A stretch of DNA of 63,896 nucleotides, the filler included, from Chrysochromulina tobinii (taxonomy: Eukaryota), in NCBI GenBank assembly GCA_001275005.1. It is 9 parts of 9 records of this genome, joined end to end, with 100 filler letters (N's around TTAATTAATTAA, not from the genome) between each part and the next. Parts side by side here need not be neighbours in the genome. Positions count along the whole stretch, not along the records: positions 2,498 to 17,777 come from JWZX01001225.1; 8 more parts are not named here. One strand, written 5' to 3'. The notes below the pieces were generated by a model. That model saw only the letters and a list, made by a program, of their open reading frames with translations. It was not told the origin of the DNA and made no database searches. The position numbers and the translations under genes are program-made. Shown piece after piece: positions 1-63,896 of the stretch. How positions within the stretch are numbered: position 1 is the first letter of the stretch; every line of letters begins with the position of its first letter.

Positions 1-120
1 CGACAAATCTGCCGCCCAGCACCGAACCTCCGGCGTGACCGCGGTTTGGAGGGCGTCCAAAGCAGCACTGATGCAGAGGTGTACCTTTGCGGAACCGATC
101 ACGTCGGCCCATGCCCAAGC

Positions 121-210
121 GAAGGTGACGGCATTGCGTTTTGCGCACCCACCCACTAGCAGGTAAATGCGAGTCTATTTCCATAATCGGGAATCGCAGT
201 CCCCTACAAC
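121..210 (-). pseudogene. Degenerate copy of the 5' part of the ORF at 1443..2192
   Basis: 121-210 aligns with ~2086-2176 (GGTGACGGCAT.GCGTTT...CACCCAC..GCAGGT...GCGAGT...CCATAATCGG.AATCGCA). It carries a 1-nt deletion and an AAG>TAG change relative to the intact copy. Confidence 0.7.
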
Positions 211-220
211 GGTCCGTCTC

Positions 221-778
221 GGAGCCTAAACACAGGTAGTGCGGCGTTACGCGGCGGGTTTAGGGTTAGGGTTAGGAGGGTATATTATTTTTTTGGTTAG
301 TAAAAACGTACGGAACCACGAGTTAGGCTGGAGCCTAACCACGAGTTAGGCGGGAGCCTAACCACAGGTAGTGCGGCGCTACGCGGCGGGTTTAGGGTTA
401 GGGTTAGGAGGGTATATTATTATTATGGTTAGTAAAAACGTACGGAACCACAGGCGGGAGCCTAACCACGAGTTAGGCGGGAGCCAAACCACGAGTTAGG
501 CGGGAGCCTAACCACAGGTAGTGCGGCGCTACGCGGCGGGTTTAGGGTTAGGGTTAGGAGGGGGGTTTATTTTAATTATGGTTAGTAAAAACGTACGGAA
601 CCACGAGTTAGGCTGGAGCCTAACCACGAGTTAGGCGGGAGCCTAACCACAGGTAGTGCGGCGCTACGCGGCGGGTTTTGGGTTAGGGTTAGGGTTAGGG
701 TTAGGGTTAGGGTTAGGGTTAGGGTTAGGGTTAGCGGGTTTAGGGTTAGGGTTAGGGTTAGGGTTAGGGTTAGGGTTG
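221..778 (+). repeat. Subtelomeric-type tandem array (units of ~132, 150 and 135 nt, each with short TTAGGG runs) ending in a ~100-nt (TTAGGG)n tract
   Basis: Units start GGAGCCTAA(A/C)CACAGGTAGT at 221, 353, 503 and 638 and contain internal AACCACGAGTTAGGC(G/T)GGAGCCT subrepeats. A near-pure TTAGGG tract runs ~673-778, followed by poly-G. Confidence 0.95.
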
Positions 779-1442
779 AGTTAATGGCGGGGGGGGGGGG
801 GAGGGGGGGGCAACCTTGCAGCCACGAAGCGCGTGGTGTTGCGGGGCGCAGCAACCTCCACGTCAGCGGGGCAGTGGCCCTCTCGTACTTTTATGATTTG
901 CTCGCCGTCGGTGTACCATCGGTGTGCGCGTCGTGTTGCACAATATGGTAGTTTGTGTGCGACCAGATCAAGGAAGAGCTCATCAACTTGCTCATTCATT
1001 CGGATCGTAATACTACGACCTGACCGCCCTGGCCGAGCATCAGGCGGCTGTGGCGGCAAAGAAGATGGCTGCTTTAGAGGCCGCCAAGCCAGCAACAGGC
1101 AAGGCGCGCAAGACGGTTTACTAGGCGGTGGTTGCGGCCATGAGCAAGCAGGCTGCGTAATTCCTAAGCACAGGTAACGTGATCGATGATCGGTGCTATA
1201 CCTCAGACGTGGCGGTTGAATCGTGTGGCTCAGTGTAGTAGCTTTAGCCAGCAGCACGGGCTAATGTATGGACAACCTTAGTCACACAAATCGGGTAGCG
1301 AGCATACCCTCGGATGGCAAGAGTTCCTACGGGATCTCCTCAATAAAGCACTTTGCCTTCACATAGCCCGCTCCCCCTGCACCGTGCGCACGCACTGCTC
1401 ATCCCAGCAGAGCCGTGGCCACTGCCGCCGTCGTCCTCGTCG

Positions 1443-2192
1443 TCACAGTCTTCTGGCAATGGGTTCGGCAAAGGTGGAGAGGATGGCGACCTGAACGAGG
1501 TGCTGGATGAGCTCCTCGGGCATCCGGCCGCCCTGTTCGAGGCCGCGCATCAGCAGCACAGTGCACCACGCCGTGACGCCAGCGAGCCGCCAAAAGTCGT
1601 GCCGATCCGATTCATCACGGCAAGCACGCTGCGTCACATCGGCCACGAGGCGCCAGCGCGTGACTACCTCGTCCAGCCGGCGACCTCCGGGCTTGGGCGG
1701 CACCGTCAGACCGCCAGCGACGAAGGCACCCATCGCCGACGCAACGGAGCCGTACAACAGCTTCACGGCGCCATTTGGCGAGGACAAGGGTGGCTCCTTG
1801 AAGCGTGAGATCGGTCCGAGTGCAATGCCCAGGTCGTAAAAGGCCCAGTACGCGGCATGCCACTCATCCATGCGGCGCGTCAGCGGCCACTGGAGCGGAA
1901 GCATCACGCATACAGCTGCCTTTGCGCTCTCCACGGTGGGAGGACGCGCCCAGAGGTAGTGAGCACCCGTACGCTTATTGCGTTGCTCTGCCGCAGATGG
2001 CTCCGCGGGAATGAGGATGGTACCGTGGGGAAAATCGATGATGGGGGCGGCTAGGACGTTCGGGACCTCCTTCGATGAGCTCAGCGATGGTGACGGCATC
2101 GCGTTTAGTTTCGGCACCCACTTGCAGGTGAAAAGCGAGTCACCTGCCATAATCGGAAATCGCATTCCGCTGCAGTTCTTTCCCCGTTCCAC
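1443..2192 (-). CDS. Hypothetical protein, possibly encoded by a telomere-associated element
   Basis: 249-aa ORF with a degenerate second copy on the same contig. No recognisable domain; start uncertain. Confidence 0.4.
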   Translation of the reverse strand: MERGKNCSGMRFPIMAGDSLFTCKWVPKLNAMPSPSLSSSKEVPNVLAAPIIDFPHGTILIPAEPSAAEQRNKRTGAHYLWARPPTVESAKAAVCVMLPLQWPLTRRMDEWHAAYWAFYDLGIALGPISRFKEPPLSSPNGAVKLLYGSVASAMGAFVAGGLTVPPKPGGRRLDEVVTRWRLVADVTQRACRDESDRHDFWRLAGVTAWCTVLLMRGLEQGGRMPEELIQHLVQVAILSTFAEPIARRL

Positions 2193-2260
2193 GACTCCTC
2201 ACACACACGAAGCGCGTGGAATTCGGGGGGAAATCATTGCAGCACTCTGGCCATACTCTG

Positions 2261-2287
2261 GCCACGTGAGCCACGTGAGCCACGTGA
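2261..2287. promoter_or_regulatory. Three tandem GCCACGTGA units (G-box/E-box core CACGTG)
   Basis: Exact 9-nt unit x3, upstream of the minus-strand ORF 1443..2192. Function not shown. Confidence 0.35.
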
Positions 2288-2397
2288 GCGGGGGGTCAGG
2301 CGAGCCGGCTGTTGGTCTGTGAGATGGGGTTGATAGAATAGATCATGTTTCGTAGCGTGTTTCTCTCTCTCTAGTCGTCAGGCAAGGCCTGATGGCG

Positions 2398-2497
2398 NNN
2401 NNNNNNNNNNNNNNNNNNNNNNNNNNNNNNNNNNNNNNNNNTTAATTAATTAANNNNNNNNNNNNNNNNNNNNNNNNNNNNNNNNNNNNNNNNNNNN
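2398..2497. other. Artificial contig linker
   Basis: 44 N + TTAATTAATTAA (stops in all frames) + 44 N. Confidence 0.99.
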
Positions 2498-3388
2498 TCA
2501 AAGGCGACGCTCGAGTTTGGCCTGGGAACGGTGTCAGACGCGGGCTGGGAAGTAATCAAGGTGATGCATGAGAACGCGGTGCCGCCCGACGGTGTGTGGC
2601 TGCATTCCTGGAACTCGCTGGCTCGCGATGGCGAGTTTCGCGACGCGCTTACGTCTGCACGGGCAACAGGCAAGAAGCACATCGTGCACGTGTGCGAAAC
2701 GGGCGAGACCTTGACAGAGGACGACCTCAAAGCCGTTGAAGAGAGGTACTTTTACCACAAGCAGGTATTCGTGGTGGGCCGGAAGGTGCTCATTTGCGGA
2801 TTCGAGCAGAAGCCGTACTTGCAGTTTGCTGACGGCAAGTTTGCCCATCACAACATGAGAGCAACGGTCATCGACGTCTTGGCAGATGGACAAGTGCAGG
2901 TTGAATGCGAAGGCCGGCCAATTGGAGCTGCTGTGCTTCTGCTGCCAAAGGAGGCACGCAAGGTGTTCGTGCAGTCCACGCGGTGTGAGTCGTACATCAC
3001 AGGCTACCGGGCGAAGCCCTACTATCATCAGACGGGCGCAAACAACCAGGGGAACGAGCACGACGCCGTTGTTGTCGACATGATCGGGATGGACAAGGCG
3101 GGGCTCCTCTCTATGGTACTGTCGCGTGGCAAGGATCTCACTCGAATGAAGGTTGTCAATCTCCGCGGCAACACTGACGTGGAGCGCAGGCGGTTTTTCA
3201 CGAAGATGCTCGTGGTGCACCCGAAGGTGGTGCTCCTGCGCGTCGCGCTCGGCGAGGAGATTGACGAGAACAAGTTTCGTTGGGCCATGGAGGAGGTACG
3301 TGAGAACGAGCGGCGCTACGGGCTGGGCACCGAGGCACATGCACGCTCAGGCTCCAAGAGGCCTATGCCCTTCTGGGGCAAACACTGA
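2498..3388 (+). CDS. Divergent PIF1/RecD-like SF1 helicase, C-terminal part (5'-partial)
   Basis: Frame is open from the contig edge. YHQTGANNQGNEHDAVVVDM resembles motif V (TIHKSQG..LD.V.VD) and GLLSMVLSRGKDL resembles motif VI (GQ.YVALSR). Intronless. Confidence 0.6.
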   Translation, partial: SKATLEFGLGTVSDAGWEVIKVMHENAVPPDGVWLHSWNSLARDGEFRDALTSARATGKKHIVHVCETGETLTEDDLKAVEERYFYHKQVFVVGRKVLICGFEQKPYLQFADGKFAHHNMRATVIDVLADGQVQVECEGRPIGAAVLLLPKEARKVFVQSTRCESYITGYRAKPYYHQTGANNQGNEHDAVVVDMIGMDKAGLLSMVLSRGKDLTRMKVVNLRGNTDVERRRFFTKMLVVHPKVVLLRVALGEEIDENKFRWAMEEVRENERRYGLGTEAHARSGSKRPMPFWGKH

Positions 3389-3673
3389 AGCCAGCAAGAG
3401 TCTTTGTGCTCAGAACGAGCGGTTATGACGAGCATAACGAGCGGCGCTACGGCGTACGGGCACATGTGGCTGAGCACGAGCAGCGTCACGCTTTGGGCTG
3501 GAGTGTGTCACGCTATGGGCTGGAGTGTTGCTACGCCTGGACGTGTCCAGGGGATGAGCGCGGCCACGATTCTTGCGGGCATGAATGATGCAAACATACT
3601 GAAGGTCCGTGTGAGTGCCATGAGGGGCTCGGTATCTTGTGTTTGACGGCTGTGCATGCACGTGTGTCTGTGT

Positions 3674-5273
3674 GAATTCCTACGGGTAGAATTCCTACGA
3701 GCGCTTGAATTCCTACTTGTAGGCAGGAAAAAAGAATTCCTACAAAAAACGTGCGGGGTGGAGGACGATGCTGGCTTCTGAAGTAGACTAGAGGGACCCG
3801 TGAATTCCTACTCGACGATGTACGTACAAGGAGGAATTCCTACGGGTACACTGTGGCGATCTCTTCGTCGGCGTCTCATCATCACACTCCGGACAAGTGT
3901 GGGCTTTCTTGTTACAATAGTAACAGGTGACACGAGACACAGAGGAGAACTGCAACCAAATCTCTTGGAAACTCAGGAGCTAAAGCGGTGAGAGAATTCC
4001 TAGGAGAGAATGCGTTGCTCAGAGGCGGCGGCCAGAGCTTGTCAGGCAACTGGGCACACTGTTACTAGCTGGGAGGAACTGAAAAGGAACTGAGTACGAA
4101 CGCGAGGAACACGACGTTTGCGTTCAAATGAGCAATCGTGTGCCGATGACCGGTCGTGAAAAGGCCGCTGGCCAGTGAATCCGAAGCGACGCAGTCGAAG
4201 AGAATTCCTAGAGTACCATGGTAACGACGAAGAGCTGGGTCTCAGAATTCCTATCGGAAAAAGTGTTTGCATGGAGCGCGGCAGACGGGCCCGGGCGCTG
4301 CAGAACAACCCTCCAAAGGTCCCAACGGAGGGGTCGATGGCGGTCGAGGCGGCGCTGTTGGCAATGCGGCGCGATGGCGTGCTGAGCACGGACAAGGGTG
4401 GTCGCCCGCCTGATCCCGCATGGGTCGCGGCGGCGCTGGACGCATTCCAATTGCTGCCAACCGGCGTGCGCTTGGGCACGGAGGTGCAGGCGCTCCGCCA
4501 GGAGCTTGGTGGTGCGTCGCTCCGGGGGTGGCTGGAGCAGCGCGGCGTCGATGGCCGGCAGACGCGCCAGCTGGGCACTTGGCTTGAGCGGCTTTCGCTG
4601 GTGAGGCCGGCGCCTCGTCAGGTGGTCACTGTTCTCTTCGACTGGGTGAGCGTGCCGGCGGGCACCGAGCCGTGTCCCGAGGCGGCGCTGCGGGCGTGGC
4701 TGGCGCGCCAGCTGGCGGCCACCTGCTCCGAGGGGCGGGATGCGGCGCGGGCATCATGGCCAGCGGCGCGCATCAGAGCTCTCAGGGGCGGCGAGTTGTT
4801 TAGAATCGCATGGGACCGTGTGGCAAGCGTCAGCCGGGGTGCGGCCACTCGGGAGATGACCCAGGCCGCCGCTATCCGCTTGGAGCATGCCAGCGCGGCC
4901 AGGCTGCGGGCCCTCGGAGGGTCGGACGTGCCTCGCTTTTGGCGGGCCGTTGGGGAGGCAGTGGCCACCCGCGATAGCGGTCATCGCTCGCTGCTTGTGG
5001 CCAATCGGATCATCCTCGAGGCGGTCGAGGAAGGCGCCAGGGGGGGTGGTGGCAAACGGGCTAGAGTGTCTCGCTCCATGGAGCAGGCCGAGCCCACGGA
5101 CGGGCGTCGGGAGGCGTGGGTCGGCCTGCTGCGCGAGATGGGCACGTCCGACCGTGACGCGGTCGTCGTGACGTTCCGCGCCATTCGCGGCTTACTCGCT
5201 CAGTACGATGGATGGCGGTAATTTATTTACTTTGTCGTTAATGAGTCGGCGAGGGGGGTGTTGTGAATTCCTA
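3674..5273 (+). repeat. Dispersed same-orientation GAATTCCTA motifs (iteron-like)
   Basis: Exact copies at 3674, 3689, 3707, 3734, 3802, 3834, 3994, 4202, 4245 and 5265; variant CAATTCCTAC at 5458. Confidence 0.9.
4271..5221 (+). CDS. Hypothetical Ala/Arg-rich protein
   Basis: ~316-aa intronless ORF (ATG 4271 or 4337) followed by an AT-rich 3' stretch. No recognisable domain. Confidence 0.5.
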   Translation: MERGRRARALQNNPPKVPTEGSMAVEAALLAMRRDGVLSTDKGGRPPDPAWVAAALDAFQLLPTGVRLGTEVQALRQELGGASLRGWLEQRGVDGRQTRQLGTWLERLSLVRPAPRQVVTVLFDWVSVPAGTEPCPEAALRAWLARQLAATCSEGRDAARASWPAARIRALRGGELFRIAWDRVASVSRGAATREMTQAAAIRLEHASAARLRALGGSDVPRFWRAVGEAVATRDSGHRSLLVANRIILEAVEEGARGGGGKRARVSRSMEQAEPTDGRREAWVGLLREMGTSDRDAVVVTFRAIRGLLAQYDGWR

Positions 5274-5475
5274 CAAGGTGCTAACAAGGTGCCATATAGT
5301 GACAAGGGCGCAGTGGGCACCGCCGTGCGTCGTGCGTTCCGGCGCTTGCTCGCGTCGCGCTGATGATGCGCTGATGGGTGCAGTGGAGGTCCGGACGCCG
5401 TGTGTGCGCGCTATGGCAGCCCGGACGCCTTGCGCGCGCGGTGGTTTTCTTTCGGTACAATTCCTACCTGTAATA

Positions 5476-5612
5476 GCCACACTGTCATCGACGAGTTTCG
5501 TCGATGACGGTTTCGGTCTGCACCTGTCATCCACACAGTGTGTGTCGATGACGGTTTGAGTCTAAGACTGTTATCGACAAAGTTTGTCGATGACAGATGT
5601 GATCAGTGTGGC
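5476..5612. repeat. Three tandem hairpins enclosed by a 9-bp inverted repeat
   Basis: CTGT(C/T)ATC(G/C)AC..GTCGATGAC(G/A)G hairpins at 5482-5510, 5524-5554 and 5568-5596 with 13-nt spacers. Outer arms GCCACACTG (5476) and CAGTGTGGC (5604). Confidence 0.9.
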
Positions 5613-7410
5613 AGCATGTTCCATGATACCATGAATAAAGTCGATGAGGTGTTTCGTCGAAAACAAAGTCACGACGGCCTGTAACCTCGGCGCACGTGCC
5701 GAGAAAATTAATGACGATCTATTTTACTATGCATGTTCACAGCGCGTCGAATTCCACAAATATCATAAATATTTTTGCGCCAAGGAGATCAAGTCAAGTC
5801 AAGTCATAAACAACACTGACTTGAAAAGTAGTTACTTCCTGAGACAAGTCTATCGTGTCTGCGCGCACTCTCTCGGCAGATTCATCGACTGTCTCTGGCT
5901 GGCACATCAGAACCCCGACCGACCATCATGGACATGACGACGTGGATGGAGGTTGTGATGAAAACTACTGCGGCTGACATCGACTCGGTTCGCTCTGAAG
6001 ACTCACGGGACGACGGCTACAATCAGTCGCCTGCAGGCCAGTTCGCTCGCTCCGTGTCCATCCTCGTATGCGCAAAAAGGGCCCAGTCCCTCGATGAGGT
6101 GCGCCTCCGACCGCGCCACATGCGAGCACACATAACTGAGGGCTGTTCATGTTCCCGCTCAGTTCTACCAGCAACAGCTTGAGAACGAAATCGCTGAGGC
6201 CTCCATGGAACGGCTGCCGCCCACATCATTCCAAGCTCGCCCGATTCTGGCCATCCCAAGCTTGTACGAGTGGGTCACTGGGGACGGTCGTATGTCCATG
6301 AGCACCGACCTTGCGATGAACTATCGGCAGCAGCTCGAGATCGACCTCACCGAGGCCTCCATCGGGCAGCTGCCGCCAACGGACGAGCCTCCGCTCACCA
6401 AGGCCGCCCTGAAGGCCCGAAATGTTGGTGCGGTCCAATGGCATCCCAAGATCCTAGTGGGTTCGGAATCGTATGATTCGACGATGGCTACCTTCGAGTT
6501 CGACCAAAAGGCGTATATCTGACTTCTTAAAGCACCGAACGAGCCTACATGACACTGCAGCAAGACAGCAACTTACCGTGAACTGTAGTAGTCGCGGGTA
6601 TGCACGCATGATTGAAGCCCATGCTGACCCACGAAGCGAGGCGCTGTGCCGGAGCCCGAAGCGCGGCGGTGGAGCTCAGATCACAGACGCAACGAGACGA
6701 GAGAGAGAGTTGAGAGGCGAACTCGTGAGATGTAAAATCGTACCGTACGTCGAGCCAGTGGCGGCGCGGCCGGCGGCCCGCACGTGCGCGTGCGCCGGCC
6801 CGGCGCTCATGCCGGCGCTTCGGCGCACGGTGGGCACCGGACCGGCCCGCCACCGCGTTCCGGCTTGCGGCCCACGATCACAGGAACAAGAGGATGATCC
6901 TGTGGAAGTACTATATATGCCTACGCCAGTGCCGAAGTACCGCGCTCACGCTGCGCACGCGACCTCTCACCTGTCACACACTCAACACGCAACACTTCAC
7001 AGACTGGACAGACAACACACCGCAGTGTGCATGCGCGGCACCCCGGCCGCCGATGCACGAGCCGCTGCCAGTGCCTCCCAGTCCCACAGTCTCGAGTGCC
7101 AGGGTCCGCGCACGGCTACACGCCCCTGCCCCCTGGCGCCCGGGGGCAGAGGCCCTGGCCCTGCACAATGAGGCACAAGGCCAAGGCCACAACGCACATG
7201 GCACAAGGCTCACACGCGCGCTCTGGAACTCTGTACCCTAACACACTCGCCGCCTGCAGCTGCACGCGGAGGCTAGGCGGCGTGACACACCTAAAAGGCA
7301 CACACTCTCGTGAGTGGTGCACCGTGGAGTGGCGGGGAGCACCATCGTATTCGAGATTCGAGATTGACCTGGACAGGTTAGGACAGGTGCCCCACAATCT
7401 CCCCACAATC

Positions 7411-9978
7411 TCAAGCTGTGACGTCAGACCTAGCCAATCCGTGATGAGGCGGAGTTGGCAGGAACCTCCTGCGTGTCTGCTTGCTCTGCGTGAACTTCCA
7501 CGTCATCGCGAAGGGGAAGTTGCGTACCCGTCCATACAACGCCACGATGAGTACAATCCATCGACCCCACGTCGACAGATCGTACGTGAACCCGACGCCC
7601 GACACGCCAGGCTGCTTCGAGCCAAGAGAAAGCCCAACGTTGCCAAACGCGGAGCACAACTCAAAGAGGCCACGCCACGCAAAGGATATGGTGTGCCCGC
7701 ACTGGCTACCCTCAACTCCCGGTTCAAACATCTCAGCCATGTACTCTGACCTCCCGTAGACCGGGCAGGTGCCAGAGAGAAGTACCCAGGCGATGGAGAG
7801 CAGTGCCATGTCCATCTCAAGCGTTGGCGCCGTCAGAAAGTCAGCGAGGAAGGAGAGCACGGAGCGGACAGGCGGCCAGGCGTGCGCCCAGAAGAGCTCA
7901 CGGCACGAGACCCTTTCTTTGCGCGCGAGCCGAAACTCGATCGCCTCATCACTCTCATCCCATGCTCGTCCACCCTCGCGACGAAAGAAGAACGAACTTA
8001 GTTGCCTCACCCGCTCCTTCGTCGGGCTCCTAGATAACGACGCTGCCCTAGTCGACGCGTTCCCGCTCAGCCTATTCGATGAGTTTCCGACGCGAAGGTT
8101 GGCCAGAGACACCGCGATCGACATGCTGATCCGCCGGGCATTCTCTTCCGGGCTGAGCTTGTGGTTTCCCGTCGGGTTGGACTGATCGCCCACCGAGTGC
8201 TTTCTGCGTTTCCGAGTCCCGCTGAACGTATCTCTCACCGAAAGTTTGTGTGGTGTCGGCGCGAGCACCATGCACACGTTGAAGAGAATGATGACGTTCA
8301 CTTCATACGCATTCAGGTCGACGGTTTGGAACCCGGAGTGGCGTGCCTGCACGGCCATGTACGCCCCCTGCTGATCGCTGTTGATGTCGGAGGGTGAGGA
8401 GGCATGATGAAAGATTACCTGCAGGAGGAAGAGAGTGAGCTGCGTCAACAAGAGGAAGGTCGTCTGCTGCTGCGAGAGTAAGCCTGAGTAGAGTCGACGC
8501 CCACTCAGGAGCAGATGCTGCGCATAGATGCGCCGCCATGAGGTGACAGGGGATACGTAGAAGACGACAGCGATCGCACCCCGGATCACGAGGGGCGACA
8601 TCAAGTTGCCGGCGAGGACGAGCAGGGCGAGGACGGTCAGGACGCCGCCCCGGCTCACGTAGGCCATGAGCGAGGATGGCTCGAGGGAGAACCCACAGTT
8701 GTTGAACGCGGAGATGGTGAGGAACGCCGCGTGGCCTGCGACGTTACAGGGACGCGGCTCTGCCTGGTTGGCCGCGTCCGCGTAGCTGCAAGAGCCGCGC
8801 TCGGACTCAGCCAGCACGGCGAACTCGCCGCAGAGGGCCAAGAAGCCGATGACGTGCACGAGCACAAAGGAGGCAAAGATCAACTGGAGGAGGAGTCGAG
8901 TCGACTTGAGCTCGATGAGCCACTCGGGGATGGGTTCTGTTATGGCGTCGATGGGTGGCACTGGTAGATTGCGCACGGCCACGTTGGGCGTGAAGCGCCG
9001 TCGCAGCGCGTTGTAGTGCGCCACCATTGGTATGGCCGCGAGCAACCATGGCGATCCGAGTAGGATCAACAACGCAACGACGACCTGGCTGCCCCAGTGG
9101 AGGGCGGTGAGATTGAATGGGGTCAGGCCGGTGCTTGTCACCGCGTTCACGGCGATGAAGAACGCGTCGAAGTAGGCGAGCGGCGTGCGCCCGCTCTCGA
9201 TCCCAACGAGCACGCCCGCGCCGATGCAAGACACCACAACGAAGTACACCAGCACGATCAACTTGTACGGAAGGATGTGCGCGTGCAGATGCAGCTCGTC
9301 CATTCGTTGGATGTAGGGGGAGGGCAACGGATGAGAATTGGAATTGGCCTCGAGAGCGTCCTGTGCTTCCCCGATCGCGTGGGCAACGGTAGCCTTCTCG
9401 GGGGTGTCCCATCTCACCCCAGCGGTCTTGGCTTGGGCCTTGGCTTGAGCGTCTTCAGCGGCGGGCCGAGCATCGGCTGCTGCCTTCGACTTCGAGGTGC
9501 GCTCAAACGAGAGGCGCGCCTTGATCACTTCGCCGGCAGCAGTTGCCGTCCTTGCCGCTGCTCCCGAGATCTCTCGGGCCCAGCTCTCCATCGGCGACGG
9601 CGGCCGCTGGGGCGCTGGCACTGGCTGCGGGGGGGATGGCTCTGACGCCGGCGTGTCCTGAACCGCCTTGGCGGCCGCGACTTGAGCTACGGCCTTTCCT
9701 GTGGCCTGCGTCGCCGCATGGGCTTCATCTGAACGCGCTGCGACTCGTGTCTCTGGCTTCGCTCTCACCGGTGTAGCCGGTGTAGCCGCCGCCTCGGCGC
9801 GGTGGGGAGCCGCAGACGCAGCCCCTATCTCGATGCGATCCGTCTGTTCGATGGCGCTCTCCAATATTTTGGGTTTGGGTGGCCCCCAATTCATCAGCGT
9901 CTCCAGCACATTTTGAACACGTCCTGCGCTCGGAGGACTCGGAGGCGCTGTCCTGGTCGGATGCATTGGCATGCACAC
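7411..9978 (-). CDS. Trk/HKT (TrkH family) cation transporter
   Basis: Four pore-loop motifs (AVNAVTSTGLT, ISAFNNCGFS, ARHSGFQTVDL, LFELCSAFGNVGLSLG) and multiple TM helices. Gly in the first pore loop suggests a K+-permeable type. Confidence 0.9.
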   Translation of the reverse strand: MCMPMHPTRTAPPSPPSAGRVQNVLETLMNWGPPKPKILESAIEQTDRIEIGAASAAPHRAEAAATPATPVRAKPETRVAARSDEAHAATQATGKAVAQVAAAKAVQDTPASEPSPPQPVPAPQRPPSPMESWAREISGAAARTATAAGEVIKARLSFERTSKSKAAADARPAAEDAQAKAQAKTAGVRWDTPEKATVAHAIGEAQDALEANSNSHPLPSPYIQRMDELHLHAHILPYKLIVLVYFVVVSCIGAGVLVGIESGRTPLAYFDAFFIAVNAVTSTGLTPFNLTALHWGSQVVVALLILLGSPWLLAAIPMVAHYNALRRRFTPNVAVRNLPVPPIDAITEPIPEWLIELKSTRLLLQLIFASFVLVHVIGFLALCGEFAVLAESERGSCSYADAANQAEPRPCNVAGHAAFLTISAFNNCGFSLEPSSLMAYVSRGGVLTVLALLVLAGNLMSPLVIRGAIAVVFYVSPVTSWRRIYAQHLLLSGRRLYSGLLSQQQTTFLLLTQLTLFLLQVIFHHASSPSDINSDQQGAYMAVQARHSGFQTVDLNAYEVNVIILFNVCMVLAPTPHKLSVRDTFSGTRKRRKHSVGDQSNPTGNHKLSPEENARRISMSIAVSLANLRVGNSSNRLSGNASTRAASLSRSPTKERVRQLSSFFFRREGGRAWDESDEAIEFRLARKERVSCRELFWAHAWPPVRSVLSFLADFLTAPTLEMDMALLSIAWVLLSGTCPVYGRSEYMAEMFEPGVEGSQCGHTISFAWRGLFELCSAFGNVGLSLGSKQPGVSGVGFTYDLSTWGRWIVLIVALYGRVRNFPFAMTWKFTQSKQTRRRFLPTPPHHGLARSDVTA

Positions 9979-10256
9979 GCTCCCGCTAAGTGCGCCGACG
10001 GGGCTGGACAGCGTCAGCGGGTGGTGCTTTCAGCCGAAGCTTTTGCATCGCCCAAAGAACTTGGTCCTGGATCTCCTTCCTTTTTGGACGCAGACAAGTC
10101 AAGTCAAGTCATTGCAAGCCCGCACCAGAAAACCATCGTGAAGGGAATCGACCGACCACGGAGGTCCTCTCGTCCCCGTGTATTCATATGTCGACTCCTG
10201 CGAGATTTGTTCGCTGGAGGAATTCCTTTAGGAACTGGCGACCACGCGCCCCGAGT

Positions 10257-11279
10257 ATGGCGGCGGCCCAAGTCCCAGCCTTTCGGCGCGGAGAGATCGT
10301 CGAATGCTTCTACCGCATGGGCTGCGACGATGGTGGCTACTTTCCGGTCGCGACGATCTCGGCCGGCACGCTGCGCCCACGATTCGGCCGTACCGATGGT
10401 TGGATGACAGCGCGCGTAGACGAGGACTGGCCGCCGCCCCCGCCCGCGCCTGGAATCCCGCCGCCAGGCACGGCGTCGCGCATCCGCGTGCGCCACATGC
10501 ACCCGTTCTGGAGCAACCGGCGCGGCGAGCGCCTTGACCCATTTGAGGACCGGGACATGGTCGTCTTCATGCTGCCCTCCGACGTGCGCCGGCCCGGTCA
10601 GGGATACCAGCCGGCGCTCTCGCTGCTGGTCATGCGCTGGGGCGGCGAGCAGACCCAATTCAACGTCGAGCAGTGGGGCGCGGCCAGCGCCTCCGTCTCC
10701 GACACATACGTCGAGGCCGTGCTCGACCAGACGCTCTACCAGCGGCTGGGACCTAATTACGAAGTCATCTCGGCATTCATCGAGAGCGGAGCGGACATGC
10801 TCAAGCTGCAGCCGAGCGCTGTCGTGCAGCTCATGCACGGCCGCCACCTGTGCGCGCTCTACTTCCTCTGGCCGGTGATGGCGCAGGACGGTGGCGACAT
10901 CGAGCAGAGTGGCATGGTCAACCAGAGTGCCTACTTCAGCACGCTGAGAGCGTTCGAGGCCGCGGGCGTGCCGACCCGCTTCCCGCACGCGTCGCAGCTG
11001 TATGAGACGCTGCTCGCCAAGGACTGGCAGGCCTCGCTCTGCCTCTTCCCGCGGCTGCGCATCCCACCGACGGTCATCGTCAACCGGGCGGCGGTCGTGC
11101 GCTCCCCGCGCACCGCTGCCACGCATGTACTCGAAGCGCTCAGCCAGTGCCGCAGCATGCGTTACGAGAGCGACAGCGCGGAGCCCGACTGCCTGCGGCC
11201 GATGGAGGGCGAGATCCGCAAAGGCGTCGTCAAGCTCGGCTTCGCGTGGGAGGCGGCCCACGTACGCATCTTCCGGGAG
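10257..11279 (+). CDS. ATP-grasp-like protein, 5' exon (true 3' part apparently missing)
   Basis: Coding-like codon usage. FEAAGVPTRFPH..LY..L..KDW and GVVKLGFAWEA resemble the ATP-grasp N/B domains. Reading runs into a repeat intron. Confidence 0.55.
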
Positions 11280-11511
11280 GCTGCCTCTGATGGCCTCTGA
11301 GTGCCTCTTGGCCTCTGAGTGCCTCTGAGTGCCTCTGAGTGCCTCTGAGTGCCTCTTGGCCTCTGAGTGCCTCTGAGTGCCTCTGAGTGCCTCTTGGCCT
11401 CTGAGTGCCTCTGAGTGCCTCTGAGTGCCTCTGAGTGCCTCTGAGTGCCTCTGAGTGCCTCTGAGTGCCTCTGAGTGCCACTGAGCTTGTCACTGAGCTC
11501 GTTACTACCAG
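11280..11511 (+). repeat. Predicted intron made of (GCCTCTGAGT)n decamers
   Basis: ~190 nt of tandem decamers with GCCTCTTG variants. Probable GC donor near 11280; acceptor TACCAG at 11511. Confidence 0.8.
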
Positions 11512-12020
11512 ATCGACTACGCCACGGGCTATCTGGGAGCCTATGCTGTCCTCTTGGGGCTCATCGAGCGCCAAGCCGCGGCACTTGAAGGCAAGGCAAC
11601 GGCCGGCGTGCTCCTGCACACCTCCCTCTGTCAATCGGCGACGTGGATGGCGACGCTGGGGGCCGTGGCTCCTGGGCGCTTCGATTGGATCTGCCGCGTC
11701 ACACGTCTCATGTGGCTCTCGGACCGCCGGTCGGACACCATCAACGACCTCACTTACCTGCCGCCGAGCGTCGCAGGTGATGATGATGAGTGATGATGAT
11801 GAGCCCGGATGGCCACTGATCGCCACTGATCGCCACTGATCGCCACTGATGGCCACCGAGTACCACCGAGTGCCACTGATGGCCACTGACTGCCAGTGAT
11901 TGTTTTTCGAATGTCGCAGTGCGCATGTCCATCACTCCGCCTAAGCGGCATGGGTTTGAGCGATGGTGGCCTGACGATGCGCCCACCGATGATTTGGTCG
12001 TGGCGCCGCCCAAAAAGTGA
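11512..12020 (+). CDS. CoA-transferase family III (CaiB/BaiF)-like C-terminal exons, join(11512..11776,11920..12020)
   Basis: IDYATGYLGAYAVLLGLIERQ...SLCQSATWM and, after splicing, VRMSITPP. GT-AG intron 11777..11919 is filled with GCCACTGAT(C/G) units. Confidence 0.6.
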
Positions 12021-12311
12021 CGAGACTGGCCTGACGAAATTGGCGCCCAGATTGGACGTTGGCAGCCGGTTTGGCCGCCTCTGCGTCATTATACACCGTC
12101 AGCTCAATCTGGTGTCCGGGACGGGGAGATTCGACGCGAGATTAAGAGATATTCCTTGCTTCGCTGCGTGCATGGCTGCGTGGTGTGAACATAGCTGTGG
12201 TGTGTGAGCCGGCTGCGACCCTGGGTTTGCCCGATTCTGCAGCGGCTCCATCCATCGACGAGGCGACGGCTTCGACGTTCATGAGTCTTGAGAATCTCGG
12301 AGACTGACCAT

Positions 12312-12553
12312 CGAGCTCACACCGCACACATACCGGGGTCGGTCGTGGGTGCGGAACAGCGTATATTATTTTAAGTAACGGAACCTGGTCGGGTGCTGTT
12401 CCCTGCTCGTCGAGGGTCATGTTCATGGTCGTCTGTCACAAGTCTGTGAGGATGAGGGACGCACCCGACCTCACGACACCGCGCACGCTCAGAACCGCGC
12501 CCTCCTGCAGCATTCTCTCAAGGTCAAGCAATCACCATCGCGATCGCCATCGC
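12312..12553 (+). repeat. ~240-bp direct repeat, copy 1
   Basis: Matches 13834..14076. The 3' ~140 nt are nearly identical; the 5' part is diverged. Confidence 0.92.
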
Positions 12554-12740
12554 ATACCAACGCGCGGTACTGTAGCTGTAACTAATCACCGGATCAATTG
12601 CACCGGATCTCAACAGAGCTCGGACCCTCCCTGCGCCTCACGCTTACCTCACGCTTTGCAACGTGGGGGTGTTGGAGCATATCAACAGAACCTGCTATAG
12701 GCGCTTCGAGATGTGGCGCCTCGTGTTGCACAAGGGCGGC

Positions 12741-13481
12741 TTAAGAGCCCTCCTCCGATGCCTCGGAGGAGTATTCGTACTCGTACAACTCCGCACGCGC
12801 ACCCGGGGGGATTACCAGGACCAAGGCCATGAAGAGACGTTCGTTACTGATGCCCATCGCGGCGGAAAAGCCCGGCGGGAAGTCGTCAAGCTCCAGCAGG
12901 CTGGCCGGGTCGCCTCCAGTACTGTGTAGCAGCGTCGCGATCTTTATGTGATGCTTCGCATCGCGCGCGAGGAGCTGGGCGATCATCTGTGGCCAAACGT
13001 CCGGGATGTCAGCATATGGAGGCACACAAAAGTGGGCACGTTGACTGACCTTGCGGCGATGCTGGGGCTCGCACTTAATTGTCCCACATATTAGCCCGCA
13101 CGCGAGGTGCAGCATCTTCTTGGTGACTCCCTTGTCCTTTAGACGTTCGGCTGCTGAACAAAGCCGTGAGGGAGCCTCGACCAGGTCGCGGATGGCCTCA
13201 TGTGGTTCGAGATCCTGGATGAGGCGATCGTAAGCGTCGATATCGAAGTCGGACCCGTCGGGCGTCTCCACGAGAGCTTTGACAACACCGATCGCGCACC
13301 ACAGACTTCTAGACGTCAGGAGCGACCTGTTCCACCACGTGTCGACGCGGGTCGTTGCAAGAGTGTGCGTGCGCTTGCAGGTGAGCATGAAGTTGGAGGC
13401 GTCGTTTAGAGGCAGCGCAGACGCGATGTGTACGATGATATCGTCTTCCAGTCTCGCGAAAAGCGACTCAGGCACCTCCAT
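12741..13481 (-). CDS. F-box domain protein
   Basis: N-terminal LFARLEDDIIVHIASALPLNDASNFMLTCKRTH fits the F-box consensus. Intronless. Confidence 0.7.
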   Translation of the reverse strand: MEVPESLFARLEDDIIVHIASALPLNDASNFMLTCKRTHTLATTRVDTWWNRSLLTSRSLWCAIGVVKALVETPDGSDFDIDAYDRLIQDLEPHEAIRDLVEAPSRLCSAAERLKDKGVTKKMLHLACGLICGTIKCEPQHRRKVSQRAHFCVPPYADIPDVWPQMIAQLLARDAKHHIKIATLLHSTGGDPASLLELDDFPPGFSAAMGISNERLFMALVLVIPPGARAELYEYEYSSEASEEGS

Positions 13482-13833
13482 TTTGCTGAGCTTGAGAGGA
13501 GGGACGGAGAGGGACGCAAAATTTAGATGGAAGATGGAACAAAGCTCTCTCAAGGATCGTCGCGTGCACATCTTTGCAAATGCATGCGCCCACTCTACCA
13601 GCCATTTTCTTGTTTTCCCCGCTGCATGGCCTAATCAACGTTCAGGTACATGTAATCGCAACACTACATCGTGTGACTCTGCTCTACCCTCGAGGTATCC
13701 GATAGAGGCTAGAGGATGAGAACCCCGTGGTGCTCGTTACGAGGTTCGGAAGCCGTTTGCCGCAGCGGCTCAGCCGTGCGCGTGTGTGCGCGATAATCGG
13801 CGACGAGCTCCGCATGTTTGGCCCGGACCTGGA

Positions 13834-14076
13834 CGAGCTCACACCGCACACATACCGTACCGGGGTCGGTCGCCGCGGGTGCGGAACAGTGCTGCAGTAT
13901 AAGTAACCGGAACCTGGTGCGCTGCTGCACACTAGAGGGTCATGTTCATGGTCGTCTGTCACAAGTCTGTTAGGATGAGGGACGCACCCGACCTCACGAC
14001 ACCGCGCACGCTCAGAACCGCGCCCTCCTGCAGCATTCTCTCAAGGTCAAGCAATCACCATCGGGATCGCCATCGC
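13834..14076 (+). repeat. ~240-bp direct repeat, copy 2
   Basis: Matches 12312..12553. Confidence 0.92.
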
Positions 14077-14119
14077 TAGATCTCACCCAGATCTCACCCT
14101 GATCTCCCTCAGATCTCCC

Positions 14120-17100
14120 TCAGATCTCCCAGACTTGCTTCGCCGGCAGGTCCGTCTCGATGCCCGGCTGTAACGGCTGTAACGGCTGTAACGGCAGGTC
14201 CGTCTCGACGCCCGGCTGTAACGGCTGCGAAAAGGCTCCCGAATAGCCTGGCGTGCGCAAAGGCGGCACCGGCTCTGGAGCTTCGGCCAAGTCCATGGCC
14301 TTCCGCGCACGCCGGCTGGCGCAGCAGCTGTCGAGCGGCGTTCCCTCGGACTCGAACGCACTCGTGAGCCACGAGAACGGGTGCGCGTGGTTCGTTGTGA
14401 TGAGCGCCTTCTCGTGCCCGTTGGCGTGCCCGTTGGCGCGCCCATTGGTCGCGTTGAGGGGGGCTGAGGGCCTCTCACCACCCGCGACGACGGCGCGCGC
14501 CTGATGAGGGTAGCAATCAGAGGCACTCAGAGACCATCAGAGCTCATCAGAGGCCATCAGAGCCCATCAAGAGGCCGCGTCTCTGTCAGGCCTCGCCCGC
14601 AACGGCGCGCTTGCCTCTTGGAGCCTCTGCTCGACAGCGCTCTTATCAGCGTCGGAGAGGAAGTAGGGATGCTCGAGCGCCGCGTCGAGCAGCCGTTGAT
14701 ACTCTTCCACAGCCGCGCTCGGCTGGCCTAGCAGCAGCAGCATTTTGGTCGAGAGGATGGCAGGGCCGGAGCGTCCGCACAACTCAAAGGCTTCAAGAAA
14801 GTGGGCGCGTGCCACAGCGTACTCGCCACGGTCGCAGGCCTGCACACAGGCAGTGTACCGACCCTAGCGCTCAGCTGCCATCATGCGCAATCAGCTGTCC
14901 TCTCAGTCGCAATTAAGTCGCAATCAGTGCACCATCAGGGGCTCCTCACGGTCACCTGCTGGCCCGCCTTGAGTGCACTCACGTACGCCTTGGCCGCCCT
15001 CGCTCGCATGAGAGCCTGGATCTTCTTGCTCGCCTCGTCCTTCGCGGGGGGGGCAGCCTTGGGGGCAGCGTTGAGATTGGGGGAGATGAGATTGGAGGAG
15101 ATGATGAGCTCCTCGAGCGGTGCGCCCACGACGGCGCGCGCCACCTGCCCCCCTTGCTCCTCGGCGATCTCATCGAGGAGATCATCCTCGATGGCGTCCT
15201 GCAATCAACCGCAATCAGTGGTACTCAGCGGTACTCAGCGGGGGCAGCCCTAGCCACCCGGCCGCAATCATAGGCGATCAGGCGTCATCGCAACGGCCAT
15301 GCTCACCTGCTTCGCCCGGTGCATCCCAAGCACCTCCCCCTCTGGCACGGGCTCTGCCGCAAGGGAGATGAGCTGCACCGACCAGCGCGCTTCCTTATTT
15401 GGCAAGGGGGCGCTCGCATTGTCGGCATGAGGGTGCGTGCCCATGCCCTCGGTCTCGCGTACGCGCAACGGGCGCTGGGCTATCGCCCGATAAGGAGTGA
15501 TCATGCACAACTCGGCCGCCTCCCTCTGCTTGGTGGCTAGCAGCTTCTGAGCGCGGTCCGAGAGACCCACGAGGTGCTGCACGGCGGATGGCAAGAAAGG
15601 CCTCAGTATTGTCGTAGCCATCCGTAGCCACCCAAACGGCCATCGGTCGCCACCGAAAAGGCCATCCGTAGCCATCAATCATAATCATAATCAAACATAC
15701 ATCAGCCGCAATCAGTGCCTGTCGCACCTGTGCGAGGTACGCATATTCCGCCGCCGCCGCATGCGCCTCGCCAAGCTTGAGACTCATGTTCGCAGCCGAC
15801 AGCCGAGCCTCGAGGTGGCCCCTGAGCGCATACCTGATGAGGGATGCACTCAGAGCTCATCAGTGCCCATCAAAGCTCATCAGAGACCATCAGAGACCAT
15901 CAGGCAGCCGAGCTTTGAGGTGGCCCATGGGCGCCGTGCTGAGCGCATACACAGCGAGGAAGAGCTCGCGCGCTTCCTGGAAACTTCCGCACGTGTTCGC
16001 GCTGTTGGCGCGCTTGAGCGTGGTTTGGTAATGCTCGTTCTCTTCCTTGAGGCCCTGCGCGCGCGTATACATGGTCGCCATATGGCACCATCAGTGCCCA
16101 TCATTCGCAATCAGTGGCACTCCATGGCACACCCAGTCGCGCGCAGAGGCTTGCTCACCTGCTTACGCGCCACGTAACCTTGTGCTGAATGGCAATCAAA
16201 GGTCGTCATCAGGGGCCATCCGAAGGCCATCCGAGGCCATCATGCTCACCTTCTCGCGCGCCACGTGGCCTTGTGCTGGCAATCAATGGCAATCAATGGC
16301 AATCAATGGCAATCACCTTCTCGCGCGCCACGTGGCCTTGTAAGTACGTCTGCAAGCGCACCGACGTCGCGTCCCGAGCGGCCGCGTACCTGATGAGGGA
16401 GGCCATCAGGGCGTACATCAGAGCGCACATCAAAGGTCGTCATCAGAGGCGATGAAGGCTATGGGCGGTCTCGATCGGTCGCGTACTCGGAGGTGTGAGG
16501 CTTCGCGGCGAGTTGCGCCTGCTGCGCCTTGGCGAGCTTCATCTCCACATGAGTGAGCAGCTTCAACTCCGATTCGGAGACGCCTGTCACGGCGCCGCTC
16601 TCAAACGACCTCATCAGCACCTCGTACTCGTCGTGCGCCTCCTGTGAACACGACCCAAATATGGACGACCAGCAGAGGCCATCAGAAGCAATCAAAGGCC
16701 ATCAGAAGCCAGCAAGCAGTGGCCATCAGAAGCCCTCCGTGGGCATCAGACGTCATCAGAGGTCATCATAGGTCATCATAGGTCTTCAGAGGGCATCAGA
16801 GGTTATCAGGGGTCATCAGAGGGCATCAGAGGTCATCAGAGGGCATCAGAGGTCATCACAGGTCATCAGTGGCCCTCCGTGGGCTTCAGTGGCCCTCGCA
16901 CCTGCGCACGCCCGAGCTTGAGCGACATGTTGGCCGCCGAGAGTGCCGCGTACGGCTGGCCCGAGAGCTCATAGCACTGCAGGAAGAGAATGCGTGCAGC
17001 CGCGGGGTGACCTGCTTGATTCTCAGCCATCCCGGCGGCCATGAGCTGGGCGTACGTCATGGATCCAGCGACACCCATGACGGCGCCATGAGCGGCGCGA

Positions 17101-17777
17101 GCCACCTTGTCGTGGCAGAGCACAGGCCCGCGATCGTGACAGGGGAGCTGAAGGGGCTCCTCCTCGTGAGCGACCGGCACGGCGCTCTTCACACTCAGCC
17201 CATCACGGCGCTCGGTGCTCCGCTCGGGGCCCGCCACGACGCTCGGCTCGGCGGTGCCGAGCCGTTTGGACGCCTCCGACGGCGCACGGGCTTCGGGACG
17301 TGACGACGAGCTTGCCTCCGTGATTCCCTCCGAGCTTCCCATCGAGATTCCATCCGAGACCCTCTCCGAGACCCCCTCCGTGCTTTTCTCCGAGATCCCC
17401 TCCGTGCTTTTCTCCGAGACCCCCTCCGTGCTTTTCTCCGAGACCCCCTCCGTGCTTTTCTCCGAGACCCCCTCCGAGATTCCCTCCGAGATCCCCTCCG
17501 ACGGCCCGCGGGAGTCGGGGCGTGACGCCGAATGCGAGGGCTGTTTCGGTGGTGGCTTTGGGAAGGCTCGGGCGATCGAACGCACGAGGGTTTCGTCTTC
17601 GGCTGTCGTGGTCGCGGTCGCTTTTGTTGCTTTTGTTGCGGTCGTCACAGTGGCGGCGGCGGCGGCTGTGGCTGTAGCGGCGGTGGTGGCTGTAGCGGCG
17701 GCGGCGGCTGTAGCGGCGGTGGTGGCTGTGGCTGTAGCGGCGGTGGTGGAGGCGGCAGGGGGAAGGGGCGGGGGCGA
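14120..17777 (-). CDS. TPR-like repeat + IQ-motif protein, 5'-partial, 8 predicted repeat-filled introns
   Basis: Removing introns 16642..16901, 16390..16486, 16055..16316, 15834..15950, 15577..15727, 15199..15306, ~14864..14955 and 14501..14614 gives one frame. It encodes three TPR-like pairs (ARxLFLxxYEL...LSAANMSLKLG) and IQ-like motifs (VRLQTYLQGHVARE, KIQALMRARAAK). Confidence 0.75.
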
Positions 17778-17877
17778 NNNNNNNNNNNNNNNNNNNNNNN
17801 NNNNNNNNNNNNNNNNNNNNNTTAATTAATTAANNNNNNNNNNNNNNNNNNNNNNNNNNNNNNNNNNNNNNNNNNNN
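17778..17877. other. Artificial contig linker
   Basis: 44 N + TTAATTAATTAA + 44 N. Confidence 0.99.
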
Positions 17878-18204
17878 CGAGTCAAGCACGTTCTTGAAGA
17901 AGATCTGGAACTCGGGCAATGAAAGCACTCCGTCTCCGTTCTTGTCGCAGAGATCGAAGAGCTGCAGCATCTTGTCCTTCCCGGGCAGGTCGAGGTCCAT
18001 GCTCCTGGCCACGCCGTCGATGGCGAGCAAGATCTCCTCTTTGTCCAGCGTGCCGCCGCCATCCTTATCCGCCTTGGTGAACACATCGCGGCCCAGGTCG
18101 CGGCGCTTGTCCTTGTCCTCCGCGAGGACGGCGATCTGTTTTGCCTTCGTCACCAGGTTGCTTTTCGCGGCCTCAACCACCTTCTCGCCCACCTTCTTCG
18201 GCAT
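17878..18204 (-). CDS. Small EF-hand protein (3'-partial)
   Basis: Canonical loops DKDGGGTLDKEE and DKNGDGVLSLPE. Confidence 0.85.
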
Positions 18205-18398
18205 CGTGGATTGCGTGTGGGACGAGCTCTCTCGAGAGAGAGGCGGAACGTGGCCGATTTTGATATTTAATACTGCCCCGATTCGGGAGGGCGCGTCAGA
18301 CTCCATTTGCATGCATGCGCAGACATCTCACAAGCAATCGTAGTCCACACAAATGGGTGCCAACGCGCGCGTGTCCCTGCGAGGAGCGGCGCCTGTTC

Positions 18399-19907
18399 AT
18401 GAATCGCGGTGCTGTGAAGATCTTGGAAAAGCTCTGCATGCTCGTCGCTGCCTCTCGAGCCGCTCGAGCGCCCCTGCCTCAACCTTCAGCCGTGCTGAAG
18501 GTGCCGCATCGACCGGCCCCACTTCCAGCGTCCACGCCGGCCTCGGAAGCATTCGGAAATGCAAATACTCAGGCAGGCCAGAATGGCGCAGCGGCGGCGG
18601 GGGCGGCTCACGCGCCCGCACAGCCGGTCAGCGCCAGGGTCAAGGAGCTCAGGCGGAAGCTGGGCGACAAGATCGAGCTCATCGTCAGGCTCTTCAAAAA
18701 GTATGATCTCAACGGCAACGGTCAGCTCGACCGGGCCGAATTCAAGTCCAGCGTGCGTGGCGTCCTTGGGCTGGAGAGCATTGATGACGAGGCTTGTGAT
18801 CGCCTGTTTGACGACTTCGATCACGACCATTCGGGAGAGATCTCACACTATGAGTGCATACGCTTCATGCTGCTCAGCGTGCTGCAAGCATCCGTGTCGC
18901 GCGTAATCAGCCTCTTCAAGCTCTGGGATGCCGACTGCGACGGGACGGTCGATAAGGAGGAGTTTCTTCATGGCTTTGAGACGATGGGCTTCGATGTCAA
19001 GGTGATGCGCGAGGCCATCTGCCAGCTGTTTGACGAGCTCGACGAGGACGGTTCGGGCACGCTTGACTACGAAGAGCTCAGCCGCACGCTCAAGCGCCCG
19101 GGCAATTCCGCAAGGCAAATGGCGGCAGAGATCCATGAGCGCCGCGTTGAGCGCGGCGTTGAGCGCGGCGTTGAGCGCGGCGTTGAGCGCGGCGGCGCGG
19201 AGCAGGCGCCCCCGAAGTCGTCGGGGCCGTCGGGGCCGCCCTCACACGTGCCGGCGTCCCCTCTCACGCTCGCTTTCGCCGCCACCAAATTTCGCAGGCG
19301 AGCGCTGCCACTGCCACGCCGCCCACCAGATGCCATCGCGGCGGCAGCGCGGGCGGCCGTCGAGGCGGATACACCATCATCGCTGGCCCGACGAGCCGCT
19401 GCAGCACCTGCGCAGTCTGACGCTTCAGTCTCCTTGGAGGACTATCCACATGTGGAAGTCCCCTCCGAATCAGTCTCGTTGGGTGCATTTTTGAATGACC
19501 TCGTGGCCACTCGCGTGCATCGCCGTCCGCCAAACAGCACAGCTGAACGCCTCGCGCCGGCACAGCTGCCGATGCAGCCTTGTGCATCATCCCGAGGGCC
19601 GCAGCCGTCCTCCTCGCCCCTAGGGACGATGCAGAGGGCCAATCTGGCGAGGCCGAGATCCGCACCCACCATGTCGGGTCCGGGTGCTGCAGGTGTTGCT
19701 ATGGTGCGTCGACACGATCGTTCTGGCGACCTGAGTGGTGTCGCCTTTGGTATTGCTCACAGGAGCGCCCCAATGCTACCACCGCGGCCCCCGCCTCCTA
19801 CTGTTGGCCTCGTTGGACCCCAGACGAGCGCCAAGTGGCGGTCGAGCCCGTCGTGGCCAACGATCGTCCCGCTGAGTTTCAGTCAGCAGACGATCCGTGT
19901 CTTATGA
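18399..19907 (+). CDS. Four-EF-hand protein with disordered C-terminus
   Basis: Loops DLNGNGQLDRAE, DHDHSGEISHYE, DADCDGTVDKEE and DEDGSGTLDYEE. Start uncertain. Confidence 0.85.
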   Translation: MNRGAVKILEKLCMLVAASRAARAPLPQPSAVLKVPHRPAPLPASTPASEAFGNANTQAGQNGAAAAGAAHAPAQPVSARVKELRRKLGDKIELIVRLFKKYDLNGNGQLDRAEFKSSVRGVLGLESIDDEACDRLFDDFDHDHSGEISHYECIRFMLLSVLQASVSRVISLFKLWDADCDGTVDKEEFLHGFETMGFDVKVMREAICQLFDELDEDGSGTLDYEELSRTLKRPGNSARQMAAEIHERRVERGVERGVERGVERGGAEQAPPKSSGPSGPPSHVPASPLTLAFAATKFRRRALPLPRRPPDAIAAAARAAVEADTPSSLARRAAAAPAQSDASVSLEDYPHVEVPSESVSLGAFLNDLVATRVHRRPPNSTAERLAPAQLPMQPCASSRGPQPSSSPLGTMQRANLARPRSAPTMSGPGAAGVAMVRRHDRSGDLSGVAFGIAHRSAPMLPPRPPPPTVGLVGPQTSAKWRSSPSWPTIVPLSFSQQTIRVL

Positions 19908-20597
19908 TTGGTGTTCCCGGCTTAACGGCGAAGATTCATACCGGATGGTGAGTCTCTGAGACTCCTGACGGAGTCTGAATTCAGAATACAGAAACGGCAC
20001 GCGAACCCTCCTTTTTTTCCGTCACGAACGGACGGCCCTTGAATGTTGAAATACTTGAAAGGCACATCCAGTTCCCTAGCGATATTAACGAAAGCTACAT
20101 GTAACATCAACTACATGCCACAAATGGTCAAGGACAACCGCCATGTTGATGTTCCCGTCCTGCTGTTCCCAAACGACAAACGAGGTCCTCCAGGCGGAGG
20201 CGACCTCACCGTCGAGATACAAACACACATGAAAAATAGAAGACCACTCCCCCGGTGTGTCGCGGTCGTCCAGTCCACAGTCCACAAAGACAGTCCTGGG
20301 TCTCTGCGGACAGCGCTTTCCTCTCGGTGACTTCCTTGCCGCCTCGCCTCCCGACTCACGAAAGCGAGCGCGTTCCATTTTCCCCCGCGGCCGCGCCTTC
20401 CCACACTATCGACCGACTCCCGAGAGCGCATCCCAACTCCCCTGCGCCTTCCCCCACTCGACGGACACTCGACTCCCGAAACCCGAAAGCGCGTCCCATA
20501 CTCCCCCGCGTCTTTCCACGCGACTCCCACCCATGCTTTCTGCGCAATGCCTCCCGCAAGAAATGGACTCTCCTCTTCGGCCCCTTCAACCGCTCCT

Positions 20598-23500
20598 CTA
20601 TGCCTCCTCCGCCTCCTCCTTCTTTCCTTCTTCCTCTCCAGTCTCGTCGGCGGTGGCCGCAACGTCGCCCGCCACCATATCCATGGCGCCCACCACCGCC
20701 ATCAGGTTGTCCGTGCTGCCCCCGCCAAAGCCGAACATGGTCTGCGCGATCGACACCGGGATCAGAAGGAGTGCGATGAACATGAGGTAGAGTGTCTCGA
20801 GCGTTCCCCCTTCCCCCTTGGAGAACATTTTCACCGGCGGGCAGACAAGATTGTCCCATCCCATCAAGATCATGGGAATGAACGCGCAGTACACCATGAT
20901 GTCCGCCGCGCGCACGGCGAGCATCAGCGAGCCCTCGAGGTCAGAATCGGCCACCAAGCCAGCTACGAAGACGAGGAGACTCGCAAGGAACTCCATCGAG
21001 TAGACGGTAATGGCTTGACCGGCCTTTAGATAATCCGAGGCAGTGTTGGCTGCGCACCATAGGAGGCTCAAAAACTGCGTGCTGAGGAGGGCAATCATGA
21101 GCCCCATGCCACCAGCCGAGGTCGTCTTCCACGGATGGGCCTCGAGGAAGCCCGAGAGAGCGCCCGCGAAGAGCTGCAGCCCCAACTGCACCGACAGGTA
21201 GTGGACGCCTCGACCGCCCTTGGCTTCGTCCAGCCACATGGGCCCGCGCTCCAAGGCATCGCCCGGCCGTTCGTGAGTCTCGCAGCAGTTGAGCCCCATG
21301 ATCGAGATCTTCTTCTTCGAGTACTCGGCGTCCGTGATGTGTTCTCTGTCACCCGAACCGTAGCCAAGCAGGTACAGGATGCGTGTCGGCCAAAAGAAGG
21401 CGAACTCGAGGGCACGCTCGGTGCGCGCGGGCTCCTGCTTGTCCTCGTCGGGAACGCCGAACTCGCCCTTGACGCGATTGCGCGGCTTGAAACCGACCTT
21501 CATCATCAATCCGAACAGGGGATCGTCGCAATCCTTGGGCGTCTCGGGCGGATCCGCGTCAGACCAGATCATGGACATGTGCAGCCGCCGCAACTTCTCG
21601 AGCCGCCAGACCTGATGTACGTACCAGAGCATGGTGAAGATGAAGACAACCCAAGCGAGGATGTAGTACCCATAGTCCTCCGGACTGAAGGCATACTCGA
21701 CACCAATCTGTGCGCCGATGACAGCGGTCGAGACGTTGATGAGCGACGCCGCAAAGGTGACGCCAAGAATGTTTTGCACGTTGGGCACTCGGAGCATCGC
21801 CGGCAGCCTCCGGAATTTAGGGGGCTTGAGCTGCGGCTTGGGTTTCGATGATGCGGCCGGCGGTAATGTCGTCGGCGCCGACTTTGCATCCTCGCGAACA
21901 GCCGCGTGATCAGCTGCGCGCTCTCGTAGGAGTGCTTGTCTTCCGAGAGGAGCCTTTGTCGGTGGTGGCATGAACACGATGGGAGGAGCCTTCCCCATCG
22001 TCGACAGCGATGGTATGGGCGCATTGGGAGGAGCCTCCATCACCGCTGCTGCTTCCCATACATGCCACTTCGGGACAGGCATACGCGACGAGATAAATTT
22101 TGTCGTCGTGATCTCCCTGACCTCGGTCATCTCCCTGACCTCCTCGGCATCGTTTGGAGGTGAAGGGTATGGAGACAAAGGGATTGGTGACGTAGTGTGG
22201 AGGTGAAGGGATTGAGGTGAAGGGATTGGCGGTGACGAAAGACTCCACACTATGTCACCTTCTCGTATGCCTGTTGGCAACGGAGATGGCACGGGCTCAG
22301 GAGGCAAGGGAGGCGAGGGCGGTGACGAGACCGCAGACGACTCCATCCTCGTTTGATTCGACAGCGGCTCGGCGCTGGGGGCGACGCGAGAGCGTCTGAA
22401 TAGGGTGACGATGCGGCCAGCACGGCCGAGGTGGCCGAAGAGCGAGAGGCGCTGGAAGAAGGTGCTGCTGCCCTTGTAGCTTTTGACGAAGTCTAAAAAC
22501 TCCTCGAAGCTCATCTGACCGCTCATATCCAAGTCTGCGGTGCTCACCATCTCCTGGACCTGTGATCTTGTCAGGCCCAGCTTGAGCATCTTGACCATTC
22601 TCGTAACTTCACTCGTCGATACGAAGCCGCTTCCATCCTGATCAAACTGGTCGAAGATTCTGCGCGACTTGGCCATGAGCAGCGCCTTAGCCTTCCTCTC
22701 CTGCGGAGTTGCCGCGGCCTCCTCCGCCGCCTTCTGCGCCCGCTGAGCTGCGTGGTAGGCATAGTACTTGCGGTTGGCATACATGTACCACCAGAAGAGG
22801 ATCGCGTAGTGGAAGGCCGTGATGAGACAAAAGATGGATCCCAGAGAGGTGACAGTGTCAACCAATGCGGCTCCGAGCATCAGGCTGACGTTCTCTTGCA
22901 CTTCCCCTTCTTCATCCTCATAAGTGACCGTCTCCGCGGCGACGTCGGGCTCGCTCGTCACCTGGAGGTTGAGGAACTCGCTCGTCGCGTTCGCGTCCGC
23001 GAAGACGGAGGCGCTCAAGGACTCCTCGACGGCGGCACTCGCGGACGAATCCGTGGTGACGATGGTGATCTCGACCCGAGCGGCCCCGACGGCGCCCTCA
23101 GAGGAGTCGGCGTCGCTGGCGAGCACTTCAGAGAGCGCCCTGCTCACGAGCTGTTCCGGTGTGGACGCGGCATAGGCAACCGTGGTGACCTGGCTGGGGT
23201 CCACGCCCGACTCGGCGGCGACCGAGGTCGAGATGTCGGCCAGCCGGGCATCCGTGAAGGCCTCGATCGGCTCCGCAGCAACGAAGCCGATCGCCACCTG
23301 GTACGTGGGCGGTGGCGGCGGTAGCCCAGGTCTACGCCTGCTGAAGCCCAACCGACCCGTCGTGAAGCCGCCGCCGCCGCCATCGTCACCATCGGGATTA
23401 GGCGGCCCAAGCTTCGTGTAGTACGCGAGCCGCTGTGCCCCTCGCACTGCGTTGCCCGCTCCTGACGGGCCGCCGCCTCCGGCAGCGGACGCGGCGGCGG

Positions 23501-24146
23501 ACGCGCCGACGGACGCCCCCACAGCGGACTGGATGGTGCCGGCGGACGCGGCCATCAGCGCACCGAGGGCTGCCATGCCTGGGTTTGTGACATTGACAAA
23601 GTCCTCGAGGCGCAAGCCGCCGAGGGCCGCATTGGGTCGCGGTGGGGGAGGAGCGGGGGCCGGGATGACCTGCCGCTGAGTGCCTTCGAGCCACGCATTG
23701 TCACATGGCGTGAGCGACTGGCCGGCGGCGTTGGTGATGGCGTCCTGACGGGTGCCGGTGCCATTGGCCGCGGACGTGGCCAGCATCGCGAGCAGCGCTG
23801 CGAACCGACCCTGGTCTGTGGTGGTGACCACTGTGGTGACTTGGACGAACGTGACACTCGCTGCGGATTGGCCCGACCCAACCTCGCCATTCACAGCGGC
23901 GATGCATTGCCAGCTCAGCCGCCGCCTTGGCGCAGACCACGGCGAATCACGGCTGGTTTCGCTGTCCGTCGACCGCGGCAGACCACGGAGGCTGTGCTGC
24001 CCTTCGAGCACCGTAGCCTCCACCGTGGTGCCGCCGTTTGGCGCGGTGCCGACTTCCGCCGTCGTCACGGGCTCGAAAAAGGAAGGCACGAGGTTCGGGT
24101 GGCGGCTCGCATGGTACGAGGGGATGCGCCGGTTGACAGCAAGCAC
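20598..24146 (-). CDS. Large multi-pass membrane protein with an internal EF-hand pair (probably 5'-partial)
   Basis: 1182-aa ORF with loops DQDGSGFVSTSE and DLDMSGQMSFEE between hydrophobic helices, Pro-rich linkers and several C-terminal TM segments. Confidence 0.75.
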   Translation of the reverse strand: MLAVNRRIPSYHASRHPNLVPSFFEPVTTAEVGTAPNGGTTVEATVLEGQHSLRGLPRSTDSETSRDSPWSAPRRRLSWQCIAAVNGEVGSGQSAASVTFVQVTTVVTTTDQGRFAALLAMLATSAANGTGTRQDAITNAAGQSLTPCDNAWLEGTQRQVIPAPAPPPPRPNAALGGLRLEDFVNVTNPGMAALGALMAASAGTIQSAVGASVGASAAASAAGGGGPSGAGNAVRGAQRLAYYTKLGPPNPDGDDGGGGGFTTGRLGFSRRRPGLPPPPPTYQVAIGFVAAEPIEAFTDARLADISTSVAAESGVDPSQVTTVAYAASTPEQLVSRALSEVLASDADSSEGAVGAARVEITIVTTDSSASAAVEESLSASVFADANATSEFLNLQVTSEPDVAAETVTYEDEEGEVQENVSLMLGAALVDTVTSLGSIFCLITAFHYAILFWWYMYANRKYYAYHAAQRAQKAAEEAAATPQERKAKALLMAKSRRIFDQFDQDGSGFVSTSEVTRMVKMLKLGLTRSQVQEMVSTADLDMSGQMSFEEFLDFVKSYKGSSTFFQRLSLFGHLGRAGRIVTLFRRSRVAPSAEPLSNQTRMESSAVSSPPSPPLPPEPVPSPLPTGIREGDIVWSLSSPPIPSPQSLHLHTTSPIPLSPYPSPPNDAEEVREMTEVREITTTKFISSRMPVPKWHVWEAAAVMEAPPNAPIPSLSTMGKAPPIVFMPPPTKAPLGRQALLRERAADHAAVREDAKSAPTTLPPAASSKPKPQLKPPKFRRLPAMLRVPNVQNILGVTFAASLINVSTAVIGAQIGVEYAFSPEDYGYYILAWVVFIFTMLWYVHQVWRLEKLRRLHMSMIWSDADPPETPKDCDDPLFGLMMKVGFKPRNRVKGEFGVPDEDKQEPARTERALEFAFFWPTRILYLLGYGSGDREHITDAEYSKKKISIMGLNCCETHERPGDALERGPMWLDEAKGGRGVHYLSVQLGLQLFAGALSGFLEAHPWKTTSAGGMGLMIALLSTQFLSLLWCAANTASDYLKAGQAITVYSMEFLASLLVFVAGLVADSDLEGSLMLAVRAADIMVYCAFIPMILMGWDNLVCPPVKMFSKGEGGTLETLYLMFIALLLIPVSIAQTMFGFGGGSTDNLMAVVGAMDMVAGDVAATADETGEEEGKKEEAEEA

Positions 24147-24165
24147 CAGATGAAGCAGGCTTCTT

Positions 24166-24265
24166 NNNNNNNNNNNNNNNNNNNNNNNNNNNNNNNNNNN
24201 NNNNNNNNNTTAATTAATTAANNNNNNNNNNNNNNNNNNNNNNNNNNNNNNNNNNNNNNNNNNNN
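24166..24265. other. Artificial contig linker
   Basis: 44 N + TTAATTAATTAA + 44 N. Confidence 0.99.
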
Positions 24266-25306
24266 GTACACGTCCATCTCTTGGGGAGGTACGCTGAACC
24301 CTCGGGTGCGTGCGTGTATAGGTATGGTCCGGTCACCAAAAGCAAACTTTCCTGTAGACAAATACATGATGCTGTAGACAACAGATCCTCAGGCTCTGCC
24401 GCATCTCTTCCATCTTGCTCTCTTTCAGCTCACCGCGTTGAGCACGATGTCGCGCAGGCCCCGGTAGTGCGGCATGTTGTGCTTGTGGCAGTAGTTCGTA
24501 CCGCGCTGTCCGTGCACGGGGCCGCAACGGAAGCGCAGCATCGCAGCGCCGTGCGCCGGGTCGTCGTGCACCGAGAAGAGCAGATGGCACAGCAGCGCGC
24601 CGTCGACGCCGTCGTCCCACGTGGCGGACGCGCGCGGGAGCGTACGCTCTCGCGCATGTCACGTCGACGAGGAAGTTGCGCGGGCACGCGCCCGTGGGGG
24701 GCCCATGCAGCGAAGAATCGGGCTGCGGAAGGCGTCACCGAGCCACGCTCGGCCCACTGTGCGTCACCGAGCGTGGCACGCACCTGCTTGACAATGCGCG
24801 TCAGGAGCCCGCTCCAGCGCTGCTGTGTGCGCTTGCGCGCCATCTTGGACAGTTTGACCGGGTGGGCGGGCTGGTACGCACGCAGGCGATGAACCTTCAC
24901 CCGCGGGCGGCGGTCGTGCCGTGGCTCAGGGCGCCAGCCGTCACGGCTCGATTGCGAGTCCGGGCTTGGCGGCGGCTCGGAGGACGCCCCTGGTGTCGTT
25001 GAGCTCGATTTGACATGAGCTGCGGAGAGCATGAGAGAGCATTGTGTGCGGAGAGGTCTGGAAGGGCTCGCATTCAGAATGAGAATCGGAAAAGTGCTTC
25101 CATTTCTTGACGGTACATCAACATATTCAAATCACATGAAATCACCGTTACTGTCGACCGTAAAACTTACATAAGCGCTTGCGTTCGGAAAAAATTTCAG
25201 CACCCTATTGAAAACGCCTTTTATGGCAGCTTCCAAATTAGGAAATAACTTCACAGAACCCAAAACAGTGATCCACACATGTTCACAGTGCTCTCACAAT
25301 CATTTT

Positions 25307-28300
25307 CTACAGCATCAAGTCAAATCCACTCCGGTCCTTCACCGCATCTCGCACCGCTTTTTTCCCTGCATCTCCCATGTCATCATTGGCCCGGATGTCC
25401 AGTTTGGTCAGGACCGCGTTGACCTTCAGCGCCTCCGCGATCGCCTTGGCACCGTCAACGCCGATGTTGTTGCGGTACAACTCGAGCTTGGTCAGGACCG
25501 CGTTGACCTTCAGCGCCTCCGCGATCGCCTTGGCACCCTCGATCCCGATGTTGTTGTCGTCCAAGTCCAAGCCGGTCAAGACCGCGTTGACCTTCAACGC
25601 CTCCGCGATCGCGATGGCACCCTCTGGTCCGATGTTGTTGCTGTTCAGGCCCAGGGTGGTCATGACCGCGTTGACCTTCAGCGCCTCGGCGATCGCGATG
25701 GCACCCTCCGGACCGATGTTGTTGTTGCTGAGCCATAGCTTGGTCACGACCGCGTTGACCTTCAGTGCCTCCGCGATCGCCTTGGCACCCTCATCCCCGA
25801 TGCTGTTGTTCGGGAGGAAGAGGATGGTCACCACCGCGTTGACCTTCAGCGCCTCCGCGATCGCCTTGGCACCATCGTCGCCAATGGAGTTGCGCCTCAA
25901 CTCCAGGTCGGTCAGGACCGCGTTGACCTTCAGCGCCTCCGCGATCGCCTGAGCACCCTCGTCCCCGATCTTGTTCTCGTACAGGCCCAGGGTGGTCACG
26001 ACCGCGTTGACCTTGAGCGCCTCCGCGATCGCGATGGCACCCTCAACCCCGATCTTGTTGCCTTCGAGGTTGAGGGTGGTCATCACCGCGTTGACCTTCA
26101 GCGCCTCCGCGATCGCCTTGGCACCCTCATCCTCGATGTTGTTGACGGTGAGGTAGAGGGTGGTCACCACCGCGTTGACCTTCAGTGCCTCCGCGATCGC
26201 CTTGGCACCCTCATCCCCGATGCTGTTGTTCGAGAGGACGAGGGTGGTCACCACCGCGTTGACCTTCAGCGCCTCCGCGATCGCCTTGGCACCCTCGTCG
26301 CCGATCTCGTTGCCGCCGAGCTCGAGCTCGGTCACCACCGCCATGAACTGCAGGTCCGACCCGATCAGGATGGCGTCGGCGGGTTGAAGCCTCTGGCTAT
26401 CCAACTTGGGTTGAAGCCTCTGGCTATCCAACTTGGCCTCCGTCTGGTCGCGCCTCATGCCCGAGAGCATGATGCCCTTCTCCGCGCCGATCTTGGCGAG
26501 CATCGTGGCCGACTCAACATCCAGGCTGTTCTTGAGCAGGCTGCAGTTCTTCAGCGCCGTGGTCTTCAACAAAGCAGGGGCAAGCGCTCGAGCATCCTCT
26601 GCATCGAGCTTGTTCTGGCTCAGGTCGAGCGTCCTCAGCTCGCTGGCATTGGCGACCACAGCCGCCAGCACACGCCGCACCGTCGGCCGGTCGCCGCCGA
26701 GCTTCCGCGAGAGGTCGAGCGTGTCGCCCGTCACCCCGGCCGCGCGCAGCAGCCCACGACCGAAGCGGTCGCCCGGAATCTCGGCGCCGAGCTTCACCGT
26801 GTTCGCCCACCACGCGGGCCACTGCCACGGCGGCGTGCCCGAGAGCTCGATGCCCTCGTCGCAGAGCGCGATCGCAGCAAAGTACTCCTGGAACGAGAGG
26901 TGTGACGACTGCAGCTGCAGCGGCTCGGACTGCCACAGGCTGAGCAGTGGCAGCGCGTCGACGAGCACGCGCTCGCGCACCGTGCGCAGCGCCTCGCGCA
27001 GCGCCACCGACAGGCGCGCCTCGCACGCCACGCGCACGGCGGCCTCGCTCGCGCTTGCATCCATCGCACGCTGGAGGAAGGCCGTCTCATTCAGGCCCGA
27101 GGAGCGCAGGGAGGAGGGATGGAGCCATTGGCTCATCGTGTGGTCAGCAAAGGTGACCCTGTACGGTCTTGCGATCGCGTAAGCATGCTCGCTACAAATC
27201 TCGCATTGACATTCCATGCAGTCGTAGCTGTCGGTCTCATCGTCGGCCGTGATCACGCCGCGCCTGCCCTCGTGCTCACACTGCTCCTCCAAAGTGGCCG
27301 TCACCTCAACGTAGTGACCGATCGCGGCGCGGCCCCCAAAGGGCTTGAAGGCCATCTTCGCCACCGCCTCGGCCCGAATCTGTGCGAGCGCCTCGGGCGC
27401 CTCCAGGCCGAGCGCCGCCTCGTCCAGCTGCCGGTCCTCAATGAGGCGGCGCTGCGCGACGTGCGCCTCAAAAAAGATGGCGCTGCGCGACGTGCGCCTC
27501 AAAAAAGATGCGCTGCAGCAGCCGCGCGAGCTCAGGCGACGTGACGCCTCCGCGCGCGAGCATCGCGTCGGACGCGGTCGCGTACAGCTCGGCGACCGTC
27601 CGGGGCATGCCCATGCCCTGCCGCAGCTCGTACACGGCAGCGACCATCGAGAGCATCAGCGGGTTGCTCGTCACCTTCTGGCCTGTGTCGTCGCGCGGCA
27701 TCACGTCGCGCACGTACGTCAGCAGCGCGGCCGCGCGCTCCGCGCCGAGGCGCTGCTCGAGCGCGCGCTCCTGCTGCTCGTCCGAGAGCGGAGCGAGCGA
27801 GAGGCGGCGGAAGGCGGCAAAGCGCGCCTCGTCGATGCCCGCCGGTCGCGAGGTGCAGAGCAGCACGTGGCCCTGCGGCGCGAGCACGTCGACCACGTGG
27901 CGCTCAATGTCGTCGCGCTTGGCGCCGGCCTCGTCGAGCCCGTCGAGGAGGAGCAGCGCGCGCCGCGCCATCATCGCCTGACGCAGCATGCGGTAGAGCG
28001 CGGGGCGGCTCGCCTCGTGCTCGAGGCGCAGGAAGGCATCCATGTAGTTCCACGCGCCCGCAAAGGCGTCGGGCGCCTCGAGCAGCCGCCGCTGCAAGAC
28101 CTGCACCTTGACCAGGATGGGCACGAGCTCCGTGCGCTCGTCTTGGAGCGCGACCATCACCACCTGCGACAGCAGCGTCGTCTTGCCGTTCGCGGGGCCG
28201 GCGGTGAGCAGCACCGCGAGTGGACCCTCTGTTGGGCCGCCCTCGAGCCGCGCGCCGTGCTGCGCAAGCAACCATGCGGTCAGGCTGTGCGCGTCGCGGA

Positions 28301-30173
28301 TGGCAGACGCCTGCGTCTCTGCCTCTCCCCCCGTCACGCTGATGGCGACGCACTGCTGCAGCGCGTCGAGCCGCTTGCCCGTGAGCGCGTCGGCAATTTG
28401 CGCGTGCTGCGCCCCGAGCCAGGGCGCCCACCACGCGCGCATTGCCTTGTAGGCGGCGTGCGGCAGCTCGCGCGGCGCGTGGTTCCACGGGTGCAGCATG
28501 AGCGTGGCTGGCGGCTCACCGCTGCCCTCGAATTCGAGGAGGTGGCAGAGGCCCTCGGCGCCCGTTCTTGCCACGTCGGCATCGCGCCAGCCGCCGGACG
28601 TACGCACGGTGAGCGGCTGGCCTGCGGCGTAGCGCCGGGCGCCGCTGGCGCCGCTGGAGCGCAGTGCTGCAGTGACCATGGCCTCGGGCTGCAGCCTCTC
28701 GATCGCCTCGCACACCTTGCCGATCGCCACGCGCACCTTTCCGAGCGCGGCTTCAAGCTGATCGCCCGGTTCTTGTCCTTTCCGCGCGTGCAGTTTGAAG
28801 AGTTCCGCCGCCTCATCCGCGGCCGCGTCCACGCACGACCGCACAGCGGCACCCGCCTCGTGCGCCGCTTGCGCGATGGTTTGGCTAGCCAATAATCCCT
28901 GCGTCGCGCTGTCGGCGATCTCGCGCGCCCGCACGCCGATGGAGCGCAGAGTCGACTCCGATTCGATGTGCAGCGCCGACTCCGACTCCATCCGCCGAGC
29001 ATCCTCCGCCAGACGGCGTGCGGGCTCGGCGAGGTCGCGAAGCGCACGCGCATCGCCGACGAACGCGGCGTCCCAGCCGACAGCGGGCGGCCGCCACGGC
29101 AGCACCGCCTGGCTGCATCGGTCGTAGGCGAGCTCGGCCTCGTCTTTGCCCGTGACGGCGGCGGCAACACGCCCCCCAGCCGCATCGACGACGCCAAAGC
29201 GCGGCCCGCTGCCTGGGCCAGAGCCGCTGCCCTGCCAAGAGAGCAGCAGCAGCGGCTGTCCCTCGGCGAGGCGCAGCGGCGACGCGGCGGGCGCATCGAC
29301 CTGCGGCAGCGGCTCTGCTGGCGCGGCCGTCGCTCTGTGTGACGCGAGCATCTGAAGCGACCCGAGCGTCTTTGTCAGCGCGCCGACGGTGTTGCGCGCA
29401 TACTCCTCATAAAGGCTGATGACCTTGTCCTTGTCGCCCTTGCTCGTGAACTTGGACTTCTTGATCCGCTCAACGGCCACGTCAGCGGCTATTTCGAGCT
29501 CGCTCTCCTTAACCTCAATGGGTGTCACGTCCGCATCGCTGCTCAGCACGAAGACCTTGGACTGAAGCTTATCAAGGTGCTCCCGGAGCGCGGGGTAGGC
29601 CGTCAACCGCTTCATCAGCTCTCGGCTCAAGGAGTCCTCACAGCAGCACCTGCGTGGGAGAGTGTGGCAGCCGGTGAGGGATGAGAGGGGATCCCATCAC
29701 AACTGTGCAGAATAGGATGGGCAGCGCTCACCATCCACGAGAAAAGTACGGCGTCTCGTTGTAAAGCGTGTCGATCCCCTCGCATAGGCCGGGCCAGGCA
29801 CCCGCGTCCTTGGCCGCGACAGCAGACTCGTGCGAGGCAAAGCGCACAATGGGGGGGCTGTGGCTGAGGTCGCAGCTCTCGATAGTTCCGAACCTGATGA
29901 GCGCCGCGCGTACCATGTTCTCGTCTACGTTTGCGCTCAACTTGAACAAGCAGACAACGCCATCGAACTTGGCTGGCCGGGGTGGGATCTCCCCGATCTG
30001 GAGCACGGTCGTTGCAAGGATCGATGCATACAGCTGATTCATCGCCCCACCCTTGAGGGCGATATCAAAGGACGCAGTCTGCTCTGGGGTCCTTGGATTC
30101 TGATACAGCGATCCAAAGTCCCAGAACAAGGCTTCAATTCGAATTGCCATCCCCATCAGAGCGCGTCGAAGCA
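25307..30173 (-). CDS. NLR-like protein: HET-like N-terminus (with RRM-like insert), NACHT NTPase, RNI-type LRRs; 5'-partial; frameshifted at ~27480
   Basis: LFWDFGSLYQ...PYFSRGWCCCE across GT-AG intron 29650..29731. Walker A AGPANGKTT, Walker B LLLLDGLDE, HLSFQEYFAA winged-helix motif. About 12 28-aa LRRs (N.IGDEGAKAIAEALKVNAV). A 31-nt tandem duplication at 27449-27510 shifts the frame. Confidence 0.85.
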
Positions 30174-30273
30174 NNNNNNNNNNNNNNNNNNNNNNNNNNN
30201 NNNNNNNNNNNNNNNNNTTAATTAATTAANNNNNNNNNNNNNNNNNNNNNNNNNNNNNNNNNNNNNNNNNNNN
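30174..30273. other. Artificial contig linker
   Basis: 44 N + TTAATTAATTAA + 44 N. Confidence 0.99.
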
Positions 30274-30306
30274 CCGTCGTCCCAGGCCCTGCCTGACAAC
30301 CAGTTC

Positions 30307-33300
30307 GTGATGTTATCTGTTCATAATGCTCTCAATCAACCCTCCAACCCCAAGCTCATCAGTGGTAGCCGCCGGACGGGGTCAATCGGGGAACTCGAAG
30401 TGCCCGGTGACCATCAAATCCCTGCTGTACCCCGCAGCCCGACGCCCTCGACCAGACCTAAGGACCCGTATCTCATCTACAATCAACCCGGGCACCAGAA
30501 GAAGCCCACGAACGAGAGCTTTCCGACGCCTCCTTCACCATCGAGAGTGCTGGAAAACTCATCGTCGACGACGATCCCGACGACGCAGGCCGCGGCCGCA
30601 GCAACACCGCAGGCGGCAAAGCTGGCAAGCATCGTCGCGCAGTCGCACGACGAGCGCACGCGCACGCGCACCACGCGCAGCGCTACCTCCCCGAGCACCG
30701 TCATCGACACCACCAATCCGCGCGCGTCCGTGACATCGTCGACGGCCGCCAAGAAGCCTGCTGCGGCTAACCCCGCGGCGCAACTGCAGGCAAAGCAGAC
30801 CAAGATCGCCACGAAGTCGCGCGACACGAAGGCGAGCACGACCACGGCGCGCGACACCACCGGCACGACCACTATCATCGGCGCCGCCAAGCCGCGCGCA
30901 CCCTCCTCGACCATCGCGACAACTGACAAGCAGCCCGCTGCAAACGTCTTTGCAGTCCAGCAGGTGAAGCGGAAGAACGTCGACGCGAAGCTGCGCAACG
31001 CGAAGCTGAGCAACGGCACCGAGCGCAAAACCCCGGCCCATGACGCTGCCAAGCCATGGCATGCACTCTGGACGACCGGCAACACCACCGCGACGTGCAT
31101 CGCAGACACCTTCCTCGGCACGCTCGAAAGCATGCCTCGCGACGGCGCGAATCTTTTCCACTCGCTCAAGCTGGGCGACGCAAAGAAGCTGCGCATGCAG
31201 CACGTGACCTGGCTCAGGGCCAACCCGAACTACCTGTTCCGCACCTCGACTCTTGCCGAGTATGTGTTAGACGACACGGGCGAACCATGGGTAGAATACT
31301 GTAACCGCATGCAGCGTGAGCATACGCATGCCGGTCTCCCCGAGCTCGTCGCAGTCGCACAGGTTCAGCGCGTCGGCATCCGCATCTTCGATGACGCCGG
31401 TCACGGACGCTTCCACCTCAAGGCCATTCTAGGTGAGGAGTTCATCACCTCCGACACTAACGCCGCGACGATCGATCTCGTGCACGGGTCGAACCACTAC
31501 GACTCCCTGATCGGCGCGCGACTCCTGAAGCCGTGGGAGCACGAAGTCAAGCAGGCCGACAAGTTGATGACGCCTGCGTCGCACGGGCCCGAGAAGACCT
31601 CCGTGTCGGCCACGCCCAAGGAGCCGGCAACGCTCACGCCGCGCGAGCTCGAGAAGACCGCCGGGTCGGCCGTGCCCAAGGAGCCGGAGACGACCACGAG
31701 CGAAACCGTGCACGCGGAAGTGGACCCCGCGACGGAGGCGGCCGTGTTGAAGCTCCTCGAGCAGCAGCGCCACTCGATGCCGCTCGACTTGCACGCGCTC
31801 CTCGCGCACCCGGATCCCCTCCCGATGCTCGGAGAGCTCCTCTACCAACTCATCGAGTGCCACAACGTGGAGCTGACTGGCAAGATCACGGGCATGCTGC
31901 TCGAAGGGCTGTCCTTGGACGAGCTGCACTCGCTGCTCGCGAGCTTGCCCCCTGGAGACGCGGCCGCCGCGCTCGCTTCATGGATCAGCACCGCACGGCA
32001 GACCTTACTTGAGGCCGCCGAGGTGATCGCCGACGAGCACCATACCGAGCCAGCAACTGCCGCACTCTGCAAGCCCGAGGCGCGTGGCGTGTCGACCGCG
32101 CCCAAGGAGCCGGTGGTGCCGGCACCATACAAGCCCGAAAGGTACGACGAGCTGACTGCACCCGAGAAGCTTGCACCCGACACGCCCAAGAAAATCAGGA
32201 AGGCGCGGTCTGCCGGGCAGAGACGACGCCGTATGCACCGAAAACGAAATGCGCGCAGGGCACGCGATCGCTGCCAGAAGCTCAAGGCGCGCGAGGAGCT
32301 TGCCGCGCGCGAGAGCAAGACGCGCGAAGAGCTCGCCACGCGCGAAGAGCTCGCTAAGTCCGAAGCACGTCAAGCTCGCGAGCAGCGTGAGACCTGGAAG
32401 AAGCGAGACGAGTCACGCGCATCGGACCAGGCGTACCAGTTGGCCAAGATACTGCCCAAGGATTTGCCTCGGCCAGAGACCGTCGACTGGAGCCCAACCT
32501 TCAAGGCGAAGGATATCAGCAAGGCGCGAGCGACCGACGAGCGTGCAACCCACGTATTGCTCCTGTTCGCTGCCATTGACACTCCCATGCCACCCCCACT
32601 CGGCATCGCGCTGTGCGCATCCATTCTGCGCTCGACGCCGCACGCGCCCTACCTACGAGGGGCAGCCCCGAGGGTGTTCGGCAAGGCCACGCCGAGGGCG
32701 AAGGCAAATGAGGAGAAGGATGCGGAGTCGGCAGGCAACCCGAAACCCTACTTTCCCCCCAACTCGGTGAGCGCGCGCCATATCCGCTGCTCACCAGTGG
32801 GGCACCGGGGCACCGTTGGTGACAACCGCGAGGAACACCGCCGCAAGATTGTAGCCGCTATCGAATCCCATCGATGCAAGCACACGATGGCCGTCATACC
32901 GCAATCCAGCCGAAGCCCTTGGTACTACGCGTCCCAGCAACGCCTGCTGCACCTACAACGCCGTAAGCCTGTCGGCCCAATCGAAGCCAAGTGCCACGAG
33001 CAGCCTCTACAGTTGCGGCGTCGCCATGTTCGCGAACACCGCAGGGCTTCGAGAAGGCGGCGCGCGTGCGCCGAGGCCCCCTGTGCCCGGCCTTGCACCG
33101 CCCCGTGTAGCACTGCCCGCCCTTCGATCAGCTGCCGCGCCAAGGCCACCACGGCGCTCCATACGATGGTCATTCCCACGAGCGGCACGACCGTCCAGCT
33201 CTCCATCGCTCTCTGGGACACTCCGGCGCCGATCACCACCACGAGGGTTGCCCCCATGCACCACGACGCCACCCACGCCACTGTTCCCACGACGCCCCAT

Positions 33301-33674
33301 GCGACGGCTGCCGTGCCCGAAGAGGTACCGACTCCGGCATCAGCGCTAGTTGCCGTACCCGGATTGCCCATAGCGCCGCCCCCTCCCGGCATGAGCCTGC
33401 GCCTCCGAGGCTCCGGCCGCCATCGCACACCGACACCAGAACCCACGCAGGCACAGCCCGTGGTCGACCCCTCGGGCGTACCAGCTGGCCCTAACCACGG
33501 AGATTGCCCCCCACCCCACTTCGGCCTCGGCACGATCTGCGGAGCCCTGCAGATGACTTACTCCCTCACGCACCTCACGACCGACAGTAACAGGCCGCAA
33601 GGAGGAACCTCTGTACGGCATGGCGCCGGCCTCGAGTGCCTCTCGGACCACGCCCACGAGGCAGCATTCAGTCA
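30307..33674 (+). CDS. Long intronless ORF with OTU-like domain (catalytic Cys absent), MLLE/PABC domain and LRLRGS motif; possibly mobile-element derived; 3'-partial
   Basis: MPRDGANLFHSL...HAGLPELVAVAQ...LVHGSNHYDSL (31132-31509); LGELLYQLI...GKITGMLLE (31828-31938); LRLRGS (33397-33414). Confidence 0.7.
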
Positions 33675-33774
33675 NNNNNNNNNNNNNNNNNNNNNNNNNN
33701 NNNNNNNNNNNNNNNNNNTTAATTAATTAANNNNNNNNNNNNNNNNNNNNNNNNNNNNNNNNNNNNNNNNNNNN
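33675..33774. other. Artificial contig linker
   Basis: 44 N + TTAATTAATTAA + 44 N. Confidence 0.99.
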
Positions 33775-34410
33775 CGGGCACGGTAGCAACAGGAAGCGTC
33801 AGCGCATTGCAAGGCGGTGTGGGACGGCGTCCGAGAATAACCGGGGGAGGCGACGATGGTGCGATTGTCTCCACGCGCCGCGCCCCGCCATCTAGTCTCC
33901 ACGCGCCGCGCCCCCTGCCATCGTCGCCTCCCCGCCTGGTGCGTGTGCGTAACCCACAGAGGCTGCCTCGCCGGCGTTCCGCCGCAGGCCTGTGCGCGCC
34001 CGCCGCCGACCCGCCCGGCTGCGTGGGGAGGCGTCCGTAGGTGGCGTCCGCGGTTTCCACCGGGTCCGGGTGCTAGTTTTTGTATAGAGAGACGAAAAGA
34101 AAAGCGGGTCCCCAGCCCTCGCCCCCTGGGCCCATATCCCTGACCCAGAAAATCGAATCGGTGGAGCTGAAACCGGGTAGTGCGCCAGTCTCTCTCTGAA
34201 AAAGACGCCCTCTTGTGCTTTTTTGCGCCACGGATCGAGCATGGGTGCGCGGCCCTCATGAATCCAGCCGCACGCGAGCGGCGGCGCAGCCTCGCCCGAG
34301 CGCTCCACCCTATCACTGCCGACTTGTGCGCTTGCTCACCTGCTCCTCTGCGCTCTGTGCGCCTCCCCGACACGACAGCAGATGACAACAAAGATGGCGG
34401 CGACAAGCCC

Positions 34411-37400
34411 ATGCCCAGGCGCGTAGATCTCTGTGGCACCTATGGCTGCACCTTGCCAAATAATCATCGCGGCCTCCACCAATTCCCCCAAGACGAAAGC
34501 CGACGCAAACGCTCCAAGCCAGACTCGTCGTCGCAACCGACGGGGCGCGAGAGCATCAAGTTTGATCGCGAGCCCGATCCCACGTCTACCTCCGAGCCTG
34601 GACCCGTCCCCGATGGCGAGCCGGATGGTGAGCCCGATGGCGAAATCGATGGCGATTGCACTGGCGACGACGTCGAAGACGAGGACGAGGACGACGTTGA
34701 AGACGATGACGACGTTGAGGACGAGGACAACGAGGAGGACGCAGAGGAAGGCGAGGAAGCGATGGATCAGCCAGAGCAAGACGACGAGGAGGAGGAGGGG
34801 GAAGCAGACGATCCGGATCCGATCGGAGCGGGCGGTCGGGCATCCTCAAGGGCCCCCTTCGACAAGAGTCGGCAGCGCCCGTGCAAGAAGACGCCGTACT
34901 GTTCGCGCTGGCACAACCACCCGGGCTTATGCAAGACGCCGCAGCAGTGCGAGAAGCATCCCAAATGCTGGCGGCCGTTCAAGCATCAGGGCAAATGCAT
35001 GATCCCCGCGCCGTGCCTCAAGGACCCGCGCTGCGCGCGCGCCCAGGGCCACTCGGGCATCTGCCGCATGGTCAAGCTCCCCGGCTTTGACGATGCTCTG
35101 CCGGTGAGTCGCAAGGAGTACAAGGGGGCAAGGGTGGAGTTCAAGGGGGCAAGGGTGGAGCTCAAGGGGGCAAGGGTGGAGTTCAAGGGGGCAAGGGCCG
35201 TGCCCAAGCTGTCCAGACCGACAGCCGCCCGATCCGCGGAGGCGGCGGCCGCCGCGGAGGCGGCGGCGGCGGTCTCGTCAAGTCGGGGCCGCGCCGCCAT
35301 CCAGGCCGCGCTCGAGTTCGTGCCCGGACCCATGCCCGAGGGCGACGGGACCGAGGCCGATCAGGCGCAGCTGGCCCACATCAACCCGTATCGGTGCACG
35401 CGCCACCACCTGTGCGTACGCGGGCGCAAGCACCCGGGCCTGTGCAAGATGCTCGACGCCTACGCGCCCGTCATCGACCGCATCCTTGGCAAGGCCAGCA
35501 CGACCATCTACTTGCAGGGTCGCCCCGTCTCGCAGCAAGTGTACCTCGTGCAGCACGAGGGTCGCTCGCGCGCCCAGGCGATTTGGGAGCCTGCCACTCG
35601 TATCCTCGACGACCTCGCGTTCCAGGCCTTCGAAAATGAGATCGAGCCGGTGCGCCGCTTTGCCCGACCGTCCGACACGGCCGGCGACGACGCGAGAGAG
35701 GAGCCGAGCGGTGCGGCCAACGATCCCGCGAATGGCGTCATCCTGCCCGCGCGCAAGGGCGAGGCGAATGAGCCGACTCCGCCGCCGCCGCTGGCCAGTC
35801 GCAAGAGTCGCGCTGGAGTGTCTGCGGAAGGTGAGGGGGAGGTTGGTGAGGAGGAGGGCGAGGACGACGTCGGGGAGGAGGACGAGGACGACTCGCGCAA
35901 TGTGTACGACTCGGAGGGGCGGCGGCTCTGCAACACCTTTGGGTGCACGCTGCTCAACAACCACTTTGGGCTGCACAAGCTGCCCTCCGTCGAGAACAAC
36001 GAAGGGCGACAGAAGCGCCAGTCGTCGCAGATCAACTTTAGGAAGCTCGCGTCCAAGGGGCTCGAGCGCGCGGAGATCGGGCAAGGGCGGCAGCTCGGCA
36101 AGCCCGACGCGGTCCTCGAGAGAATGCGAGAGAAGAAGAAGGCGATGCGCCTCCCAGAGCCCGAGCCGCTGCTCCGCCCGCACGAGGGCATCTCCGCGCT
36201 GCTCGCAGGCGAAGACCTCGCCGAGCTCGAGGACGACGCCGACGCCGATGCCGACGCCGACGAGGAAGTGTGGTCCGCGGGCCAAAAGATCAAGCGGCAC
36301 AAGAGTGAGACGGACGGCGGCGAGGCTGGCGGCGGTGGCTCCATTCGCTCGCGGCCCAACCACAAGTTTGGCATTGGCTCGCGCGTGCGGTACCTGCGCC
36401 CGGGCTCGGCGCAGGGGTGTGGCGGCACCATCGTCGACGCCAAGTGCGGCTACTGGGTCGTCTCGATCGACGGCGGGCCGCGCGCGCCCGTGTACGCGCG
36501 CGCCTCGATGCTCGAATCGCTCGAGGGTGGTGAGGTGGCGCCCGCCGGGAGTGCCCGTGACAGCGCGCTCTACTCGTCGCAGGCCCAGGGCGCCGTCTCG
36601 GGCGCGATGGTTGGGCTGAGTGCGCGGGCGGCATCGAAGCAGCGGGAGGACATGGGCGCCGAGGACATGGGCGGCGACGGTAGCTTCAGCTGCGGCTACT
36701 GCGGGCGCAAGCTCGCCAACGCAGGCTCGCACGCCAACCACGAGCGCGCGTGCGCCGCTGCGCTGCAGCTCAAGGTCTATCCGAACCCAAACCGACTGAT
36801 TGCATGCTGATGGCCACTCATGCTGAGCCCTGATGACTTCCCTCATCAGGTCTATCCGGACGATTCCGCGCAGAGGCGCAACCCAGGCGCGGACAGCCAG
36901 TGCCGTCGCAACCCGCTGTGCGTGCGTGGGCTGCGCCACCGGGGGCTGGGCGGCCCGTGCCGGCTCAGCGGCGAGCCGGGGGTGCTTCCCAAGCGGCCGA
37001 GCGGCAAGCAGAAGCTCAAAGGACGGAAGCCCGGCAGCCGCAGCGGCCCCTCGGGCCGCAGTGGGCGGCGCAAGCCCAAGCACGATGTGGAGGTGGACGA
37101 TGAGGAGGAGGGAGAGGAGGAGGAGGAGGAGGAGACCCCCTATGAGGGCGGCGGCGGCGGCGGCGGCGGCGGCTCCTCTCGCGCGGGCGGCGGCGATGGG
37201 CAGCGCGCTCGCCCGACCTCAACTCGCCAGATCAAGAAGACGACCATCCCGGGGCGGGTGGGGCACGCGATTGTGGGGCGTACCATCGAGGTCTTCTGGC
37301 AGGCGGACGGATGGCAGGAGGGGCGTGTACTCAGCTACAACCCGGCGACGGGCAAGCACACTGTCGAGTACACGCACCAGGGAGCCATAGAGCAGCTGAC

Positions 37401-38817
37401 CCTCGCCAAGGAGCAATGGCGGCAGGACGAGCCGGAGACCGAGTACGATTCAAGTGAGGAGGACGAAGAGGGCGAGGAGGGCGAGGGCGGCGAGGAGGGC
37501 GAGGAGGGCGAGGAGGGCGACGACGGAGAGGAGGGCGACGAGGGCGACGAAGGCGAGGAGGGCGAGGAGGGCGAGGAGGGAGCCATGGCATCGGAGGCAG
37601 ACGTCCCCGATGGCGGCGTCGAGGCCCTGCTGGCCATGTCCGCGCTCGTGAACGCGGCGATCAAAGTCCGCAACCCGGGCAAGGCACGGGAGAGCGGGAG
37701 AGGCCTGCCACGCGTGTCGGTCAAGGAGGGACGCGCCGGCGCCTCTGGAAAACTGCCAAAGGGCGTGGCACCCGCGTCGAAGCGAGCGCCCACCTCAGCG
37801 CCCACCGCGCAACGTACAGCGAGCGCGGGCGCCGAGTTGGGCAGTGGCGCGGCCCTCGCGCGCATCGGCTCGATCAGTGGCGACCGAGGTGGCGGCCGGG
37901 CCGAGGCAGAGCTCTCATTCGAGCCCATGCACCTCGAGCTCACAAACGTGAAGCCCCAGTGGCTGATGGTGCAGCTCACTCAGAATACTGTGCAGGGCGC
38001 CAGGCGCCGCGTCAAGTCGCTGCCGGATGCCTGGCTCGGTGTGCACCTCGCCAACCGGCCGACGGCATGCATCGGTGACGCTGAGCGTTGCTGCCCCATC
38101 CCAAAGCTGTCGCCCGGCGGCCAGCTGTGCATTCGGCAGGCCGATCTCGCGGGGCTCGCCGACGGCCTCTACCAGTTTGCTCTGTACTCGCGCCACCTGT
38201 GCGTCGCCTCGACCCTCGCCATACGATTTCGGCAGAACCGCTTCACGGATGAAATCTATGAGCCGAACTGTGAACCAGCCGATGACGAGGAGCCCACGAC
38301 GGAGGGCAAGCGGAGGAGAGGCGCCGGGGGTGCCAAGCGGCAGCGCGTGTCGAGCCGCTCGGCACGGCGCGCGAAGGGCGCCAAGGTGCGGCGGGCGGCG
38401 GGCAGTCTCGCTGCGGACGCCGAGGAGGACGCCGAGGAGGAGGTGAGCGACCTCGGGGGGGGGGAGAGTGAAGAGGGCGAGGGCGAGGAGGAGGACGAGC
38501 GGCCCAACCCGCTGCTCGCGGCCGTCACAGCGCTTGCGAGCGGCCGGGGGCTCGGTGCTGAGGAGGTTGACGAGCCTGAAGACGAAGGGCACGCAGCCGC
38601 CTCGTCAGGAGGCGCGCCGGAGGATGATGAGGCCGAAGGGGAGGTGGACGAAGAAGCGGGCGGACACGCGGACGCAGAGATGGAGGCCGAAGCGGCGGAT
38701 GGCGACGAGCTTGCGGCTGCGGAGGAGGGCGCCGTGATGGGCGGAGGCCTGGCTGCGCAGAGCGATGAGGATGGCGTGTTGGGCGCCGTGTTGGGCGCCG
38801 TGATGGACGAGGATTGA
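34411..38817 (+). CDS. Multidomain chromatin-associated protein (chromo-like, Tudor-like, C2HC and repeated Cys/His fingers, acidic tracts), join(34411..36774,36850..38817); start uncertain
   Basis: A 75-nt GT-AG intron joins the 876-aa and 665-aa ORFs in frame (LK|VYPDD). Motifs: VIDRILG...YLVQHEG...WEP (chromo), IVGRTIEVFW...W.EGRV.SY (Tudor), CGYCGRKL...HANHERAC. Confidence 0.8.
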
Positions 38818-39888
38818 TGAGAATGGCGACCAAAAGGAGGACGGCTACTGAATGTCCCGACGCGCCATGGCCTGCACGGAGGGCCGCTCGTACGCAGACC
38901 CTGCCGTGCGCAGGCCGTGGATGCGCCGTGATGAGCCCTTGCATGCCGTGGCGCGTCGTGATGAGCACTGCCGTATGCAGGCCGTGGATGCGTCGGCCGC
39001 CTCGCCAACCACACCGTCAGTTACAGCACACTGTCAGTTACAGTCTCCTCGATACGCCGGGAGGCTTCTGAGCGGCCGTATCCGCGACCGTGCACCGTCA
39101 GTCATCCGAGTCAAAAGCGCGGCGGCATCGCCACAGGCCCTTTAGATGAACAGATTGAACACGTGAAAGCCGTGCCTTCACCGGAACCGGGTCGGGTGAC
39201 GGGTCTTGAACGCTTAACGTCACCGTGAGGTCGTCGTCTCGTGTGCCGTCTGCGGTGCCTGTGTTTGCGCCTTTCGGGGGTAGACGGTAGTGCAGTACAC
39301 GACAGTCGCCTTTCACAGTATCGCCAGAGTTTGACGCCACCGTGGTCGTATACGGTGCGAGATTTGATTTTGAACCACGCGGCACGTGGGACATCGCAAG
39401 ATAATTAGCCACGCGTGTGTGGCAACGCTTCGCGGTGCTAGTTTACCTACCGCGTGACCGGAGCGCGTTACTCGTTTCGCGCGGTGTCCGGCTGTCCGCG
39501 CCGGTCCGCATTTCGAAAAAGGGCGCGCCCCCCACGAGGTGGCTACATGACGCGAAGAGACTCCCAGGGAGCGTCTAGCCAGATGGAGATGCTCATCTTT
39601 CCGTGCGATGGTCGATGCACCATGCAAAACATCGCCAATCTCCCTGAGCCCATCTCTGCGCAATCTCCACCGGCCGTTGAGCCCATCTCTGCGCGATCTC
39701 CATCTCCGCGCGATCTCCATCTCTGCGCGCACCGAATGCGGCACCGCACGGGGCCATACGCGCGTTTGCCCGGTCGCGTCGCCCACGAGACGCGTTGCAG
39801 ATCCGCCTCCGCTACCTCGGTCGCGCATCAGCAAAGCATGCATGCCAGTCAGACATGGCAGCGAGGCGTCTGACCCATATCCCTTTAC

Positions 39889-42802
39889 TCACCCGACCGC
39901 ACCGCCGGCAAGCGAAGCGACCGTGCATGCGCCTGCGCTGGTGTCGAAGCTGAGCCCGTGGAAGGTCGGCACGCAGCCGGCTGAGATCTCAAAGTGCGGC
40001 TGCAGCTTCTCCCAGAGCTTCTTTTTTGGCGGGAGCACGTCGAGTGGCTCGCCGCTGACGCCCGCAAAGGCAATGCGCTCGCCCACCGCCGCACCGGCCG
40101 GCGGGTCGATGATCTCGATCTTGCTACATGGCTCGTCGCGGGCCTTGCCGCAGAGCACCATCGCCTGCGACTCTACGTTCTTGAGCTTCGAAGGCTTCAG
40201 GTTGCACAGCACGATGACCTTGCGGTTCCGCATCTGCTCAATGGGCACGTGCTTGACGAGCCCGGACACGACTGTCCGCGGCGCGCCCTCGCCCAGGTCG
40301 ATCTGCTCCACGTACAAGCCATCCGCCTCAGGGTGGCGCTCCACAGCCACGATCAGGCCGACGCGGATATCCAAGATGGCCACGCTCGTGCCGTCCACGA
40401 TCCCAACGCCGCCACCTGCTGCAGCCTCCTCCGCAGCCTTCTCGGCGGCCGCGGCGGCGGCTTGCTTCTTGGCCGAGGCTGCCTTTTTCTTCTTCTCCTC
40501 CTCCGCTGCAGCCGCCTGCGCAGCGAGCGCACTCAGTGGCACTCAGTGGCACTCAGTGGCACTCAGTAGCACTCAGTGGCACTCAGTGGCACTCAGTGGC
40601 ATCAGTGACACTCGCCTGCGCCGCGAGCGCCTCCGCGGTGTCGACCTTGGCGTACATGATGTCGCCGACGCTCGTGAGCGTGCCGGGCTGCAGGTTGGTC
40701 AGGGTCGAGCGCAGCTGGCAGATGGGCAGCGGAGGGGTGCCGAGCATCGTGAAGACACGGCCGACGCCGTCGGTTAGGAAGGGCGCCAGGAAGTGGCACG
40801 CGACGTAGATGGCCTCGAGGGTGGTCCGCAGGATCACGAGCCGCTTGTGCGGGTCGTCCTTGATCTTCCAGGGCTCCTTGTCGGTCAGGAACTTGTTGAC
40901 CGTACTGAGCGCGCTCGTGGCGAGGCTGGCGGCAACGTCAATCTGGTAATTCTTGTACGCGGCCTCGGTGGCGGTGCGCAGCTTGTCGACGTCGAGGTCG
41001 ATCTCGCACGGCAGCTGGGAGGGGATCTTGCCATCCGTGTAGCTCTTGCACAGGTTGAGCGAGCGGTTGACGAGGTTGCCAAACGTGTCCGCGAGCTCGG
41101 CGTTGTGACGCAGCGCGAGCGCGGTCTCGTTGAAGGTGACGTCGCCGCCAAAGGTGCACTCGCGCATCAGGAAGAATCGGAACGAGTCCACAGGAAAGCG
41201 AGCGAGCACGTCGTACGGATCGACCACGTTGCCGTACGACTTGGACATCTTGCGCCCATCGGGGCCGTGGACGAAGCCGTGCGCGAGCACCGTCTTGGGC
41301 AGCGGCACCCCCGCGCACATGAGCAGCGCGGGCCAGATCACGCAGTGGAACCAGATGATGTCCTTGCCGATCAGGTGGCAGGAGGCCGGCCAAAAGTGCG
41401 CGAGTGGCGACGATCTTGAAGGATCAGGTGCGGTGGGGTCGTACCCGATGGCCGTGATGTAATTCGAGAGCGCGTCGAACCACACGTACATGACGTGGCC
41501 GGGGATGTCGCCCGGGACCGAGATGCCCCAATCGAAGGTGGTGCGCGAGACGGAGAGGTCCTTCAACGGCACCGCGAGCCTCTCGAGCACCTCGTTGCGC
41601 CGCGCCTCGGGCACGATGAAGTCCGCATGGGTCTGGATGTGCTCGATGAGCTTCTGCTGGTACTCGGACAGCTTGAAGAAGTAGGAGGGCTCCTCCATCT
41701 TCTTGAGCGGCACGCCGCTGCTCGGGTCCTTGTAGTCGTTGGCGAGCGCGTCGCTGTCGGTGACGAAGGTCTCCTCGCGCACGTTGTACCATCCCACGTA
41801 CATGCCCAGGTACACGCCGCCCTGCTGCTCGCACTTGGCCCACAGCTTGCGCGCGATCGTCTTGTGCGCGTCCGAGGTCGTGCGCACGTACCCGTCGTAC
41901 CGGCAGTTGAGCGCGTGGTCGAGCTCCTGGAACTGCGCCACGTGCTTGTTGCACAGCTCGATGGGCTGAAGCCCCTGGGCCGCCGCCGTGTCCGCAATCT
42001 TCTGGCCGTGCTCATCCGCGCCCGTGAGGAAGAAGACCTCGCGCCCATACGCGCGATGGTACCGCGCGATCACATCGGCCGCGATCGCCTCGTACGCGTG
42101 ACCCATGTGCGGCGGCCCATTGGCGTAGTTGATCGCCGTCGAGATGAAGTAGGAGCCGCATTCGGGTTTGGGCGGGAGCGGCGGGAGCGTCGCACTCTCT
42201 GCTGGCAGCGCCCCCCCCGCCGCTGACGGGGCGGCCGGTCGCGGCGGGGGCGGGGTCGCGAGTGAGGTAGCCGACGCGCTCAGGTCGCTCGCCTCAAACC
42301 AGAGGTCACGAAGGCGTGCGACGTCTGCGTCGTCCTTCGCGAGCTCGATCAGCGGATCGGCGGTCACTTTGACCACGCTCAGGTCGCCGCGGATGCTGCC
42401 GGGCAGAGCTCGCGCCGGATCATCATCGCCGACGAGGGTGCGCACCGTGCTGAGGGCGTTCGGCCCTTTCCACAGCGTCACGATCACGGGCCCAGGGGCA
42501 AGCACGGAGACGAGCTCAACAAGCTCCGATTTCGGCACGGAGCCATAGTGGTTCTTGGAGAGGTCCGCACCCGGCTTAAGCATACGCATGGCGCACAGCG
42601 TGAGGCCACGGCGCTCAAAGCGCAGGCATATCTCCGAAACGAGCGAGCCTTTGATTACCGCGGGCCGAAGCAGCACGAAGGCGATTGAGTCGCTGCAGCT
42701 GCCGCCGGTGGAGGCAAGAGCACGCGCCGGACGAGCCTGAAGCGGGTTGAGCTCCGCGAGCTTTGCGAAGGCGTTCGTCGGGCCGACTTGTGGACCGTCC
42801 AT
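39889..42802 (-). CDS. MARS: Methionyl-tRNA synthetase with N-terminal NDK-like domain and C-terminal EMAPII/Trbp-like tRNA-binding domain, join(40616..42802,39889..40515)
   Basis: HMGH (HIGH-like), TGADEHGQKI, YVWFDALSNY, GKDIIWFH, KMSKS. A 100-nt GC-AG intron joins in frame to LDIRVGLIV...HPEADGLY...RTVVSGL...NLKP...SQAM. Confidence 0.95.
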
Positions 42803-43006
42803 CTGAGGTGCCTTGACTCTCACGACAGCTTCGTCGCCGAGAGAGAGCGAGACGAGGACCACGGGGGCGCAAATTGTGTCGCGTGAATGGAGCTGTTCAC
42901 AGTCAGTGATTCAGCCTCAGTTGAACACAACCGTATCAAAGGACGGCTCCGCTCGTTTGATGCAAAGCACATATCCGAAAGCGCGCGCAGGCTAAGCCTA
43001 AGACCC

Positions 43007-44974
43007 CTAAGCGTTTGACAGACGAGACGCGCATCGGACCGAGCTGTACGCACTGCCGGTGCCGCCGACTCGACCGGCGCCCACCCACGCGGACCCACCC
43101 CGCACCATCGGCGCGCTGTGAGTCCCGCCCGCCATCGGCCGCGCCGCCCGCGCCGGGAAGTAGGCGGCGCGAGTGGCGCTGCCGACGCCAGCGCTGCCGA
43201 CGCCCGCGCTCGCCGTCGTGCTGGCTGAGGCGGCAAAGGCGGAGGCGGCAAAGGCGGAGGTGGCGGCCGTGCCATGAACCGTGGGAGCGGCCGTGGTGGC
43301 GGCTGCCTCGGCCGGGGCCGTGGTGGCCGCGCCACTTAGGGCCGTGGTGGCGGTGGCGGCGATCGCGGCCGAGCTGGCGTCGTGTTGGGCGGCGGCGTGG
43401 CCTCCAAGAGCTGGCGCGCCCAACACGACGCCCTTGGCCGTGCAGTAGCATTCATGCAGCGCGAGCCCGATGGCATGGCCCATCTGCGTGTACGAGGCGG
43501 GCTGGTACGCCTCGCCGCGCACATTGCCCTGCGCCGCACAGAACATAGAGACCTCGAGCGTGTAGCAGTGCACGCCCGGGAGCATCTCGGAGAGGGCCCG
43601 GCGGCCCGTGCCCGCCTTGGACTCGTCGCGGTCGAACTTGCAGCCCGCGGACGAGAAGTCTTTGGCTTGGTTCGCTAGGCATCGAGGAAAGGCGGTGACG
43701 GAGTCCATTTCGCGAAGGTCCTCGGGCAAGTTGGCGAAGATGAAGCCATTCATGCACGTCGAGTGCGCGTGCATGTCGAGGATCATCTCGAGCGCGGCCG
43801 CGGGTGTGCCGCCGCGCGCGGCCGCGTGGGCCGCGTGCGCCGTGTACTGCCGAGCGAGCTCTCGCACCGCGTGGATGGTGGGCGCCATGCCGGGCATCGA
43901 CGCGTGCCAGAGCCGGTTGAGGTCAAGACCGCACGAGTTGCATCGGTAATTGCCGAGGAAGACGCCGTCAGGGTTGAGCATCGGGACCACCTTGAGGATC
44001 ACGTGCTCGCGGAGCTCACGCGCGCGAGCGTGCTCCGACGTCAGGAAGAGGATCAGCCCGTGCATCATGAACGAGGCAGGCGACTCACCAGGGTGCACAC
44101 GCGCGCTCACTAAGACGACGCGGCGCGGCGCGACAGGCCCGGTGCCCGGCGGCGCGCCCTCGGGCGCAGGTGGAGACCCCACCGCGTGGCCCGCACGGAT
44201 GGCCGCATCGAGCGCCAGGTTGGCGGGCGACGAGATCGTGAGCAGGTCGAGCCGTCGCTCTTGGATGGAGCGGCACAGCAGCTCGCGATGCAGGCAAGGG
44301 AGGGCCTTGTGCTCGAGCGCGAGCAAGAAGCGCTGCAGGTACGAGTACGTGTACGGGAAGCAGTAGGCAAAGTAGTACGTCTCGTCCGCGCGCTCGAAGC
44401 AAAACGGGAACGAGAGGACGTAGTCCTTGTTGTGGCGCGGCGAGCGGTAGTAGAAGACGGACTGCGGAGGCATGCGCTCCCAGTACGGGCGCGCCGACGT
44501 GCACACGACGGGCGCCATGCCGTCGCGGAAGAGCGACTTGGTCTTCGAGTACCCGAGGATGTTGAAGACCACCTTCTGGCCCGCGCGCGCCCCCTTGACG
44601 CTGAAGTAGAACCACACGCGGTGGCGTGAGTTGAGCGTGTCGGGCCGAATCTGCAGGTCGTACTCGCATGGCTGCAACGAGACGAGCTTCGCCGAGGCGA
44701 GATTGGCACTTTCGAAGCTCGTGCCATCGAACTCGAGCTCGGGTGGCCCAGCGGCAGAGGCCGACGAGGACGCTGCAGCCGCAGCCGCCACCTGCTGAGG
44801 CTGCGTTTCTGGCTTCGGCGGTGGAGGTGCTAGCTGCGGCGGCGCGTCCTGCTTTGCGGACGCCACGAATGCGGGGCCTTGCTGGTCCGGATCAGAGCTG
44901 CGCAAAAAGGATTTTGCGCGCCGTCCGGCGGTCGCTTGCAAGGAGGCCCTATTCCAGCCAAGGGCGAGTTCCAT
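43007..44974 (-). CDS. Cytosolic carboxypeptidase (M14D, CCP6/AGBL4-like tubulin deglutamylase)
   Basis: FESANL, WFYF, FPYTY, ARVHPGE, PMLNPDGVFLGNYR, DLNR, DMHAHS, YTLEVS. Confidence 0.92.
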   Translation of the reverse strand: MELALGWNRASLQATAGRRAKSFLRSSDPDQQGPAFVASAKQDAPPQLAPPPPKPETQPQQVAAAAAASSSASAAGPPELEFDGTSFESANLASAKLVSLQPCEYDLQIRPDTLNSRHRVWFYFSVKGARAGQKVVFNILGYSKTKSLFRDGMAPVVCTSARPYWERMPPQSVFYYRSPRHNKDYVLSFPFCFERADETYYFAYCFPYTYSYLQRFLLALEHKALPCLHRELLCRSIQERRLDLLTISSPANLALDAAIRAGHAVGSPPAPEGAPPGTGPVAPRRVVLVSARVHPGESPASFMMHGLILFLTSEHARARELREHVILKVVPMLNPDGVFLGNYRCNSCGLDLNRLWHASMPGMAPTIHAVRELARQYTAHAAHAAARGGTPAAALEMILDMHAHSTCMNGFIFANLPEDLREMDSVTAFPRCLANQAKDFSSAGCKFDRDESKAGTGRRALSEMLPGVHCYTLEVSMFCAAQGNVRGEAYQPASYTQMGHAIGLALHECYCTAKGVVLGAPALGGHAAAQHDASSAAIAATATTALSGAATTAPAEAAATTAAPTVHGTAATSAFAASAFAASASTTASAGVGSAGVGSATRAAYFPARAARPMAGGTHSAPMVRGGSAWVGAGRVGGTGSAYSSVRCASRLSNA

Positions 44975-45215
44975 GCCCCCAGGTTCTTCGCGAACGCGAA
45001 AATAGCGTTTCGAGTCCACTCGCAAAAAGTGTGCAAGACGGCGCTTTAGTCTTCTTCGACTTTAAACACGAAAATACCTGATGCAATTCCACGTCCATCG
45101 TGGTACATGTAATAGCCCCCTTCCGTATCGCGCACGCGTCGGCCTATTTAATAAGCTCAGGCCGAAGTACAAAGAGGGGGTAAACTAAGCCCGTCAGCAT
45201 CGAGCAGTCGGCACC

Positions 45216-46157
45216 TCAGAAATAGTCATCGTCGGCCCCGTACTCGCGAAAGCTATCGCCTGCCTGGTGCTCCGAGGCCGCTGCCCCACCCCCAGCGGCC
45301 GCGGGCGAGGCGGCCGACGCAGGAGGCGACGCGGCACCAGGCGAGCCCTTACTACCAAAGGGCCAGAAGCCGGCTTTGGACTTCGACTTGTCGCCAGTGG
45401 CCTTGCGATTGGCGGGGCCCCGCGGGCGCTGCAGCAAGGCTGTGGGCACCGCGTCGGGCACGTCCCCCATCGAGCTAGTGCGGCCACTCGTGACAGGCGG
45501 CGGGCCAGCATGTCCGCCGGTGGGCGAGCGACCATCCACGGCCTCGACGCCCACCTCGGCGCCCGCGCCCACCTCGGCGCCCGCGCCCGCGCTAAAAGAG
45601 GGGTGCCGAGTGACCGCCCCCTCCTGCAGCTCAGTCAGCATCACGAGCTCCTCGTGGGACAGACCAATTGGCGCATTGCTGTGAAGAGGGGTGTGAAGAC
45701 CAATTGGCCCTCGCTCATGAGCAGAGGCCCCAAGCTCCGTTGCCGGCGGCGGCAGTGCTGACCCCACCCCTGTGAATTCACACCTCGGCAGTGCTGACCC
45801 CACCCGAGCGCCGCCGCTGCCGCCGCCGCCCCCCACGGCGCCCGCCGTGGGGGTGCTGCCGAACGCAAGCGCCGCCAGCAGCGTCTCTTCGTCGATGTAA
45901 TCTTCCCGAGGCTGCGCTGGGGTCGCCGGGGTCGGTGTGAAGAGGGCTGCCGTCGCCAACGCCGCAGCCGCGGCCTCCGGCACCGGGGTCGACGCCGGCT
46001 GCGGCGTGCGCGGTTTACGCTGCTCTGCATGCAACTTGCGCAGCGACGCGGCGAGACCCTCCTGCCGCTTGTTGTCGCGCTCTGCCTTCTCGATCGCGGC
46101 CAGAAAGTTGGCCAACTCGACAAGGAGTTGTCGCGCCGTTCCGGCATCCACAGGTCC

Positions 46158-46203
<46 letters not shown>

Positions 46204-47670
46204 GTCACAGCACCATCGCCAAACGCTTTGAGCAGCTTGCGAAGCTCCGTCTCGCTGCGCTGCACGGCCGCCTCGACAGCGATCACGAGCTCCTTGGCCT
46301 CACGCACAGACGCATGGAGCACCGCACACACGCGCCGGCAAAAGTACGCGGCCACTTCGGGCGCAGCAGCCTGGTAGTTCTCCCACTCCGAGGGCGGTGG
46401 CTCCGCAGCCCACGCGCCAAACTCATTCGTCTCCTTGGCGAGCTGGGCGAGCGCGCCCGGCTCTCGCGAGCCATTGGCGACGCCCTCGCCATCGCTCTCA
46501 GCATGGGCGTCGCCGTCGGCCTCGACGGCCACCACCGCCACCCCGGTGGCCGCATTCTTGGCACGCCTCTGAGCTTCCTCGGCGGCGCGGATGACCTCGA
46601 GCTCGAGCTCGGTCATCTCCGTGCGCAGCCTGGCCGCCTCCTTGTACACCTCGCCGAGGTCGAGCGCCGCCGCCTCGGGCAGCCGCTTCAGCTCCATCCG
46701 CAGCGCGGCCGCATTCGCGCCCAGCTCAGCGCACTGCTCGGCCACGTAGTGCATCAAGGTGACCTCACCGCCCTTGGTGCTCTTGACGGTCATGAGCACC
46801 GACAAGACCTCGAGTCCGAAGGCGCTCGCCTCGCCGCGCGCGGTACCCTCGTTCATCGCGTTACCCACCGCGAGGACGACCCCGAGTGCCCTCTGCATCG
46901 CCGACGAGGTGCGCGCCTGCGACGCGCCCGCGACGGCATACTCGAGCTGCCGCTGCAGCGTGCGCGCCAACGGCCCGATGGCCTTCGCCGTCATGTAAGC
47001 ACTCAGCCGGGGGCCGACGCGCGGCAGCGCCATCATCCGATGCAGAAACTCGTCCGCCTCGGCGAGCAATGGGCGCTCGGGCCGCGGCACCTCGGGCGAG
47101 ATCAGGGCGAGATGAGCGCTGATCTGCTCCGACTCCTCCTCGGTCGGGAGGCAGCTGATGAGCGCAGGCAGGTCCTCGGCCGAGCCCGACGCGTTGAGCA
47201 CGCTCGCATCGAGCGTGACGATGGCCAGGTGCATGCGCACGGGCTCGCGCGCGCCGCGGAAGCGGGAGAGGGTGATCTGGATGTGCTGGGAGCGTCTCAT
47301 CCCGAGGATCGAGGGCACGCTCTCCTGCTTGAGAGGCGTGCTGCCCGGCGCCCCTGGGGTACCCTTTGCTTGCGGCGTACGCTGCGCGACGCTGGCGAGG
47401 CTGTGCAGCCGTTGCTGATTCTTGAGCTGCTCGACGCCGAAGAGTGTCAGCATCGTCTCCTGATCCACCGCGTACGCCGCCGCCCATCGGCTCGCGCCAT
47501 CCCACACCGTCGACGCTGCCCCGCTGTCTTGAGGCGCCGATGGGTTCTTGAGGCGCCGCCAGTGCAGCGGCCGCAACTTGGCGGTGGTGACGCGTTTGGG
47601 CTTCGGTGCGCCGGCGAGTCCGGGCAACGGCGGCGGCGGCGGCGGTGCTCCGGGCGGACGCGGTGCGCCT
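45216..47670 (-). CDS. Formin (end of FH1 + FH2 domain), 5'-partial
   Basis: Poly-Pro at the contig edge; KLRPLHWRRL, RRSQHIQITLSRF, LPTEEE, VLAVGNAMNEGT.RG.A.AF.L..L. Confidence 0.9.
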
Positions 47671-47770
47671 NNNNNNNNNNNNNNNNNNNNNNNNNNNNNN
47701 NNNNNNNNNNNNNNTTAATTAATTAANNNNNNNNNNNNNNNNNNNNNNNNNNNNNNNNNNNNNNNNNNNN
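47671..47770. other. Artificial contig linker
   Basis: 44 N + TTAATTAATTAA + 44 N. Confidence 0.99.
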
Positions 47771-49346
47771 ACGAGCGCTCGCGACGGCGCGTTCAGCAGC
47801 GCGGCGCGTGCATCGGCTGCACGTCCGAGAAGCAGCAGCAGCGCCGATCGCGCGCGGTCGCACTGGCAAGCGAGCACGAAGTCGTTGGCGGCGGTGGCGG
47901 TGCTGGCGGCGATGGCGGCGACGGCAGCAGCGCCGCCGATTGAAGCAGCGGGCTCGATGGCGGGGATGGCGGCGGCGGCGGCGGCGGCGGCGGCAGCGGC
48001 GGAATGGGAATGAAGGGCGACGCGACCGATGCAGTGAGCATGCACGTACACGGCCCACGCCAGTGCCTTCATCCTCTCGTCCACGCGAGGCACGTTGGGT
48101 GCAGCGGGTAGATCCACAGTCAGAGCTACCGGTACAAGCACTGCGTCGTCAGCTCGAGTCCTCGCAGCATCCGTCACCGCACCAGGCAAGCACGCGCCGC
48201 TCAGGCACAGCGCTCGGCACAACGCGTCGATGCCCGCGCTCGGCCCCCCGCCTGCGAGGACGAGCAGGGCGGCCGTGCCCCCGCAGATCCACAGCGTCGG
48301 CTGCCAGCTGTTGAGGCCCTCGCGCCGTCTCGGGCGCTTGGAGGAGCGCACGGCGGCGGGCGGAGGATGGGCCACCACCGACGGCAGCCCCGCGACGGTC
48401 CGTGCGCGCTTGGCTGGAGGCGGGAACACCGTCTCTGTAACCACCGTCCCTGGCTCCGGCGCGAGGAGAAGCACTTCGTCGACATCCTCCTCGACGTCCT
48501 CGTCAACATCGACGTCATCGTGGCTCTCATCCTCCAGACGAGTGGCGCCGTGCCCGTGGCCGCTGGCACCGGACGCTTCCCTTCGGTCTGGGTGCATGCA
48601 CTGGTTGCATGCATCGTTGGCACCGGACGCTTCCCATCGCTCTGCGGCGCGGCCGAGCTCGGCAAGGGTGCGCGCAATCTCGTCTGGGAGAGATTGCGAG
48701 CCCCCGAGCGCGGCCGGTGGCGGCGACGACGTTGCTGTGCCCGCCTCGGCACTCAGCTCGGCGAGCGCGCATCGAAGCGCCGCGAGCAGCGTCTGCAACG
48801 CTTCAGTCGGGTCGTGAAGGGTCCGTGTGGACGACGAGGAGGTTGAGAGGCTTCCCGCAACTCCGACCGCCAGCCGGAGCAGCGCAACGGCGGGCGGTTG
48901 GTCTTTCGACGATGGTGGGGCGGCGGCGGAGGCCGAGCCCATGGTGGTGGCGCGATGGCGACAGAAGTCACGGAGCTGCCGTAGAAGCGAGCGGCGCGAG
49001 GAGGCAAGGCTTTCGGCCGTCGCGGTTCCGCATCGCACCGATCCGAGCAGCGCTGCGTGGCCAAAGTAGATCTCGCGCCACTGCACGAGCCTGGCCCTCG
49101 CGCCACGAGGCAAGTTGCGCACGCTTTCGAGGCCGAGGCGCGCATGCCGAACAACCTCGTCCCAGCGGCCCAGGGCGGCATACGCCTCGCACGCATGGGC
49201 GTGCACGGCGACGGCGAGGCGCACTGCCGCTGGCGTGCCAACCTCGGGAAGCGCGAGCTTGTGGCTGAGTGCTGGGTCGGGCGGCAGGAGCAGGAGTGGC
49301 GAGTCGCTCGGCGGCGGCGGCGGAGGCGGCGGCTGCGGCTGCTGCG

Positions 49347-49420
<74 letters not shown>

Positions 49421-49509
49421 ACAGCGATGACCAGGCGTGCGAGGGTCAGGTGGTGGCCCAGGGCGGCATGGTGGCGAAGGGACGAGACAATGTGACGCTC
49501 TTCGGCCAT
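47771..49509 (-). CDS. Hypothetical polyQ/polyP protein with TPR-like helices (3'-partial)
   Basis: ORF of ~580 codons from an ATG; helical segment EAYAALGRWDEVVRHARLGL; 24-Gln run. Confidence 0.55.
49348..49419 (-). repeat. (CAG)n tract encoding 24 Gln
   Basis: CTG repeats on the + strand with one TTG interruption. Confidence 0.95.
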
Positions 49510-49681
49510 CGAGTCGGGAGGGCTCTCGGCGCTCGCTCCGCTCGGCGCCGCCCCACGGGAGACAAGTCAAGTCAAGACAAGCAAATCCCAAACGCGACGG
49601 TCGTAAGCGTGAATGTGAATAGCGGGACACACAGAACGCACTCGACTCTCTGGCGGAGGGGATCAGGCAAAAAACGCCGTC

Positions 49682-51871
49682 ATGAGTGGACCAGTGCATG
49701 TTTCGGCTTCCGCAACGGGACGTTCAACAAATCGTCCCCCAGGAGTCATGACGTCTACAAGTAGGGCATTGACCGCCCCCGAGGCCCCGATGCCCGTTCA
49801 CTCTCGTTTCGAGACCTCCATGCCCCCCGATGTCCCCGAGAACGCCGAGACGGACGTCGCTTGGCGAGAGGTGGCACGCCGCACTCGCATGATCGCCGCA
49901 CAGTGGAAGCGGCTCTACATCGCTGAGCAGTCAGCAGCCGCCGAGGCCAAGGCGGCAGCCCTTCAACAAAAGGAGCTGCGCAAGAAGGTGGAGCAGGACC
50001 TGAATATTGCACTGCGGCAGAGCGAGGCGGCGGCGCAATCGCTGAAAGCGGCAGTATTCGAGAAGAAACAGTGGCAGGATCGCAGTACAGCTCAGCAGTT
50101 CTCCGCAACGTACTTGGAGCTCGATGCGACTCGTACGCGGCTGTATGAGACGGAGGCGTCGCTGAAATCGACCCAGCGGGCGTTTGAGGCGTTGCAGCGC
50201 CAGTACGATGAGTATCTTGGGCAGAGCACTGGGGCGCTTAAGAGCCAAAGTGCGGCAGCGCGCGCGGCCATCGAGAGCACTGAGCGCCACTTGGAGGATG
50301 TCCTCGAGGCCAAGCGGCGCACCGAGGATGATCTGATCGCGGCCCGCATTAAGATCGGCGAGCTGCTGTCAAAGTACCCGGAGGGGGCGCTCGAAGGCGC
50401 GCACCAGAGGGTGCACGAGACCAAGACCTATTGCGAGGCGCTCGAGCGCACAATTCTGACGCTCCAGGCTGAGAACGCGCGCTGGAAGGACCGCGCGCGT
50501 GGCGCCCTGGCCTCCGAGCGGCTGATGCAGCTCAAGGGCGGGATGGTCCCGCCGGGCTTGATCGCGCAGCCGTCCGCGCTCGACACGAAGGATCGCGTCT
50601 CGCTCGGCTTGGAGCCCGGGGACGACCCGAACGACCCCGTGAAGCTGCGCTTAGAGCTGCGCCGATGGCGTGAGCTGGCAGAGTATGAGACTCGTCGCGT
50701 CAAGGCGTTCCAACGAATCCTGTGGGACTCCGATGTGCTGCTCGGAGAGAAGCGCTTCACGCAGGCGCACAAGCTGCAGGTGATGGAATGGCTTCGCATG
50801 CAATTGGAGGACCTTGAGGCTTTCGAACCGCCCAAGGCAGCAGTCCCACCCAAGAAGCCGCTCGGAACGGCGCGGGGCAGCGCCTCGGCACGGCGCGCCA
50901 AGTATGGCAACGGTCCCGGAGGTGATGGCTCTGGAGGCAACGGCTCCGGAGGCTTGAACAGCGACGATGCGGCGCGGCTGGCCGAGCTGCGCAGGCGGCA
51001 GGCGGCTGGGCAGCTTACGGACGCGGAGCGGTTGGAGATGGAGGCCCTTCAGCGCAAGGGCGGCTCATGGGGCAAAGTTCGCGGCGTTGTGCAGGCTAGC
51101 GCACGCTTCAGGATGAGTCCTTTTGGCGAGACCAAGTGGCGACGCGAGGACCAGTCCTCTTGGAGACGAATCCCAGGGCCCCTCGCGACGTTCCTTCAGA
51201 GCTTCGACTGCGCGGAGAAGGACAACGAGGAGCATGCGAGAATGCGCCAGGTTCTCTTTGATCGGTTCGATGCGAACCATAACGGTTACATTTCGCTCGC
51301 CGAGTGCGGCGCCGGCATTCTGATCACTTTGGGGGGGCACTGCAAGACTTTTGGCCAGGGGGCCATGGCCACAAAGCTGTACCATCGCTTCTATAAATCG
51401 TACATCTGGGCCTTCAGCGATGCACGCGACAGCTCGGACGCGCGCGGAGGCAAAGGCAAAGCGGGGCTCGATGACGACGATTACGTGACCAGGCCCGAAT
51501 TCCGGCTGCTCATCTCATACCTCCGCATCTACGCGACGTGGTACGAGGTGTTTGCAAACCTGATCGACAACAGCACCAACGAACTGGTGGCTCAGGGCAA
51601 GGTGAAGCGCGACACGCTCGACGAGAAGCCGATCGAAACGGACAACCGCATCCAGCGCGACGAGTGGGAGAAGGCGCTGCCCATGACGCGCGCCGCAGGC
51701 GAAACGTGGGCGCCGTTCATCAACCTACGCAACGCCTCGGCTGCGGACTTCGACGTCATCGACAAGAACCGTGGCGGCCACATCTCCTTCCCAGAGTTTT
51801 GCGAGTGGCTCGAGGCGGCCGAGATCGAGGCGGGCACGCCGTTTGGCCTCGACCTCGGCGTTGGCGAGTAA
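49682..51871 (+). CDS. Coiled-coil protein with C-terminal flagellar calcium-binding protein (calflagin)-like EF-hand domain
   Basis: LFDRFDANHNGYISLAE, DDYVTRPEFRLLISYL, FDVIDKNRGGHISFPEFCEW; long heptad region at the N-terminus. Confidence 0.8.
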   Translation: MSGPVHVSASATGRSTNRPPGVMTSTSRALTAPEAPMPVHSRFETSMPPDVPENAETDVAWREVARRTRMIAAQWKRLYIAEQSAAAEAKAAALQQKELRKKVEQDLNIALRQSEAAAQSLKAAVFEKKQWQDRSTAQQFSATYLELDATRTRLYETEASLKSTQRAFEALQRQYDEYLGQSTGALKSQSAAARAAIESTERHLEDVLEAKRRTEDDLIAARIKIGELLSKYPEGALEGAHQRVHETKTYCEALERTILTLQAENARWKDRARGALASERLMQLKGGMVPPGLIAQPSALDTKDRVSLGLEPGDDPNDPVKLRLELRRWRELAEYETRRVKAFQRILWDSDVLLGEKRFTQAHKLQVMEWLRMQLEDLEAFEPPKAAVPPKKPLGTARGSASARRAKYGNGPGGDGSGGNGSGGLNSDDAARLAELRRRQAAGQLTDAERLEMEALQRKGGSWGKVRGVVQASARFRMSPFGETKWRREDQSSWRRIPGPLATFLQSFDCAEKDNEEHARMRQVLFDRFDANHNGYISLAECGAGILITLGGHCKTFGQGAMATKLYHRFYKSYIWAFSDARDSSDARGGKGKAGLDDDDYVTRPEFRLLISYLRIYATWYEVFANLIDNSTNELVAQGKVKRDTLDEKPIETDNRIQRDEWEKALPMTRAAGETWAPFINLRNASAADFDVIDKNRGGHISFPEFCEWLEAAEIEAGTPFGLDLGVGE

Positions 51872-52309
51872 AGATCGTAAGATGGCGCTTGGGTTTCGCT
51901 TGCCCGTTCCGTTCGGTGCTTCGATCCCGCCCGTCGGCGCGCGCGCGGGCCGCGAATTTAAAACATGACGCTTCAACGTTCCGTTGCCTTCCGGTCGGGA
52001 CTCGGGTTGTCGGAGGGTTCACTTAAAATTTCGATCTATATATTCGTTAGTATTACGGAGTCTATAGACTATACGCGCAACGACCTGCACGCAGGTCGCA
52101 GCACGGGATTGTCCGCACGGCATCGCCATCGGGTACCATCACGCACGTCACCGCACAGTCGTCGTACATGCATCGCCCTTGTCGGGCGTCAACAGCGCGA
52201 GACGTCAGACCGCCGAGTCAGGCACGCCGCCCATCGCTCCGGACACACGCAGGCTCACACGGGGGCCCGTTCTGTGTGGTGGCTCTGCTGGTCCCACAGC
52301 CTGGTCGGC

Positions 52310-53899
52310 TCACACGGAGTCGTGCTTGCCCGCAAGGCCCTTGAGCATGGATTGCACCGCGGGTACTGCTGCCCACAGCGATGCAGCGATGCCCGTCAGG
52401 CCGTAGCCGAGTGCCGCAAAGGGGAGCGCGGCGGGCTCGGTTGCGGCCAGCGCGGCCGTGCCGAACCCGTGGCAAGAGGCGGCGGTGGCGAGGCCTCGAA
52501 CTAGGGGGTCGACGAAGCCGCCGAGAGTGAGCAGCCGTTGGCAGAGGACGGCCCCGACGAGGCCGGTGACGAGGACGGAGGCGGCACAGATGGGGATGTT
52601 GCTCTCGGGCGTGCCGAGCTGCTGTGCAATAGGCATCGCAAGCGCCACCGTCACGGAACGTGGAACGAGCGCAAGGGTCAGATCCGGTGTGAGCCCCAGA
52701 GCGCGCGCCGCCGAGGCGGTGACGAGCATGGAGAGGAGCGAGGAGATGGCGGCGCAGCCAACAATCTCCGCGGCATGGCGCACGAGCAGCGCGCGTTGCC
52801 CATAGATATGGAACCCAAACGTGAGAACGACCACGCCTAGGAAGCTCATGAGGACGTCTCCGGAGCCCTTTGGCTTGCCATCCTTGCCCTTGGTCAGGTA
52901 GGTCTTGAGCGTCGTGTAGTAGCCCTCGCCGGTCAGCTGGCCCGCGCACGCGACGCCGATGGTCGCGCACACGGCGGTAGCCACCACAGGGTGTGGCATC
53001 AGCGGGGCCAGTAGAGCAGGAGGGATGGAGCCGAAGATGAGGCCTCCGACAGTCCAGGCGAGCAGATGAAGCTGCTGGGCATAGAAGCCGAGGTCGGAGC
53101 CGGGCGTGGCTTGCGAGAGCGCGGCGGCCGAGCCGAGCGCGACGGCCGCGCACGTCACGAGATGCAGCATCGTAAACGGCGCCGGCTTTGGCACCGGCGA
53201 CACCGGCAGCAGCGCCACAGAAGCGAGTCTACGGATGCCGAGCACGATGACACCTGCCGAGAAGAGAGAAAAGGGCATGCCGAGCCCCAAGACGATGCCA
53301 ATCTTGCTCAGCTCCGAGCTCGAGAGCGCCTCAACGGCGAGCGGAAGGACGACGAGCGCGGGTACGTAGAAGAGCGGCAAGTAGCGTCCTACCCACTTGA
53401 GCGCTGGAGCCGCCGCCGCCACGATGCTCTCGGCTGCGGCAAGGTTGCCGCTTGCGCTCAGCCCCCAGAGACCGCCGAGGATGCCGAACATGCCTAGGAG
53501 CGACGGCGGGAACTTGATGTCCGCGGCGGCCATGCCCTTGGTCAGCACGTTGTTGAGCGTGTAGAGGACCCCGACTGCCACGCCGAAGTGTAGCCAATCC
53601 TTCGCAACGAGGAGTGGCTCGGCGACGGTGGGAGACGCAACCGCACCGGCTGCTGCGCCAGCTGCCACTCCAGTCGCTTCCGACCCTGCCTTGGATGCTG
53701 CTGTGCCCTCCGCAGAGGCTGGCGTGGGCTTCGTGCAGAGTTGTCGTCGCTGACAGCCGTGATGGATCCGACAGCTCTTCAATGAGCTCGATGGCTGAGA
53801 TATAGCGAGTCGTTGTTGAAGCGGCATATGGCACGAAGCCTCACGTGTGATTTTCGCCAAGCCGGCGGTGAACGGGCGTCGCTGCACGCCTCGCAGCAT
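52310..53899 (-). CDS. LrgA-LrgB fusion transporter, PLGG1-like (glycolate/glycerate translocator family)
   Basis: IKFPPSLLGMF, LPLFYVPALVVLPL, GSGDVLMSFLG.VVL.FGF, PRSVTVALA, RGLATAASCHGFGTAAL. Confidence 0.88.
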   Translation of the reverse strand: MLRGVQRRPFTAGLAKITREASCHMPLQQRLAISQPSSSLKSCRIHHGCQRRQLCTKPTPASAEGTAASKAGSEATGVAAGAAAGAVASPTVAEPLLVAKDWLHFGVAVGVLYTLNNVLTKGMAAADIKFPPSLLGMFGILGGLWGLSASGNLAAAESIVAAAAPALKWVGRYLPLFYVPALVVLPLAVEALSSSELSKIGIVLGLGMPFSLFSAGVIVLGIRRLASVALLPVSPVPKPAPFTMLHLVTCAAVALGSAAALSQATPGSDLGFYAQQLHLLAWTVGGLIFGSIPPALLAPLMPHPVVATAVCATIGVACAGQLTGEGYYTTLKTYLTKGKDGKPKGSGDVLMSFLGVVVLTFGFHIYGQRALLVRHAAEIVGCAAISSLLSMLVTASAARALGLTPDLTLALVPRSVTVALAMPIAQQLGTPESNIPICAASVLVTGLVGAVLCQRLLTLGGFVDPLVRGLATAASCHGFGTAALAATEPAALPFAALGYGLTGIAASLWAAVPAVQSMLKGLAGKHDSV

Positions 53900-53976
53900 T
53901 TTTAACGCCGGGAATCCTCTGTCCCTTTTGCGAGCAGCAGCCTAAAATATTATATGATCTCGCCGGTCGAGATCAT

Positions 53977-54024
53977 GAGTGAGTGAGTCTGTGAGTGAGT
54001 GAGTGAGTGAGTGAGTGAGTGAGT
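53977..54024 (+). repeat. (GAGT)n microsatellite
   Basis: About 12 tetramer units with one interruption. Confidence 0.95.
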
Positions 54025-54430
54025 GGGCCGATTTCCCTCGAGTGCCCGCCGGGATTCGCTCAGCGGCTCGCCTCGCCACCGCACGAGGGCCTCAACGCTC
54101 ACGCGAGGAGAGCGGTGTGCCCACGTGTGTAGCGCGCGCGCGCATGCCGCCACCACGCCGAGCACCACTTTTATGTACAGGCAAGTGAACATCATTGGTC
54201 CGCGCCACTGATGATGCTCTCTGGTGTTCACACAGCTTCACAGATCACACGCTTACTGTGTTGATCGTGTCGTAGACGTAGTGTACCGGTGTAACTTACT
54301 GACTGACGGACAAGCAATCGCCCCAATTATCGTTTGTTGTTTGGTTCTTGACTTGACTTGACTTGACCTGACATGACTTGTGAATGAAGGTGAAGTCGAA
54401 GAACTGTCACAAGCCAGGAGGCATCTCGTA

Positions 54431-55698
54431 ATGCGTCGCTCCTCCCTCCTCGTAGCGCTGCTGCCACTGGCGGCGGACGCCTTCCTCGCGACCGCGCCGC
54501 TCAGGCGATCGCTCACGGTTCAGCACAAAGTCGGCACTCCGCCGGTCGTGTCGCTGAGCTCTCCTCGCACCACGACTTTGACTATGGGCGTTGCTCAGTT
54601 TGTCGCGGCGCCACTCGCATTAGCCAATCGCGGCATGCTCGGTATGCGCGCGTCACTATCTGCCCAGATAGCTGCATGTGTCGGAGCTGCGGCTATCGTC
54701 GGCATCTCACTCATTCGACTCGCGCTGCCTCCACTGCTCGTTGCGCAGGAGCCGTCTGCGCCGTGGTTGCCCTGGCCTTTGCGTGGCTCGCGCGCGTGCT
54801 CAACACGCCCTCACGCGTGTACGACAAGGAGGCGAACTCGGTCGGCCGAGAGTACGACGCTTGGACCTCCGAGGGCATCCTCGAGTATTATTGGGGCGAG
54901 CACATTCACCTGGGCTACTACGGCGAGAAGGAGCGCAAGGGTCCGTTTTACGGCGGCAAGGACTTTATCGAGGCCAAGTACGACTTCATCGACAAGATGC
55001 TCGAGTTCTCGCAGGCGCAGGCGCCCCTGAAGGTGCTCGACGTGGGCTGCGGAATCGGCGGCACCAGCCGGTACATTGCCAAAAAGTTTCCGAAGGCGAC
55101 GGTCACCGGCATCACCATCTCGCCTGAGCAGCAACGGCGCGCGACGGCGCTGGCCGCAGAGCGGGGCGTGAGCAACGCGAAGTTCGAGGTGTGCGACGCG
55201 CTGGACATGACGTACGAGGACAACACCTTCGACCTCGTCTGGGCGTGTGAGTCCGGCGAGCACATGCCCGATAAGGTCAAGTACGTAGAGGAGATGGCCC
55301 GCGTGCTCAAGCCTGGCGGTCGAATCGTCATCGCCACGTGGTGCCAGCGCGAGGAGGGCGATAAGCCGTTCACGCCCAAGGAGCGCGATACGCTCGACTA
55401 CCTGTACGGCGAGTGGACACATCCGTACTTCATCTCGATCGAGGAGTACGGGCGCATCATGCAACGCACCGGCAAGCTGCAGAAGATCGTGACGGCCGAC
55501 TGGGCCACTGAGACGATCCCGGCATGGCGTCACTCGGTCTGGGTCGGGGTGTGGGACCCGTGGCCGGTCATTCGTCGGCCGAAGCTGTGGTGGAAGGTCA
55601 TCCGCGACGCGTGGTGCCTCGAGATCATGCACCGCGCCTTCACCAACGGCCTGATGCAGTACGGCATGATGACTGCCACCAAGCCGGCCACCAATTGA
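54431..55698 (+). CDS. Plastid-targeted SAM methyltransferase of the gamma-tocopherol / cyanobacterial-type MPBQ-MSBQ methyltransferase family, join(54431..54641,54749..55698)
   Basis: ILEYYWGEHIHLGYY, VLDVGCGIGG, WACESGEHMPDK, ATWCQR. Signal peptide ends ADA-FL (ASAF-like). A GT-AG intron restores the frame. Confidence 0.9.
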
Positions 55699-56242
55699 GG
55701 CGCCGCGCATCGGCCGGGCGAGCTCTCGGTGATCCTACGGTGATCCCAGTTGCGCGAAGTGTTGCCGGAGTGCGCACAGCGAAGCGGACGCGTGTGCGAC
55801 GCGCAGCGTGTCGAGACGCCGCCATCCGCCATGGCGCCGCGGTCCGCGGACCGGATTCAAGACCTGACGGGTCACGCCGCGAGGCGCGACGGTGCCGGCC
55901 GCCGCGGCCCGTGCCCCGCGGCCGCGTCGGGGGGACCTCCGGATCGAGGGAACCACGCGCCGTAATGTACGTTGTTTCTCCACCCGGGTTGTTAATCACT
56001 TGTTCTCCGCCACGTGCCATGTGAGATGTGTGCCGCAACACCGGGCTCGAGCATGCGGGCTTTTTTAATGATTCCTAATTCACACGTACGTAAGGGGACG
56101 CTCCGAGTGTGTAGGCATCCCATAGTTATCATATGAACGACAGTTCACACATGCGCTCGCAGACGAAGGGGTGACCCCGCCGGCACGCACGGATACCAAG
56201 CTAGATCTGGTACTGTGCTTGCAGGCAGGCCGCCAGGTAATT

Positions 56243-56839
56243 TTAGATCTTGGAGCCGGCGTCATCGTAGCACTTCGTCCACAAGCGGTCCAAGGCGCCG
56301 TCCGCCTCGCCCATGGAGCGGATGAAGCCGCACAGCGCCATCGTGGTGAACTCACCGGTGTACACGCCATCAGCGTTGACGTGGCCAATGTTGATCTGAA
56401 TGCTGGCCTTGTCCTTGGCCTCGATCAGGCGGTTGGTCGCAGAGCTGCGAGCACGAGGGGCAAGCACGCAGGCGATTAGGCAAAGGGCTGCCATGGCGGG
56501 CGACGCATTGCAGCGCGGCCTGCCGATGGCTGCTCCCGTGCGCGCGGGGGACGGGTCAGATCCCGTCCAGTGAGCTCTCACGCCTGGATCGAGGGAGACC
56601 GCTCAGGCATCCCGTGACTGATCCATCTCGCTCCTCAGTTAGTGCGCAGAGAGGCAGCCTCTCAGGCAAGGTCTCTGCCGAGTGCCGCTCACAGCCCGCA
56701 GACCACAGCCGGCCGCCCCAGTCGTGCGCCAGAGGCTGGCTGCTCACCACTTGCGCGGGATGTACAAATCGATGTTGACACCCTCCGAGTTGTGCGTGCC
56801 CGCAGGCATGTTAGGGTTGACGGCACCGTGGTTGGGCAT
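56243..56839 (-). CDS. RPS21: 40S ribosomal protein S21 (eS21), join(56748..56839,56243..56444)
   Basis: Spliced product [30 protein letters not shown]...[19 protein letters not shown] intron 56445..56747. Start at 56839 or 56809. Confidence 0.95.
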
Positions 56840-57070
56840 GGCTCCGAGCGGCGGCGACGTGTGGTTCTTGCTTTCACAGCGAAAGGTCAACTTCCTGACC
56901 CTTGAACCACCTATGAAAACATTCACTTCGTCCTCCATTCTAACAGTTTTCAGTTGTACCGCTCAACGACAAGGTGCTCGCATTTTTCAACATGGATTCG
57001 CTTCGCGCGAGCGGGGTAGTCAAGCGCCCCGGCTTCGCCACTTCATGAAGCAGAGAGCGAGATCGAATTC

Positions 57071-57770
57071 ATGAAGGAGAGAGCGAGAGCGAATCCTACG
57101 CTGGGCGCGGCGCTCAATCTAGCCAGTGCCTTCCTCTTCTCTATAGCCAGCCTCTTCGCCAAGGAGGTAATGATGGTGGGCATCACCGAGGGCACGCTCA
57201 TCTTTGCAAGAGGCATTCTTACGTGGACACTAAACGGGCTCATTGCAAAGGCGCAGGGCGACCAATTCGTGCCAGTCATGTTCTTCCGGACCAGCAGCAG
57301 GCTGCGCTTGATTTTGGTTGCAAATGGCACCCTCAATTTTGTGTGTCTTCTCTCGTTTATGGTTGCAATGAATAGCTACGTGGACTTTGCAGACACATTT
57401 GGCATCCTCACCGGCGTCTACGCACTTTCGACGATGGCGTTCTCGAGGATGCTGGACAAATCTGAGCACGTTTCACTCGCCGAGCTCGTCGGCGCAGCCA
57501 TCACCGTCGGTGGCGTCATCATCATTTCACAGCCTTCATGGCTCTTTGCCGCACGCAAGGGTGCCAGGCCTATCCACCCATTCGGCGTGTTCCTATGCGT
57601 GCTAGGCGGCGTCTTTGTCGGAGCCTATACTGTTGTGTGCCGCTACCTCGCCATGAACAACGTGTCGGGCGCGATGGTCAACTCGGCGGCCATGTGGGTC
57701 CTTTCTGTCCTCTCCCCCCTCACGCTCGCTGTGTGTGCCGTCTGCCTCGAGCAGACTCCGCACTGGGCGC
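57071..57770 (+). CDS. EamA/DMT (SLC35G-like) transporter, 3'-partial
   Basis: Multiple TM helices; EHVSLAELVGAAITVGGVIIISQPSWLF resembles the SLC35G/EamA pattern. Confidence 0.7.
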
Positions 57771-57870
57771 NNNNNNNNNNNNNNNNNNNNNNNNNNNNNN
57801 NNNNNNNNNNNNNNTTAATTAATTAANNNNNNNNNNNNNNNNNNNNNNNNNNNNNNNNNNNNNNNNNNNN
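57771..57870. other. Artificial contig linker
   Basis: 44 N + TTAATTAATTAA + 44 N. Confidence 0.99.
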
Positions 57871-57871
57871 A

Positions 57872-58895
57872 ATGCCATCGAAGCCGGCGAACCGCCAGCC
57901 TTTGTTGCACTTATCAACGCAGGCAATGAGGCCTTTGAGCGCGGCGCGCACTCCGACGAGCGCCATACTGCCCCGACTCGCAGTGCCGCTACGAGATGCG
58001 CGCAGGGAAGGAGCGGCGTGTGTTGGGCCTGGCGCCGCGTTACACGGAGGCGGCCGGCTGCAGGAAGCGAAGCACGTGCTGATGGCGGGCGCCAAGCTCA
58101 ATCCGAGCAGCCCGGGCATGCTGTCCAGCCTGGCGACGGTCCGCAGCGATCTCGGCGAGTGGAAGGGCGCTGCGGGCACGTGGCGGCGCGCGCTCGCCCT
58201 CACACCGTCCGACGCCGGCCGTTACTCTTCGGCAGCCGCATCGCTGCAGCGTGGCACGCGGCCGGCGGACGTGATCCCGTTCCTGCGCAGCGCGTCCGCG
58301 CTCGACCCCACCAACTGGCAGCGGCACTATGCGCTTGCGCACGCGTGCCTCGAAATGGCGTTCCTGACCGGCGCCACAGTGGGCGCTAGCGCCGCCGCTC
58401 CCTCGACGCAGCTACCCTCGACGCCGCTCCCAATGCCGTGGACGCGCTATGAAGGGCGCGGGCTGGTTGGCGATGAGCCGCCGCCATTGGACAGCGCGGC
58501 GCTGGCGCGAGCGCAGTCGACGGCGACAGAAGGCGGCGGCGCAGTCGACGGAAGGCAAGTCGCTCAGCGTCGCTCTCATCACGGGCGGTGGCACAGGGAT
58601 AGGGCGCGCCGTCGCGCTCAGGCTCGCGGCGGGAGGCTGGCAACGTGAGGCGGGCGCGCAGGTGGCGATCGTGCTGACGGGCCGTCGTGCCAAAGTGCTC
58701 GAGGAGACGGCGCAAGAGATCCGCAAGGCACACGGCGAGGGCGTGCATGTACTCGTGCATGCGGCCTACCTGACGCTCGCCGCCGATGTGAAAGGCCTCT
58801 TCAACGCCGTCGCCTCCAACTTCGGTCGTCTCGATCTCCTCTTCAACAACTTGGGCGCCAATGTGCCGCCGTCGACGTTCGACAAGATGGACTTC
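57872..58895 (+). pseudogene. TPR-repeat fragment followed, out of frame, by a truncated short-chain dehydrogenase (SDR) N-terminus
   Basis: TPR helices (LGEWKGAAGTWRRALALTP). From ~58554, ALITGGGTGIGRAVALRLA...FGRLDLLFNN.G. No YxxxK catalytic motif found downstream. Confidence 0.6.
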
Positions 58896-59196
58896 GTCCT
58901 CTCTACAATGCCCCTTTCTCCCGTTGAGCTGAGGATTGTAAAGGAGAGGCTCGACCCCCAGCCCCACAAAGTGCGGTCATGTCAAATAACAATGACATCG
59001 TGGATGCGTGTCTGTACATGTAAAATGGAGGCTTGGTTTCATGCGCCGAATGCATGCAGGAAAACTTTGCTACCCAAATCTGGAATTCATATGAATGAGG
59101 CGGCGGACCGCTGCAGGGCGAAAGTCCAAAGAACAAAATCGCGCCATACCCCGCGCCGCACGAGCCAAGCCGAGCGCGGAGAGCAGATACATAGTC

Positions 59197-61054
59197 ATGG
59201 AGTTTGCAAGCCGCATGGATGGTCGAATCGTCCCGGGCCGGGCCTTGAGGAGCAGCACTAGACAAGCCGATCAACACCGTGCCATTAAGGCCAGGCCACG
59301 CGCCAACGAAGTATTGCCTGGTGCCGCGGGCTCACCAGCAGGTAACCCGAGTCAATGCACCGGCCCAATCTCCGCCCTGCGCACCACGCGCATCACGACC
59401 CGTCTCCTAGTTGCGCAAGCACCAGCCGGCCCCATCAACCCCGGAGTCTCGGACACGGTCGATGCTCTGGGCACGGATGCCAACATGCAGATCGACATTG
59501 AACAGGTGCTCAAGACGGTACGCGCCCGCCTCAAGGTCATGATGCAGATGCGCATCATCAAGTGCAAGGAGCCCAAGCGGTGCCCCGAGGACTTTGGCAA
59601 GCCGCTGGACGAGCGCATCCGCGGCATGTCGATACCCGAGCTCTCTGATCTGTGCGACAGCGGTTCGGTGTTTGACCAGGAGTGGTGCAAGGCAGCAGCA
59701 CTCGGCATCTCGCGGCACAAGATGCTGGTGGAGTCGGCGCAGGTGGGGCTGCCTGCCCAACTCGCGCTCTCCGCCCTGCGCGCCGCACCAATTCTCACGC
59801 CCGTCCTTCCGCTCCGCGTGCGCAGCGCTTCCTCGACGCGCTCCCGCGTCCCCAAGCCGAGCCCGAGCCCTACGACGTGGAGGAGGTGCTCAACATGTGG
59901 CGGTGCGTGCGCGAGGACGAGGTTATGCTCGAGCACACGGAGGAGCTGCCCGAGATGGGCGGACAGCTGGATGCTCTCGAGATGCTCGAGATGCCCACGC
60001 CCGCGCCCGCGCCGCCACTCTCGCCCATGGAGCTCGTCGCGCACCTGACGACCCGGGACCTGGCCACGGGCCGCGCCGACGGTGGCTCGAACGAGGGCTC
60101 GCCCGGCTTGGACGCGACGCCTTCCATGCTCACGAGCTCGCCCGCCCTCGCGCATGGGCTCATGTACTCCCTGGGCGACTTCCTCAAGACCTTGCCGTCA
60201 TCGCTCGGCTCAGCCACGCTCGTCTATGCGTGCCTCCTGCCACCCGATGTAGAGGCGGGCGCGGGCTCGGTGGTGCTCGAGGAAGAAGAAGCGCCCGAGA
60301 GGGTGGCGTGGACTGAGGCGCAGATGGGCAAGCACCGCGCGCACTGTGTTGGCCTCCCGCTCGTCTCAGTGCAGCTCCCTGCTGCCATGCCGGCCGAGAG
60401 CGTCAGGAAGAACGACGCCCAGGTCGACACGCCCGCGACGGCGCTCCAGGTGACTGATCGCGTCTGATTTCGCGTCTCCACCTGGATGGACATGGAGGAG
60501 AACTGATGACCCTGTGGCTGCCGTCTTCGCAGCCACACATTCCGTGGAATGCGCCTGATAAGAAACCCCCTCTGATGGCCGCCCTGATGACCACCGATGG
60601 CGCCTGATGACGTGTGATTGCACCCGTGGTCAACGGATTGATGTTTGCCGCTGATGACATCTGTGATCTGATGAGTGCGTATGACGCCCCTAATTTGGGC
60701 TGATGACGAACTGATGACACCCTCCCTAATGACAGCCTCCCCTAATGACTTATTGACACCTCCCTTAACGACCTCCCCTAATGACCTCCCTAATTTGGCA
60801 GGTGAGCCTCGAATGTGAGGCCAAAGTCTCCGAGCTGCACGAGGCCAGAGCCGACCCCAAGGCCGCCCGTAGCCCCGAGCTCTACGATCTCGAGCTATCT
60901 CGCAAGCATGTGCGGGGGATGACCGCTAAAAGCCATGATTGCCTATGATGACCTATGATGGCCCCCGATGGCCTCCGATGGACGCTGACGAGATCGGAGT
61001 GCCTCTGATTGCGCCTACCCATCGCATCGGCTCACTCCCTCTATCTCCACCCCC
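59197..61054 (+). CDS. Hypothetical multi-exon protein (3'-partial)
   Basis: GT-AG introns 59743..59825 and 60450..60801 join ORFs in frame (ESAQ|RFLD; ALQ|VSLE). Another repeat intron begins ~60910. Start uncertain. Confidence 0.55.
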
Positions 61055-61154
61055 NNNNNNNNNNNNNNNNNNNNNNNNNNNNNNNNNNNNNNNNNNNNTT
61101 AATTAATTAANNNNNNNNNNNNNNNNNNNNNNNNNNNNNNNNNNNNNNNNNNNN
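61055..61154. other. Artificial contig linker
   Basis: 44 N + TTAATTAATTAA + 44 N. Confidence 0.99.
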
Positions 61155-62132
61155 TGGGAGGCGTGTGTGCTGCTGCACGCGCAGCTCTTCTGCCGGCGAG
61201 GCTACCCATGCTGCCTCGCCGGCCTCGTCGACATGCTCGCCCTCGACATGCTCGCCCTCGACATGGCGGCTCTCGATGAGGGATTGGGCGCCGTGTTGGG
61301 CGCCGCGGCGGGAGGACCACCCGCCGCCCAACACGGCGCCATCCTCGCCAGCCGACAGGCTCAACTAGCGAGCATCGGCGCCGCCGTGGGCGCCCCGCAC
61401 CTCGCCGCCGCCCTGGCCGCCGTGCTGAACGCGGCGGCCGTGCGCTGGTACTCTGACGAGGCGTTACTTCCATCGCTCCGGCTGGCATCTGTGATGCTTC
61501 AAGTCCATCCGAACGCCCTGTGCTCGAGCGAGCCGGCGTTCACTGCGCTGTGGGATCTCGCCGTCGCCCCCTTTGGCGCCGATCGCTCAGCAGAGCCAGA
61601 GAGCCGCGGTGCGGGCTTGGCACTCCTACGGGCACTGCTGCTGCTCGCCCAAGGAGGCGGCAGCGGCGGCGGAGGCGGCAGCGGCGGCAGCAGCGGCAGC
61701 TCGGTAGTACCGGCACCCGGCGCCACGAGCGCTCACGACGGCGCCACGAGCGCTCACGGGTCAGTGATCGCCTTCGCCGCGCTTCGTCAATTGCTTCGCC
61801 CCCGAGTCCCCTCGCTCGTGCTGGCGATGGCCTCCGCGATCTCGCACGCTGCTCCCACGTCGGAGATCGATCCCGCGGCTAGGCTGCTTCACACTGTGGC
61901 GGCTACCTTCACAGACGAGTGGAGTCACACCATGCCGACCGTTGTGGAGCAGCTGGTGGCCGAGCTCGAGCAACGAGGGCGTCCAGTGCCGGCGCAAGCG
62001 CACAAGCTGCTGCTCCGTGGGGTGCTCAAGCGCCCGCTGTGGGGAAAGGACGTCTTCGTCGCCATGTGGAACGACCTCGCGCAAGTGACTCGAGTCGGTG
62101 TGAGCGCGAGGGCGCTCGAGCGGTACAGCTGA
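61155..62132 (+). CDS. HEAT/ARM-like helical protein C-terminus, possibly importin-13/transportin-3-like (5'-partial)
   Basis: Leu/Ala-rich amphipathic helices and a terminal F...W.DLAQV.R pattern. Family assignment tentative. Confidence 0.5.
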   Translation, partial: WEACVLLHAQLFCRRGYPCCLAGLVDMLALDMLALDMAALDEGLGAVLGAAAGGPPAAQHGAILASRQAQLASIGAAVGAPHLAAALAAVLNAAAVRWYSDEALLPSLRLASVMLQVHPNALCSSEPAFTALWDLAVAPFGADRSAEPESRGAGLALLRALLLLAQGGGSGGGGGSGGSSGSSVVPAPGATSAHDGATSAHGSVIAFAALRQLLRPRVPSLVLAMASAISHAAPTSEIDPAARLLHTVAATFTDEWSHTMPTVVEQLVAELEQRGRPVPAQAHKLLLRGVLKRPLWGKDVFVAMWNDLAQVTRVGVSARALERYS

Positions 62133-62270
62133 GGAGCTTCGCTCGCTGGGATGGTGTGTTACATTGGGTTGGTGTGTGGGACCTTCCTACAGCTGAGGAG
62201 CTTCGCTCGCGCGGTTCAGCTTTAAGGAGCTTCGCTCGCGCGGTTCAGCTGAGAATCGCGCGGTACAGCC
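62125..62270 (+). repeat. Short imperfect repeats CAGCTGAGGAGCTTCGCTCGC at the gene 3' end
   Basis: Copies near 62126, 62190 and 62217, plus a partial copy near 62246. Confidence 0.75.
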
Positions 62271-63042
62271 CCCAGAGTCGAGTAAACTCGATTCCCCTGG
62301 GGGCACGAGACAGGCCGGTCGTGGCTGGGCCGAGCGGAATCCGGCGGCGAGACGCGCAACGGGGCGAGCGAAAGGAGAGGCACGAGATCTGGTCGAGGCA
62401 CAGCCTGCGTCCCACGTGACCGGTCCCTGCGCCATACAGAAACAAGCGTTTTCGATGTTGTTGTGAGATCTTTTGGCATAGAGGCAGAATTCACGCCAAA
62501 GAGTTCACGCCCAAATTGCCAAATAACCGTGTCTTCAAGTTTAAATGTTTCTTTAGAGGATACATTTCACAGCACAAGGCCATGTCGTCAATTTGGGTAA
62601 TTTCTTCAAGAGTTTCAGAGGCAAAACAGCCAGGCTAGCCCACTCCTCCCCGTTTTCCCCACAGGGTTGTCGGCTGGCGCGGCGCAAGAAACCCATTCAC
62701 GATGAGAAAAGAGGGGCGAGGCCAGCTGCAAGGTCCCTTGTGCAATCGAAGGTCCAGAGCAGCAGTCCATCACGTGCGCGCGCTGGGCCTCGAGAGGTAC
62801 GTGACTGTGACCTCATGGCGTGCTCGTGTTAGCGCTGGCCCTCGTCGGGCGTGCGCGCTGGCCCTCGCGGCCAACTCGAGAGCCCGGCCGGTGCCTCGAA
62901 GCGCCCTCGCGGAGCATGTGGCATGCGTCGCACCTTCGGGGCCTCGGGAGCCTGACTTTTTCTCCGATTGCGTGTCAGGGAAACTCGTCGGCCAACTCTC
63001 TCGCGCCGCCACAGCACTCGACGCCACGACCGCGTTGAACAA

Positions 63043-63788
63043 ATGGGTTCCGGCAGCTCCAAAGCCGCGATGGGCAAGGCCGTGTACGAGGCCGCAAGGG
63101 CCGGCAAGGAGGCGGAGCTCACGCGGCTGATCGGCCTTGGAGGGAACGTCAACTGGCGCGATGGGGTGCGCCGCCGCATGTGCCTCGCGTGGGCGCCCGC
63201 GTCCTCGTCGCCTCTGGTGCTTTCGCCGCCGCGCTCGCCCGAGACGGCGCCATCTCCCCAGAGCTCGCTGTGGCGCTGGTTATGCCGCCACCCCGCCGCC
63301 CCGCCGAGCTTGGCACACGCGTCCTCGTCGCATGGCGCGCGCCGCACCCCCGCGTGCTCGCCCACGCTCCTCGCGTGCTCTGGCACACTCGATGACGCCG
63401 CGTGTGCTGCATTTGCCACAGGCCGGACGCACAGCTTTGATAGAGGCCACATGGAAAGGGCACGAAGGGTGCGTCCGCCTCCTCCTCGCGGCCGAGGCCA
63501 TCGAGGTCAACGCCAAGGTAAGCCTCGAGCATGCCCTCCCCCAGCACATGCGATGGGCCCGCTTGCATGTACTCATTCCGTTTTCCCTCCCGTTTGTCTT
63601 TAGAACAACTCCGATACGACAGCATTGCATGAAGCGGCAACCACATACCAAGGCTACCTCGCGATCGCCAAGCGCCTTCTCGACGGGGGCGCCGATGTGA
63701 CGCTTCGAGACTATAAAGGCAGGACGGCCATCGACTTGGCACGGCAGAATGGCAAGAGCGAGGTCGTGGCGCTCCTCAGCGAGCCTCG
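63043..63788 (+). CDS. Ankyrin-repeat protein with N-myristoylation motif, join(63043..63165,63422..63517,63604..63788), probably continues
   Basis: MGSGSS start; GRTALIEA..KGHEGCVRLLL, TTALHEAA, GADVTLRDYKGRTAIDLA; canonical GT-AG introns. Confidence 0.85.
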
Positions 63789-63896
63789 GTACGCCGCGCG
63801 CATGCACGCTGATTGCCCATCGCTGCCGAGCGGATGTGCAGAGGCGCCGTCTTGGGCGCACGCGGACCACGGGTTTTCGGCCGCTCGGCGAACGAA

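What the first reader, a model, noticed from the sequence alone, without database searches (positions are those of the whole stretch)
14501..16901. Candidate intron-generating system: decamer-repeat introns bracketed by exon duplications
Seen: about 14 predicted introns in 6 genes on 4 contigs (11280, 11777, eight in 14501-16901, 36775, 40516, 60450, ~60910) are filled with ~10-nt tandem units (GCCTCTGAGT, GCCACTGATC, GCCACTGAGT, ACCTCTGATG, GCCATTGATT). They always read (C/T)TGA on the transcript strand, for both + and - genes. Many are bracketed by a copy of adjacent exon sequence. Class A: the intron start copies the downstream exon start and supplies the donor. Examples are 15834..15950 (34 nt, 2 mismatches plus a 12-nt insert), 16390..16486 (16/19 nt), 36775..36849 (AGGTCTATCCG) and 14501..14614 (degenerate). 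Class B: the intron end copies the upstream exon end and supplies the AG. Examples are 40516..40615 (14/15 nt) and 11777..11919 (GTCGCAG). Known: Introner transposons co-opt short TSDs as splice sites but have a fixed body and usually TIRs. Inference: variable-length duplications around a variable number of short units look like break repair or reiterative (telomerase-like or slippage) synthesis that writes splice-competent filler. Each unit carries a branch-point-like CTGAY/CTGAG, and the 10-nt period puts TGA in all three frames.
Basis: partly seen in the sequence, partly recalled or inferred. Interest (0 to 1): 0.92.

Follow-up and report, generated by a model that had tools for sequence, protein, structure and literature searches.

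The report
Repeat-filled introns born by local duplication
In a freshwater haptophyte alga, many genes carry inserts made of a copied piece of the gene plus ten-base repeats that are cut out of the RNA and are missing from a close relative at two tested sites, so new introns are likely being made in bulk by a repair-type copying step that borrows the repeats from older introns, apparently without a classical transposon.

Summary
The organism belongs to the Chrysochromulina tobinii group. RNA contigs join 6 of the 8 predicted introns at 14501-16901, and the MetRS intron at 40516. In 747 kb of related DNA, 491 decamer arrays lie almost all on the sense strand; about half are flanked by a duplication, against 1-1.5% in controls. 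Duplication length varies (10-55 nt), the filler has no fixed body, and both junctions show short in-register microhomology. A third class has both splice sites inside the duplication, and many acceptors share one end, CCCTCATCAG. A sister lineage has an empty site with one copy of the duplicated piece at 36775 and at one outside locus, which points to recent gains. Best reading: microhomology template switching copies units from existing introns, often nearby, and splice-competent products survive. An RNA-templated route is not excluded; no enzyme was found. Telomerase filler is unsupported. 11280 is probably a misjoin. A published introner survey scored C. tobinii zero and removed repeat-driven candidates. 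This scan noted one such intron before on other DNA of this genome (e1-2577349).

The parts
14501..14614 (-). GC-AG intron, class A: degenerate copy of the downstream exon start, decamer filler, end CCCTCATCAG
   Evidence: RNA joins in X11 and X12; alignment
14840..14955 (-). GT-AG decamer intron, no long flank duplication
   Evidence: RNA joins in X11 and X12
15199..15306 (-). predicted GT-AG decamer intron, no long flank duplication
   Evidence: open frame after removal; no RNA join listed
15577..15727 (-). GT-AG decamer intron, no long flank duplication
   Evidence: RNA joins in X11 and X12
15834..15950 (-). predicted class A intron: 34-nt copy of the downstream exon start with a 12-nt insert supplies the donor; end CCCTCATCAG
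   Evidence: open frame after removal; no RNA join listed, one unspliced contig in X15
16055..16316 (-). one intron that holds two further copies of the upstream exon end plus donor, separated by decamer filler: two successive duplications across an existing donor
   Evidence: single RNA join in X11; sequence; exact 29-nt duplication
16390..16486 (-). class A intron, 16/19-nt copy of the downstream exon start, end CCCTCATCAG
   Evidence: RNA joins in X11 and X15
16642..16901 (-). GT-AG intron with about 20 decamer units, no long flank duplication
   Evidence: RNA join in X15, shorter side 29 nt
36775..36849 (+). class A intron with an exact 11-nt duplication and end CCCTCATCAG; site empty in a sister lineage
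   Evidence: 5 of 6 covering ORFs of the 88%-identical cluster read through; no RNA cover
40516..40615 (-). GC-AG intron in the NDK-MetRS-tRNA-binding gene; its end copies the upstream exon end and supplies the AG; filler differs among strains
   Evidence: RNA join in X15; Pfam; ORF tails
11777..11919 (+). predicted decamer intron; the 7-nt flank repeat is too short to count as a duplication
   Evidence: not tested with RNA
11280..11511 (+). 204-nt decamer array that joins two unrelated coding regions: probable misjoin or rearrangement, not one intron
60450..60802 (+). predicted decamer intron, no long flank duplication
   Evidence: not tested with RNA
60910..61054 (+). decamer-rich stretch cut by the contig end, probable start of an intron
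14120..17774 (-). host gene (5' end cut by the contig), nine exons, open frame of 809 codons after removing the eight introns
260..777 (+). TTAGGG-type telomeric repeats, unlike the filler (control for the telomerase idea)

Best explanation
These are spliced inserts made of a 10-55-nt copy of the gene's own sequence around sense-strand decamer repeats, and they likely arise when a growing DNA end switches, through 1-5 matching bases, onto an existing decamer intron (often a nearby one), copies some units and returns upstream of where it left, with the products that would splice out exactly being the ones kept. Shown: the anatomy, splicing of 7 window introns, variable duplication length, microhomology at both junctions, strand bias, local similarity of fillers, and empty sites in a sister lineage. 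Inferred: the template switch itself, DNA as the template, the enzyme (a polymerase-theta-type or break-induced repair activity is a guess from general knowledge), and selection as the filter. A product is an exact intron if the duplication holds AG and GY (class C), starts with GY while the filler ends in AG (class A), or ends in AG while the filler opens a donor (class B). The units would supply the branch point. Each class A event rebuilds a CCCTCATCAG end followed by GY, so that end would multiply like a replicator without encoding anything. The same step beside an old splice site only lengthens that intron.
For: Duplications flank about half of the arrays against 1-1.5% of controls. Exact events: 98, length 10-55 nt, median 18; strict isolated set 49, length 10-40. 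An exact GY-AG solution exists on the decamer strand in 69/98 and 38/49, against 20/98 and 9/49 on the other strand. Microhomology in the strict set: 5' junction mean 2.28 against 1.09 (n=18 of 49 scorable; 0 of 1000 permutations reach it), 3' junction 1.54 against 0.62 (n=13; 0 of 1000). Local source: rare units are shared by 10.7% of 121 same-strand pairs within 500 nt and by 4.4-5.0% at 0.5-4 kb, against 1.9% of 54 opposite-strand pairs at 1.5-4 kb and 2.2% between loci. 3' ends identical over 25 nt or more before different exons: 7/287 nearby same-strand pairs, 1/178 opposite-strand pairs, 215/43869 between loci. 33 of 87 stacked end pairs are pure local tandem duplications. Empty sites: window 36775, 5 of 6 covering ORFs on 5-15-kb contigs; L030:9954, 12 of 12 covering ORFs of an 86%-identical cluster read through with one copy of the 30-nt piece, 11 of them ending in the next decamer intron, while 11 of 11 covering ORFs of the other cluster stop in the filler. 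Removing an insert restores long frames in conserved genes.
Against: Local similarity is modest and partly pseudo-replicated (the 7 pairs come from 5 loci), the same-locus 'other distance' class scored 19/125 (it includes stacked copies under 200 nt apart), and most fillers have no visible local source. The shared acceptor end and variable duplications also fit reverse transcription of intron RNA. 11 of 49 strict events have no exact splice solution. About half of the arrays, and 5 of the confirmed or predicted window introns checked, have no long duplication, so their origin by this route is assumed (decay with age), not shown. Only two sites have sister-lineage empty alleles; two ORFs are mosaics of the two lineages (P0213, P0226). 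Loci were chosen by a class A pattern, so class frequencies are biased.
Confidence: 0.55

Rival explanations
1. RNA-templated insertion: a non-LTR-type reverse transcriptase, or transcript-templated repair, copies excised intron RNA or the gene's own pre-mRNA from a nick. This would give variable target duplications, a fixed 3' end at the AG and a truncated 5' end, like a tiny SINE.
For: Variable 10-55-nt duplications and 5' microhomology are typical of target-primed reverse transcription (general knowledge). The shared end stops at the acceptor: 145 of 160 ends are followed by G, and 152 of 173 ends are the same ten bases (the sample was selected for it). Sense-only orientation and same-gene similarity follow naturally if nascent RNA is the template.
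Against: 261 of 447 scored arrays lack that end yet show duplications as often. The 3' junction also shows in-register microhomology. There is no poly(A) tail and no shared body, and 33 of 87 stacked units are plain local DNA duplications. Selection for exact splicing alone fixes the AG and GY.
Confidence: 0.25
2. Old introns remodelled: the introns pre-exist, repeats expanded in them, and duplications across their splice sites (or partial conversion by spliced mRNA) produce the brackets; the sister lineage lost them.
For: Many events straddle existing sites: the three exon-end copies at 16055-16316 and 87 stacked ends. The MetRS intron is fixed in all 23 covering ORFs, with three filler alleles. 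Exact loss would give the same empty site.
Against: Intronic copies are often exact over 20-40 nt while the lineages differ by 12-14% in these proteins. A 47%-identical outgroup ORF on a 16.8-kb contig also crosses the 36775 region, and relatives whose ORFs look genomic cross the MetRS position (P0152 and P0154 with an apparent intron elsewhere; P0156 from a Tara DNA scaffold). Class C duplications reach far into both exons in one exact copy, which one insertion explains and conversion would need two events for.
Confidence: 0.1
3. A dedicated telomerase-like enzyme with its own small RNA template writes decamers onto broken ends.
For: In-register microhomology at the 5' junction resembles primer alignment by telomerase; three units dominate.
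Against: 556 distinct units, homogeneous within arrays but different between them, and similar among neighbours; the telomere repeat here is TTAGGG; a single template would not give the shared acceptor end.
Confidence: 0.07
4. A classical Introner, that is a non-autonomous DNA transposon with fixed ends and a fixed target duplication.
For: Splice sites are co-opted from a target duplication, as in Introners of Chrysochromulina MAGs (PMC9860276 passages).
Against: Duplication length is not fixed, there is no fixed 5' end or body, no terminal inverted repeats were seen, and a terminal hairpin does not hold. C. tobinii scored 0 families (PMC12130899 dataset).
Confidence: 0.03

Closest known systems
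Intron gain at staggered double-strand breaks in Daphnia pulex (PMC4202315 and PMC3443670, passages read)
   Same: New introns flanked by direct repeats of target sequence; repeated events at or in young introns; no transposon.
   Different: There the repeats are described as short and the source of most inserts is unknown and AT-rich (90 gains studied). Here duplications reach 55 nt, the filler is one decamer family that resembles existing introns, and the scale is probably thousands per genome (extrapolated).
Intron gain by tandem genomic duplication of an AGGT-containing exon segment (PMC3443670, passages)
   Same: Class C events take both splice sites from the duplicated piece.
   Different: Here the copies are separated by filler that adds length and a likely branch point, and classes A and B take one site from the filler side.
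Introners, including Chrysochromulina MAG families with 4-bp TSD and no TIR (PMC9860276) and the 15 Polarella classes with 3-8-nt TSDs (10.1101/2020.10.14.339549, parts 1-2 of 4 read)
   Same: One or both splice sites co-opted from a target duplication, several frames of intron creation, many copies.
   Different: Each Introner class has a fixed TSD length and fixed ends. Here neither is fixed apart from the shared acceptor end. [quoted passage not shown]
Non-LTR retroelement and SINE insertions by target-primed reverse transcription (from general knowledge)
   Same: Variable target duplications, 5' truncation, 5' microhomology, fixed 3' end in class A.
   Different: No tail, no shared body, no enzyme found, and most arrays lack the fixed end.
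10-11-bp tandem repeats in Emiliania huxleyi introns (Read et al. 2013, recalled; the paper is not held)
   Same: As recalled: abundant strand-biased 10-11-bp repeats in haptophyte introns.
   Different: As recalled, described as a pattern, without duplications or a gain mechanism. One 5-copy E. huxleyi introner family is annotated '10bp terminal direct repeats', class unknown, and may be related.

Membership tests
Introner (DNA-transposon type) | Fixed target-site duplication length per family | tested here: not met
   10-55 nt in 98 exact events; 10-40 nt in the strict 49
Introner (DNA-transposon type) | Similarity across the whole intron with consistent boundaries | tested here: not met
   556 distinct units; only the class A 3' end is shared
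Introner (DNA-transposon type) | Terminal inverted repeats or terminal hairpin | tested here: not met
   the candidate end hairpin has a mismatch in 113 of 173 ends; no TIR seen by eye
Introner (DNA-transposon type) | Splice site co-opted from the duplication, exact removal | tested here: met
   69/98 and 38/49 exact GY-AG solutions; RNA joins
Introner (DNA-transposon type) | Empty orthologous site | tested here: met
   two sites, from protein read-through
Break-repair intron gain (Daphnia type) | Direct repeats flanking new introns above background | tested here: met
   against swapped flanks; not compared with conserved non-repeat introns, which could not be annotated
Break-repair intron gain (Daphnia type) | Presence/absence among close relatives | tested here: met
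   sister lineage at 36775 and L030:9954; the MetRS site is fixed
Break-repair intron gain (Daphnia type) | Dependence on an end-joining or template-switching pathway | not testable with these tools
   needs mutants or new events
Tandem genomic duplication gain | AG and GY both inside the duplicated exon piece | tested here: met
   10 of the strict 49; met for class C only
Tandem genomic duplication gain | Copies directly adjacent, no foreign filler | tested here: not met
   net insertion 42-276 nt against duplications of 10-55 nt
Non-LTR retroelement / SINE | Variable duplication with a fixed 3' end | tested here: inconclusive
   true for class A only; selection for splicing gives the same pattern
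Non-LTR retroelement / SINE | Cognate reverse transcriptase and shared master sequence | not testable with these tools
   no genome held
Telomerase-made insertion | Filler equals the telomeric repeat | tested here: not met
   TTAGGG at 260-777 against CTGAT-type decamers

The most novel reading that the evidence does not exclude
The decamer intron is a self-propagating replicator with no gene of its own: every intron is a template for new introns through host repair, each class A product rebuilds the same acceptor junction, and this one loop has built a large share of the introns of Chrysochromulina and perhaps explains the 10-11-bp intron repeats of other haptophytes. That would be a genome-scale route of intron gain that introner screens filter out by design.
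Probability: 0.35. Interest if true: 0.92.

Novelty: new variant of a known kind. Interest (0 to 1): 0.8.

Why it matters
The source of most new spliceosomal introns is an open question, and recent surveys attribute bulk gain mainly to transposons (PMC12130899). Here is a culturable alga with hundreds of sampled, datable insertions whose duplication, junction microhomology, probable source and empty ancestral site can all be read from sequence. It makes repair-driven, intron-templated gain directly testable at genome scale. It also warns that repeat filters hide such introns, and that long arrays can cause misjoins and wrong gene models in haptophyte assemblies.

Tried and rejected
A terminal hairpin at the class A end was rejected: 113 of 173 ends mismatch at the next pair. 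Scans of viral contigs gave 1 and 0 hits; the one hit is an algal fragment on a chimeric phage contig, with a 14-nt duplication. The scan of prokaryote genomes gave 8 hits; one (L009) looks like algal contamination with the shared end and no long duplication, and the other 7 were set aside. L017 (chance match) and 14 redundant loci were dropped before the counts, together with L001-L008. The offset controls were high (32/160 at +40 against 76/160 anchored) because long and stacked duplications inflate them, so the masked swap test is the one relied on. The first event list (184) held within-array repeats and was filtered to 98 and then 49. All-against-all BLAST of the loci found shared insertions (L034/L071, L095/L096) but no empty allele. 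DNA run X9 showed no joint that skips either intron; contigs cannot show absence. Pfam found nothing for the 11280 flanks. Ten paper searches found no description of this system; the library lacks most subscription papers, including the E. huxleyi genome paper, and files 13-14 of the PMC12130899 supplement were not searched.
Full report
Source and setting. The window is nine contigs joined by N-linkers; no whole genome was held. The MetRS gene at 39892-42900 falls in a 90% cluster that includes Chrysochromulina tobinii KOO34416.1, and a second gene from related loci matches C. tobinii KOO30774.1, so the organism is in the freshwater C. tobinii group. C. tobinii has a 59-Mb genome with about one intron per gene (PMC4580454 passages). 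GC donors are common in the haptophyte E. huxleyi (PMC4028052 passages), which fits the two GC-AG introns here.

Checking the observation. RNA contigs from three of the four laid freshwater metatranscriptomes skip six of the eight predicted introns at 14501-16901 exactly; no join was listed for 15199 or 15834. Removing all eight gives an open frame of 809 codons. One RNA contig skips 40516-40615. 36775 had no RNA cover of its junction. Wild RNA joins could be empty alleles, but the MetRS intron is present in all 23 listed ORFs that reach it from upstream (28 members listed of 72). One claimed intron fails: at 11280 the upstream protein family continues differently in the 15 relatives printed and the downstream exon has no hit among 150 relatives, so the 204-nt array probably joins two genes. 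The 7-nt repeat at 11777 is too short to count, and 14840, 15199, 15577, 16642 and 60450 have no long duplication.

Four window introns end in the same ten bases, CCCTCATCAG, and these are all four exact matches in the window. The intron at 16055-16316 holds two extra copies of the upstream exon end plus donor, so the process also acts across an existing donor.

Wider sample. A scan for two decamers plus that end returned 134 stretches from 3 of 64 parts of the metagenome collection, about 2600 estimated in all, many from repeated assemblies. In 747 kb of non-redundant DNA, window included, there are 491 arrays against 2-4 after shuffling. With decamers masked, a flanking duplication scoring 10 or more is seen in 89/186 arrays with the shared end and 131/261 without it, against 6/553 and 12/781 swapped controls. 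Exact duplications of non-repeat sequence number 98, are 10-55 nt long (median 18) and add 42-276 nt. A strict set of isolated events numbers 49: 19 with the acceptor end from the filler, 4 similar, 5 with the donor at the filler edge, 10 with both sites inside the duplication, 11 with no exact solution. Exact GY-AG removal is possible on the decamer strand in 38/49 against 9/49 on the other. Removing an insert restores long frames in recognisable conserved genes (gene names there are from my reading of motifs, not from a search). A codon model that called 9 of 10 held-out pieces correctly puts 190 sites on the sense strand and 12 on the antisense strand at a margin of 5 (309 scored, 79 with non-coding-like flanks); several of the antisense calls carry sense-type splice signals. 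Adjacent sites under 1 kb apart share a strand in 180 of 189 cases. The window has about 13 such arrays in 64 kb; extrapolated to 59 Mb that is of the order of ten thousand, a rough inference.

Are they gains? Gene calls on raw contigs stop inside introns and so report alleles. At window 36775, five ORFs of an 88%-identical cluster, on contigs of 5-15 kb, read straight through with one copy of the 11-nt piece; a sixth (P0226) is a mosaic that carries the window's filler; three do not cover the site. A 47%-identical ORF on a 16.8-kb contig also crosses the region. At L030:9954 (exact 30-nt duplication) 11 of 11 covering ORFs of one cluster stop in the filler, while 12 of 12 of an 86%-identical cluster read through and 11 of these end in the next decamer intron, so they are genomic (15 of 20 and 15 of 36 members listed; P0213 is a mosaic). 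At MetRS the intron is fixed with three filler alleles, while relatives whose ORFs look genomic cross the position. Exact intronic copies between lineages that differ by 12-14% in these proteins favour recent gain over loss; this direction is inferred.

How it likely works. Both junctions are in register with the repeat. In the strict set the duplication's last bases continue the decamer phase for a mean of 2.28 nt against 1.09 in permutations, and the filler's end runs into the second copy for 1.54 against 0.62; none of 1000 permutations reached either (n=18 and 13 scorable; one search gave 2.6 against 0.5 and 1.4 against 0.35 by another measure). Fillers are not one sequence: 556 units at 373 sites. 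They resemble same-strand neighbours more than opposite-strand neighbours or other loci, though the effect is modest, and 33 of 87 stacked ends are plain local duplications of an intron tail plus exon start. The simplest single mechanism is a microhomology template switch during repair or replication: leave the target, copy units from an existing decamer intron, return upstream. Next to an old intron it lengthens that intron. Inside an exon it is tolerated only if it splices out exactly, which would explain the sense bias, the AG and GY placement and the spread of the shared acceptor end. The template switch, a DNA template, the enzyme and the role of selection are inferred. That the units act as branch points is untested; the last unit usually ends 15 nt before the shared end. 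Three or more 10-nt units do place TGA in all frames, by arithmetic; a role for that was not tested.

Rivals. Reverse transcription of intron RNA or nascent transcript explains class A and the strand bias well and stays at 0.25, but it must add internal priming for the majority of arrays that lack the shared end. Remodelling of old introns certainly happens but does not explain the empty sites and two-sided exact copies (0.10). A telomerase-like writer is unlikely: unit diversity, local similarity, and a TTAGGG telomere in the window (0.07). A classical Introner fails on duplication length and body (0.03).

Comparison with what is known. It works like the break-repair gains of Daphnia and like gain by tandem duplication (PMC4202315, PMC3443670; passages), and its splice-site co-option mirrors Introners (PMC9860276 passages and supplement rows; 10.1101/2020.10.14.339549 parts 1-2 of 4; PMC11282704 passages). 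It is not a member of the Introner class by fixed duplication or body. [quoted passage not shown] Variable duplications are reported for HUH elements in Chlamydomonas (PMC10288648 passages), but no such element is in evidence here. A preprint on 10-bp periodic Helitron minisatellites in C. elegans was seen as abstract only. I recall that the E. huxleyi genome paper reported strand-biased 10-11-bp repeats in introns; it is not held. Ten searches found no account of this system, within a library that lacks most subscription papers. This scan earlier noted one such intron elsewhere in this genome and read it as a mobile family (e1-2577349); the present work adds the other classes, the junction signature, local sources and empty sites.

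Verdict. Observation confirmed with one probable misjoin. A new variant of repair- and duplication-driven intron gain, acting at genome scale, with the enzyme unknown. Interest 0.8; best mechanism 0.55; boldest reading 0.35.

Noticed in passing
window 11280-11511: The longest decamer array joins an uncharacterised eukaryotic protein family (no Pfam hit; 364 relatives) to an unrelated coding piece: a misjoin, or a real rearrangement between two arrays.
   Followed up: partly
window 39892-42900 (-): MetRS fused to an N-terminal nucleoside diphosphate kinase domain and a C-terminal tRNA-binding domain; the NDK fusion recurs in E. huxleyi-cluster and other relatives. The public C. tobinii model P0142 has two extra residues at the intron compared with the RNA join.
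   Followed up: partly
window 12412-12553 and 13935-14076: 142-nt duplication at 99% identity, 1523 nt apart, at the 3' end of the host gene.
   Followed up: no
window 14028-14135 (-): 11-nt CTGA-containing repeats overlap the stop codon of the host gene, with a possible GC donor and CAG acceptor: perhaps a ninth intron.
   Followed up: no
window 260-810: Subtelomere-like block: TTAGGG runs interleaved with a 23-nt repeat in a 150-nt period.
   Followed up: no
L001 1-340: An IMG/VR phage contig ends in an algal fragment with two stacked class A ends: a chimeric record. L009, in a bacterial MAG, also looks like algal contamination.
   Followed up: partly
P0213 and P0226: ORFs that are mosaics of two Chrysochromulina lineages, switching next to an insertion site: assembly chimeras, or recombination that moves introns between lineages.
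   Followed up: partly
strict event set: Net insertion length modulo 3 is 21/22/6 (38/33/27 in the 98-event set): an unexplained deficit of one class in the small set.
   Followed up: no
window 25397-26341: An 84-nt coding repeat of about 11 copies that looks like leucine-rich repeats (label from my reading).
   Followed up: no
loci L046, L024, L104 and others: A second recurrent acceptor end, TTGCATGCAG (10 of 353 arrays), may spread in the same way as CCCTCATCAG.
   Followed up: no

What the first reader, a model, noticed from the sequence alone, without database searches (positions are those of the whole stretch)
16055..16316. Nested intron with three serial copies of the exon end and internal AG|GT sites
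Seen (minus strand): the exon end ACAAGGCCACGTGGCGCGCGAGAAG|GTGA recurs inside the intron exactly (junction 16250/16249) and in diverged form (ACAAGGTTACGTGGCGCGTAAGCAG|GTGA, 16159/16158). Each copy is followed by a different repeat tract. Removing 16055..16316 restores REK|GLKEE. Inference: repeated insertion at one site, leaving zero-length AG|GT ratchet points suited to recursive splicing. Divergence among the copies gives a relative chronology.
Basis: partly seen in the sequence, partly recalled or inferred. Interest (0 to 1): 0.78.

Follow-up and report, generated by a model that had tools for sequence, protein, structure and literature searches.

The report
Stacked mini-introns carrying exon-end copies
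A 262-base intron of a freshwater haptophyte alga is three intron-like units laid end to end, the first two ending in a copy of the preceding exon's last 25 bases; it likely arose as a by-product of this genome's habit of duplicating exon sequence around its introns, and it would give the same mRNA whether cut out in one step or in pieces, which remains untested.

Summary
Three copies of the exon end (25/25 and 20/25 identical, each followed by GTGA) sit at the stated coordinates, in unique single-depth DNA contigs and in a second strain (L002), so this is not assembly stutter. Removing 16055-16316 gives a frame colinear with a homolog. One RNA contig fits that junction (inferred from depth); micro-exon inclusion would frameshift. 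The organism is Chrysochromulina tobinii-like. Exon copies at intron edges are common here (6 of 13 introns beat a cross-intron null). Units 1 and 2 share their 3' ends, so module duplication fits better than independent insertions, and L002 shows such a duplication in the next intron. A second three-copy stack about 4.5 kb away in L001 has no donor after its third copy, so ratchets are not maintained there. Recursive use is untested: one site is a plausible CAG|GTGAGC, the other an atypical AAG. The scan noted exon-duplication introns in this genome before, and abutting-intron stacks in other genomes. Verdict: new variant of known intron-gain-by-duplication; moderate interest.

The parts
16317..16389 (-). 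Upstream exon (73 nt); its last 25 nt (16317-16341) are copy 1, within an IQ-like motif
   Evidence: RNA contig X14 record 13 covers 16382-16316; the aligned stretch of homolog P0008 has a weak Pfam IQ hit below cut-off
16055..16316 (-). Whole 262-nt intron, donor GTGATT, acceptor CAG
   Evidence: frame, gap-free alignment with P0008 across the junction, RNA depth arithmetic
16250..16316 (-). Unit 1 (67 nt; 117 nt in L002): GT donor, 10-mer tandem tract (16277-16315, 3.9 copies), exact exon-end copy 2 (16250-16274) ending AAG
16159..16249 (-). Unit 2 (91 nt): donor GTGAGC, mixed 10-11-mer tract, diverged exon-end copy 3 (16159-16183) ending CAG; the best candidate internal AG|GT site is 16159/16158
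16055..16158 (-). Unit 3 (104 nt): donor GTGAGC, tract, terminal CAG; its last ~24 nt may be a fourth, decayed exon-end copy (15 of 25 columns, anchored p=0.015, post hoc)
15951..16054 (-). Downstream exon
16390..16486 (-). Neighbour intron (97 nt) that begins with a copy of the downstream exon start; shares a 17-nt segment with unit 2
   Evidence: RNA record 13 skips 97 nt here
15834..15950 (-). Neighbour intron (117 nt) beginning with a copy of the downstream exon start; in L002 its exon-copy-plus-tract module is duplicated in tandem (69 nt more)
14501..14614 (-). GC-AG intron (114 nt) of the same gene, beginning with a decayed copy of the downstream exon start
   Evidence: RNA record 14 skips 114 nt
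40516..40615 (-). Single-unit example elsewhere in the window: GC donor, 10-mer tract, acceptor inside a copy of the upstream exon end
   Evidence: p=0.0017; sequence only, no RNA
36775..36849 (+). Intron beginning with a copy of the downstream exon start
   Evidence: sequence only
14100..17777 (-). Host gene: repeated TPR-like helical domains with IQ-like linkers; 5' part runs past the N join; 3' end approximate

Best explanation
The intron is a head-to-tail stack of intron-like units that likely formed as a by-product: the genome's 10-mer intron filler was likely inserted at the exon-intron boundary with a duplication of about 30 bases of exon end plus donor, and that module was then likely duplicated in tandem and its tract reshaped by slippage. 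Shown: the stack, the same exon-copy habit in neighbouring introns, a strain-specific module duplication next door, and a second stack. Inferred: the order of events and the DNA-level cause (repair of a staggered break, or a degenerate non-autonomous element with a long target duplication). Because each copy ends in AG and each unit starts with GT, one-step removal, 5'-first ratcheting and 3'-first peeling would all give the identical mRNA, which likely explains why the stack is tolerated. I judge the internal sites incidental rather than selected. If one is used it is most likely CAG|GTGAGC at 16159/16158 (about 40% that it is used in a sizeable share of transcripts), and much less likely the AAG site at 16250.
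For: Exon copies at intron edges: 7 of 12 modelled window introns reach p<0.05 in an anchored test (three of the seven only at p=0.015-0.018, two tests per intron), and 6 of 13 exceed the 95th percentile of a cross-intron null of 156 pairs. All 4 sense-strand acceptors ending CCCTCATCAG start with a copy of the next exon. Units 1 and 2 share their 3' part and breakpoint. L002 has a 69-nt tandem module duplication in the next intron and five more 10-mers in unit 1; RNA-run record 26 also steps back within that intron. A second 263-nt stack in L001/L003 (336-598, DnaJ-X gene) has modules 1 and 2 alike end to end and AG|GG after copy 3. The filler is genome-wide: summed DNA depth 6765 over the unit-1 tract bin against about 35 for unique DNA. 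Every single-internal-donor or micro-exon product hits a premature stop. Modelled introns of 260 and 250 nt have no internal AGGT.
Against: No allele lacking a unit was found (0 of 3 loci), so the order of events is not observed. The gradient 25/25, 20/25 and possibly 15/25 fits serial insertion just as well. Copy 3 has changed AAG to CAG, the acceptor used by 12 of 12 modelled introns, which could reflect selection for use. The internal donors score as well as the first against the U1 consensus (7 of 8 each), so they are unlikely to be simply ignored. 5 of 12 introns show no edge copy. The survey covers only 13 introns, 8 of them in one gene, and only 4 besides the finding have RNA support. 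The 260- and 250-nt introns are not RNA-verified.
Confidence: 0.58

Rival explanations
1. Three independent insertions of an intron-making element at the same exon end, each duplicating the exon end and pushing the older intron inward.
For: Ordered divergence of copies. The terminal acceptor may be a fourth decayed copy (p=0.015). The single-unit form exists at 40516-40615. Chrysochromulina Introners that co-opt the 3' site from the target duplication are described (PMC9860276).
Against: Units 1 and 2 share the bases in front of the copy and the same breakpoint. Module duplication is directly seen between strains and in the second stack. Unit 3 and unit 1 are not alike as element copies would be. 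Described duplications are 3-9 nt, not 25-32.
Confidence: 0.22
2. A functional, obligatory recursive-splicing intron: under intron definition the cell must remove 67+91+104 nt (or 158+104 nt) pieces through zero-length exons, and selection keeps the AG|GT sites.
For: Each unit has a donor, a YTGAT branch-like motif 34-38 nt from its AG, and a length near the 75-151 nt of most modelled introns. Internal donors are as good as the first. There is precedent in a 336-nt S. pombe intron (10.1101/226894), and nearest-site pairing in fungal stwintrons (PMC7138796). Both sites are unchanged in L002, though with only 3 substitutions in units 2-3 this is expected anyway.
Against: The AAG acceptor at 16250, with competing AGs upstream at 16270 and 16276. 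The donor is missing after copy 3 of the second stack. No intermediate was seen in 3 RNA runs laid (depth too low to count as a test).
Confidence: 0.15
3. An internal copy is used as a real exon piece: micro-exon inclusion, or a GC donor inside copy 1 (16337/16336) joined to copy 2 and then donor 2.
For: Two GC-donor routes keep the frame, one giving the identical protein; GC donors are used in this gene (14614).
Against: 26-nt micro-exons frameshift. The CAGs in front of both copies are GAG in L002. The homolog aligns without a gap, and the RNA contig length leaves no room for an extra piece. The identical-protein route needs a weak GC donor and an AAG acceptor and cannot be excluded by mature RNA.
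Confidence: 0.05
4. Assembly stutter.
For: Copy 2 is exact and flanks a tandem repeat longer than the assembly word size.
Against: Distinct flanks in separate single-depth contigs; same three copies in the diverged strain L002.
Confidence: 0.01

Closest known systems
[quoted passage not shown] 2C; section 7 read; Polarella classes, 10.1101/2020.10.14.339549, passages)
   Same: Unit carries a donor and takes its AG from duplicated exon sequence; no terminal inverted repeats; same genus; the mirror type (carried acceptor, donor from the duplication) also occurs in this gene.
   Different: Described duplications are 3-9 nt and fixed per family; here about 12-32 nt and variable. The filler is a degenerate tandem 10-mer, not an end-to-end conserved element. 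The units are stacked with no exon between; 'nested', 'same position' and 'recursive' did not occur in the Polarella preprint.
Intron gain by tandem genomic duplication and by double-strand-break repair (review PMC3443670, passages)
   Same: A duplicated segment holding AG|GT gives both splice sites with no change to the coding sequence; direct repeats flank inserted filler.
   Different: Here it happened at an existing exon-intron boundary, so it lengthened an intron into a stack rather than making a new intron position; the filler is a genome-wide intron repeat.
Zero-length-exon recursive splicing (S. pombe SPNCRNA.445, 336-nt intron; 10.1101/226894, passages; Drosophila ratchet points, recalled)
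   Same: Abutting acceptor and donor inside a short intron.
   Different: There use was shown by spliceosome profiling and the sites are conserved across species. Here use is untested, one acceptor is AAG, and the sites come from exon-end copies.
Fungal stwintrons, incl. Lipomyces [D6,7] with duplicated donors (PMC7138796; abstract, introduction and passages)
   Same: Complex intron of several U2 units from donor duplication; can be removed in one or two reactions.
   Different: Stwintrons are nested within a splice element so that order is forced. These units abut and interrupt no element, so order would be free. The duplication is 29-32 nt against 4-7 nt.

Membership tests
Recursive (zero-length exon) intron | Adjacent acceptor and donor inside the intron | tested here: met
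   AAG|GTGAGC at 16250/16249 and CAG|GTGAGC at 16159/16158
Recursive (zero-length exon) intron | Acceptor of the kind the organism uses, with branch-like motif upstream | tested here: inconclusive
   met for 16159 (CAG, TTGAT 38 nt up); 16250 is AAG against 12 of 12 CAG
Recursive (zero-length exon) intron | Splicing intermediates or lariats at the internal site | not testable with these tools
   only assembled metatranscriptome contigs at depth about 3
Recursive (zero-length exon) intron | Conservation of the internal site above background | tested here: inconclusive
   unchanged in L002 but background change is only about 2-3%; the second stack lacks one internal donor
Recursive (zero-length exon) intron | No exon included at the site in mature RNA | tested here: met
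   frames, homolog colinearity, RNA contig length (inferred)
Introner element | Short fixed target duplication (3-9 nt) where present | tested here: not met
   25 nt plus 4-7 nt of donor here; about 12-24 nt in neighbours; range from PMC9860276
Introner element | Family of end-to-end similar introns at unrelated positions | tested here: inconclusive
   shared 10-mer filler and a shared 10-nt acceptor end in 5 introns, but no end-to-end family among 13 introns; no genome-wide set examined
Introner element | Splice site co-opted from duplicated target sequence | tested here: met
   AG of units 1 and 2 lies in the exon copy
Introner element | Empty site in an ortholog or allele | tested here: inconclusive
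   0 of 3 loci lack a unit, but the pattern only finds close relatives
Stwintron | Internal intron interrupts donor, branch or acceptor of the external intron | tested here: not met
   units abut; all donors and the terminal acceptor are intact

The most novel reading that the evidence does not exclude
Haptophytes of this genus have an intron-making process that copies 12-30 bases of exon around a 10-mer filler rich in branch-point-like motifs. When it strikes an existing intron boundary it creates ready-made zero-length exons, giving short introns that are peeled off stepwise in any order, including 3'-first. The genome would then hold hundreds of young, polymorphic recursive sites: a natural series for watching recursive splicing arise and decay.
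Probability: 0.28. Interest if true: 0.72.

Novelty: new variant of a known kind. Interest (0 to 1): 0.43.

Why it matters
It offers a concrete, datable route by which zero-length exons can appear without selection, and a small culturable alga in which order of splicing (one step, 5'-first, 3'-first) can be read from intermediates that are distinguishable with reads overhanging more than 25 bases. Two three-copy stacks among 13 introns suggest many more in the genome. Such stacks may also mislead gene prediction: the database proteins for the DnaJ-X gene read into the second stack (P0047) or skip it (P0051). If recursion is not used, it remains a tidy example of intron growth by exon duplication and is of modest interest.

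Tried and rejected
Assembly stutter: rejected. Micro-exon inclusion through the CAGs at 16276 and 16185: rejected on frame and on their being GAG in L002. A word-index protein search with the 76-aa exon P0001 found nothing (0 of 562 candidates); the full-scan search with P0002 gave 24 hits, unnamed or unrelated by name among the 8 looked up. Joint and loose-end tables were dominated by other loci sharing the 10-mer tracts and were not used. Absence of RNA cover over 16134-16224 in X14 is no evidence either way. My first control (exon 60-100 nt downstream) was confounded by nearby repeats and was replaced. My early idea that the internal donors are clearly stronger than the first was not borne out (7 of 8 each). 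My note of 8 of 12 introns was a miscount: it is 7 of 12. The idea that copy 3 preserves an ancestral, more IQ-like protein reading was considered and left as speculation. The L002 site identity was not counted as conservation. Paper searches that returned nothing or nothing relevant on haptophyte intron stacks: (0 papers). The C. tobin genome paper mentions introns once, giving only an average count (passages). No supplements were read; the family tables of PMC9860276 may hold long-duplication Chrysochromulina families that I have not seen.

Full report
Observation. On the minus strand the exon end at 16341-16317 recurs exactly at 16274-16250 and with 5 of 25 differences at 16183-16159, each followed by GTGA. 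The exact 25-mer occurs twice in the window, against none in 100 shuffles. Removing 16055-16316 (262 nt, GT...AG) opens the frame. The DNA is real. In run X11 two contigs with 0 differences and depth 34-35 carry the copies in distinct flanks (this run may be the source sample). A scan of metagenome contigs gave 3 loci, all with three copies: L001 and L003 are identical to the window here, and L002 is a strain with about 2-3% substitutions and five more 10-mers in the first tract.

Organism and gene. A neighbouring gene on the same contig (L001) matches a protein named Chrysochromulina tobinii at 100% over 54% of the query. The host gene encodes repeated TPR-like domains (weak Pfam hits). A nine-exon model aligns with unnamed homologs, and P0008 aligns without a gap across the junction in question. 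RNA contigs bridge four other introns of the gene. For this intron, X14 record 13 (266 nt, depth 2.9) has 220 nt placed up to 16316. Its last 46 nt were not listed, but the depth in the two downstream bins equals 11.0 + 35.1 bases at that depth, which is what joining to 16053-16008 predicts. So the mature junction is inferred from one contig; 3 of 6 RNA runs were laid. Use of an internal donor alone, or inclusion of either or both 26-nt copies, gives a premature stop, and the CAGs in front of both copies are GAG in L002.

Anatomy. The intron is three abutting units of 67, 91 and 104 nt, each with a GT donor, a tract of 10-11-mers holding YTGAT motifs 34-38 nt before its end, and a final AG. 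The AG of units 1 and 2 lies in the exon copy. The end of unit 3 may be a fourth, decayed copy (15 of 25 columns; anchored p=0.015, found after the fact). The tracts belong to a genome-wide repeat: summed DNA depth over the unit-1 bin is 6765 against about 35. That haptophyte introns are rich in such 10-11-mers I recall for Emiliania; no call confirmed it.

It is a local case of a general habit. Of 12 modelled introns in the window, 7 have an edge that copies the adjoining exon at p<0.05 (three are weak, two tests each, 5 show nothing). With the L001 stack added, 6 of 13 exceed the 95th percentile of a cross-intron null. Two types occur: introns ending CCCTCATCAG that begin with a copy of the next exon (4 of 4 in the window), and introns ending in a copy of the previous exon end (40516-40615). 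An earlier, unchecked note of this scan on the same genome describes the first type (e1-2577349).

How the stack likely grew. Units 1 and 2 share the bases in front of the copy and the same breakpoint, which independent insertions would not readily give. In L002 the next intron carries a 69-nt tandem duplication of its exon-copy-plus-tract module. About 4.5 kb away in L001/L003 a DnaJ-X gene has a second three-copy intron (263 nt; units 71, 74, 118) whose first two modules align end to end. Its third copy is followed by GG, not a donor, and runs on into a decayed copy of the next exon; homologs P0049, P0050 and P0052 read colinearly across that junction by eye. I infer one insertion with a duplication of about 30 nt, then module duplication by unequal exchange or template switching, then slippage. 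Serial insertion remains possible: the copies do diverge in order, and no allele lacking a unit was found. The chronology is fragile, since both units differ between strains at the same base in the same way (C/C against G/G).

How it is likely spliced. Because every unit is GT...AG and nothing lies between them, one-step removal, 5'-first ratcheting and 3'-first peeling would all give the same mRNA (follows from the sequence). For stepwise use: units are of ordinary intron size, internal donors match the U1 consensus as well as the first (7 of 8 each), 16159 is CAG, and a 336-nt S. pombe intron uses a zero-length exon (10.1101/226894, passages). Against selected ratchets: 16250 is AAG while 12 of 12 modelled acceptors are CAG, modelled introns of 250 and 260 nt have no internal AGGT (not RNA-verified), and the second stack lacks one internal donor. 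No intermediates were seen, but the RNA data could not have shown them. I put use of 16159/16158 at about 40% and an obligatory, selected ratchet at about 15%.

Comparison. It works like an Introner that takes its acceptor from the target duplication, as described for Chrysochromulina sp. with 4 nt (PMC9860276, passages and section 7), and like intron gain by tandem duplication or break repair (PMC3443670, passages). It fails Introner membership on duplication length (3-9 nt there; 3-8 nt in the Polarella passages) and shows no end-to-end family in this small sample. It is not a stwintron, as no splice element is interrupted (PMC7138796, first part and passages). PMC12130899 (passages), PMC10228655 (passages) and PMC4580454 (passages) added nothing on stacks. 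Ten library searches showed no paper on stacked exon-copy introns in haptophytes; the library lacks most subscription journals and no supplements were read. The scan has noted abutting-intron stacks in several other genomes, none with RNA proof of recursion as far as the notes say.

Verdict. A real feature and a new variant of known intron gain by duplication; recursion is untested and probably incidental. Interest 0.43.

Noticed in passing
L001:316-598 (+), same in L003: Second three-copy stacked intron (263 nt, GC donors) in a DnaJ plus DnaJ-X gene; no donor after the third copy; database proteins for this gene read into it or skip it.
   Followed up: partly
window 16276 and 16185 versus L002: The base four positions before both internal copies is C in both units of the window strain and G in both units of L002: a concerted difference that hints at exchange between units; unexplained.
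   Followed up: partly
window 16196-16212 and 16430-16446: An exact 17-nt segment is shared by unit 2 and the upstream intron, and occurs only these two times in the window; either local templating or a common tract motif.
   Followed up: partly
window 15834-15950; L002:1732-1808: Strain-specific tandem duplication of an exon-copy-plus-tract module; RNA-run X19 record 26 shows a similar step back.
   Followed up: partly
window 12312-12553 and 13834-14076: A ~250-nt segment (87% alike) lies on both sides of an intronless ORF at 12741-13571; L002 follows the 12553-12249 copy after the gene end, as if the ORF block were an insertion absent from L002.
   Followed up: no
window 314-777: GGGTTA telomere-type array with 23-nt satellite units near the window start.
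   Followed up: no
window 2398-2497, 17778-17877 and six more: Eight N44-TTAATTAATTAA-N44 linkers: the window is a join of separate contigs, so neighbourhoods across them mean nothing.
   Followed up: yes
window 25397-26341: Eleven 84-nt repeats, recalled as the 28-residue leucine-rich repeat type common in Chrysochromulina.
   Followed up: no
window 7411-9972 (-): 853-aa intronless ORF that reads like a Trk/HKT-type cation transporter (by eye, not searched).
   Followed up: no
window 16166: Decay of copy 3 has produced a further donor-like GTAAGC inside it.
   Followed up: no

Follow-up and report, generated by a model that had tools for sequence, protein, structure and literature searches.

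In Chrysochromulina tobinii, methionyl-tRNA synthetase (MetRS) opens with a nucleoside diphosphate kinase (NDK)-fold domain that has lost the catalytic histidine, and, in sequences of probably haptophyte origin, a homologous non-catalytic domain sits on a second synthetase, histidyl-tRNA synthetase (HisRS), the MetRS-linked and HisRS-linked copies forming sister groups. Because of this sister domain, and because a GST-like domain occupies the same N-terminal slot of MetRS in other lineages, we propose that the pseudo-NDK would serve as a pairing tag that docks on its HisRS-linked counterpart and builds a MetRS–HisRS complex in prymnesiophytes, a reading to which we assign about equal chances of being right or wrong. 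No published description of an NDK–MetRS or NDK–HisRS fusion was found, a mention in the table of a genome paper being possible, and both the fusion and its HisRS-linked sister are apparently undescribed.

The gene lies on the minus strand of the window (the whole stretch of DNA analysed, 63,896 nt), where the frame from 42910 to 40583 is open over 775 codons and holds the NDK domain and the MetRS core in the same stop-free stretch (Table 1). The two coding exons give a protein of 729 + 208 = 937 aa, a MetRS–EMAPII enzyme opened by the NDK-fold domain. An MDGP start stands at or near the start Met of exon 1 in many homologues, and the RNA contigs end at 42833-42874, by the exon 1 start. Exon 1 encodes Met at residues 1, 72 and 74 and not again until residue 233, which lies within HMGH; as none falls between the NDK domain and the MetRS core, the synthetase has no start of its own. 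The N-terminus showed no obvious targeting peptide on inspection of the sequence and starts with the conserved motif, which leads us to infer that the NDK–MetRS is likely the cytosolic MetRS.

Table 1. Features of the NDK–MetRS gene in the window (positions counted from the first letter of the whole stretch)
Feature	Position	Strand	Content	Evidence
CDS exon 1 (729 codons)	40616..42802	-	start Met, N-terminal helix, pseudo-NDK, linker, MetRS catalytic and anticodon-binding domains	ORF translation
N-terminal helix, residues 9-18	42749..42778	-	conserved, AFAKLA-type, then disordered spacer	alignment; model
Pseudo-NDK domain, residues 38-174	42281..42691	-		PF00334, Foldseek, pLDDT, residue table
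Flexible linker	42155..42280	-	Pro/Ala-rich	pLDDT under 50 at residues 177-201
MetRS core	40616..42154	-		TIGR00398 metG, PF09334 (tRNA-synt_1g), PF19303 (Anticodon_3), motifs
Intron, 100 nt	40516..40615	-	phase-0, GC-AG; ends GCGAGT...GCAG	RNA joint skipping 100 nt in 6/8 runs
CDS exon 2 (208 aa + stop)	39889..40515	-	Lys/Ala-rich linker, then EMAPII-like tRNA-binding domain	RNA contigs linking it to exon 1
EMAPII-like tRNA-binding domain	about 40078-40368	-		PF01588 (tRNA_bind), E 6.5e-29

Whether NDK and MetRS are in fact separate mRNAs, a question raised by the sequence-only reading of this DNA, is answered in the negative by the transcripts. In three of the eight runs compared (X1, X2 and X3), one spliced RNA contig each, of 3350, 3336 and 3262 nt, carries the whole gene, from NDK through MetRS to the EMAPII exon. 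These contigs reach from ~39420-39470 to 42833-42864 and skip 100 nt once; the 14 RNA runs, alike in year and library type, may come from a single campaign. In addition, a contig of run X4 (41526-42859) bridges NDK and MetRS, the contigs of run X6 are broken at 42284/42352, and among the pieces listed for runs X6, X14, X15 and X16 there is no contig bridging the two. An assembly or gene-model artefact that joined neighbouring NDK and MetRS genes might be suspected, as the public model of this very locus, KOO34416.1, is over-fused. The continuous ORF, the spliced RNA contigs, the lack of an internal start codon and the recurrence of the architecture in 23 independent clusters refute such an artefact, and we leave it next to no probability.

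KOO34416.1 is a named C. tobinii protein whose pieces match the window at 94-100%. Its 1617 aa (window 39889-47453, minus strand) unite a formin (47453-46224), a cytosolic carboxypeptidase (44914-43517) and the NDK–MetRS in one model, and because the RNA contigs do not join the formin or the carboxypeptidase to NDK–MetRS, it is probably a mis-fused annotation that swallowed these two upstream genes. The GC-AG intron is filled (40529-40613) with a 10-bp tandem repeat (GCACTCAGTG-like), which recurs elsewhere in the window, as at 11320-11477 (21 matches vs 0.4 expected). Many unrelated contigs match the repeat at high depth, which suggests a genome-wide minisatellite or an intron-associated element.

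The synthetase part is a bona fide MetRS, which scores 420 bits against TIGR00398 metG (cut-off 336) and has intact HMGH (42098-42109, residue 232) and KMSKS (41237-41251, residue 518) motifs. The N-terminal helix is modelled with low to moderate pLDDT and residues 19-36 with pLDDT under 50; the helix is absent in Emiliania, in protein P0255 and in the HisRS-type domains. The linker between NDK and MetRS measures 30-115 aa in homologues. In another protein, P0162, Glu/GlnRS-type domains (PF00749, PF03950) precede a MetRS core, possibly as a bifunctional synthetase or a chimeric contig.

The sequence-only reading had placed a complete NDK-fold domain inside the MetRS ORF at 42281-42691, and this placement holds: taken alone, the segment matches Pfam PF00334 at E 2.7e-21 over profile positions 3-132 of 135, and its 76.3 bits (cut-off 27) settle the further question of whether an NDK profile hidden Markov model (HMM) would recognize it. 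The domain also matches 105 PDB sequences at E<=1e-3, and the 60 of them listed are all NDKs. In Foldseek, a model of the domain superposes on NDK structures (E about 5e-12, TM(target) about 0.8, rmsd mostly 2.1-2.6 A), and modelling from a 30-sequence alignment gives the domain a pLDDT of mostly 87-95. With the profile covering the whole domain and the ferredoxin-like NDK fold both present, it belongs to the NDK fold family. Its median identity to canonical NDK matches is about 31%. The ESM Atlas yielded nothing more informative than generic clusters of NDK or HisRS, with scores of 0.86-0.88.

The active site, on the other hand, is dismantled. We tabulated residues for 31 MetRS-type, 9 HisRS-type and 74 canonical NDK domains, numbered as in human NME1 and anchored on a canonical match, with the active-site and dimer-face residue sets taken from excerpts of PMC7554756 and PMC4322457; the mis-cut P0024, the partial sequences P0252 and P0279, the near-duplicate P0004 and the chimera P0256 were left out of this table and of the NDK trees. 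As the sequence-only reading had it, the NxxHGSD segment is replaced and the conserved Lys and Thr are changed: NIIHGSD aligns with PLIELAK, so that His118 becomes Glu (codon 42344-42346), with Lys12 to Arg and Thr94 to Asp. Phe60, Asn115, Ser120 and Glu129 are changed as well, and Tyr52, Arg88 and Arg105 are kept. Across the family, position 118 is Glu or Asp in 40/40 domains, His being absent from all 31 of the MetRS type; Phe60 and Thr94 are lost in 40/40, and Arg88 is retained in 10/31 MetRS-type domains (12/40 overall). The canonical residue is found at active-site positions with a frequency of 0.24 in the MetRS type and 0.54 in the HisRS type, vs 0.99 in the 74 canonical NDKs, and against the NCBIfam NDK profile the window domain scores 74.8 bits, below the cut-off of 155. 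The catalytic His of NxxHGSD is thus gone, and the nucleotide set K12, Y52, F60, R88, T94, R105 and N115 listed in the excerpt of PMC7554756 is no longer complete. For a domain of this sequence, kinase activity would be excluded by the established mechanism. Sequence, transcripts and the lack of His118 in 31/31 MetRS-type domains support the claim that MetRS carries a catalytically dead NDK.

Two roles had been suggested for the dead domain, oligomerisation and nucleotide sensing. Sensing is disfavoured because none of the 31 MetRS-type domains retains Thr94, Asn115 or Phe60, the residue that stacks on the base, and Arg88 persists in so few, and nucleotide binding would be unlikely; oligomerisation gains, indirectly, from the sister dead NDK on HisRS and from the GST-like slot elsewhere. 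A broader form of the sensing idea, in which the domain binds a ligand (nucleotide, CoA or polyphosphate) or acts as a nucleic-acid-binding module regulating the synthetase, could draw on the retention of Lys/Arg12 (29/31), Tyr52 (28/31) and Arg105 (29/31) in the MetRS type and on NME1 structures with CoA, known from PDB titles. Against it stand, besides the losses just named, an acidic residue in the phosphate site, a head region of variable length and a Kpn loop that can be deleted, and we give it a small chance.

The fusion recurs well beyond the window. A single-sequence search returned 7 matches among 2084 candidates, all with NDK and MetRS, and a profile search returned 23 among 7995, with PF00334 and PF09334 both present in 23/23 (longer than 318 aa). 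Clusters of NDK–MetRS contain named members from C. tobinii, Prymnesium parvum (KAL1519426.1), Scyphosphaera apsteinii and Emiliania huxleyi; judged by these sequences, NDK–MetRS is a lineage trait over several haptophyte orders. Among the 120 best relatives of the MetRS core (of 356), 14 match the pseudo-NDK profile, and several more of the closest relatives are N-truncated, three of their clusters holding full-length members that bear the domain. Automatic database labels note an NDK-like domain on some fusion members. The P. parvum fusion protein (P0095) is labelled 'Nucleoside diphosphate kinase, mitochondrial', a naming error, and the NCBI model of Emiliania huxleyi starts at the HMGH Met, without the NDK domain (P0209 vs P0213). 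In pattern-based scans, which are sensitive to close relatives only, the MetRS-type profile found no viral relative, the HisRS-type profile found 13 viral loci at 25-49% identity, and a prokaryotic scan found 23 loci at only 23-38%; by these scans the pseudo-NDK domains have no close prokaryotic or viral relative.

One could take the domain for what is left of an accidental fusion and now serves as no more than a folded spacer, and it does degenerate in places: in Emiliania and P0104 the Kpn loop is gone and alpha1/beta2 kept, and P0109 is possibly a further case. We regard a relic as very unlikely, given that MetRS-type domains retain a median identity of 51% among themselves, like the 53% among canonical NDKs, that the domain has been retained over several orders and that a second synthetase also carries it.

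The N-terminal slot that the pseudo-NDK occupies is taken by other sequences in related enzymes. Among 98 MetRS relatives lacking the NDK domain, 32 have a GST-like N-terminus, 62 a short N-terminus and 4 something else; the GST-like HMM, seeded on four Pfam-GST-labelled proteins, matches 0/15 of the NDK-bearing N-termini. In a FastTree phylogeny of 113 MetRS cores, which is fast and unrooted, the 15 NDK-bearing proteins and P0109 form one group (support 99) whose nearest sister is P0107 (91), a protein with a GST-like N-terminal remnant (14.8 bits, 0/500 shuffles as high). Because this sister and 32/98 relatives have a GST-like N-terminus, the simplest history that the sequences suggest is one in which the pseudo-NDK replaced a GST-like domain on MetRS. 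P0109, inside the NDK–MetRS clade, has a 93-aa, unrelated-looking N-terminus; its reading as a degenerate NDK is suggestive by eye and not significant (12/500 shuffles as high). The NDK domain may be dispensable in P0109, or extremely degenerate, or the gene start may be wrong.

The second synthetase came to light among the 150 best representatives (of 1.84 billion). In seven of these, the NDK domain lacks the His, and the motif PPSGTRDF, with which HisRS starts, comes 70-97 residues after it. At the lost His they read NL[LV]E[CS]S or NLVDVS. P0277 is a complete NDK–HisRS of 647 aa (TIGR00442 hisS, 313 vs 287 bits), P0261 matches PF13393 at 1.4e-16, and P0265 and P0282 are fragments of HisRS-type NDK without a visible partner. 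In the domain tree, a single branch with an SH-aLRT support of 98 sets the MetRS type (31) and the HisRS type (7 plus the 2 unlinked fragments) apart from 45 canonical NDKs, and on its pseudo-NDK side the MetRS type has a support of 98 and the HisRS type 88; these trees are quick searches over 136 columns, the canonical NDKs too were picked with that profile, and long-branch attraction may act. The support stays at 98 after removal of long branches (23 vs 25 rows), in a tree additionally without P0101, P0104 and P0213. Median identity between the MetRS and HisRS types is 40%, and to canonical NDKs it is 33% and 38%, respectively.

We infer that the HisRS-linked proteins are haptophyte; their records share a Gly/Ala/Arg/Pro-rich composition with NDK–MetRS. 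P0256 is a chimera that shares its first 30 residues, without a difference, with MetRS-type P0255 and is HisRS-type in the remainder, being either an assembly artefact or a product of gene conversion between paralogues. The sister relation, the similar composition, the P0256 chimera and the lack of a close prokaryotic or viral relative are indirect signs that both fusions would be present in one genome. No HisRS core was found in the 63,896-nt window or in loci L001-L009. Among the other proteins met, P0253, P0258, P0292 and P0354 consist of 5-7 tandem NDK domains, two of them with an N-terminal thioredoxin, and the His motifs look intact in the three tandem proteins inspected.

The two types differ at the dimer face, where residue 22 is Ser or Ala in 30/31 MetRS-type domains vs Phe in 9/9 of the HisRS type, residue 26 is Lys or Gln in 25/31 (Leu in the window's own domain) vs Glu or Asp in 9/9, and residue 38 is Met in 27/31 vs Cys in 8/9. 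The type-specific residues at 22, 26 and 38 are thus opposite in size or charge between the paralogues. The capping Glu29 is present in 22/31 MetRS-type and 9/9 HisRS-type domains, being invariant only in the latter. Within each type the face is about as conserved (0.69 in the MetRS type, 0.71 in the HisRS type) as in canonical NDKs (0.67), and only slightly more than the other columns (0.63 and 0.68, respectively). The alpha1/beta2 face persists in Emiliania and P0104, which lack the Kpn loop, a part of the trimer face and of the active site. The least that the pseudo-NDK retains as a function seems to be its dimer face.

How such a face would be used can be read in several ways. Each pseudo-NDK might homo-oligomerise its own synthetase, as a dimer or hexamer, raising tRNA avidity, with the paralogue-specific residues blocking cross-pairing. 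We find this rather unlikely, because HisRS, already a homodimer, would gain little from such a tag; moreover, Glu29 is relaxed in the MetRS type only, and a HisRS-type homodimer would, by reasoning, bring Phe22 and Glu/Asp26 from both sides near the two-fold axis. The features that speak for homo-oligomers are the retention of Arg27, Gly32, Pro101, Gly102, Gly106 and Asp107 in 29-31 of the 31 MetRS-type domains, the construction of all functional NDK oligomers from the beta2 homodimer (PMC7554756, excerpt) and the dimerisation of Mycoplasma penetrans MetRS via appended enzyme domains (PMC13215547, excerpt).

Alternatively, the dead domains would form mixed hexamers with active cellular NDK, bringing ATP regeneration to the synthetases. 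In eukaryotes, the hexamers of NDK are reported to be heterohexamers (PMC7554756, excerpt), most Kpn-loop residues are kept, and in other organisms an active NDK is fused to EF-1beta, another translation factor. The divergence of the dimer face, with the canonical residue at 0.51 in the MetRS type and 0.42 in the HisRS type vs 0.67, the presence of the invariant Arg18 in only 9/31 MetRS-type domains and the deletion of the Kpn loop in Emiliania and P0104 make mixed hexamers improbable. The EF-1beta fusions, in which an NDK with an intact His motif is fused to an elongation factor 1-beta GEF domain in eukaryotes (recognized by Pfam in P0322 and on inspection in P0306 and P0330), connect NDK with translation in a separate way.

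For the evenly weighted proposal of MetRS–HisRS pairing, the following sequence of events is proposed. An NDK gene would have lost catalysis once and then been duplicated onto two synthetases, the dead NDK displacing the ancestral GST-like domain of MetRS. The alpha1/beta2 dimer face would then have turned asymmetric, so that the MetRS type pairs with the HisRS type, the touching residues being assigned by reasoning. Because HisRS is a homodimer, the product would be a His2-Met2 particle, or a larger one via the Kpn-loop face, sharing the EMAPII tRNA-binding domain of MetRS. Glu118 may take over from the phospho-His in positioning Lys/Arg12, Tyr52 and Arg105, and the retention of these three residues would then be explained. 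In its widest form, which we advance tentatively and at somewhat under even likelihood, the proposal is that prymnesiophyte haptophytes independently built an NDK-scaffold multisynthetase complex of NDK-type heterodimers or heterohexamers of MetRS, HisRS and perhaps other translation proteins, with the GST-like tag replaced and Glu118 as a phospho-histidine mimic.

Dead NDK domains are also carried by NME8 and XRP2. The haptophyte domain is fused to a synthetase, unlike NME6, NME8 and XRP2, which are stand-alone, ciliary or mitochondrial, and its best matches are group I-like NDKs. With group I NDKs (NME1-4 type, PF00334) it shares the fold, the secondary structure, the Kpn-loop RGD motif and the alpha1/beta2 dimer face; it differs from them in the loss of His118, Phe60, Thr94, Asn115, Ser120 and Glu129, in the synthetase fusion and in having no C-terminal hexamer tail. 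The pair NME6 and RCC1L (PMC8597243, excerpt) offers a parallel, in that a phosphotransfer-inactive NME interacts with a protein and is linked to translation, an interaction role that the domain described here would share. M. penetrans MetRS likewise has an N-terminal enzyme-derived domain, which drives its oligomerisation (PMC13215547, excerpt); that appended aminotransferase is active and of unrelated fold, the organism is bacterial, and no second synthetase is known to share the domain. In yeast, GST-like N-domains assemble the MetRS–Arc1p–GluRS complex (PMC4394549, excerpt). As in this and other eukaryotic complexes covered there, several translation proteins have in common an enzyme-derived fold, found on the MetRS N-terminus, and there is a tRNA-binding domain of the EMAPII type, the pairing role of the NDK being suggested by that analogy. 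The haptophyte fold is NDK and not GST, EMAPII is fused to MetRS itself, unlike in the yeast complex, and the excerpted text of PMC4394549 does not list HisRS, the presumed partner, for the complexes of yeast, Toxoplasma or Trypanosoma. No scaffold protein with a pseudo-NDK domain was found. At most, the pseudo-NDK would act like a multisynthetase assembly domain without the GST-like fold.

It has long been asked why eukaryotic synthetases form complexes, and the well-described examples considered here rest largely on GST-like tags or on p43/Arc1p-like scaffolds. The analysis corrects the kinase name of the P. parvum protein and the over-fused C. tobinii model, and the pseudo-NDK pair is a small, soluble two-domain system open to direct testing. 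If the pairing proposal is true, a globally abundant lineage of algae would have adopted the fold of an unrelated dead enzyme and built complexes convergently, and the pairing, and not the fold, would be what is selected.
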